Positions 1 through 32,000 of a DNA stretch of 32,000 nucleotides are shown in pieces. This DNA is from Vibrio cholerae ATCC 14035 (GTDB taxonomy: Bacteria; Pseudomonadota; Gammaproteobacteria; Enterobacterales; Vibrionaceae). Location of the stretch: the NCBI RefSeq assembly GCF_000621645.1, contig NZ_JHXR01000014.1, forward strand, positions 120,001 to 152,000, in the 5' to 3' direction. Within the stretch, counting starts at the first letter, position 1; every line of letters begins with the position of its first letter. A model generated the notes under the pieces. That model was not told the DNA's origin. It did no database searches and worked only from the letters and a program-made list of their open reading frames with translations. A program made the translations under genes and the position numbers.

Positions 1-1395
1 CTGCACCGCATGGAAGCCCGGTTTCTCAGGAATCGTGCCTTCAGGCAATTTCCACACTTTTTCGGCAATCGCACGGTGTTTAGGGTTAGCCACCACCATG
101 TCGGCTGGCAGACGGTGTGCAAAGGTACCCACTTCACGCGCCGTACCACAGGCTGATGGCTGACCGGTCAGTGAGAATGGGCTGTTGCCTGGAGTGGCGA
201 TTTTGCCAGTAAGTAAGTGCAGGTTGTACACCAAGCTTTGCATCCAGACACCGCGAGTATGTTGGTTCATCCCCATGGTCCAGAGTGACATCACTTTGGT
301 GTTTGGATCGGCATACTGCTTCGCGAGCGTGATCAGTTTATCCGGTGATACTCCGGAAATTTCAGACGCTTTTTCAACCGTGTAAGGCGCAACCGATTTT
401 TTGTACTCTTCAAACGAAATATCGCTGACATCACCGGAGTTGGCGTTTTTCGCCTTTTTCTGTAGAGGGTGATCGTCACGCAGACCGTAACCGATGTCTG
501 TGACCGCTTGTTTGAAATGGGTGTGCTTGTTGACAAAGTCCCAGTTCACCGCATCGTTTTGAATGATGTAGTTGGCGATGAAGTTGGCAATCGCTAAGTC
601 AGACTGTGGGTGGAAAATGTAGCCATGATCCGCCAACTCAAAGGAACGGTGGTAATACGTTGAGAGCACATTCACTTTGACATGAGGATGGCTTAGGCGA
701 CGGTCAGTAATGCGCGTCCAGAGCACTGGGTGCATTTCCGCCATGTTGGAACCCCAAAGCACAAACGCATCGGCGTGTTCAAAGTCGTCATAACAGCCCA
801 TAGGCTCATCAATACCAAAGGTACGCATAAAGCCCACTACCGCAGAAGCCATACAGTGACGTGCGTTGGGGTCAATGTTGTTAGAACGAAAGCCCGCTTT
901 CATCAGCTTCACCGCCGCGTAACCTTCCATCACTGTCCACTGGCCAGAACCGAACATACCCACGCTGGTTGGGCCTTTGGTTTTAAGCGAAGCTTTCCAT
1001 TTTTCAGCCATCACATCAAATGCGGTATCCCAAGAGACTGGGGTGAATTCACCGTCTTTGTGGTATTGACCATCTTTCATGCGCAGCAGCGGCGTTTTTA
1101 AGCGATCTTGACCGTACATGATTTTGGAGAGGAAGTAGCCCTTAATGCAGTTAAGGCCTTTGTTTACTGGAGCTTCAGGATCACCTTGTGTGGCGACAAC
1201 GCGACCATCTTGGGTTCCGACCAGCACAGAACAGCCTGTACCACAAAAACGGCAAGGTGCTTTGTCCCAATGAATTGCGGTTTGATCGGAGCTAGCGATC
1301 AAGTTGGTGGCAGATGCGGGGAGGGTGATCCCTGCAACCGCCGCAGCTGAGGCGGCTGCGTTTGCTTTCACAAACGCACGTCTGGTCATTTTCAT
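1..1395 (-). CDS. napA: Periplasmic nitrate reductase catalytic subunit NapA, N-terminal 465 codons (3' end lies beyond the left window edge)
   Basis: The minus-strand frame is open from the ATG at 1393-1395 to position 1. It is missing from the ORF track because it is truncated. Hand translation gives [35 protein letters not shown], which carries a twin-arginine TRRAFVK signal. Further in, [11 protein letters not shown] is the N-terminal 4Fe-4S Cys motif of molybdopterin oxidoreductases. The start overlaps the napD stop by 4 nt. Confidence 0.93.
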
Positions 1396-1733
1396 ACATT
1401 ACCCTCGAGTTCAGAAAAGGTATTTCCAGTGTGTAATTGTTCTTCTTCCGTTACCGTCTCTATCTGATGAAACACCAGAAAAGCGTTGAGCACATTGGGA
1501 AGATTATTAATATGTTCTATGGTTTCGGTGATGAAGCCTTGACGATCGGTTTCAATCACAACGACGAGTTTGCCTTGCGGATCCTCGCCGTAAATTTCCA
1601 CATCACGCAGCTCGCTCACCTGCTGTTTCACTGTGAGCAAATGCTCTGGCAAGGTGTGAACCACCAAGCTGGAAATGTGTACTTCGTGCAGTGAAGCTGA
1701 GGGTTGTGACATCTTGCTCTCCAATTTATCCAC
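1392..1733 (-). CDS. napD: NapD, NapA signal-peptide-binding maturation chaperone
   Basis: This 113-aa ORF lies between napF and napA and overlaps the napA start by 4 nt. The segment VHISSLVVH...KLVVVIETD...[21 protein letters not shown] aligns with the E. coli NapD pattern as recalled. The true start may be the internal Met at 1712. Confidence 0.85.
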
Positions 1734-1738
1734 GCCGT

Positions 1739-2245
1739 TTAAGCGATGTGTTGGGTGTAGTGAACCGTCATTGCGTTACTGGGACAAACCGAAACGCAAG
1801 CTCCGCAACCGGAGCACTGTTCGCTGTTGACCTGCGGGCTTGCGGTGCGGCCGATTTGCAAAGCAAAATGAATCGCCTCTTCTGGGCAGGCATCTTGGCA
1901 AGAGCGGCACTCCACTTGCTGTTGAGCCAAACAGTGATGGGTAATGTGCACCTTTGCTTGCCATGGCGCTTCGCTTTGCGCCACGAAGAGGGGTTCCGGA
2001 CAGCTCTGTGCGCACTGGTAACAAAACGTGCACTCATCGATCGAAAAATTCACCGTGGGAAAGCCGCCATCGCCTTTTTCGATAATGTGAGTCTCACACG
2101 CAGTAACGCACTTGCCGCAGCGAGTACACTCATCGGTAAACGCGTCTGGACGTGCTAACCAAGGCAGCCGAACTTGGCTTTGGTTGGGCTGACGATTCGG
2201 AGTGAACCAACGTCGTTTACTTAAGTCGACCATGTTTTTCTCCAC
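1739..2245 (-). CDS. napF: Ferredoxin-type iron-sulfur protein NapF
   Basis: The 168-aa product has repeated CxxCxxCxxxC(P) 4Fe-4S motifs: CTRCGKCVTACE, CTFCYQCAQSCP, CRSCQDACP and CSGCGACVSVCP. It is the first gene of the nap cluster. Confidence 0.85.
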   Translation of the reverse strand: MEKNMVDLSKRRWFTPNRQPNQSQVRLPWLARPDAFTDECTRCGKCVTACETHIIEKGDGGFPTVNFSIDECTFCYQCAQSCPEPLFVAQSEAPWQAKVHITHHCLAQQQVECRSCQDACPEEAIHFALQIGRTASPQVNSEQCSGCGACVSVCPSNAMTVHYTQHIA

Positions 2246-2307
2246 ACCTGTTCACAACCTGCCATATTCCCATACACAAATTGTAGTTTTTGACATATTT
2301 GTATAAA

Positions 2308-2323
2308 TACCTCTTAGGAGGTA
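2308..2323. promoter_or_regulatory. NarP/NarL-type 7-2-7 inverted heptamer pair (TACCTCT-TA-GGAGGTA)
   Basis: The left heptamer TACCTCT matches the TACYYMT consensus at 7/7. The right heptamer, read as its reverse complement TACCTCC, matches at 6/7. The spacer is exactly 2 bp. The site lies 63-78 bp upstream of the napF ATG in the napF/narQ divergent spacer. Confidence 0.6.
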
Positions 2324-2337
2324 ATTGGGGTGGTGGA

Positions 2338-2351
2338 TTGTTTTGGATCAA
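2338..2351. promoter_or_regulatory. FNR-like box TTGTT-TTGG-ATCAA
   Basis: It matches TTGAT-N4-ATCAA at 9/10 positions. It sits 29 bp (centre to centre) from the NarP site, on the side distal to napF. Confidence 0.4.
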
Positions 2352-2402
2352 TAAATTAACCTGCCCGTTTCGGATAGTGTGTAGCCCTAAAGAGGTGGAA
2401 GC

Positions 2403-4154
2403 TTGGTTATCAATCAGAGAGAGACTGCATTGTTCACTCCAGTACGACATTCATTAACCCGTACTATGGCGAAAGCCATGTTATTGATTTTGTTTCTCTC
2501 GGCATTGACGACTGGGGTCGCCATTGTCACTTTGGCGTCTTCTTTGAATGATGCAGAAGCGGTAAACGTCTCCGGCTCTATGCGCATGCAGAGTTATCGT
2601 TTGGCGTATGACATCCAAACCCAATCCCATGACTACAAGGCGCATATTTTTCTGTTTGAAAACTCACTGTACTCACCCTCCATGCTCGCTTTGCTCGACT
2701 GGACGGTACCCAGTGACATTCAACAAGATTACTACCAGCTGATTGAGCGCTGGCATGAGCTCAAAAAAGTGCTTAATAGTGACCAAAAAGCGCAATATCT
2801 TGACCAAGTTGCGCCTTTTGTCAGCTTAGTGGATGGCTTTGTACTCAAGTTACAGCGCTTTTCTGAGCGTAAATTGATTGCGTTAGCTGCAGTAGGCAGT
2901 TTTGGTTTAGGCGGGATTTTTGCGGTATCCCTCTTTGTGGTGTATTACATCCGGGAGCAGGTCGTGCGGCCGCTCAATGCCATGGTTGATGCCAGCGAAA
3001 AGATCAAAAATCGAAATTTTGATGTCATGCTGGAGGAGACCAGCAGCACTGAAATGGGGATCCTCAGCCGAACGTTTAACAGCATGGCGGGCGATCTTGG
3101 CAAACTTTATCGCGGGCTAGAGCACGCAGTGAATGAGAAAACCAACAAGCTGCAAATGGCCAATCAATCGCTGCAGGTCTTGTATCACTCTTCGCAAGAG
3201 TTGACGGCTTCACGGATCACGGCGAGTAACTTCCAAACCATTTTGCGCCATTGGGTCGCGTTGGAAGGGATTTGTGCTCTTCGATTAGAAATTGAAGAGG
3301 AAGCTGGCAAGCCATTGATTTTGCAAGAAGGAAAGCCAAGCGGTGCCGTGATGTTGCAAACACCACTCACCTTAGATGGTCATCATCTTGGCTTTTTGTA
3401 TTGGGAAGCGGGTTCGCCTGAGCCAGATCGGGCTTTGATTGATAACTTTGCGCTGATATTGTCGCGCGCGATTTACTACAATCAAGCGCAGCGCCAAGCA
3501 GAGCAACTGCTGTTAATGGAAGAGCGAGCCACCATAGCGCGAGAACTGCATGATTCGCTTGCTCAATCGCTCTCTTATTTAAAGATCCAGTTAACCTTGC
3601 TGAAACGTTCCGTCACGCCGTTAAAGTCGGATGGCGATTTAAGTAAGACGGAAAACATCATTCGCGAGATAGACAAAGGTCTGTCGGATGCTTATACCCA
3701 GTTGCGTGAACTACTCACCACCTTCCGCCTGACCTTAACCGAAGGCAGTTTTGGTCAATCTCTACTGGGTATGCTGACTCAACTTTCGGGGCAAACCGAT
3801 GCGAAAATTGAACTCAATAACGCGCTTTCCTCAATTGCGCTGGATGCTCATCAGCAAGTGCATTTGGTGCAGTTGATTCGTGAAGCAACGATTAACGCGA
3901 TAAAGCACGCCAAGGCCACTAAAATTAAGGTCAACTGCCAAGAGCAGCAGGGACGAGTCCAAGTCACGATTGAAGATGATGGGGTTGGCTTCGATCTGCA
4001 AGATCACAAGATCAATCACTATGGTATGAGCATAATGCAAGAACGCGCCGCCCGTTTACGTGGTGAATTAAAGGTTGAATCCGCTCCGGGTAAAGGCTGC
4101 AAAGTGGTGCTGACTTACCAACAAAGCGAGGAGAAAAATAAGAATGAGTTGTAG
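2403..4154 (+). CDS. narQ: Nitrate/nitrite sensor histidine kinase NarQ
   Basis: The 583-aa product has two TM segments flanking a periplasmic region with the nitrate-sensor P-box-like motif SGSMRMQSYRL. It also has HAMP-like and HisKA_3 (ELHDSLAQSLSYLK) regions and an ATPase domain (DDGVGF...GMSIMQERA). The TTG start at 2403 is preceded by AAGAGGTGGA. The ATG at 2466 lacks an SD and would truncate the protein relative to E. coli NarQ. Confidence 0.9.
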   Translation: MVINQRETALFTPVRHSLTRTMAKAMLLILFLSALTTGVAIVTLASSLNDAEAVNVSGSMRMQSYRLAYDIQTQSHDYKAHIFLFENSLYSPSMLALLDWTVPSDIQQDYYQLIERWHELKKVLNSDQKAQYLDQVAPFVSLVDGFVLKLQRFSERKLIALAAVGSFGLGGIFAVSLFVVYYIREQVVRPLNAMVDASEKIKNRNFDVMLEETSSTEMGILSRTFNSMAGDLGKLYRGLEHAVNEKTNKLQMANQSLQVLYHSSQELTASRITASNFQTILRHWVALEGICALRLEIEEEAGKPLILQEGKPSGAVMLQTPLTLDGHHLGFLYWEAGSPEPDRALIDNFALILSRAIYYNQAQRQAEQLLLMEERATIARELHDSLAQSLSYLKIQLTLLKRSVTPLKSDGDLSKTENIIREIDKGLSDAYTQLRELLTTFRLTLTEGSFGQSLLGMLTQLSGQTDAKIELNNALSSIALDAHQQVHLVQLIREATINAIKHAKATKIKVNCQEQQGRVQVTIEDDGVGFDLQDHKINHYGMSIMQERAARLRGELKVESAPGKGCKVVLTYQQSEEKNKNEL

Positions 4155-4770
4155 AGTCCTTTTAGTGGATGATCACCCGCTGATGCGCCGTGGTATCAAT
4201 CAACTATTGAGTTTTGAAGAAGAATTTGAGGTGGTTGCCGAAGCGGGGAGTGGGGCTGAAGCGATCGCTCTGGCGCATGATCTACAACCGGACTTGATTC
4301 TGCTCGATCTCAATATGAAAGGGATGTCGGGATTGGATACGCTGACTGCGCTGCGCACCGATGAGTGTGACGCATATGTGGTGATCCTCACGGTTTCAGA
4401 CAGCGCCGCAGATATTGAAGCATTAGTCAAAGCGGGGGCTGATGGCTATCTCCTCAAAGACACTGAGCCGGATCAACTGGTGGCGCTGCTTAAACAAGCC
4501 ATGCAAGGCGAAAAAGCCTTTAGTGAGTCGGTCGAACGCTACCTTTTAAATCGCGAGCATACGAGTAATCCTTTTGAAGCATTAACGGAACGTGAAATGC
4601 AAATTATGTCAGAAGTGGCAAAGGGTTATCGCAATCGACAAATCGCCGACCGCCTGTTTATTTCTGAATCTACCGTCAAAGTGCACATGAAAAGCTTACT
4701 GAAAAAGCTTGATGTGCCATCACGCACCGCTGCCACGATTCTTTATCTAGAGCGGTATGCTAATGCTTAG
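4144..4770 (+). CDS. narP: Nitrate/nitrite response regulator NarP (REC + LuxR-type HTH)
   Basis: The 208-aa product has a receiver domain (VLLVDDHPLMRRG...LILLDLNMKGMSG) and a C-terminal LuxR HTH (LTEREMQIMSEVAKGYRNRQIADRLFISESTVKVHM). It overlaps the narQ stop by 11 nt. Confidence 0.9.
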   Translation: MSCRVLLVDDHPLMRRGINQLLSFEEEFEVVAEAGSGAEAIALAHDLQPDLILLDLNMKGMSGLDTLTALRTDECDAYVVILTVSDSAADIEALVKAGADGYLLKDTEPDQLVALLKQAMQGEKAFSESVERYLLNREHTSNPFEALTEREMQIMSEVAKGYRNRQIADRLFISESTVKVHMKSLLKKLDVPSRTAATILYLERYANA

Positions 4771-4793
4771 CCTCAACAACAAGAGCTGACTTT

Positions 4794-4816
4794 TTGGGGG
4801 AGTGTCTTCCCCCCAA
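4794..4816. terminator. Hairpin between convergent narP and the LacI-family gene
   Basis: TTGGGGGA-gtgtct-TCCCCC(C)AA forms a G/C-rich stem. It is preceded by a T-run and sits in the 50-bp convergent spacer. Confidence 0.5.
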
Positions 4817-4820
4817 CCGT

Positions 4821-5852
4821 CTAGGATTTGAGTGTACTTTTACGTTGGATTAATTTGGTCGGCACCATTAATTTGACCAAGCTCTGATTCCTAGTGGTAA
4901 TCTGATCCACAATAATTTTGACCGACTCGCGAGCTAGCCGCTTAAAATCTTGGGCAAAAGTGGTGAGTTGGTAACTGAGCCATTCTGTTTGAGGAATGTT
5001 GTCAAAACCAATAACTTGTATGTCGTCTGGTATCCGAAGTGAAAACTCGAATCTTGCAATGTCCATGACGGCCATCGCAAGGTTATCTGTTGCGCAGAAA
5101 ATGGCCGCGGGTCGAGACGAGTCAGCAATCAGACGGCGTATGGTATCAAGTGATCCGGTGTAGTCATAAGTCGCTTTCACCACAGGCGGGGTGAAACCGG
5201 TCAGTGATTTGAATTCACTACAAAAACCTTGTTGGCGTTCATCATTGGTAAAAGTGGGTACTTCACCTGTTAAATAAACTGCAGATTGAGCACCTGCTTG
5301 ATGTAATAACTGAGCCGCTTGTCGACCTGCTTCATAGTTATCGCTGATCACATAGCTACTTTTGGTGCCTTCAACGACTCGCGCGTATTGCACAATGGGA
5401 ATATTGAATTCTTCACACTCTTCATAAAGAGTTTTATTGAATGTTGCAGAAGCTGCAATCACGCCATCCACTCGATATTGGAAAATATTCGGAATGGAGT
5501 GGTTATCTTGTTCATCTACTTGCCAAGGGATCAGTACGGCCGAATAACCCACCTGTTGCAATTCGCTAGAAATTAACTGCAACGTTTTCATATGGATAGG
5601 GTAATCTGCATCTGGGAAAACCAAGCCGATCAGTTTGGACTCATTTGTGGTTAAACTGCGTGCAAACGCATTAGGCCGATAGTTAAGGACTTTAGCAGCT
5701 TCAAAGACTTTCTGTTTCGTTTTTTCAGATACCGAGCTACCCGGTACAAAAACGCGTGATACGGTAGATTGAGAAACCCCAGCTAACTTGGCAACATCTT
5801 TGGAGGTGACGGTGGCTTTTTCAGAATGCATAACTCGTGATTTATCAGTCAT
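4821..5852 (-). CDS. LacI/GalR-family transcriptional regulator
   Basis: The 343-aa product has an N-terminal HTH (VTSKDVAKLAGVSQSTVSRVF) followed by a periplasmic-binding-protein-like sugar-binding fold. The start could instead be the Met at 5831. Confidence 0.9.
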   Translation of the reverse strand: MTDKSRVMHSEKATVTSKDVAKLAGVSQSTVSRVFVPGSSVSEKTKQKVFEAAKVLNYRPNAFARSLTTNESKLIGLVFPDADYPIHMKTLQLISSELQQVGYSAVLIPWQVDEQDNHSIPNIFQYRVDGVIAASATFNKTLYEECEEFNIPIVQYARVVEGTKSSYVISDNYEAGRQAAQLLHQAGAQSAVYLTGEVPTFTNDERQQGFCSEFKSLTGFTPPVVKATYDYTGSLDTIRRLIADSSRPAAIFCATDNLAMAVMDIARFEFSLRIPDDIQVIGFDNIPQTEWLSYQLTTFAQDFKRLARESVKIIVDQITTRNQSLVKLMVPTKLIQRKSTLKS

Positions 5853-5948
5853 TAGAACCGACTACAGCCTAGCATAAATAGTTACGTAGTCATCAATTCA
5901 ATTAACACAACGTCACATAATTTAGAGCGGTAAACGGTTATTCGCTCA

Positions 5949-5973
5949 TTATTTTGGGTTATACCCAAAATAA
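5949..5973. repeat. Perfect 11-bp inverted repeat with 3-nt spacer (TTATTTTGGGT-tat-ACCCAAAATAA)
   Basis: Read directly from the sequence. It lies about 97-121 bp upstream of the LacI-family gene start. It could be an operator or an RNA hairpin. Confidence 0.6.
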
Positions 5974-6029
5974 ACAGCTCTGAGATATCCATAGTAAGAA
6001 GATCGCCTCGTCCATGAGGTGATATAGAG

Positions 6030-6057
6030 GAACTCTCCCAGATCTTAGGGAGAGTTC
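6030..6057 (-). terminator. Stem-loop downstream of the tandem SnoaL-like gene
   Basis: GAACTCTCCC-agatctta-GGGAGAGTTC is a perfect 10-bp stem located 35 bp past the stop at 6092. There is no strong U-run on the minus strand. Confidence 0.45.
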
Positions 6058-6091
6058 ATTTAATCGAGAGAGTGTGAATCCAGATCGCAGC

Positions 6092-7108
6092 TTACAAGGC
6101 AGGATTCATGATCTTTTGAGTGCGTTCAAACACATCCAAACCTTGCTGTTTTAACCAATAAGGGAGGTCAATCAATACCCAGTTCTCAGAGAGCTTATTA
6201 CCGTCGCGATAGTAGACATCAACAACCTGCATATCGGCGCGGATCTCTCCTCCCGGCATTCCCAAGAAACCGCCAATCGGCGTATTCGAAAGGTTTGGCC
6301 AACCAAAGAAGCACGCAAAATTACCCTCTGCAAATCGGCAGACATGGCCGTTAAACTTCTTATCTTTTAAGTTGTTACGGAAAGGTAATTGGTGTTGTTG
6401 TTGGTAGCGAGGGATAGTGTACGAAGCCCCAATCCCACAAGGACCATACCAAATCATGTCTTTTGACCAGCTTTTCTCAAGCACTTCCGGAGGACAGCCC
6501 ATAGCACCACTATCGTTCAGGGCTGAAAGGTCTGCAACCATTTGATTCACAAGATCTAAGGTAGCCACACCTTCTTCTGGAGCCGCATCTTCAAATAGCA
6601 GTCCATTATGATGGCGTGGGCCAGGATAGACAAAATGCTTGCCCGTAGATGGCGGTAACGGATAGCAGCCCGCTTGATCCATAACACCCAATAGATCGAG
6701 GAACAGTCCCGTTTTGCTGATCTTGCCATTTTCGACACAGTTAAACTCGGCATAACGAATGTTCATGATTTTGCCAGTTGGACGCATGCCTAAGTATTCA
6801 GCATCGAATAGCCCCATAAAATGGCCCATGCTCATTACCCAAATTTCATCTGGATTAATTTCGTTATTACCTGCAATGAAAATATCTTGACGACGCTGCA
6901 TTCGAGTCATGGATTTCATTAATGGAGCCCAAAAAATATCGGCCGCCGCTTGTGCACCTTGCTGTTCACGGAATGGATAAACACCACGCCATAAATAACC
7001 TTCGGTGGTATGGGCTTTTAAAACTTCAGCAACATTTTCATAGGATGCGTTTTCGATTGCATCAAAGTATTCACGAACAATGCGTTTTGCTTGTTGATAT
7101 TTTGTCAT
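6092..7108 (-). CDS. Tandem SnoaL-like / NTF2-fold (ester-cyclase-like) protein, function unknown
   Basis: The 338-aa product shows an internal duplication. LGMRPTGKIMNIRYAEFNCVENGKISKTGLFLDLLGVMDQAG parallels LGMPGGEIRADMQVVDVYYRDGNKLSENWVLIDLPYWLKQQG. Both segments fit the SnoaL/ester-cyclase C-terminal pattern. An AGAGAG SD precedes the ATG. Confidence 0.7.
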   Translation of the reverse strand: MTKYQQAKRIVREYFDAIENASYENVAEVLKAHTTEGYLWRGVYPFREQQGAQAAADIFWAPLMKSMTRMQRRQDIFIAGNNEINPDEIWVMSMGHFMGLFDAEYLGMRPTGKIMNIRYAEFNCVENGKISKTGLFLDLLGVMDQAGCYPLPPSTGKHFVYPGPRHHNGLLFEDAAPEEGVATLDLVNQMVADLSALNDSGAMGCPPEVLEKSWSKDMIWYGPCGIGASYTIPRYQQQHQLPFRNNLKDKKFNGHVCRFAEGNFACFFGWPNLSNTPIGGFLGMPGGEIRADMQVVDVYYRDGNKLSENWVLIDLPYWLKQQGLDVFERTQKIMNPAL

Positions 7109-7171
7109 AGTAAAACTCTCTTTTTGCTGTTTGAGTCAGCATGGGGAACAGGACTCATTGAGATGAAAGGG

Positions 7172-7190
7172 GCGGATGAGAGTCATCCGC
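7172..7190 (-). other. Intercistronic stem-loop between the MFS and SnoaL-like genes
   Basis: GCGGATGA-gag-TCATCCGC forms an 8-bp stem in the 96-bp spacer. It has no convincing U-run, so it is more likely an mRNA-processing or stability element than a terminator. Confidence 0.35.
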
Positions 7191-7204
7191 GCCTTGAATC
7201 AGGT

Positions 7205-8500
7205 TTACGCGTTAGCCGGTTGGTTGCTCTTACGTTTATCGAATAAACCGCCTTTTAATGTTTCTGGAAGCGATAGCCATAATAAGCCAGCCACTATCCA
7301 CACAATCGGTGAGCCCCACATTGCAGTCTGTAAGTCGGTGCGCTCTTTGATAAAAATGAGAACCATAGGTGCCCACATTCCAATAATTCGCCCGCCGTGG
7401 AAGAGTGCAGCACCATAACTGCGCAAATGAGCAGGGAATAATTCTGAGAAGTAGCCACCCCAAACCGCTGAAGACGAGAGGCCAAAGTTATAAATTAAGC
7501 CCAAGATTGCCAGCATATTGAGGCTGCCAATCATCAGATCGCTCGGTGCGATGAAAAAGATAGAAGCCATGATGCCCGCAAGAATGAAGCCAAACGCATT
7601 CACTTTACGTCCAAATTTGTCGGCGACCGCGCCCCAAACCCAAGCTCCAAATAGAGAACCAAAAGCGGAGATTGAGAAGATCACACCGATTGTTGCACCA
7701 TCAAACTGACGAACTTCTTTCAAATACGTGGTGACGAAACCGCTAAAGAATTGAAAACCGTAAAAATTAAGGCCAGCTAGAAGCAAACAGGTGATGGTAA
7801 GGAGCCGATAAGGTTTGCTGAGCATTTCACCCCAAGAGCCTTTTTTCGCAGGTGTGTTTTGCCCTGTATTAGCTGAGGAATCTTCTTCGCCGTAAGCGAT
7901 GACGTTTTTATCGCTAGGTAAGACAAATACCATGGCAAATGCGGCAGCTAAAGGCGGAATTCCACCAACCCACATCAAACTTTCCCAGGGGGCATCTATG
8001 CTAGAGATAAAGGCCGCGTATGCCCCCATTACCATTAAAGCTACAGAGAACATGGATGAGGCAAATGCGGTCAGTTTGCCGCGAACCGTTGGGGTAAAGA
8101 GGCCAATCATTAAGCTGACAGCGACGGTAAAGTAGCCGCCCAGTGACAAACCTATGATGAAACGCATCGCTGCCCATGTCGCGTAGTCAGTAAACATCAT
8201 GTTCACTATGGTTGCACCGCCGTTGAGTGCAGTAATCGTGATCAAGGTGTATTTCTTGCCAAAGCGGCCAGCAAACCAAGCGCAACTTAATGCGCCAATC
8301 AGCGCCCCAACGGATTGCCATGTATAGAATTGAGCAGTATCTGAAAGGCTAATGCCCTCATAAGCCTCAACGATGTAAGGGCGTACGTAGTCAATAATTA
8401 CAAAGTTATAACAATAGAAAAAGTAACCAACCAAGATCGCCAGATAGGCGGCTACTCTTTGAATCATAGGAACTTCGCTCATGTGTTTTTTGGTGGTCAT
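7205..8500 (-). CDS. Major facilitator superfamily transporter
   Basis: The 431-aa product is highly hydrophobic with about 12 TM segments. It carries an MFS loop motif (GRFGKK) and a second-half motif (DKFGRK). Confidence 0.85.
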   Translation of the reverse strand: MTTKKHMSEVPMIQRVAAYLAILVGYFFYCYNFVIIDYVRPYIVEAYEGISLSDTAQFYTWQSVGALIGALSCAWFAGRFGKKYTLITITALNGGATIVNMMFTDYATWAAMRFIIGLSLGGYFTVAVSLMIGLFTPTVRGKLTAFASSMFSVALMVMGAYAAFISSIDAPWESLMWVGGIPPLAAAFAMVFVLPSDKNVIAYGEEDSSANTGQNTPAKKGSWGEMLSKPYRLLTITCLLLAGLNFYGFQFFSGFVTTYLKEVRQFDGATIGVIFSISAFGSLFGAWVWGAVADKFGRKVNAFGFILAGIMASIFFIAPSDLMIGSLNMLAILGLIYNFGLSSSAVWGGYFSELFPAHLRSYGAALFHGGRIIGMWAPMVLIFIKERTDLQTAMWGSPIVWIVAGLLWLSLPETLKGGLFDKRKSNQPANA

Positions 8501-8584
8501 GACCGATAAACCTCTGTTTTAAATTGATTTAAATATAATTCAACAGTGTGATTGAGACGGTTTCTCCATCTTTTTCAACCTTTG

Positions 8585-8617
8585 CTTCGCGAAGAAGAAT
8601 AGATTTGTTTCGCGATA
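8585..8617. promoter_or_regulatory. Two TTCGCGA-centred palindromes (CTTCGCGAAG at 8585-8594; TTTCGCGATA at 8608-8617), candidate operators
   Basis: The first is a perfect 10-bp palindrome and the second a 4/5 half-pair palindrome. Their centres are 23 bp apart. They lie 85-117 bp upstream of the MFS gene in the divergent spacer. Confidence 0.3.
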
Positions 8618-8838
8618 ATGATCCGTGATCAAAATCAATTTAAAAATGAATGCGTACCCATTTTGTGTGTTTAGTTGATCGATGTCTCATAAATGGCTTG
8701 TTTTGGTCATGATGTGGAAATTATCACTTATGATGAGCGCTATGTTTGCTCAATTTCGGTATTTTTGGCCGGAATTATTGCTCGATTAGAAGCTTTTTAG
8801 CCGTGTAATTGATGAGATAGAGAACGGGAAAAATCATA

Positions 8839-10380
8839 ATGGTTACGTATTCAACTTTTATTGTTATCGCGATTTATCTCATATTGACCATACTAATCAG
8901 CTGGTTTGTTAACCAGAGGAGTATTGGGAATACTGATTTTTCAACTGGTGGAAGACAGTTTGGGTGGTTTACCGCAGGCGTTTCTATTTTAGCGACATAC
9001 ATCAGTGCTATGACTTTTATTGGTATGCCTGGATGGGTTTATCAATCGGGTATGGAAGCGTTAAACATCCATTTGAATTATCCGATAGTCATTTTTTTCG
9101 CAGTTGTATTTTTTATCCCCGTTTTTTATCGAATGGGTTTTACGTCCATTTATGAATACTTAGAACACCGCTTTGGTGTTTATGCTCGAACCATTAACTC
9201 CGTGGTATTCATATTGGTTCAATGTATTTCGTCTGGAGTTATTCTTTATGCTATTGCATTGATTTTAATTCAGATTTTACCCATATCTATTGTTGAAGCG
9301 ATTGTTTACATCACTTTATTTACGGCTTGTTATACCTATGCTGGTGGTATCTCGACCGTTATCTGGACGGATATGTTGCAGTCAGCAGTATTAATTGCAG
9401 GGAGTGTGGCAATCTTCGTTCTACTCCTCCTTCAAGTCGATGGGGTACATGGAGTATCTCGGGAGCAACTGAATATCATCAATCTTCAGTTCGATTTGGG
9501 TGTCGACACCACATTGTGGGCGGGAGTGGTGGCTGTCAGTTTCTTACACATGAGTGTGTACGGTACCAATCAATTGATCATCCAAAGAACATTAGCCACG
9601 AGATGTGAAAAAACGGCACAAAAGTCGATGTTACTGTGCGGTTATGGTGCTTTTTTTATTTACTTCTTTTTCGCTTTGCTTGGCGTCTTATTGAGCATTT
9701 TTTATCAAGAGCGACATTTTACAAACAGTAATGAAGTGATACTTGATTTTGTGTTTCACCATACAAACCCTTGGGTGATAGGTTTAATTATTTCTGCGCT
9801 AGCTGCGGCGGCAATGTCCACTCTGGACTCTACCTATAATTCGATGGCAACCGTTGCGACGTTTGATCTTTATCAGCGCTTTATTCGACGAAATGCACCT
9901 GACCATCACTATCAAGCGGTCGCTCGTAAAATGAGTTTGGTGGCCGCAGGCTTAGTGGTGATACCTGCTTTGCTCGCGGTATCGAATGAGTCAGTGCTTA
10001 AAACGATCGCGAGTTTAACCTCGATTTTTGTTGGTATCCGCCTAGGCTCATTTGTTCTTGGTCTTTTTTCAAATCAAGCCAATGAGAAAGGAGTTATCGC
10101 CGGCAGCATAATCAGTATCGCCGCCGTGCTTGGCGCTAGACTCATGGATATTGCTTGGCCTTGGTTTGCTCCTATAGGAACCGTGTTTTTCTTGGTATCC
10201 GGAGTGGTGATAAGCCGATACTGGGGCGATAATTCTATTCAACAGCAAGCGTTTATTGCGCGTCAGAAGCATCTCTTCGCAACGCCGACGATGAGCCAGT
10301 ATGGTTTGTTGGTTTTCGCGGCTGTGACAATTGCGGTTTGTGCCATCATACCTGATTGGCTTTATAACGCTTTATCTTAA
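8839..10380 (+). CDS. Sodium:solute symporter (SSS) family transporter
   Basis: The 513-aa polytopic membrane protein has an SSS-like N-terminal region (GGRQFGWFTAGVSILATYISAMTFIGMPGWVY). It ends 10 nt before sdaA. Confidence 0.85.
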   Translation: MVTYSTFIVIAIYLILTILISWFVNQRSIGNTDFSTGGRQFGWFTAGVSILATYISAMTFIGMPGWVYQSGMEALNIHLNYPIVIFFAVVFFIPVFYRMGFTSIYEYLEHRFGVYARTINSVVFILVQCISSGVILYAIALILIQILPISIVEAIVYITLFTACYTYAGGISTVIWTDMLQSAVLIAGSVAIFVLLLLQVDGVHGVSREQLNIINLQFDLGVDTTLWAGVVAVSFLHMSVYGTNQLIIQRTLATRCEKTAQKSMLLCGYGAFFIYFFFALLGVLLSIFYQERHFTNSNEVILDFVFHHTNPWVIGLIISALAAAAMSTLDSTYNSMATVATFDLYQRFIRRNAPDHHYQAVARKMSLVAAGLVVIPALLAVSNESVLKTIASLTSIFVGIRLGSFVLGLFSNQANEKGVIAGSIISIAAVLGARLMDIAWPWFAPIGTVFFLVSGVVISRYWGDNSIQQQAFIARQKHLFATPTMSQYGLLVFAAVTIAVCAIIPDWLYNALS

Positions 10381-10390
10381 GGGGAAAGTT

Positions 10391-11761
10391 ATGCTCTCAA
10401 TCTTTGATATTTACAAAATTGGGGTTGGCCCTTCCAGCTCGCATACCAATGGGCCGATGATTGCAGGTTACCGTTTTGTGCAGCAGTTATTGCCACAGCT
10501 GAATAAAGTTGCTCGCATACAAGTGGATCTGTATGGCTCGCTGTCTTTAACGGGGAAAGGGCACCACACTGATCGTGCGACCTTACTGGGCTTAATGGGG
10601 AATCAACCTGCCACCATCAAGATTGGTGACGCTAATCAGACTCTACGTGAAGCGTTGCAAACGGGTAAGTTGCGTCTCAATGGTCAGCATGACATTGCCT
10701 TCGATTACCATCAGGATCTTCTTTTTCATCAAGATAATCTGCCGCTGCACGAAAATGGTATGACGTTGAGCGCGTTTGATACTCAAGGACAACAGATTGA
10801 TTTTGAAACCTATTATTCAGTCGGTGGTGGCTTTGTTGCGACCGCTGAGCAGTTGCAAAATGGTACCGCGACCGCCGATGTGACGGTGACTTACCCCTTT
10901 ACCAGTGCCGATGAAATGCTGCACCAAGCTGAAAAACATGGTTTGAGTTTAGGCGGAATGATTTTGCGCAATGAACTGGCTTTTCAAGAGATGGCGGTGA
11001 TTGATGCCAAGGCCGATCAAATCTGGCGAGTGATGAGCCAGTGTATGGAGCGTGGTTTTGCGACCGAAGGCATTTTAGAAGGGGGATTAAATGTCACTCG
11101 CCGTGCGCCGAGTTTGCTGAAAAAACTTGAAGCCAATGCGGCGATTGAAAATGATCCGATGGAAGTGATGGATTGGATTAACCTCTTTGCTTTTGCGGTG
11201 AGTGAGGAGAATGCCGCTGGTGGACAAGTGGTGACATCGCCCACCAATGGAGCCGCGGGCGTCATCCCTGCAGTTTTGATGTATTACCACCGTTTTATCA
11301 AAGCGCTCGATACCAAGCAGCTTAAGGATTTTCTCGCTGTGTCTGGCGCGATCGGTATCTTGTATAAAACCAATGCCTCCATTTCCGGTGCTGAAGTTGG
11401 GTGTCAGGGTGAAGTGGGCGTTTCTTCCTCCATGGCCGCCGCAGGCTTAACGGCTTTGCGTGGTGGCAGTAATGAGCAAATCTGCATGGCGGCAGAAATT
11501 GCTATGGAACACTCATTAGGGATGACCTGCGACCCGATAGGCGGTTTGGTGCAAGTGCCTTGTATTGAGCGTAACGCGATGGGTGCAGTGAAAGCGATAA
11601 ATGCTTCGCGCATGGCGCTCAAGCGAACCAGTAAGTGTCTGATTTCACTCGACAAGGTGATTGAAACCATGTATCAGACTGGGAAAGATATGAATAAAAA
11701 ATACCGCGAAACTTCGCTCGGAGGATTGGCGCTAATCCATCTCGCGCCCCCTTGTGAATAA
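10391..11761 (+). CDS. sdaA: L-serine dehydratase (iron-sulfur, single-chain)
   Basis: The N-terminus [23 protein letters not shown] closely matches E. coli SdaA as recalled. The ATG at 10391 is preceded by AAGGGGAAAG. The track start at 10331 is an upstream non-ATG extension that overlaps the transporter. Confidence 0.92.
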
Positions 11762-11808
11762 TCCAGAATTGGACATGTTTTTACGAGTTGCTTATACGAC
11801 TCAAAAAG

Positions 11809-11834
11809 AAAAGGGCGTGATTTCACGCCCTTTT
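11809..11834. terminator. Bidirectional rho-independent terminator (sdaA / dcuC convergent)
   Basis: AAAAGGGCGTGA-tt-TCACGCCCTTTT forms the stem, with an A-run upstream and a T-run downstream. Confidence 0.75.
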
Positions 11835-11858
11835 GAATGTCGGTCATAACACGGACAG

Positions 11859-13226
11859 TTAAGCGTGCATGGGTACCAGCACCATAGTACCGATGATCAC
11901 CGTAACAAGGCCCAGTAACACAGGCACAGAAGTACGCTTTACCACTTCGAATGGGCTGATTTTACCCATACCCGCGGTAGCTACTACCACACCAGAAACC
12001 GGAGAAATGGTACGGCCAAGGTTGGAGGCTTGCAGCATAGGAATAATCAGGAATGCGGGGTTGAGTCCCATTTTCGCAGCCAGTGACGGAGCCAATTCCA
12101 CAAACGCATAGAAAGGCGCGTTGCCTGAGCCGGTGGCAATCGCAGCGGCGACGGTTAAACCAGTCAGAATCAACATCAGAGCAATACCGCCAGCCCCCGC
12201 TACTTCTGCTAAGTGCAGTAGGTTGTCAATCGCACCAATCGACATCAAACCTTGTGCAAATACGCCTGCTGCAACCAACAACATGACTACGCCTTTAAAG
12301 GCATCCGCCATGCCTTCGTAACAGGCTTCAAGATCTTCCAATGTTTGCTTACCGTTGAAACGTTTAGTGATGTAGTCGACCAGCACGCCAATGAAAATTG
12401 ACAGTACAACGATGGTATAGATATCCAGCGTAATGCCAGGCAGCGTTTCACCATTGAACACAAACACACCGATGATGGGTAAGAATGGCAGGACTGCATA
12501 ATAGGCTGGTGATTTAACCTCCATTTCCGACAAATCCACTTTCTCCATTGGTGTATTATCTTTTTTATCAAGGTATTGGTTCCAGAAATACGCGGCGGCC
12601 GCCATCACAATGATCGCGCAGATCGAAACAGGCAATACGGTTTCTACGGCGAATACGTGCAATGGCAAACCGGATTTTTCTGCCGCAATGACCACGTCAC
12701 CAGAGGTAGGAGAGAGAATGATCGCAGCCGGAGAGGCACACACCGCTACCGCCGCAGGGCGAGAAATGCCCATCGCGGTCATCATTGGGAATAAGGTCGC
12801 CATTAATAACACGCCAAGGCCGGTGGCTGAACTCACGGCCAGAGACATCAAACAGGCAACAAGATAGGCCGCGACCAACAAGATGTAGGGTGATTTAATA
12901 AAAGAGAGTGGTTTAGAAAACTGTTTTACCACTACGTTGTTGGCACCGATGTGCGTCATGTATGACGCAAAACCACACAGCAACATAATTTGCATACCTA
13001 AGCCGCCGCCACGGTTTTGCAGCATGTATTTCACATACTCCATTGCATCGGTGAGTAGGTTACCGGTTGATTCCATCTGTCCAGGTAGGACTTTGTGTCC
13101 CAAGATACCGGTTAAAATGAGTAGCAAAATCCCTGCGGTGAGTAGGATACCCGCAGGCTTATAGCCTTTAACGATGAAATAGCCGACCGCAAAGGTCACG
13201 ACTAAGCCAATCAGAAGCTCAAGCAT
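11859..13226 (-). CDS. dcuC: Anaerobic C4-dicarboxylate transporter, DcuC family
   Basis: The polytopic product begins MLELLIGLVVTFAVGYFIVKGYKPAGILL, which parallels the E. coli DcuC N-terminus. The ATG at 13226 has a GGAG SD. The track start at 13238 is a TTG four codons upstream. Confidence 0.85.
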   Translation of the reverse strand: MLELLIGLVVTFAVGYFIVKGYKPAGILLTAGILLLILTGILGHKVLPGQMESTGNLLTDAMEYVKYMLQNRGGGLGMQIMLLCGFASYMTHIGANNVVVKQFSKPLSFIKSPYILLVAAYLVACLMSLAVSSATGLGVLLMATLFPMMTAMGISRPAAVAVCASPAAIILSPTSGDVVIAAEKSGLPLHVFAVETVLPVSICAIIVMAAAAYFWNQYLDKKDNTPMEKVDLSEMEVKSPAYYAVLPFLPIIGVFVFNGETLPGITLDIYTIVVLSIFIGVLVDYITKRFNGKQTLEDLEACYEGMADAFKGVVMLLVAAGVFAQGLMSIGAIDNLLHLAEVAGAGGIALMLILTGLTVAAAIATGSGNAPFYAFVELAPSLAAKMGLNPAFLIIPMLQASNLGRTISPVSGVVVATAGMGKISPFEVVKRTSVPVLLGLVTVIIGTMVLVPMHA

Positions 13227-13587
13227 AGCAATCTCCAAAAATGTCCGTTTATTTCAAACTGTAAAATGTATGTCAGGAATTTACTGAAAATTAATTTGTA
13301 GCACGAGTTCAACTTGCACTTTGCATGATCTAAAGCAATAAAAGTATCAATTAATATTGGTGATTAATTCTTGTTAAAGGCGGATTTTATTTGAATTGAT
13401 CTGTCTTTTGGTTAGATTGTTGGTTATTTGCTCTGTGAATGGGTGTTTTTACGATGATGGCATGACAAGGATGGATAAAACTTGTTCTATGGATAGCAGA
13501 GCATGCTACAACGTTTCATCAAGAAGCTGGATCGCAGCTGGCTCGCGGTTTTATGTATGCTCACCTCAGTCACACAGAGAAAAAGAA

Positions 13588-13609
13588 GAAAGGCTCATAA
13601 GAGCCTTTC
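13588..13609 (-). terminator. Rho-independent terminator of the MCP gene
   Basis: GAAAGGCTC-ataa-GAGCCTTTC forms the stem. On the minus strand it is followed by TTCTTCTTTTTCTC. It lies 23 nt past the stop. Confidence 0.75.
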
Positions 13610-13631
13610 TGTGAGTTCAGGAAAGTCAAGC

Positions 13632-15395
13632 TCAGTCACGATTGGTGCGAAACTCTGCAACCGCTTCATCCATGGCATGGGCTTGGCGTGACACTGTATC
13701 GACCTCAGTAAGACATTGCTGTGCGGAGCGCATATTGTTTTCTGAAATCGTGTTCAGCTCAGCAATTGACTCACTGACATGGTTCATCACACTGCCTTGT
13801 TCTTCAATCGCTGCCGCGATGCGCTGTGAGTTATCTTGAATCGTATGCATGTCACGCAGGATCTGCTGCAAGCTTTCATCAAGTTGACGAGAGGCGCTTA
13901 GTGTTTCCTGACCTTGGTTGTTACACAAATCAATGTCATCGACCACTTGACTCATTTGTGACTGGATATTGGAGACAACGCGGGTGATCTCTTCCGTCGA
14001 TTGATGGGTACGAGTCGCGAGTGAGCGTACTTCATCGGCGACCACCGCAAAACCGCGTCCTTGTTCACCGGCACGTGCGGCTTCAATCGCGGCGTTTAAG
14101 GCGAGTAGGTTAGTTTGTTCTGCAATCCCTTGAATGATGCTCACCGCACCACCGATTTTTTCAACAAAGGCATTCAATGAGCCGATAGAGTGTTGGCTTT
14201 TCTGTAGGGTAGAGGAGAGTAAGTCAATGTTTTTCACCGTAGTCACCACCACGCTGCGGCCTTGTTCCGCATTGCGCGCTGCCTGATTAACGCCATCGAC
14301 AGCAATGTTAGTGCTTTCCGAAATCTCACTAATGGTCGATACCATCTGTTGTACCGATGTCGCCATCAAGCCCATGTGTTCAGATTGAACATTAAATTGC
14401 TCAATCACTTGCTCAAGCTCGTCATGCATGCTCGAAGTGCTGCTGTACAATTGGTGAGATTTGGTCTGTGAACTGCTGATCAAATGCTCAAATTTATCCA
14501 ACAGGCTATTGAAATAGCGCGCCACGGCGGTGATTTCATCATTCCCTTTGAGCTCGGCGCGCAGAGAAATGTCGTTAGATTGCGCAATTCGTTGAATAAC
14601 CAGCAACAATTGACTGACTTGTAAATTGATTGAGCGGCTGATTTGGAAAATCACCAACAAAATAATCAACACCACAGCGATGGTCACTGAAAGTTTAGTG
14701 GTGGTCATTGTTTTCTGTTTATCATCAACCGCTTGAGTTAGGGTTTTAGAGAAGGCTTTAAACATCTCTTCGACATCGTGAGAGTGAGAACGCGTGGCAC
14801 CCAGTAAGCCTTCGTTGTATTTCAAGCCGATCACTTTTGCCTGGTTCACCACGGCTTGAGCGGATTTGATCAGGTCAGAAAATTGGTTCAACGCGCTTGA
14901 GTTGGCGGAGCCTGCTAATACCTGCTGATGGAAATCCACTAGGGCTAATAGCTCTTCTGCGGAAGCTTGTTGTTTGGCTTGCTCGAGCGCCTGATAGTAG
15001 CTTTTCCACAAGCCACTTTCCGGATTAAGGCCGAGGGTTTGATAGGCACGCACCAACTGTTCAAAACCCTGTTTGTATTCCAGTAGGTCAGTACGTAAAG
15101 CGTTGGAGTCACCCAGCTCATATTTGAGCATGATGGCATCGAGTTCAGTTTGTAAATTGAGGAACAGGTCAGTATTTTTTTGAAAGGTATCCAGATATTT
15201 GGCATCGCTACGCAATAAAAAGTCTTTTTCGTTGCGTCTTAAATTGAGTAACCTGACTTCCAGTTTATCGACTTGATTGATAGCTCGATTAAGTTCATCG
15301 TTGGTCTGGGCAAACTGTGAGGTTGTAAAGAAAATGGCGATGGAGCCCAGTATGGCAATAATGCCTAAAGTATAAAGTTTATGGCGAATATTCAT
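13632..15395 (-). CDS. Methyl-accepting chemotaxis protein with large helical periplasmic sensor domain
   Basis: The 587-aa product has two TM segments, a HAMP domain and the invariant signalling hairpin [34 protein letters not shown]. Confidence 0.92.
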
Positions 15396-15541
15396 GGTGT
15401 TACCTACTTGTTATTTTTATTCCATTGACATCCCATCAACGAGATAGGTGTCTGAGTGCAATGCGTGCAGCAGTGTACTGAGAATAATGAAACTATCAAT
15501 ACTAGTGTCGTTCATCGCTTTCAGCTTTATATGAAATATTA

Positions 15542-16180
15542 ATGACAAATTTATTACAAAAAATTGGAGATGCTGTGACTGTTGTCAACTTTAGCCTTTA
15601 TGAAGGATTCATATTTGATATGGATGGAACCCTGCTTGATACCATGCCTGCGCATTTAGCCGCTTGGGAAGCGACGGCGAAGCATTTTGACTTCCCATTT
15701 GATGCCCAGTGGCTCTATGGATTAGGTGGGATGCCAAGTGCAAAAATTACGACGCACATCAATAAAAAATTAGGCTTGGCGCTCGATCCCGATCGCGTCG
15801 CAGCCTACAAAATGGATTGGTTTGCCAGCATGGGGCTGCAAGCGGAAGTGATCCCCGCCACCTATGAATTACTCTACCAATGGCAGGGTAAGAAGAAAAT
15901 GGCAATAGGGACGGGGAGCCAACGTGATAGCGCGCTGCGTTTATTAAGTAATGCGCAGGTGTTGGATAAATTTGATGCAGTTGTGACGGCCAGCGATGTG
16001 CAACAGCACAAACCGCACCCCGAAACCTTTCTGATGGCGTGTGAGCAACTCGGCTTGACACCTAAACAGTGTTTGGTGTTTGAAGATACCCAATTAGGAC
16101 TTCAGGCAGCGCACGCGGGTGGGATGGATTGCATGCTAGTGACCGAGCAAGGATTGGTTTTCTACCCCTTTGCTCATTGA
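15542..16180 (+). CDS. HAD-superfamily sugar-phosphate phosphatase (beta-phosphoglucomutase-like, YqaB-type)
   Basis: It has HAD motif I FDMDGTLLDT, motif III (K...) and motif IV (FEDTQLGLQAAHAGGM). The product is 212 aa. Confidence 0.85.
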   Translation: MTNLLQKIGDAVTVVNFSLYEGFIFDMDGTLLDTMPAHLAAWEATAKHFDFPFDAQWLYGLGGMPSAKITTHINKKLGLALDPDRVAAYKMDWFASMGLQAEVIPATYELLYQWQGKKKMAIGTGSQRDSALRLLSNAQVLDKFDAVVTASDVQQHKPHPETFLMACEQLGLTPKQCLVFEDTQLGLQAAHAGGMDCMLVTEQGLVFYPFAH

Positions 16181-16207
16181 GGTAGGCAGAGCGTGAGCAT
16201 ATGAGAC

Positions 16208-16246
16208 AAAAAAGCGAGTGAAGGCACAGCGTTCACTCGCTTTTTG
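16208..16246. terminator. Bidirectional terminator (HAD gene / FKBP gene convergent)
   Basis: AGCGAGTGAA-ggcacagcg-TTCACTCGCT forms the stem, flanked by an A6 run and a T5 run. Confidence 0.75.
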
Positions 16247-16260
16247 TTCAACGTGAGAAC

Positions 16261-16734
16261 TTACTCAATCGCCAGTAGCTCGACGTCAAAGATCAGTACA
16301 GCAGAAGGTGGGATTGGGCCTGCGCCATTTTTGCCATAACCCAAGTTGCTTGGGATATAGAAGCGAGTCTTTTCACCGACTACCATCAGTTGCACGCCCT
16401 CTTGCCAACCTTTGATAACTTGATTCAAGCCAAAACTGATGGGTTCACCACGTTCAACCGAGCTATCAAACACCGTACCATCAAGCAACTCACCATGGTA
16501 ATGCACTTTCACGCGGCTTTTGGGCCCCGGATGTTCAGTCCCCGTTCCCGCCTGCAGCACTTCGTATTGCAAACCACTATCGGTAGTGATGACGTTTTCG
16601 CGTTGTCCATTCTCAGCCAAAAACTGCTGCCCAGCAGAAAAATTGGCATCTGCCGACTTATGATTAGTCCAAGTACGGTAAATCATGAAACCTGCGAGCA
16701 AGAAAACAACTAAAGGGATAATAATTTTCGACAT
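16261..16734 (-). CDS. FKBP-type peptidyl-prolyl cis-trans isomerase with N-terminal membrane anchor or signal
   Basis: The 157-aa product has the FKBP core VHYHGELLDGTVFDSS...FGLNQVIKGWQEG...IPSNLGYG...IPPSAVLIFDVELL. Its N-terminus is hydrophobic (IIIPLVVFLLAGFMIY). Confidence 0.88.
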   Translation of the reverse strand: MSKIIIPLVVFLLAGFMIYRTWTNHKSADANFSAGQQFLAENGQRENVITTDSGLQYEVLQAGTGTEHPGPKSRVKVHYHGELLDGTVFDSSVERGEPISFGLNQVIKGWQEGVQLMVVGEKTRFYIPSNLGYGKNGAGPIPPSAVLIFDVELLAIE

Positions 16735-16897
16735 AAAATGTTTGACGTCCTTTAACAGCGATGACTTTCCCCGTTTAACAGTTAGCAGAGACGCGAGTCG
16801 CCAGCTTTACTTATGAGGGAATAATGAATGGCGAACATTCTAACCACGGATTATGTGATGGCAAGCAACCCATTTGTAAATTGTTGTTGATGACAGA

Positions 16898-16923
16898 TAA
16901 AGTTTTTAGAAACATGCCGATAA
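16898..16923 (+). promoter_or_regulatory. Sigma28 (FliA)-type promoter TAAAGTTT-N10-GCCGATAA
   Basis: TAAAGTTT and GCCGATAA both match the enteric sigma28 consensus exactly. By my count the spacer is 1 nt shorter than TAAAGTTT-N11-GCCGATAA. The element ends 33 nt upstream of the lipoprotein ATG. Confidence 0.55.
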
Positions 16924-16955
16924 ACTATAAGAAGTTCAATAACTGAGTGTTTGAG

Positions 16956-17570
16956 ATGAAATTCTGGGTGTTGTGCGTGACGTTTTTGCTAACAGGATGT
17001 GGTTCGCTGGTGACTGACCGCATGTTTAACGACAATCTGCTCGATGTTGCCCCGAAAGGCGATTTCGATGTGCGTTATCCAGAGTGGGGTTACGCACCGC
17101 AAAAGAACACCAGTGTGATGTCCAATGCAATGACCCAGCAGCGTTCGGCCAGTTACGAAGATTTACGTCAGTATTTATTGAGTAACGGCATTCAGCATGA
17201 AGTGGTGCCGGGTGACTACCCGATGATTAAGTTGAACAATACCGTTCGGTTTGAAACAGGTTCAGCGAAAGTCTCTATGGCTTCCAAACAATGGTTAGAC
17301 ACGGTCGCTCGATTTCTCGCTACCGAGTCAGGGATTGATATTGTACTCGAAGGGCATACGGATAATACCGGTTCAGAGAAACTGAACGACAAGTTAGCCG
17401 AGCGACGGGCCAATGCGGTCAAAGCGGCTTTAGTACAGAGTCGAGTGGCACAAAATGCCATTTACACTCGTGGATTTGGTGAGAATGTTCCTGCGTGCAC
17501 CAACAGTACTAAGAATGGCCGAGCATGTAACCGCCGAGTAGAGATCCGTTTCATCCTCGCGTCTAATTAA
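16956..17570 (+). CDS. OmpA-C-like (peptidoglycan-binding) lipoprotein
   Basis: The signal peptide MKFWVLCVTFLLTGC carries the lipobox L-T-G-C. The C-terminal OmpA-like domain reads GHTDNTGSEKLNDKLAERRANAVKAAL...NRRVEI. The track start at 16947 is a GTG three codons upstream. Confidence 0.87.
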   Translation: MKFWVLCVTFLLTGCGSLVTDRMFNDNLLDVAPKGDFDVRYPEWGYAPQKNTSVMSNAMTQQRSASYEDLRQYLLSNGIQHEVVPGDYPMIKLNNTVRFETGSAKVSMASKQWLDTVARFLATESGIDIVLEGHTDNTGSEKLNDKLAERRANAVKAALVQSRVAQNAIYTRGFGENVPACTNSTKNGRACNRRVEIRFILASN

Positions 17571-17628
17571 GGTTAATATTCAGTGTCTCTCTTTTGAGAC
17601 TGTTCGCAGAACAAATCGAAATATCGCA

Positions 17629-17671
17629 AGAGTGGAATTTCATAGCATGAGGTTCCGCTCTTTATTCTTTT
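17629..17671 (+). terminator. Probable terminator after the OmpA-like gene
   Basis: AGAGTGGAA-N15-TTCCGCTCT forms a 9-bp stem with one G-U pair, followed by TTATTCTTTTC. Confidence 0.5.
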
Positions 17672-17803
17672 CTAAGTATTAACCCTAGTGTTTTTGATGT
17701 AATTCACGTTTGCGTTGCCCACGAGTCTCCAGAGTTTGAGTTTTTAATAACAAGTGTGTATACATTTGCGCTCATAAAAATAACCGAAGAACAACAAGCC
17801 GAA

Positions 17804-19366
17804 ATGTCAGCCTATACTCCCTCTGCTCAACAAGAAGTCCTTGTCGGCGACCATGACCAATTGGTATCAACGACGGATTTAAAAGGTGTCATCACCTACT
17901 GTAATGATACATTTTGTCGTATTGCTGGGTTCCAAGCCGATGAGCTGCTAGGAAAAAATCACAATATCGTTCGCCATGCTTCGATGCCGAAAGCGGCGTT
18001 TGCCGATATGTGGCACCACCTTAAGCAAGGGCATGCTTGGCGCGGAATCGTGAAGAATCGCACTAAATCCGGCGGGTTTTACTGGGTTGACGCCTATGTA
18101 ACGCCGATTTATCAACAAGGCCAACTTACAGGTTATCAATCGGTTCGGGTAAAAGCTGAGCGAAAGTGGGTAGAGATTGCCACCAAAGCCTACCAAGCGT
18201 TATTAGTGGCTGAAAAGGCCGGTAAAAAAATCCAATTTAAGCTGCATACTTCGCTGCGTTACGCCTTGTTGCTCGGTGCATTGATGTCACCAGCATTGGC
18301 ACATGGGTTTCAAGCTCCTGAACAGTGGCAATGGTTAGCCAGTCTTTTACCAGCGGGAGTATTAGGTTTGTTGTTTCGGCAAGAGCTAGTGCGTACCCCG
18401 CAACAGCTCAAACAGTGGCAAAACGAGTATGACAGTATCAGCCGTTTGATCTATTCGGGCGCTGATGCTTTTTCTGTTGCCGACTACCATCTAAAAATGG
18501 CTTCCGCTCGGATCCGTACCATTCTCGGTAGAATGATGGACTCGGCGCGTCCATTGGGTGAACTGGCCAATCAGCTGCATTTGACGACGCAAGAAGTGCA
18601 TCAAGCGTTGGCGGCACAAAACAGCAACATCCAAGCCGTAACGCAAGCCACCGATGCTGTCGAGAGCGCCGCTGAGCGGGTTTCGAGCCATACTCACTCG
18701 GCTCATCAATTGATTGATCAAGTGCAAAATCATTGTGCCGAGACCAAACACAGCATCAATGTCACCCATCAGAATTTACAGCGACTGGCTACGCAAGCTG
18801 AGAGTGCTGCCTTGACGACACTAAAACTGAGCGATCAAGCGCAGCAGGTCGGGCAATTAATGACTGAAATTGGCGGGATTGCTGAGCAAACCAATTTACT
18901 GGCGCTGAATGCTGCGATTGAAGCCGCTAGAGCGGGTGAACAAGGTCGAGGGTTCGCCGTTGTGGCGGATGAAGTGCGCGCATTATCGGCTCGTACTCAG
19001 CGTGCCACACAGCAGATCCAAACCAGCATTGATACTATGTTGTCCACTATTGAAGCGTGGCGAGGGGATATCACTGCAAGTCGTGATCAAACCGAGCAGT
19101 GCGCTCAAGATGCGAATACCACGCTGCAGCAGTTGCAGGATGTAGAATGCGTAATGAGTGACATGCTGCGAGTTATCGGTGAGGTCGCGAGTGCTGCGCA
19201 ACATCAACGTGAGCTCACCTGCGAGGTTAACCAACATATCCACTCTATCGCCAGTGTGGCAACGCAAAATTCCGCGGCCACCCATACCGTAGAACAGTTA
19301 GCGATGGCGATGAGCGGTAAAGTGGCAGAATTTGGAGCGCTTTCGAAGCAGTTTGCACAAAAATAG
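17804..19366 (+). CDS. aer: Aer-like aerotaxis/energy-taxis receptor (N-terminal PAS + MCP signalling domain)
   Basis: From the ATG at 17804 the PAS region reads [37 protein letters not shown]...[21 protein letters not shown]...[17 protein letters not shown]. It is collinear, residue for residue, with the E. coli Aer N-terminus as recalled. The C-terminal hairpin is [34 protein letters not shown]. There is no periplasmic domain. Confidence 0.9.
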
Positions 19367-19423
19367 GCTCGAGGAAGGGCATAGCCGATTCTGAGCCCAA
19401 AAGAAAAAAAAAGAGAAAAAGAC

Positions 19424-19448
19424 AAATGGCCACGTTATGTGGCCATTT
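19424..19448. terminator. Terminator between convergent aer-like gene and glpD
   Basis: AAATGGCCAC-gttat-GTGGCCATTT is a perfect 10-bp stem. On the minus strand it is followed by a long T-rich run, so it is strongest as the glpD terminator. Confidence 0.8.
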
Positions 19449-19471
19449 CAGTTTCAGCGAGTGCTTGGATT

Positions 19472-21010
19472 TTACACGGTCGCTTTTAGCGGCTGATCAG
19501 CGTGGAATTTCTGCTGTAAATAGGACTCCACTTCCTCAACCACACTTGTATCGTGATTTAAGCCGAGTTTGCTTCTGCGCCAGAAAATATCTTGTGCATG
19601 GCGGGCAAACTCTTTCTCACACAGATAATCGATCTCTTTTTGGTAGAGCTCACCGCTGAACGCGATGCCGAGATCTTCAATGCCTGTCACACCTGCCAAA
19701 AGTTGCGTGGTGCGGCTGCCATAGCTGCGTAACCAACGCTCAATCACTGACTCAGTAATAAAAGGAAAGGCCACCACCAGCTGGTTTTTTAAGGCTGCAT
19801 AGTCAAAGTTTTCACCACCTGGCAGAGGAGCATCCTCTGTCCAAGGGGCTTTCATTTTCGGGAAGAAAGGGGCGAGATGTTTCATCGCCGCTTCGCCTAG
19901 TTTGCGATACGTCGTGAGTTTGCCACCAAAAATGGACAGCAGCGGCGCTTCATCAGCTTGTTGATCCAGAGACAGTGTATAGTCACGAGTAATGGCCTGT
20001 GGCGAGTTCGATTCGTCATCGCACAGTGGGCGTACACCACTGAATTCAGCAATGATGTCTGAACGCGCGATTTCGCGCATAAAATGTTTGTTCACAATCG
20101 AAATCAAATAATCACGCTCAGCATCGGTAATCGCCACTTTTCTTGGGTCGCCTTTGTATTCGACATCGGTTGTGCCAATCATCGAGTAGGCATCAAGATA
20201 AGGGATGACGAAGACAATGCGTTTATCTTCATTTTGCAGAATATACGCCTGCGGCTCATCGTGAATGCGCGGCACGATAATGTGTGAGCCTTGGATTAAA
20301 CGAATGCCGTAAGGGGAACTGACGTGAGCATTCTCGTTTAAAAACTGCTTTACCCAAGGGCCTGCGGCATTCACAAGTGCATGACTACGGCGCTCAAAGC
20401 GTTGTTGAGTCTGCTCATCCAGTAGCGTCACATGCCATAAATCGCCCATACGCTCAGCTTTTTCGACGGTGCAGTAGTTCAACACTTCTGCCCCTTGTTC
20501 TTGAGCTTGCATGGCGTTGAGGATAACTAAACGAGCATCGTCAACCCAGCAATCGGAATACTCAAAACCAATTTGCATTTCAGGTTTCGTCACGCTGCCC
20601 GCTTTTAAGTTGACTTTGTGACTTGCAGGTAGGGAAGTGCGTTTGCCCAAATTATCATAAAGAAACAGACCAGCGCGGATCATCCATGCTGGGCGTAAGA
20701 AAGGACGATGTGGCAAACGAAAACGCATCGGCGTTACGATGTGCGGTGCTTTTTTCAAAAGCACTTCGCGTTCCGCCAGTGCTTCACTGACTAAGCGAAA
20801 TTCATAATGTTCTAAATAGCGCAAACCACCGTGTACCAGTTTTGAGCTGGCAGAAGAGGTTGCACTGGCAAAATCTTTGGCATCGTATAAGCCAACTTTT
20901 AATCCCCGCCCTGTTGCGTCTGCGGCAATGCCAGCGCCATTAATGCCACCGCCAACAATAATCAAATCGAGCACTTCATCTTGGGTAAAACGTGTTGAGC
21001 GAGCATTCAT
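19472..21010 (-). CDS. glpD: Aerobic glycerol-3-phosphate dehydrogenase
   Basis: The 512-aa product has the FAD-binding motif DLIIVGGGINGAGIAADATGRGLKV and the segment SSKLVHGGLRYLEHYEFRLV typical of GlpD. Confidence 0.95.
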   Translation of the reverse strand: MNARSTRFTQDEVLDLIIVGGGINGAGIAADATGRGLKVGLYDAKDFASATSSASSKLVHGGLRYLEHYEFRLVSEALAEREVLLKKAPHIVTPMRFRLPHRPFLRPAWMIRAGLFLYDNLGKRTSLPASHKVNLKAGSVTKPEMQIGFEYSDCWVDDARLVILNAMQAQEQGAEVLNYCTVEKAERMGDLWHVTLLDEQTQQRFERRSHALVNAAGPWVKQFLNENAHVSSPYGIRLIQGSHIIVPRIHDEPQAYILQNEDKRIVFVIPYLDAYSMIGTTDVEYKGDPRKVAITDAERDYLISIVNKHFMREIARSDIIAEFSGVRPLCDDESNSPQAITRDYTLSLDQQADEAPLLSIFGGKLTTYRKLGEAAMKHLAPFFPKMKAPWTEDAPLPGGENFDYAALKNQLVVAFPFITESVIERWLRSYGSRTTQLLAGVTGIEDLGIAFSGELYQKEIDYLCEKEFARHAQDIFWRRSKLGLNHDTSVVEEVESYLQQKFHADQPLKATV

Positions 21011-21050
21011 TTTCTATCTCCACGCTTAATTGTTTTCGTTTTTGTTCTTT

Positions 21051-21070
21051 AATGTTCGCATGAAAGCATT
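21051..21070. promoter_or_regulatory. GlpR-operator-like sequence AATGTTCGCA-TGAAAGCATT
   Basis: The left half matches the E. coli GlpR half-site WATGTTCGWT at 8/10. The right half is weak at 5/10. It lies 41-60 bp upstream of the glpD ATG. Confidence 0.35.
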
Positions 21071-21105
21071 AAAACATAGGAATGCGCAATATTTCTACTA
21101 TGAAT

Positions 21106-21121
21106 TTTGATCTTGATCATA
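21106..21121. promoter_or_regulatory. CRP/FNR-family dimer site (TTGAT-CTTG-ATCAT; also TTTGA-N6-TCATA)
   Basis: It matches FNR TTGAT-N4-ATCAA at 9/10 and the CRP 16-mer core at 13/16. It lies about 100 bp upstream of the glpD ATG. Confidence 0.4.
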
Positions 21122-21241
21122 AATGAATGAGGGAAATGGGTGTAATGAGCGCTCGAATATTCCATTTTTACTGGAGCCGCATGTGTGTGGCTGCTGCACC
21201 AATCCGTTTGGGGATGGGATGAGACGTGATGATTCTCTAGT

Positions 21242-21258
21242 TAGGTAACGTTCCCGAA
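21242..21258 (+). promoter_or_regulatory. Candidate ScrR operator 1 (upstream of scrK): TAGGTAAC|GTTCCCGAA
   Basis: It contains the 12-mer AACGTTCCCGAA, which recurs upstream of scrB and scrA. It is a CG-centred, LacI-family-style pseudo-palindrome. Confidence 0.6.
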
Positions 21259-21407
21259 AAAGTAAAGAGAAACTTACTATAGAGATCACAATCTCTATTT
21301 AAGCTCACAGAAATGAGCAATTCCTGACCTGAACTCGAATATGGCAGTTTTCCCACTTGAAGGCTTTGGTTAGACTCAGCTCAAACCACATTTTCAGGAG
21401 TGATTCT

Positions 21408-22328
21408 ATGTCAAGAGTATGGCTGACAGGCGATGCGGTGGTCGATCTGATCCCAGATGGGCAACAGCATTATTTAAAGTGTCCGGGTGGTGCACCCGCT
21501 AATGTTGCCGTCGCGATCGCCCGTTTATCCGGTCGCAGTGCTTTTTTTGGTCGAGTCGGGAACGATCCCTTTGGCCGATTTATGCAACAGACACTCACTG
21601 ACGAGCAAGTGGATTGCCAGCACTTGCATTTCGACCCCGTACATCGCACTTCCACTGTGGTCGTTGACCTTGATGAGCATGGAGAGCGCAGTTTTACCTT
21701 TATGGTGAAACCGAGCGCGGATCAATTCCTGCAACTCAGTGATATTCCCTCTTTTCAAAAAGGCGAGTGGTTGCATGTCTGTTCGATTGCTTTGGCCAAT
21801 CAACCGAGCCGCAGCTCGACCTTTGCCGCAATTGCGCAAATGAAAGAGGTGGGGGGATATGTCAGCTTTGATCCTAATCTGCGTGAAGAAGTATGGTCAG
21901 AGCCGCAAGAGTTACAGGCCACTGTCATGCGTGCCGTCGGTTTGGCGGATGTGGTGAAGTTTTCGGAGGAGGAATTACAGTTTCTAACCGGGACTCAGTC
22001 AATTGAAGAAGGATTACAGGCGATAGCTGACTTCCAGATCCCTCTTGTTGTCGTGACATTAGGCGCGAAAGGGGCGCTGGTGGCCACGCCAAACTCGCAG
22101 CAAATTGTGTCGGGCAAGGCAGTCAAACCGATTGATACAACGGGCGCGGGAGATGCGTTTGTTGGCGGCTTGCTCTATCGATTATCCGTGGCGCAAGATT
22201 GGCATAACCAAGCCACGATTTTAGATGCCGTCAAATGGGCTAATGGCTGTGGCGCTTTAGCGACCACACAGAAAGGAGCCATGACCGCACTTCCGAATCA
22301 AGCGGCGCTGTATGCCTTTTTAGAATGA
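21408..22328 (+). CDS. scrK: Fructokinase (PfkB/ribokinase family)
   Basis: The start MSRVWLTGDAVVDLIP is at the ATG at 21408, preceded by a CAGGAG SD. It carries the PfkB signature DTTGAGDAFVGGLL. The track start at 21357 is a non-ATG upstream extension. Confidence 0.9.
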   Translation: MSRVWLTGDAVVDLIPDGQQHYLKCPGGAPANVAVAIARLSGRSAFFGRVGNDPFGRFMQQTLTDEQVDCQHLHFDPVHRTSTVVVDLDEHGERSFTFMVKPSADQFLQLSDIPSFQKGEWLHVCSIALANQPSRSSTFAAIAQMKEVGGYVSFDPNLREEVWSEPQELQATVMRAVGLADVVKFSEEELQFLTGTQSIEEGLQAIADFQIPLVVVTLGAKGALVATPNSQQIVSGKAVKPIDTTGAGDAFVGGLLYRLSVAQDWHNQATILDAVKWANGCGALATTQKGAMTALPNQAALYAFLE

Positions 22329-22329
22329 A

Positions 22330-22363
22330 ATATGGCTAGAGTGAAGATTGACTCTGGCCATAT
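22330..22363. other. Stem-loop 1 in the scrK/scrB convergent spacer
   Basis: ATATGGCTAGAGT-N8-ACTCTGGCCATAT forms a 13-bp stem with one G-U pair. It starts 2 nt after the scrK stop. Confidence 0.5.
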
Positions 22364-22379
22364 TGACTCTTCGCATAGT

Positions 22380-22406
22380 GGGATATATCTCTCTGAGATA
22401 TATCCC
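22380..22406. other. Stem-loop 2: perfect 12-bp inverted repeat GGGATATATCTC-tct-GAGATATATCCC
   Basis: Read directly from the sequence. Neither side has a flanking U-run. Confidence 0.55.
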
Positions 22407-22410
22407 CTTG

Positions 22411-22450
22411 CAACTTGAAGCGGCATATCTGCCACGCCAAGTTGTTTATT
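22411..22450 (+). terminator. Stem-loop 3 with trailing T-rich tract (probable scrK terminator)
   Basis: CAACTTG...CAAGTTG forms an outer stem enclosing an inner GGCA-tatc-TGCC pairing. It is followed by TTTATT. Confidence 0.45.
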
Positions 22451-22455
22451 CAAGG

Positions 22456-24096
22456 CTACACATTCACTTCTAGGTTAAATGGCGCAGATGCAGGAGCCAT
22501 GTAGTACAGCTTTGCGTCTACGCTCGCGCCATGCAATGAAATACCGGTTGCATCCAGTGGAGTAAAGATGCGGCTGGTCATCACATGTTCGCCTTGATTG
22601 ATGAAAATCTCTAATGAGGATTGATCAGCCAAGATGCGCAGCTCAACCGTTGGGCTATCGAGCTTCAGCTCCCGAATGGTGTCCCCTTGGCGAATTTGAG
22701 TTGCAGAGCGATCGAGGCGTAATAGTCGATTTTCTGCATCTAACGTTAGCGTGACGCAATACTGCGCATTTTGCATCAAGCGTAGCTCACATCCCCAAGG
22801 CAGAGTCACTTGCAGATCAAAGCTCTTGGTTTTTAGCTCAGTGACGGTGTCACTCAAAAGCAAGGTGTGCGGTTCACTTTGCAGTGTGTCGAGTTCACGC
22901 AATGGGTGCTGATAAATCTTGCCTTCACGCCACTCTAGTTCACGGAGTGCGGTCAGTTGATGAATCCAGCCTTGGTCACAGCTAGGGTGCTGCGTTTCAT
23001 CGGGTAGCCCCATCCAGCCACACAATACTCGCCGTCCATCGGCAGTTTGCGCGGTTTGCGGTGCATAAAAATCAAAGCCTTCATCCAGTGGCCAACCCTG
23101 CAGTAACGCTATTTCGCCTTGTGCATTCTGGGTCGCTCGAAAGATCCGATTTTGATGTTCAATGGTGTGATGAGGATTCGCCGATGCGATGCCTTGTGGC
23201 CCGAACACAAAAAACGCTTCACCTTGCAGTTCAAACCAGTCAGGACACTCCCACATATACCCGTAATCGCCGAGTTCATCGCCATAGAGCTTATCGAAAT
23301 GCCAATGGAGTAAGTCATCTGAGTGGTAGACCGCCAGTCGCCCTTGATGAGCGAGCGTTTGCGCACCAAGCAACATCTGCCACTTTCCTTGGGTGTAAAT
23401 CACTTTAGGATCGCGGATATGTTCGGTCACGCCTTCAGGTAAACACCGAATCACAGGTCCTAATTTTTCAAACTCACCATTGGCGTTCATGCGTGCGGCG
23501 CACTGCATGGTTTGGCGTTGGCGCTCTGTACCTAAGCGCGTGTTGCCGGTATAGAAAAGCCACAAATCTTGTTGATGGCTGACCGCATGACCTGAAAATA
23601 CCCCGTGACTATCAAACCAATCCGAAGGTGTTAGGGCGACCGACTGCCACTGCCAATGGACTAAATCGAGGCTCTTAAGATGCACCCAGTATTTATCTTT
23701 GTGTTCGCAAGCGAAAGGATGCCATTGATAAAAGAGGTGGTATTCCTCTTGATGATAAATAAAGCCGTTGGGGTCGTTGAGTAAGCCCTGTGGTGGTGAG
23801 ATATGCCACTGGGGCCGATAAGGGCAGTCTAAGGCTGTTTGATAAGGGAGCGTTGCCCGCTTTTGGCGCTCGGCAATTGCTTTACCTATCGCGGCGAGTT
23901 GCTGATCGGACACTTCAGCAGTGCGTTGGACAGAGAGTTGCCACTCTCCGAGTACCGATTGCAAACTCACATCATCAGGAAGGTGAGGGGCATGCGGGGG
24001 ATGTTTTAGTGCCAAAACCACTTGCCCCTGTGGAGCTAAAATGCGCGTGACATTGTTTATTCCACCCGCGAGTTCGAGCAGCGTATCTAATAACAT
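22456..24096 (-). CDS. scrB: Sucrose-6-phosphate hydrolase (GH32) with about 65-aa N-terminal extension
   Basis: The GH32 catalytic motifs are WHISPPQGLLNDPNGFIYHQEEYHLFYQWHP, RDPKV and MWECPD. The residues before the GH32 core resemble a Cys-less PTS EIIB fold (see findings). Confidence 0.9.
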   Translation of the reverse strand: MLLDTLLELAGGINNVTRILAPQGQVVLALKHPPHAPHLPDDVSLQSVLGEWQLSVQRTAEVSDQQLAAIGKAIAERQKRATLPYQTALDCPYRPQWHISPPQGLLNDPNGFIYHQEEYHLFYQWHPFACEHKDKYWVHLKSLDLVHWQWQSVALTPSDWFDSHGVFSGHAVSHQQDLWLFYTGNTRLGTERQRQTMQCAARMNANGEFEKLGPVIRCLPEGVTEHIRDPKVIYTQGKWQMLLGAQTLAHQGRLAVYHSDDLLHWHFDKLYGDELGDYGYMWECPDWFELQGEAFFVFGPQGIASANPHHTIEHQNRIFRATQNAQGEIALLQGWPLDEGFDFYAPQTAQTADGRRVLCGWMGLPDETQHPSCDQGWIHQLTALRELEWREGKIYQHPLRELDTLQSEPHTLLLSDTVTELKTKSFDLQVTLPWGCELRLMQNAQYCVTLTLDAENRLLRLDRSATQIRQGDTIRELKLDSPTVELRILADQSSLEIFINQGEHVMTSRIFTPLDATGISLHGASVDAKLYYMAPASAPFNLEVNV

Positions 24097-24116
24097 GGAC
24101 TTACCTAACCACTAAA

Positions 24117-24133
24117 TTCGGGAACGTTCTCAA
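24117..24133 (-). promoter_or_regulatory. Candidate ScrR operator 2 (upstream of scrB): TTCGGGAAC|GTTCTCAA
   Basis: It carries the same TTCGGGAACGTT 12-mer. It lies 21-37 nt upstream of the scrB ATG, immediately downstream of a sigma70-like -10 element. Confidence 0.6.
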
Positions 24134-24160
24134 TTTAGCGCTGCAAAATCGGTAAAGCAA
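24132..24160 (-). promoter_or_regulatory. Sigma70-like promoter for scrB (-35 TTGCTT, 17-bp spacer, -10 TAAATT on the minus strand)
   Basis: Read from the reverse complement of 24132-24160. The operator abuts the -10 element. Confidence 0.5.
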
Positions 24161-24171
24161 GTGTTTCATGG

Positions 24172-25164
24172 TTAGACTGGGCAAGTCTCACGTTGAATGT
24201 TTTGGAAGGTCAGTACCACTTTACTCATCTCTTGTCCACGTCCGGCGATGCGTTCTAATAGCATTTTCGCAGCGTTTTCTCCTGCCTTATCAAAAGCATA
24301 GTTAAAAGTGGAGAGTGGGGGATTGCTGACATAAGCCAACTCATCATTACCGACACCGAGCAGTTTGACTTGCTGTCCAACGTGAACCCCAAGCTCTTGC
24401 AAGGCTTTAATGGCGCCAACCGCTAGCCTGTCGGTGGCACAGAAAAGGCCATCGAGCTGCGGATAGTCAAGGTAGGCTTGTTTTGCCATTTGGTAGCCCG
24501 ATTCTATTGAGAAATTACCGCGCGCATGAAACAGCAACGTTTGTTGATGGAACCCCAGAGCTTGCTGCAAGCCTTGTGAACGCAGCACATCAACCGCAAT
24601 GTCATCGCTTTGTACCCCAATGAAACCGATCTTTTTGCAGCCTGCTTTGACTAAGCGTTGTCCTGCTTCGAAGCCGACACGGTGATCGTCATGCACAATA
24701 CTGGGAATGTTATACAAAGAGCCATCTTGGCCAACCAAAACCACAGGTACCGCCGAGTGTTGAATCGCATGAATCAGCGGCTGATCAAGGTGAGTGGCAT
24801 AAAACACAATACCTTCCACCCGCTTTTGATTAAATATCTGAATATATTCAATTTCCTTTGCATGGACTTGATGAGTATTGGCCAGTAAAACATGTTTACC
24901 TGCTTGCTCAAAGATAGCGGTAAGTCCATCCACACCTTGCGCTGTTGCGTGAGAGGAGACGCGCGGCACAATCACGCCAATTAAGTTGGTTTTTTGTGAT
25001 TTGAGGTCTTTAGCGACTTGATTGACCATATAGCCACACTGCTCAACCGCCTTTAACACTTTGATTTTTGTAGACTCTTTAACGCCATATTCATCATTAA
25101 TGACGCGTGAGACGGTGGACTTAGAGACACCCGCTAAACGGGCGACATCATGCAAACTGGCCAT
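24172..25164 (-). CDS. scrR: LacI-family sucrose operon repressor
   Basis: The 330-aa product has the HTH MASLHDVARLAGVSKSTVSRVIN. It sits between scrB and the divergent scrA. Confidence 0.88.
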   Translation of the reverse strand: MASLHDVARLAGVSKSTVSRVINDEYGVKESTKIKVLKAVEQCGYMVNQVAKDLKSQKTNLIGVIVPRVSSHATAQGVDGLTAIFEQAGKHVLLANTHQVHAKEIEYIQIFNQKRVEGIVFYATHLDQPLIHAIQHSAVPVVLVGQDGSLYNIPSIVHDDHRVGFEAGQRLVKAGCKKIGFIGVQSDDIAVDVLRSQGLQQALGFHQQTLLFHARGNFSIESGYQMAKQAYLDYPQLDGLFCATDRLAVGAIKALQELGVHVGQQVKLLGVGNDELAYVSNPPLSTFNYAFDKAGENAAKMLLERIAGRGQEMSKVVLTFQNIQRETCPV

Positions 25165-25305
25165 AACGTATCCTGTAGGCTCAAAAACTGGGATGGATTG
25201 CAGAAATCAGTACAGCAATCAAACGAATGATCGGATTTTAACCCCGTTCTAAGGTTTATCCTCACTAAATTTGGCGATCCTATTCACATTTTCACTGTGT
25301 TGATT

Positions 25306-25334
25306 TTGACCATTACTCCGAAACAGACAAGAAT
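25306..25334 (+). promoter_or_regulatory. Sigma70-like promoter for scrA (-35 TTGACC, 17-bp spacer, -10 AAGAAT)
   Basis: Read directly from the sequence. Operator 3 starts 5 nt downstream, the same architecture as at scrB. Confidence 0.4.
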
Positions 25335-25338
25335 CACT

Positions 25339-25355
25339 TTGCAAACGTTCCCGAA
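25339..25355 (+). promoter_or_regulatory. Candidate ScrR operator 3 (upstream of scrA): TTGCAAAC|GTTCCCGAA
   Basis: It contains AACGTTCCCGAA, identical to operator 1. It lies 107 nt upstream of the scrA ATG. Confidence 0.6.
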
Positions 25356-25461
25356 ATTAATATCGAAACCAACGAATCATTCAATTACACAACAACATCC
25401 AAACGACTTGGAGCAGGTAATACAGCTTCAAGTTGAAAGGGGATAACTACCGGGGTGAGTT

Positions 25462-26901
25462 ATGGACTATCCAGTCATAGCAAAACAACTTCTTGAGAGC
25501 TTGGGTGGCAAAAGTAATATCCAAGCACTCGCGCACTGCGCGACTCGTTTACGCTTAGTGCTTAACGATGAAACGCAAATTAATGAGGGCGTCATTGAAT
25601 CACTGCAAGGTGTCAAAGGACAATTTAAGGTCGCAGGGCAGTATCAAATCATTTTCGGCTCAGGCATTGTCAACCAAGTCTATGCTGAGATGGCGAAATT
25701 GACCGGTTTGGTTGAGATGTCAACCAATGATGTCGCTTCCGCGGGTGCCGAGAAACAGAATTGGGTACAGCGCGCAGTAAAGGGATTGTCCGATATTTTT
25801 GTCCCTATCATCCCCGCGATCGTGGCCGGTGGTTTATTGATGGGGCTGTTCAACGTATTGACTGCACCGGGACTGTTTATTGAAGGCCAATCTTTGATTG
25901 ATGCCAATCCGGGATTGGCTGATCTCGCGAGCATGATCAACACCTTCGCGAATGCCCCTTTTGTCTATTTACCCGTATTGTTGGCTTTTTCTGCCTCGCG
26001 CAAGTTTGGCGGCAACCCCTTTTTGGGCGCTGCGCTGGGTATGCTGATGGTGCATCCCGATCTCTTAAACGGCTGGGGGTTTGGCAGTGCATCCGTATCT
26101 GGCACTGTTCCAACTTGGAATATTCTCGGTTTTGAAATCGAAAAAGTCGGTTATCAAGGCTCGGTATTGCCCGTGCTGGTTTCCACTTACATTCTGGCCA
26201 AAATTGAAAATGGCTTACGCAAAATCGTACCGTCCGTACTGGATAACTTGCTTACCCCAATGCTGGCGATTTTTATCACGGGTTTTCTGACCTTTACTTT
26301 GGTCGGACCGCTAACGCGTGATATCGGCTTCATGTTGGGAGATGCACTGAACTGGCTGTACGATTCGGCAGGGTTTGTCGGTGGCGCACTGTTTGGCTTT
26401 ATCTATGCTCCTTTTGTGATCACTGGGATGCACCATAGCTTTATTGCGATAGAAACTCAGCTACTTGCCGATATCGTGACTACAGGTGGTACCTTTATTT
26501 TCCCTATCGCTGCGATGTCTAACATTGCGCAGGGTGCCGCGGCTTTAGCTGTGGGTGTGATGACGAAAGAGACCAAACTCAAAGGGGTTGCGATTCCTTC
26601 GGGTGTGACCGCGTTGCTGGGGATCACTGAACCTGCCATGTTTGGCGTGAATTTGAAATTGCGTTATCCGTTTATTGCTGCCATCTGTGGTGCGGCTTTA
26701 GCCAGTGCTTTCATCACCTTATTCAATGTAAAAGCCCAAGCGCTAGGCGCGGCTGGTTTGCCAGGGATCATTTCGATTAATCCACAGCAAATTGGTTACT
26801 ACATCATGGGTATGGCGATCTCATTTGTGGCCGCCTTTGCGTTGACTGTCGTGCTTGCGATGCGTGAAAAAAACAAACAAGCGGCTCAGGTCACCGCGTA
26901 A
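25462..26901 (+). CDS. scrA: PTS sucrose-specific EIIBC component
   Basis: The N-terminal EIIB domain has the active-site motif LLESLGGKSNIQALAHCATRLRLVLND. It is followed by a polytopic EIIC domain (GITEPAMFGVNL). The product is 479 aa. Confidence 0.92.
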   Translation: MDYPVIAKQLLESLGGKSNIQALAHCATRLRLVLNDETQINEGVIESLQGVKGQFKVAGQYQIIFGSGIVNQVYAEMAKLTGLVEMSTNDVASAGAEKQNWVQRAVKGLSDIFVPIIPAIVAGGLLMGLFNVLTAPGLFIEGQSLIDANPGLADLASMINTFANAPFVYLPVLLAFSASRKFGGNPFLGAALGMLMVHPDLLNGWGFGSASVSGTVPTWNILGFEIEKVGYQGSVLPVLVSTYILAKIENGLRKIVPSVLDNLLTPMLAIFITGFLTFTLVGPLTRDIGFMLGDALNWLYDSAGFVGGALFGFIYAPFVITGMHHSFIAIETQLLADIVTTGGTFIFPIAAMSNIAQGAAALAVGVMTKETKLKGVAIPSGVTALLGITEPAMFGVNLKLRYPFIAAICGAALASAFITLFNVKAQALGAAGLPGIISINPQQIGYYIMGMAISFVAAFALTVVLAMREKNKQAAQVTA

Positions 26902-26925
26902 CTGCTCCCCCTATCTTGGCTACGC

Positions 26926-26951
26926 AGCCCACTCTTTGAGTGGGCTTTTTT
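26926..26951 (+). terminator. Rho-independent terminator of scrA
   Basis: AGCCCACTC-ttt-GAGTGGGCT is followed by TTTTTT. Confidence 0.8.
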
Positions 26952-26995
26952 GATAGTTCAATACCAAGGTGAATCTCTGAAAGATAGAAAAACGA

Positions 26996-27017
26996 AAGGA
27001 GCGCTTTGGCGCTCCTT
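26996..27017 (-). terminator. Rho-independent terminator of the 145-aa gene
   Basis: AAGGAGCGC-tttg-GCGCTCCTT forms the stem. On the minus strand it is followed by TCGTTTTTC. Confidence 0.7.
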
Positions 27018-27067
27018 AGTTATCTTTTTGCCTTTCAAACACGAATGTGCATGAGGGCTAGGTTTAC

Positions 27068-27505
27068 TTACTTAGCAAACACATCTTTGAAGTCACGCTT
27101 CAGAATCGGGTCGCGGCGGGCTTTTTTGATCTGCTTAACCATGTCTTTCACACAGTTGTGTAGCACTTGATCAAGCAGTTGAGCGCGGTACGCGTCTTTA
27201 TCTTCTTCGCTCATCTCTTTAGGAAGGTTCAGCGTTGGGAACTCTTCCATCACGTTTAGACCAGCAAATGCTTGGCTTACCGAGATGAGAGCGTGGAACT
27301 GTTCAAAGTTATCCAGAATATTTTGCGCGCTCGCTGGCAGTGAATCCCATGCTTCGCGAACCACTTCTTCAGAGACTTCATGGATTGAAGTCACCATATG
27401 GAACATCGCTTCAGGCACCTGATCAAACTCTAGAACCTGACGCAGTTCAGGAGAGATGGATTCGAGATCCACTTTTGGTGTTTCGGTTTGGTTTGTCTCA
27501 GACAT
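27068..27505 (-). CDS. Acidic 145-aa cytoplasmic protein of unknown function
   Basis: It is a clean ORF with its own terminator and no TM segment or signal peptide. It is rich in Glu and Asp and predicted helical. I do not recognise a family. Confidence 0.65.
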   Translation of the reverse strand: MSETNQTETPKVDLESISPELRQVLEFDQVPEAMFHMVTSIHEVSEEVVREAWDSLPASAQNILDNFEQFHALISVSQAFAGLNVMEEFPTLNLPKEMSEEDKDAYRAQLLDQVLHNCVKDMVKQIKKARRDPILKRDFKDVFAK

Positions 27506-27776
27506 GGAAAATTCTCATTAGAGTAAAAAACGCCATGCTAAAAACTTATCCCAAAATGTCAATACAACAGCGATAAATTGCCGTTTAGAGCACGTTTAAC
27601 GTTGCTTTTGTCACCAATGCCTTCTTTTATTCTGTCACTTAGCATGACGGGAGAGCATAAGGATCTCCATTTTCTTTTCAGAATCTTTTCTTTGTGGCGT
27701 TGAGTGCCTGAAATTTTAAATCCACCGATTCGGTCTAGAGTAATAAGTACAGTGAATGATTGGTTTGGATTGATTT

Positions 27777-28358
27777 ATGGAAGCCGCTTTTAGCGAATGG
27801 CTCACCTTGCATAGCTGCTCACCCTTTTGGGTGTTTCTTGGCATCGTTGTGCTTTCTTATTTATTAGAAGATGTCGCGATCGTTACGGCGGCGGGGCTCG
27901 CCAGTCAACAGCTCACGCCCATGCCTTTCGCTTTGCTGGCGATATTTATCGGCATCGCAACAGGAGATATTGTGCTTTATTACCTTGGGCGTTACAGCCG
28001 TTATTTTCGCGCAATGCGCTACCGATTATTGACCAATCCATATTTTCGACAGGTCCGTCGCCGCTTATTAGCCAGACCTTTCATTAACCTGTTTACGATT
28101 CGTTTTATTCCGGGGCTTCGCACGGTCGGCTATACGTTAAGTGGTTATGTCGCTTTGCCGCTGCGGCTATTTACGGCTGCGGTATTGATGGCAACCGCTT
28201 TGTGGACGGTGGTCGTGTTTTTCGCCATCTATCAATTAGGCAGTCAGGCTTGGTTTCAGGCCAGTGAATACCGCTGGTGGTGGCTGTGCTTATTGGTTGT
28301 GTTGTTACTCGTTTTTAATCGCGTCTTCAGTGCCAAAATGATTAAGGAAACCGCATGA
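27777..28358 (+). CDS. DedA / VTT (SNARE-associated) family membrane protein
   Basis: The 193-aa product has 4-5 TM segments. The DedA-like pattern includes LLEDVAIVTAAG...GDIVLYYLGR...RFIPGLRTVGYTLSG. Its stop overlaps the next start (ATGA). Confidence 0.78.
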   Translation: MEAAFSEWLTLHSCSPFWVFLGIVVLSYLLEDVAIVTAAGLASQQLTPMPFALLAIFIGIATGDIVLYYLGRYSRYFRAMRYRLLTNPYFRQVRRRLLARPFINLFTIRFIPGLRTVGYTLSGYVALPLRLFTAAVLMATALWTVVVFFAIYQLGSQAWFQASEYRWWWLCLLVVLLLVFNRVFSAKMIKETA

Positions 28359-29491
28359 CAGTTCTTTCTCCCGTGGCATGTATTGCCGAGCATAAAGTGA
28401 ATGCGGGTATGCCTCTTTTAGTTGAGGCCGCCAACGAACGGGCGATCTCGCCTTTTGAATTTCTGCCTAGCTGGTTTTGTTACGCGCCTGTGGTGGTGCA
28501 AAGTGTGCTGCTGGGGCTTTATTACCGTGATTTACGTCTGCCTTTGGTGGCGAATCCCACCATTTATTTAAGCGGTATGGTCGGTGAGTCCAAGCACGAT
28601 ATTTTGAGCCTAGCTGGCGACCAAGCGCGACGTTGGATCTCGCCGTTTATCACTTGCACGGTAAACGATCTGCCTCTCACCGAACAGGTAAAAGCCATTG
28701 AGCAACGTTTACATGACGCAGATTTGCGCTTTCCTTTAGTGGCTAAGCCCGATCTCGGTTGTCGTGGTGTGGGGGTAAAACTCATCCAATCCCATGAACA
28801 ACTGAGCGAGTACCTACGCCGTTTTCCTGTCCAAGCGCGTTTTCTTTTGCAGCAAAAAGCGCCGTATAGCGCTGAAGCGGGGATTTTCTACGTGCGTTTT
28901 CCCGGTGACGCGCAGGGGCAAATCATCTCAATGACCTTGAAATACGCTCCGAGTGTGATGGGGGATGGCGTGCGTACGCTGCGTGAATTGATCCACGCTT
29001 GCCCGCGATCTGGACAACTGGCGCACCTCTATTTACCACGCCACCCTGACAAGCTGGACTGGGTAGTTCCGGACAAACAAGAGTTCCAATTAGCGTTTGC
29101 GGGCAGTCACAGCCGGGGTTCGATTTTTCGTAATGGCAATCGCTATATCACGCCTGCTTTAGTCGAAAAACTGGATGCAATATTTGACGATTTCCCCGGT
29201 TTTCACTACGGCCGACTCGATGTGAAATTTAGCCATATTGATGCGCTCATGCGTGGTGACTCGTTCACCATTCTTGAGGTCAATGGCGCGAGCAGCGAAG
29301 CGACTCATATATGGGATCGCGAAACGCGGCTCGGTGAAATCTTCACTACGTTACTTAAGCAATATCGGATTTTGTACGCGATTGGCGCTGAACAGAGAAA
29401 ACGAGGCCACAAACCGCCAAGTTTGCTCGCTTTATTACGTGCTTGGCGGCAGGAAAAACAATTGATCCAGCACTATCCAGAGACAGATTAG
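28355..29491 (+). CDS. ATP-grasp family ligase (carboxylate-amine ligase-like) with hydrophobic N-terminal segment
   Basis: The 378-aa product has ATP-grasp hallmarks: FPLVAKPDLGCRGVGVKLI (P-loop-like), LLQQK..., and RLDVKF...FTILEVNGASSE (Mg-ATP binding E/N). Its N-terminus includes FLPSWFCYAPVVVQSVLLGLYY. Confidence 0.78.
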   Translation: MTVLSPVACIAEHKVNAGMPLLVEAANERAISPFEFLPSWFCYAPVVVQSVLLGLYYRDLRLPLVANPTIYLSGMVGESKHDILSLAGDQARRWISPFITCTVNDLPLTEQVKAIEQRLHDADLRFPLVAKPDLGCRGVGVKLIQSHEQLSEYLRRFPVQARFLLQQKAPYSAEAGIFYVRFPGDAQGQIISMTLKYAPSVMGDGVRTLRELIHACPRSGQLAHLYLPRHPDKLDWVVPDKQEFQLAFAGSHSRGSIFRNGNRYITPALVEKLDAIFDDFPGFHYGRLDVKFSHIDALMRGDSFTILEVNGASSEATHIWDRETRLGEIFTTLLKQYRILYAIGAEQRKRGHKPPSLLALLRAWRQEKQLIQHYPETD

Positions 29492-29579
29492 CGGAACGCA
29501 TGAGCGCCGAATGCTCTGGAATAACCATAACCAGATATTACAAAGACCGGATATTGAATAAGACATTGAAGGGGATTTT

Positions 29580-30122
29580 ATGCTTGCTGTGACAACCTTA
29601 GCGCAACCATACCGATACTCAGCCGCCATTCATGGCTGTTTGGAGACACTAGAACAAGGGCGCGATTTTTTAAACACGATTGGAGACGATCACTACACCT
29701 ACGTGGCGAAGCCGCATGTGAGCAGCAGTATTGGCCAGCATTTTCGCCATTGGTTAGACATTTTCCATGCGCTGTGCGCTGCGCCAAACACCGTCGATTA
29801 CAACCAGCGTCGACGTGGGCATCCGGTTGAGTTGTCTCGCCAAGTGGCACTTAAGGAGATTGAATCGCTCATCGCATGGTTAGAGTCTGATTTACTACAG
29901 TCACCTCAAATGGCCATTGATGTGGTGATGGAAGTGTCTTTATCGCAAACCGAAAGCTGCACCTTTCATTCAACCTTAGAGCGTGAATTGGCCTTCGCTG
30001 CGCTGCATGCGAATCACCATTTTGCGATGGCAAAAGTGGTGACCAGTTTACTGAACGTGCAAACGCCGAGTGATTTTGGTTTAGCGCCCGCGACCGCCAC
30101 TTTTTTACGAGGCAATGCCTAA
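29580..30122 (+). CDS. DinB-like helical-bundle (putative metal-dependent) protein
   Basis: The 180-aa product has His-rich helix motifs IGQHFRHWLDIFH and ALHANHHFAM, spaced as in the DinB/YfiT-type His triad. A GAAGGGGA SD precedes the start. The assignment comes from pattern only. Confidence 0.55.
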   Translation: MLAVTTLAQPYRYSAAIHGCLETLEQGRDFLNTIGDDHYTYVAKPHVSSSIGQHFRHWLDIFHALCAAPNTVDYNQRRRGHPVELSRQVALKEIESLIAWLESDLLQSPQMAIDVVMEVSLSQTESCTFHSTLERELAFAALHANHHFAMAKVVTSLLNVQTPSDFGLAPATATFLRGNA

Positions 30123-30868
30123 TGTGCTCCGTCACTTGGTCTTTGAGTGACACCGGTTATCAGGTGTTTTTCAATCGCGATGAGCAAAGGAGTCGAGCCT
30201 TAGCGCTGCCTCCCGCCATCTATGATCGACAAGGAGTTGCAGTCATGATGCCGCTCGATCCGCAAGGTCAGGGCAGTTGGATTAGCCTTAATCAGTTCGG
30301 GTTATCGCTGTGTCTGCTTAATAACTATCAAGGCCGAGTGCCAGATGGGACGCTGATCAGCCGCGGATTGCTGCTCAAATCCCTTGCGGGATCCTCTTCG
30401 ATTGAACAAATCACGCTTGCGTTTGAAAAATTGGCGTTGTCTCGTTTTGCTCCCTTCACTCTGCTGGCTTTTGATCCTTTGCTTACTCAACAGCAAGGTG
30501 AGGTATTGGCTTATGCGTGGGATGGCGAACAATTTTGCTCAGGCGTGACTTCATCACCCCTTTTTTCATCCGGTGTTGCGCTTGACGAAGTGCAGCGCTA
30601 TCGCACGCAGGTCTATCAACACCTCACTGCCGATGGAGTAACACCGGAAAAGTTGTTGGCGTTTCACTGCCATCAACACCCACAGTGGCCGCATCTTTCG
30701 GTGGCGATGCAGCGAGACGATGCCCATACCGTGAGTTTTACTCACATCAAGGTCAGTGATGGACAACTGGGAATGAGTTATTTCTCTGGTCGCCCAACGC
30801 AGCTGACAGATCAGATATTGCATCAGCCGCAGTATCCATTTCCTCAAATAATATCTTTGGTTTCTTAA
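30122..30868 (+). CDS. NRDE / TANGO2-family protein (Ntn-hydrolase-like, N-terminal Cys)
   Basis: It begins MC(S)VTW, followed by FFNRDEQ, which is the family-defining NRDE motif. The product is 248 aa. Its start overlaps the upstream stop (TAATG). Confidence 0.75.
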   Translation: MCSVTWSLSDTGYQVFFNRDEQRSRALALPPAIYDRQGVAVMMPLDPQGQGSWISLNQFGLSLCLLNNYQGRVPDGTLISRGLLLKSLAGSSSIEQITLAFEKLALSRFAPFTLLAFDPLLTQQQGEVLAYAWDGEQFCSGVTSSPLFSSGVALDEVQRYRTQVYQHLTADGVTPEKLLAFHCHQHPQWPHLSVAMQRDDAHTVSFTHIKVSDGQLGMSYFSGRPTQLTDQILHQPQYPFPQIISLVS

Positions 30869-30878
30869 GGAGTTCGTA

Positions 30879-31325
30879 ATGAAATATTGGTTTGGTTTAA
30901 TCCTGTTCTTTTTCAGCACATTCACCATGGCGCAAGATCCGATTTACACTGGCACGTTCAGCAATAAAGCGCTGGATGGGTATGACACGGTCGCTTATTT
31001 CACCGAAGGCAAACCCGTTAAAGGGGCCGCGCAGTTTAAAACTGAGTACCAAGGTGCCGAGTGGTTGTTTGCCTCTCAACAAAACCTCGACGCGTTTTTA
31101 GCTGACCCTGAAAAATACGCGCCGCAATATGGTGGCTACTGTGCATGGGCGGTATCTGAGAAGAAGGATTTCGCGCCTGGTGATCCGCAATACTGGGCCA
31201 TTGAAGACGGTAAGCTTTATCTGAACTACAACAATAAGATTAAAGGATTGTGGGAAAAAGATCGGGCGCATCATATCGCTCAGGGCGACCAAAATTGGCC
31301 TGCGCTGATTGGGACAAGCGAATGA
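30879..31325 (+). CDS. Secreted YHS-domain protein
   Basis: The signal peptide is MKYWFGLILFFFSTFTMA|QDP. The YHS-family pattern is LDGYDTVAYF...YQGAEWLFASQQNLDAFLADPEKYAPQYGGYCAW. An AAGGAG SD lies 6 nt upstream. Confidence 0.75.
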   Translation: MKYWFGLILFFFSTFTMAQDPIYTGTFSNKALDGYDTVAYFTEGKPVKGAAQFKTEYQGAEWLFASQQNLDAFLADPEKYAPQYGGYCAWAVSEKKDFAPGDPQYWAIEDGKLYLNYNNKIKGLWEKDRAHHIAQGDQNWPALIGTSE

Positions 31326-32000
31326 TGCAAACCCAGCCATTTCGATTGCCGCGCTTCACCCCATTTGGGGTGATAGAAAAGGGGGTAGAGTTAGCGACGG
31401 GGCTTAGTCAGCTAGAGCGCTATTACCAACAAAGGCCAACCACGCGTGATGGTTTTGAGTTTATGCGTTACACCCTTGAAGCGCTCAATGTGCATTACCA
31501 AGTGGATAGAGGCCGCGTTGAACAGATCCCCGCGCAAGGGCCTGTGGTGATTGTGGCCAATCATCCGCTTGGTGCCATTGAAGGGGTGATTTTGGCCGAT
31601 TTGGTTGGGCAAGTACGCAAAGATGTCAAAGTGCTCGCTAATCAACTGCTTAAACGCTTACCTGAAATTGAACCTCTGTTCATTGGTGTGGATGTGTTTA
31701 ATGGCGCGCAGGCGAGTAAAACCAATGCACGAGGTATTCGAGAAGCACACCGACATTTAGCGGAAGGTGGCGTACTGATCGTATTTCCCGCCGGTGAAGT
31801 TTCGACACCGCAAAAAGAAACCGGACAGTTGAGTGATATTGACTGGAGTCAATCCGTTGCGAAATTCATTCAGCGTAGCCAAGCGACGTGCGTGCCGATT
31901 TATATTTATGGTCGTAACAGCGCGTGGTTTTATCGCGCTGGAAAAATTCATCCGCTCTTGCGCACCGCCATGTTAGGTCGAGAGCTTTTGAATAAAAGCG
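31322..32000 (+). CDS. PlsC-type (lysophospholipid) acyltransferase domain protein, OlsF/'putative hemolysin'-like; 3' end beyond the right edge
   Basis: The frame is open from ATGATG at 31322 to the window end (226 codons, hand-translated, no stop). It is absent from the ORF track because it is truncated. The acyltransferase block reads VVIVANHPLGAIEGVILADL...VLIVFPAGEVS. Its start overlaps the YHS stop (ATGA). Confidence 0.8.
   Translation, partial: MMQTQPFRLPRFTPFGVIEKGVELATGLSQLERYYQQRPTTRDGFEFMRYTLEALNVHYQVDRGRVEQIPAQGPVVIVANHPLGAIEGVILADLVGQVRKDVKVLANQLLKRLPEIEPLFIGVDVFNGAQASKTNARGIREAHRHLAEGGVLIVFPAGEVSTPQKETGQLSDIDWSQSVAKFIQRSQATCVPIYIYGRNSAWFYRAGKIHPLLRTAMLGRELLNKS

Follow-up and report, generated by a model that had tools for sequence, protein, structure and literature searches.

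The region examined is the 3′ end of a 32,000-nucleotide stretch of Vibrio cholerae DNA (the window) and corresponds to VCA0651–VCA0646 of chromosome II; the ATP-grasp protein is identical in sequence to one in CP000626.1, and published primers place onto the window sequence, which supports this identity. The six same-strand open reading frames have exactly the coordinates claimed for them in an earlier note made from the sequence alone (Table 1). Direct reading of the junctions likewise reproduced the overlaps (ATGA at 28355, TAATG at 30120–30124, and ATGA at 31322), the 10-nt gap (30869–30878), and the 88-bp spacer. Shine–Dalgarno-like sequences are found 5′ of the ATP-grasp, DinB, TANGO2, and YHS starts, and the spacer contains no terminator-like site and gave no Rfam matches. 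All six domain guesses were borne out.

Table 1. Genes and regulatory features of the VCA0651–VCA0646 region (window coordinates)
Feature	Position	Strand	Length or remark
DedA/VTT-domain membrane protein VCA0651	27777–28358	+	193 aa
Membrane-proximal ATP-grasp ligase VCA0650	28355–29491	+	378 aa
Spacer separating ATP-grasp and DinB-like genes	29492–29579		88 bp
DinB-superfamily putative metalloprotein VCA0649	29580–30122	+	180 aa
TANGO2/NRDE-family Cys N-terminal-nucleophile hydrolase homolog VCA0648	30122–30868	+	248 aa
Exported YHS-domain protein VCA0647	30879–31325	+	148 aa
Bifunctional ornithine-lipid synthase OlsF2 VCA0646, 5′ 226 codons	31322–32000	+	cut at window end
Putative σE/ECF-like two-block promoter motif, 5′ of DedA gene	27709–27739	+	predicted from motif
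Fragment with published low-salt-inducible VCA0646 promoter	30822–31321	+	primers mapped

Full-length VCA0646 (581 aa; locus L001) contains the Pfam domains Acyltransf_2, Acyltransferase, and Acetyltransf_5, and the suggestion that it is an OlsF-like acyltransferase holds, the protein carrying a C-terminal OlsB-type N-acyltransferase domain; it scores 436.9 bits against the NCBIfam OlsF equivalog model, below the cutoff of 620. A 2025 study established VCA0646 as a second functional ornithine-lipid (OL) synthase, OlsF2, which N-acylates ornithine and then O-acylates the product, yielding ordinary OL in E. coli and, at low salt, in V. cholerae (PMC12186959). The proposal of an undescribed pathway therefore fails for the lipid backbone, whose synthesis is already characterized and not new.

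VCA0651 matches Pfam VTT_dom (47.8 bits; cutoff, 33.9), with acidic and Arg motifs kept across 79 orthologs. VCA0650 has no Pfam match, but an ATP-grasp fold is confirmed at the level of its AlphaFold2 model (pLDDT 89.3), for which the top Foldseek matches were the cyanophycin synthetase G domain, GshF, and Ddl (E from 9e-11, TM 0.35–0.47); KP..G.RG.GV and E-x-N motifs in its profile align to CphA2. This fold and the conserved ATP/Mg2+ motifs imply carboxylate–amine ligation chemistry. Residues 39–57 form a conserved hydrophobic helix. The database label D-alanine–D-alanine ligase is unjustified, no Ddl, RimK, or CphA model having been reached. Among the best 150 representatives of the ATP-grasp family, 79 are 501–620 aa long and 8 are longer, and an N-terminal VTT domain was found in all but one of the eight representatives above 500 aa that were scanned. 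VTT–ATP-grasp fusions are most of the family representatives, and DedA and ligase are predicted to form one functional unit. Proteins of 850–900 aa have an α/β-hydrolase or thioesterase-like domain fused to the unit as well.

No described function for the accessory genes was found in the searchable literature. VCA0649 reaches the cutoff of neither Pfam DinB (18.7 bits) nor DinB_2 (15.5 bits); DinB_2 matches 21 of 33 orthologs (best E 6e-8), H54, H57, D60, H143, H146, and H147 are invariant, and in distant phyla the ligase gene directly follows a DinB-like gene. VCA0648 is a true TANGO2 homolog: it exceeds the Pfam TANGO2 cutoff (27.1 versus 22.6 bits), M1-C2 and the NRDE motif (N18-R19-D20-E21) are invariant, and the closest folds to its AlphaFold2 model (pLDDT 92.7) are human TANGO2 (8sv7 and 9bwa; TM 0.57–0.66), followed by bile-salt hydrolases and penicillin V acylases. 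For human TANGO2, activity as a Cys-Ntn hydrolase on fatty-acyl conjugates has been suggested (PMC13044924). VCA0647 matches Pfam YHS (66.1 bits; cutoff, 30.3) and NCBIfam YHS_seleno_dom (163.2 bits; cutoff, 70), its N terminus resembles a signal peptide, and Cys88 of YGGYCAWA is invariant; selenocysteine was looked for in this protein and not found.

The supposition that the genes co-occur in other genomes was upheld by 80 species-level loci from Vibrio, Marinomonas, Aliivibrio, Photobacterium, and Shewanella: all six genes are found in the same order in ~70 of the 80 species, across the five genera. Order and strand are kept while the flanking genes vary, so the arrangement is not due to chance. 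A gene for OlsF or OlsB/OlsA adjoins the DedA/ATP-grasp unit in 75 of these gammaproteobacterial loci. In 49 of the 80, an additional DoxX-like gene lies between YHS and OlsF, making the ATGA overlap of these genes in V. cholerae a derived junction; the ancestral cluster probably had this seventh gene, since lost by V. cholerae. Some exceptions count against a link to aminolipids: Marinomonas spartinae has no adjoining OlsF gene, V. harveyi lacks DinB and TANGO2, and the Shewanella locus lacks TANGO2.

DedA/ATP-grasp units from distant phyla again adjoin genes for DinB-like, TANGO2-like, YHS, DoxX, OlsB/OlsA, or OlsF proteins. Examples are DinB, fusion, OlsB-like, PlsC-like, and abhydrolase (L086); OlsB-like, DinB, and abhydrolase-fusion (L089); DinB, TANGO2, fusion, OlsB-like, and PlsC-like (L170); DinB, fusion, and OlsF-type (L171); and OlsF-type and fusion (L118). 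The operon-chain neighbors of the unit are dominated by lipid enzymes, a Pfam census of 142 such neighbors giving TANGO2 (11), BacA (9), lipid kinase (7), DinB_2 (7), Acetyltransf_5 (5), Acyltransferase (5), abhydrolase (5), and YHS (4). Putative, variable donor-supply genes occur at single loci: L087 has cysteine dioxygenase together with a PLP decarboxylase, as in the hypotaurine route, within the same operon, and L172 has an Asp/Glu racemase directly upstream. The link to an aminolipid synthase is frequent, not universal; none was present within 5 kb in three of eight well-flanked Type A metagenomic loci. Other DedA/ATP-grasp subfamilies adjoin BacA/UppP or a YegS-type lipid kinase instead, and the substrate of the unit may therefore not be an aminolipid in general.

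The earlier note also read the tight packing as obligatory co-expression, which published promoter data contradict. Although all six genes go down together in one published RNA-seq data set, in line with joint expression (PMC7600106), VCA0646 has its own low-salt-inducible promoter inside the YHS gene, which drives VCA0646 alone (PMC12186959); the primers for this promoter map to 30822–30842 (two mismatches) and 31304–31321. The genes vca0646–0649 have been published as a four-gene operon activated by HapR (PMC11573629). By primer mapping, the published P(VCA0649)-lux fragment spans 29322–29630 of the window, and this reporter was weak and without salt response (PMC12186959). In the joint-expression data set, cpxP, copA/copG, msrB, and genes for thioredoxin, glutaredoxin, and an ECF sigma factor are regulated together with the cluster (PMC7600106). 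No σ70-consensus promoter was detected on the + strand within 27500–32000. Upstream of the DedA gene lies the motif TGAAATTTT, 12 nt, CGGTCTAGA, whose strict pattern occurs in 15 of 78 loci, all with the identical 12-nt spacer (shuffle mean, 2.7). A position weight matrix built from these 15 loci and scored on the remaining 63 placed 32 above the null 95th percentile (3.2 expected) and 21 above the 99th (0.6 expected). The σE/ECF-like motif is conserved, and its pattern suggests that it may act as a promoter.

We consider it about an even chance that the five genes upstream of OlsF2 form a previously undescribed accessory module that serves aminolipids in head-group ligation, turnover, and translocation. 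DedA and the membrane-proximal ATP-grasp protein would act as one unit, with a logic like that of MprF, which pairs a synthase half with a flippase half. The ligase would use ATP to activate a carboxylate and link it to a head-group amine of a lipid; its likeliest substrate would be the free α-carboxylate of OL, with an amine donor that differs by lineage. The DedA part would present or translocate the lipid. The TANGO2-like Cys-Ntn enzyme may cleave or transfer a fatty-acyl or head-group amide in turnover, editing, or donor supply; metal- or thiol-dependent auxiliary steps may fall to the DinB-like metalloprotein and the periplasmic YHS protein (and DoxX); and the σE/ECF-like envelope-stress promoter 5′ of DedA probably transcribes the whole cluster. 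ATP-dependent head-group elaboration with DedA-mediated translocation is plausible and is strengthened by the DedA–ATP-grasp fusions and the cross-phylum synteny. Several observations count against an accessory module. OlsF2 by itself suffices for OL synthesis in E. coli, and thin-layer chromatography of 14C-ornithine-labeled lipids revealed radioactivity at the origin and in OL only, under conditions that induce VCA0646 only (PMC12186959). Deletion of vca0646–0649 gave no cell-death phenotype (PMC11573629), and we found no biochemical or lipidomic record of modified OL in Vibrio. New in this analysis are the order conservation, the lost DoxX-like gene, the DedA–ligase unit, the cross-phylum recurrence, the true TANGO2 homology of VCA0648, and the conserved σE/ECF-like motif.

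The upstream five may instead be a module for envelope, thiol, or copper stress that only shares location and regulation with OlsF2, without acting on OL, a reading we regard as unlikely, if the strongest of the alternatives. DedA could then recycle undecaprenyl phosphate or another carrier lipid, and the ATP-grasp, DinB, TANGO2, DoxX, and YHS proteins could handle a small thiol-related metabolite. DedA proteins are known to act as undecaprenyl-phosphate translocases; the DedA protein has a weak NCBIfam UptA match, and BacA/UppP is 3′ of one DedA/ATP-grasp subfamily in nine loci. The σE/ECF-like motif, the genes co-regulated with the cluster (PMC7600106), the thiol or metal flavor of DinB, DoxX/MauE, and the invariant-Cys YHS protein, and the Type A loci without a nearby aminolipid synthase fit as well. 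Against it stands the aminolipid synthase pairing, which extends beyond the 75 gammaproteobacterial loci to at least five loci of unrelated lineages with other gene orders and fusion states; because Acetyltransf_5 genes are rare per genome, such recurrence is hard to explain without shared function.

It is less probable still that the ATP-grasp enzyme works upstream of OlsF, making an amino-acid substrate (for example, a dipeptide or D-amino-acid conjugate) that is acylated afterwards, or in parallel, forming a lyso-aminolipid by ATP-dependent ligation of free 3-hydroxy fatty acid directly to an amino acid. The structures nearest to it, those of Ddl, GshF, and cyanophycin synthetase, belong to ligases of amino acids and peptides; the 850–900-aa fusions and the racemase at L172 would suit such a role; and recent work describes a third OL pathway that is ATP-dependent and GH3-like (PMC12493201). 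However, ordinary OL is made by OlsF2 alone in E. coli and appears in V. cholerae with only VCA0646's own promoter induced (PMC12186959), a second N-acylation route would be redundant in clusters that already have an OlsB-type N-acyltransferase, and fusion to the DedA membrane domain points to a membrane-embedded rather than soluble substrate. Least credible, and very improbable, is a quorum-sensing-controlled cell-death, toxin, or defense module, despite HapR activation of vca0646–0649, the T6SS-independent colony cell death upon co-overexpression of vca0646 and vca0647 (PMC11573629), and the recovery of vca0647 in T6SS-susceptibility screens. PADLOC matched none of the six proteins, operon deletion lacked the phenotype, two T6SS assays disagreed over vca0647, and many free-living marine genera keep the cluster, with partners of biosynthetic type. 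Lipid synthesis by VCA0646 is proven, and vca0647 DNA also provides the native promoter and translational coupling of vca0646; the overexpression death is most simply membrane perturbation through excess OL.

Among known systems, VCA0646 shares with Serratia proteamaculans OlsF (30% identity) and V. cholerae VC0489 (54%) an N-terminal PlsC-type O-acyltransferase and a C-terminal OlsB-type Acetyltransf_5 domain, but falls below the equivalog cutoff, is regulated by low salt and HapR rather than PhoB, and sits within a conserved five- or six-gene accessory cluster, whose role is undescribed for any OlsF. VCA0648 has in common with human TANGO2 and the Cys-Ntn choloylglycine hydrolase family (bile-salt hydrolase, penicillin V acylase, acid ceramidase, and NAAA) the αββα fold, N-terminal Cys2, and NRDE motif, although identity is only 14–16% and eukaryotic TANGO2 lacks the context of a lipid-enzyme operon. 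VCA0650 shares the ATP-grasp fold and ATP/Mg2+ motifs with the cyanophycin synthetase G domain, GshF, and D-Ala-D-Ala ligase at 11–18% identity and TM 0.35–0.47; unlike them, it is coupled to DedA and has, toward its N terminus, a distinct conserved stretch that is membrane-proximal (EF.P.W..Y.P...NP...G..GESK). MprF, an aminoacyl-phosphatidylglycerol synthase and flippase, offers a functional analogy only: in both systems, a cytoplasmic enzyme that modifies the head group is joined physically, through either fusion or translational coupling, with a membrane domain that translocates lipid, and both are linked to cationic peptide resistance, but folds and chemistry are unrelated, with ATP-driven carboxylate activation predicted here in place of aminoacyl-tRNA. 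Taurine-OL has not been reported from Vibrio; according to a 2026 OL review, the OL carboxyl can receive taurine in an ATP-dependent transfer whose gene is unknown. A distant ATP-grasp homolog is, at a single locus, co-operonic with cysteine dioxygenase and a PLP decarboxylase, and cerilipin synthesis in Gluconobacter cerinus (Tahara 1976–78), an ATP-requiring amide ligation onto the OL carboxyl, is exactly the type of reaction that would be expected of an OL-linked ATP-grasp enzyme.

Ornithine lipids (OLs) affect polymyxin and stress resistance, and Vibrio cholerae has two OL synthases, the second of which, VCA0646 (OlsF2), is joined to five genes without described function whose conservation reaches from Vibrio to lineages resembling Myxococcota and Acidobacteria. 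The six same-strand ORFs that the earlier note had proposed as a translationally coupled operon were found by ORF calling exactly where it had placed them. Direct reading of the sequence located ATGA overlaps at 28355 and 31322, a TAATG junction at 30120-30124, an 88-bp spacer at 29492-29579, and a gap of 10 nt ahead of 30879, and most gene starts in the cluster have a Shine-Dalgarno-like sequence 5′ of them. Because the VCA0650-encoded protein is identical on chromosome 2 of V. cholerae O395 (CP000626.1) and primers from published work map onto the window, the genes are VCA0651 to VCA0646. Beyond the divergent DUF3069 gene, upstream, lie sucrose PTS, LacI-type regulator, and GH32 genes.

Features of the cluster and of homologous loci. 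Positions without an L-number are window positions; L-numbers denote loci from other genomes or metagenomes; fusion, single VTT (DedA)–ATP-grasp protein; abhydrolase-fusion, the same with an α/β-hydrolase domain as well.
Feature	Position	Strand	Basis or gene content
DUF3069 gene	27068-27505	-	divergent from cluster
σ70-like promoter match, sole one of the region	27535-27562		10/12 positions; precedes DUF3069 gene
Two-block promoter-like motif, upstream of DedA	27709-27739		strict pattern + PWM
VTT/DedA gene VCA0651	27777-28358	+	ORF + Pfam
ATP-grasp gene VCA0650	28355-29491	+	ORF; no Pfam match
DinB-like gene VCA0649	29580-30122	+	ORF; DinB/DinB_2 sub-cutoff
TANGO2/NRDE gene VCA0648	30122-30868	+	ORF + Pfam
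YHS gene VCA0647	30879-31325	+	ORF + Pfam/NCBIfam
VCA0646 (OlsF2), 5′ part only	31322-32000, runs past window end	+	ORF + PlsC-type acyltransferase domain
Seventh gene, examples	L006:12950-13399; L007:12945-13400; L015:12931-13401; L085:12172-12663		absent at window 31322
L086, Type A			DinB, fusion, Acetyltransf_5, Acyltransferase, abhydrolase
L089, Type A			Acetyltransf_5, DinB, abhydrolase-fusion
L170, Type A			DinB, TANGO2, fusion, Acetyltransf_5, Acyltransferase
L171, Type A			DinB, fusion, OlsF-type
L118, Type A			OlsF-type, fusion
Type B loci			L090, L120, L122, L128, L135, L138, L151, L152, L158

The full VCA0646 protein (581 aa), supplied by homologous locus L001, combines Acyltransf_2, Acyltransferase, and Acetyltransf_5 domains. 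Its N-terminal PlsC-type domain (Acyltransf_2 80 bits, Acyltransferase 33.1 bits, both above cutoff) is visible in the window fragment too, and the N-acyltransferase domain sought in the sixth gene is present at the C-terminal side of the full protein, outside the window, as an OlsB-like Acetyltransf_5 match (77.5 bits, residues 329-428 of 581). The match to the NCBIfam model of the bifunctional OL synthase OlsF (NF052615) extends over the whole length at 436.9 bits, below the equivalog cutoff of 620, and VCA0646 is a divergent paralog. Of its two candidate starts, GTG 31250 (605 aa), the one used in published reporter and expression constructs, and ATG 31322 (581 aa), the latter is favored because homology to orthologs begins there. 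VCA0646 makes OL in E. coli, as detected by TLC and LC–MS/MS, is required for low-salt OL synthesis in V. cholerae, contributes to polymyxin resistance, and has an active salt-responsive promoter of its own (PMC12186959; Vences-Guzman et al. 2025). Primer mapping places that promoter fragment at window 30822-31321, inside the YHS gene, which contradicts the obligatory co-expression that had been deduced from the gene overlaps; a fragment 5′ of VCA0649, mapped here to window 29322-29630, was weak as a promoter (PMC12186959).

A four-gene operon within the cluster has also been published: HapR activates vca0646-0649, co-overexpression of vca0646 and vca0647 causes T6SS-independent cell death, deletion is without phenotype, and the authors describe all four proteins as being of unknown function (PMC11573629; Mashruwala and Bassler 2024). 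This cell death is most simply read as OL over-production; the vca0647 DNA carries the native vca0646 promoter together with translational coupling. In one published table VCA0646 bears the misleading name "putative hemolysin" (PMC7600106). The proposal of an undescribed lipid pathway survives in part: the backbone lipid, the function of VCA0646, and the four-gene operon have been described before. The module of DedA/ATP-grasp, DinB-like, and TANGO2-like genes (with YHS and DoxX) linked to aminolipid synthases is, as far as we found, undescribed.

Among the domain assignments made in the earlier note, VTT/DedA, TANGO2/NRDE, YHS, and acyltransferase were recovered by profile search; the ATP-grasp and DinB-like assignments were not recovered at Pfam cutoffs in V. 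cholerae. VCA0651 scored 47.8 bits with VTT_dom (Pfam cutoff 33.9) and keeps the motifs LED, GD..LY.lG, and RF.PG.R across 79 orthologs; it falls well short of cutoff with the DedA and UptA equivalog models of NCBIfam. The structure model of VCA0650 (pLDDT 89.3) is that of an ATP-grasp enzyme, with the G domain of cyanophycin synthetase (CphA), the GshF ATP-grasp, and D-Ala-D-Ala ligases as nearest solved structures (Foldseek probability 1.00) at 11-18% identity and TM 0.35-0.47. Its family profile aligns the nucleotide loop KP..G.RG.GV and the E-x-N Mg2+ motif (ILEINGA) to CphA2, and a hydrophobic N-terminal helix is conserved. "D-alanine--D-alanine ligase" is a widespread and misleading database name for VCA0650 and its orthologs; as a functional assignment it is not supported, since no Ddl model was matched at cutoff and identity to solved Ddl is 10-15% with TM ~0.35.

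The ATP-grasp profile gave 3029 matches among 1.8 billion cluster representatives; in the best 150 of these, which were sized, 79 proteins have 501-620 aa and 8 are longer. An N-terminal VTT domain is fused to ATP-grasp in seven of the eight representatives above 500 aa that were scanned, two of the seven having an α/β-hydrolase domain in front. The Vibrio DedA and ATP-grasp genes are separate and joined by the ATGA overlap, and this pattern of fusion and overlap argues that the two proteins work as one unit. No paper describing the link was found in the searchable literature.

A search of NCBIfam assigned the ATP-grasp, DinB-like, and TANGO2-like proteins to no family. VCA0649, assessed by sequence only, falls below cutoff with both DinB (18.7 against 23) and DinB_2 (15.5 against 24.8), although 21 of 33 orthologs match DinB_2 (best E 6e-8) and residues H54, H57, H143, H146, and H147 are invariant; on the ortholog evidence, VCA0649 is a candidate DinB-superfamily member at family level. 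VCA0648 scored 27.1 bits with Pfam TANGO2 (cutoff 22.6), and 52 sequences all keep C2, N18, R19, D20, and E21. Fold search with its model (pLDDT 92.7) ranked the human TANGO2 crystal structures 8sv7 and 9bwa first, ahead of bile-salt hydrolases and penicillin V acylases. Cys2 and N18-R19-D20-E21 correspond to Cys2 and Asn25-Arg26-Asp27 of human TANGO2, which have been proposed to be catalytic (PMC13044924). The Pfam match, Cys2, the NRDE motif, and the αββα fold of the model place VCA0648 in the TANGO2/NRDE family, for all members of which hydrolase activity is putative. Among PDB sequences, profiles of the DinB-like and TANGO2-like families had no significant match; the TANGO2 relation was recovered by fold search only. 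VCA0647 matches the NCBIfam YHS domain-containing (seleno)protein family NF041384 at 163.2 bits (cutoff 70), has a signal-peptide-like N-terminus, and carries an invariant Cys in YGGYCAWA. Selenocysteine was found in the YHS protein of none of the loci checked, the residue being Cys in all; the odd ORF call at L070 and L076 reflects YHS and OlsF in one shared reading frame. The six proteins were also searched against known defense systems with PADLOC, with no match at E <= 0.01.

To follow the neighborhood across species, the ATP-grasp profile was scanned against one genome per species, which gave relatives in at least 559 genomes, and gene content at the best 80 loci (Vibrio, Marinomonas, Aliivibrio, Photobacterium, and Shewanella) was mapped by tblastn and ORF calling. 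The co-occurrence that the earlier note had made a test of its proposal was borne out: nearly all of these 80 loci have DedA, ATP-grasp, DinB, TANGO2, YHS, and OlsF in this order on one strand, and conservation of the V. cholerae flanks (DUF3069 and glyoxalase) is confined to the clade of cholerae, mimicus, and metoecus. The exceptions are Marinomonas spartinae (L013, L024), without adjacent OlsF and with a convergent amino-acid permease gene after the cluster, V. harveyi (L073), without DinB and TANGO2, and the sole Shewanella locus (L085), without TANGO2. Between YHS and OlsF, 49 of the 80 loci carry a seventh gene, encoding a ~150-aa membrane protein with four helices that weakly resembles DoxX, DoxX_2, and MauE. 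It is present in V. metoecus and V. mimicus, frameshifted in V. chagasii (L014), and lost from V. cholerae, where the ATGA overlap at 31322 is accordingly derived. A contig labeled V. cholerae strain BI-5D (L084) has a divergent cluster whose ATP-grasp protein is 62% identical to that of the window; the strain may be mislabeled or the cluster exchanged.

Distant lineages were sampled through eight long-contig contexts and 80 metagenomic loci, with neighbors classed by single-domain HMMs, as multi-domain fusions in iterated HMMs inflate the DedA, ATP-grasp, and abhydrolase counts; a Pfam census with clustering was made on 142 operon-chain neighbors, a broader list of 257 neighbor ORFs being too noisy. 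The loci fall into three types. Type A is Vibrio-like: a DinB-like gene is directly upstream in 15 loci and a TANGO2-like gene adjoins in 15, DoxX-like and YHS genes are frequent, and OlsB-, PlsC-, or OlsF-type synthase genes stand alongside. The VCA0649 family HMM recognizes unannotated 177-aa genes at L170 (E = 3e-39) and L171 (E = 3e-35). Of the eight Type A loci flanked by at least 2.5 kb on either side, five have an aminolipid synthase gene within 5 kb. At L170 a stand-alone LPG_synthase_TM gene (MprF flippase-like domain; L170:2037-3053) lies on the same strand ~4 kb upstream of the DinB-TANGO2-fusion-OlsB-OlsA cluster. Type B (9 loci) has split DedA and ATP-grasp genes followed by BacA/UppP, an undecaprenyl-diphosphate phosphatase, which points to a connection with the metabolism of carrier lipids there. 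Type C is Bacteroidota-like (7 loci plus L173), with aldehyde dehydrogenase (541 aa), fusion, and YegS/DAGK-type lipid kinase genes; GH20 and beta-propeller genes occur further on (L094-L109, L173). On the evidence of Types B and C, the ligase family extends beyond aminolipids. Two single loci place putative substrate-supply enzymes in one overlapping operon with the fusion. In a Myxococcota MAG (L087:6143-10947), PLP decarboxylase and cysteine dioxygenase genes overlap the start of the fusion gene, with abhydrolase (α/β-hydrolase) and YHS genes downstream, a putative substrate supply by a hypotaurine/taurine route. At L172:6085-9214 an Asp/Glu racemase gene is directly upstream of the fusion and YHS directly downstream, a hint that the substrate in this lineage may be a D-amino acid.

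No σ70-consensus promoter was detected on the + strand of window 27500-32000, no terminator-like site in the spacer 29492-29579, with intrinsic terminators within the cluster at chance level, and no Rfam match at E <= 1 to a structured RNA or riboswitch in leader or spacer. In most Vibrio loci the DedA start is preceded at 60-160 nt by a two-block motif, (G)AA[A/G/T]TTTT and C[G/T]NTCT separated by 11-12 nt. The strict form is matched by 15 loci with identical spacer, and a PWM built from them scored 32 of 63 other loci above the 95th percentile of a shuffled null (3.2 expected). We take the motif to resemble σE/ECF promoters, of which E. coli rpoH P3 is one example. We infer a candidate σE/ECF-like promoter, which would fit the envelope-stress company of the cluster in the RNA-seq table of an unrelated study, where VCA0650-1, VCA0648-9, and VCA0646-7 are all down together with cpxP, copA/copG, msrB, thioredoxin, glutaredoxin, and an ECF sigma factor (PMC7600106). 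A literature search for a Cpx link to VCA0647 found nothing.

We propose that the whole cluster would act as an envelope-stress-inducible unit in which the accessory genes serve the lipid made by the synthase, and we put the probability of this general reading at about 0.5. The DedA/ATP-grasp pair would use ATP to carry out a ligation at the head group of a membrane lipid, coupled to presenting or translocating the lipid; the TANGO2-like Cys-Ntn enzyme would cleave or transfer a fatty-acyl or head-group amide, and the DinB-like, YHS, and DoxX proteins might carry out metal- or thiol-dependent auxiliary steps. Against this proposal stand four observations: Vibrio OL seen so far is unmodified only, OlsF2 makes OL in E. 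coli without a helper, some Type A loci are without a nearby synthase, and Types B and C take the ligase family beyond aminolipids. For the Vibrio-type subfamily the likeliest substrates would be the free carboxylate of OL and an amine, but that specific amidation is in our judgment unlikely. A wider and still rather unlikely extension is that VCA0651/VCA0650 found a widespread, undescribed family of head-group ligase-translocases that, in aminolipid clusters, amidate the free OL carboxylate with a lineage-specific amine (ammonia, hypotaurine/taurine, or a D-amino acid), including the ATP-dependent OL taurine transferase, for which a gene has been lacking since the 1970s, with the TANGO2 homolog as matching lipid amidase or transacylase.

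Should the five genes modify, flip, or recycle the lipid, they would constitute a new aminolipid modification pathway, assign a substrate both to a DedA paralog and to a new ATP-grasp family misnamed D-Ala-D-Ala ligase, and offer a bacterial operon context in which to probe TANGO2-family enzyme function; the published "cell-death operon" would become a lipid-remodeling cluster under quorum-sensing and envelope-stress control. If the wider extension held as well, it would supply, for the first time, a genetically tractable lead to the reaction of the human disease protein TANGO2. The proposed ligation would parallel the cerilipin pathway of Gluconobacter cerinus, in which taurine is transferred to the OL carboxyl in an ATP-dependent step whose gene is still unknown (PMC12971839); by analogy, VCA0650 may be likened to that activity in enzyme class only.
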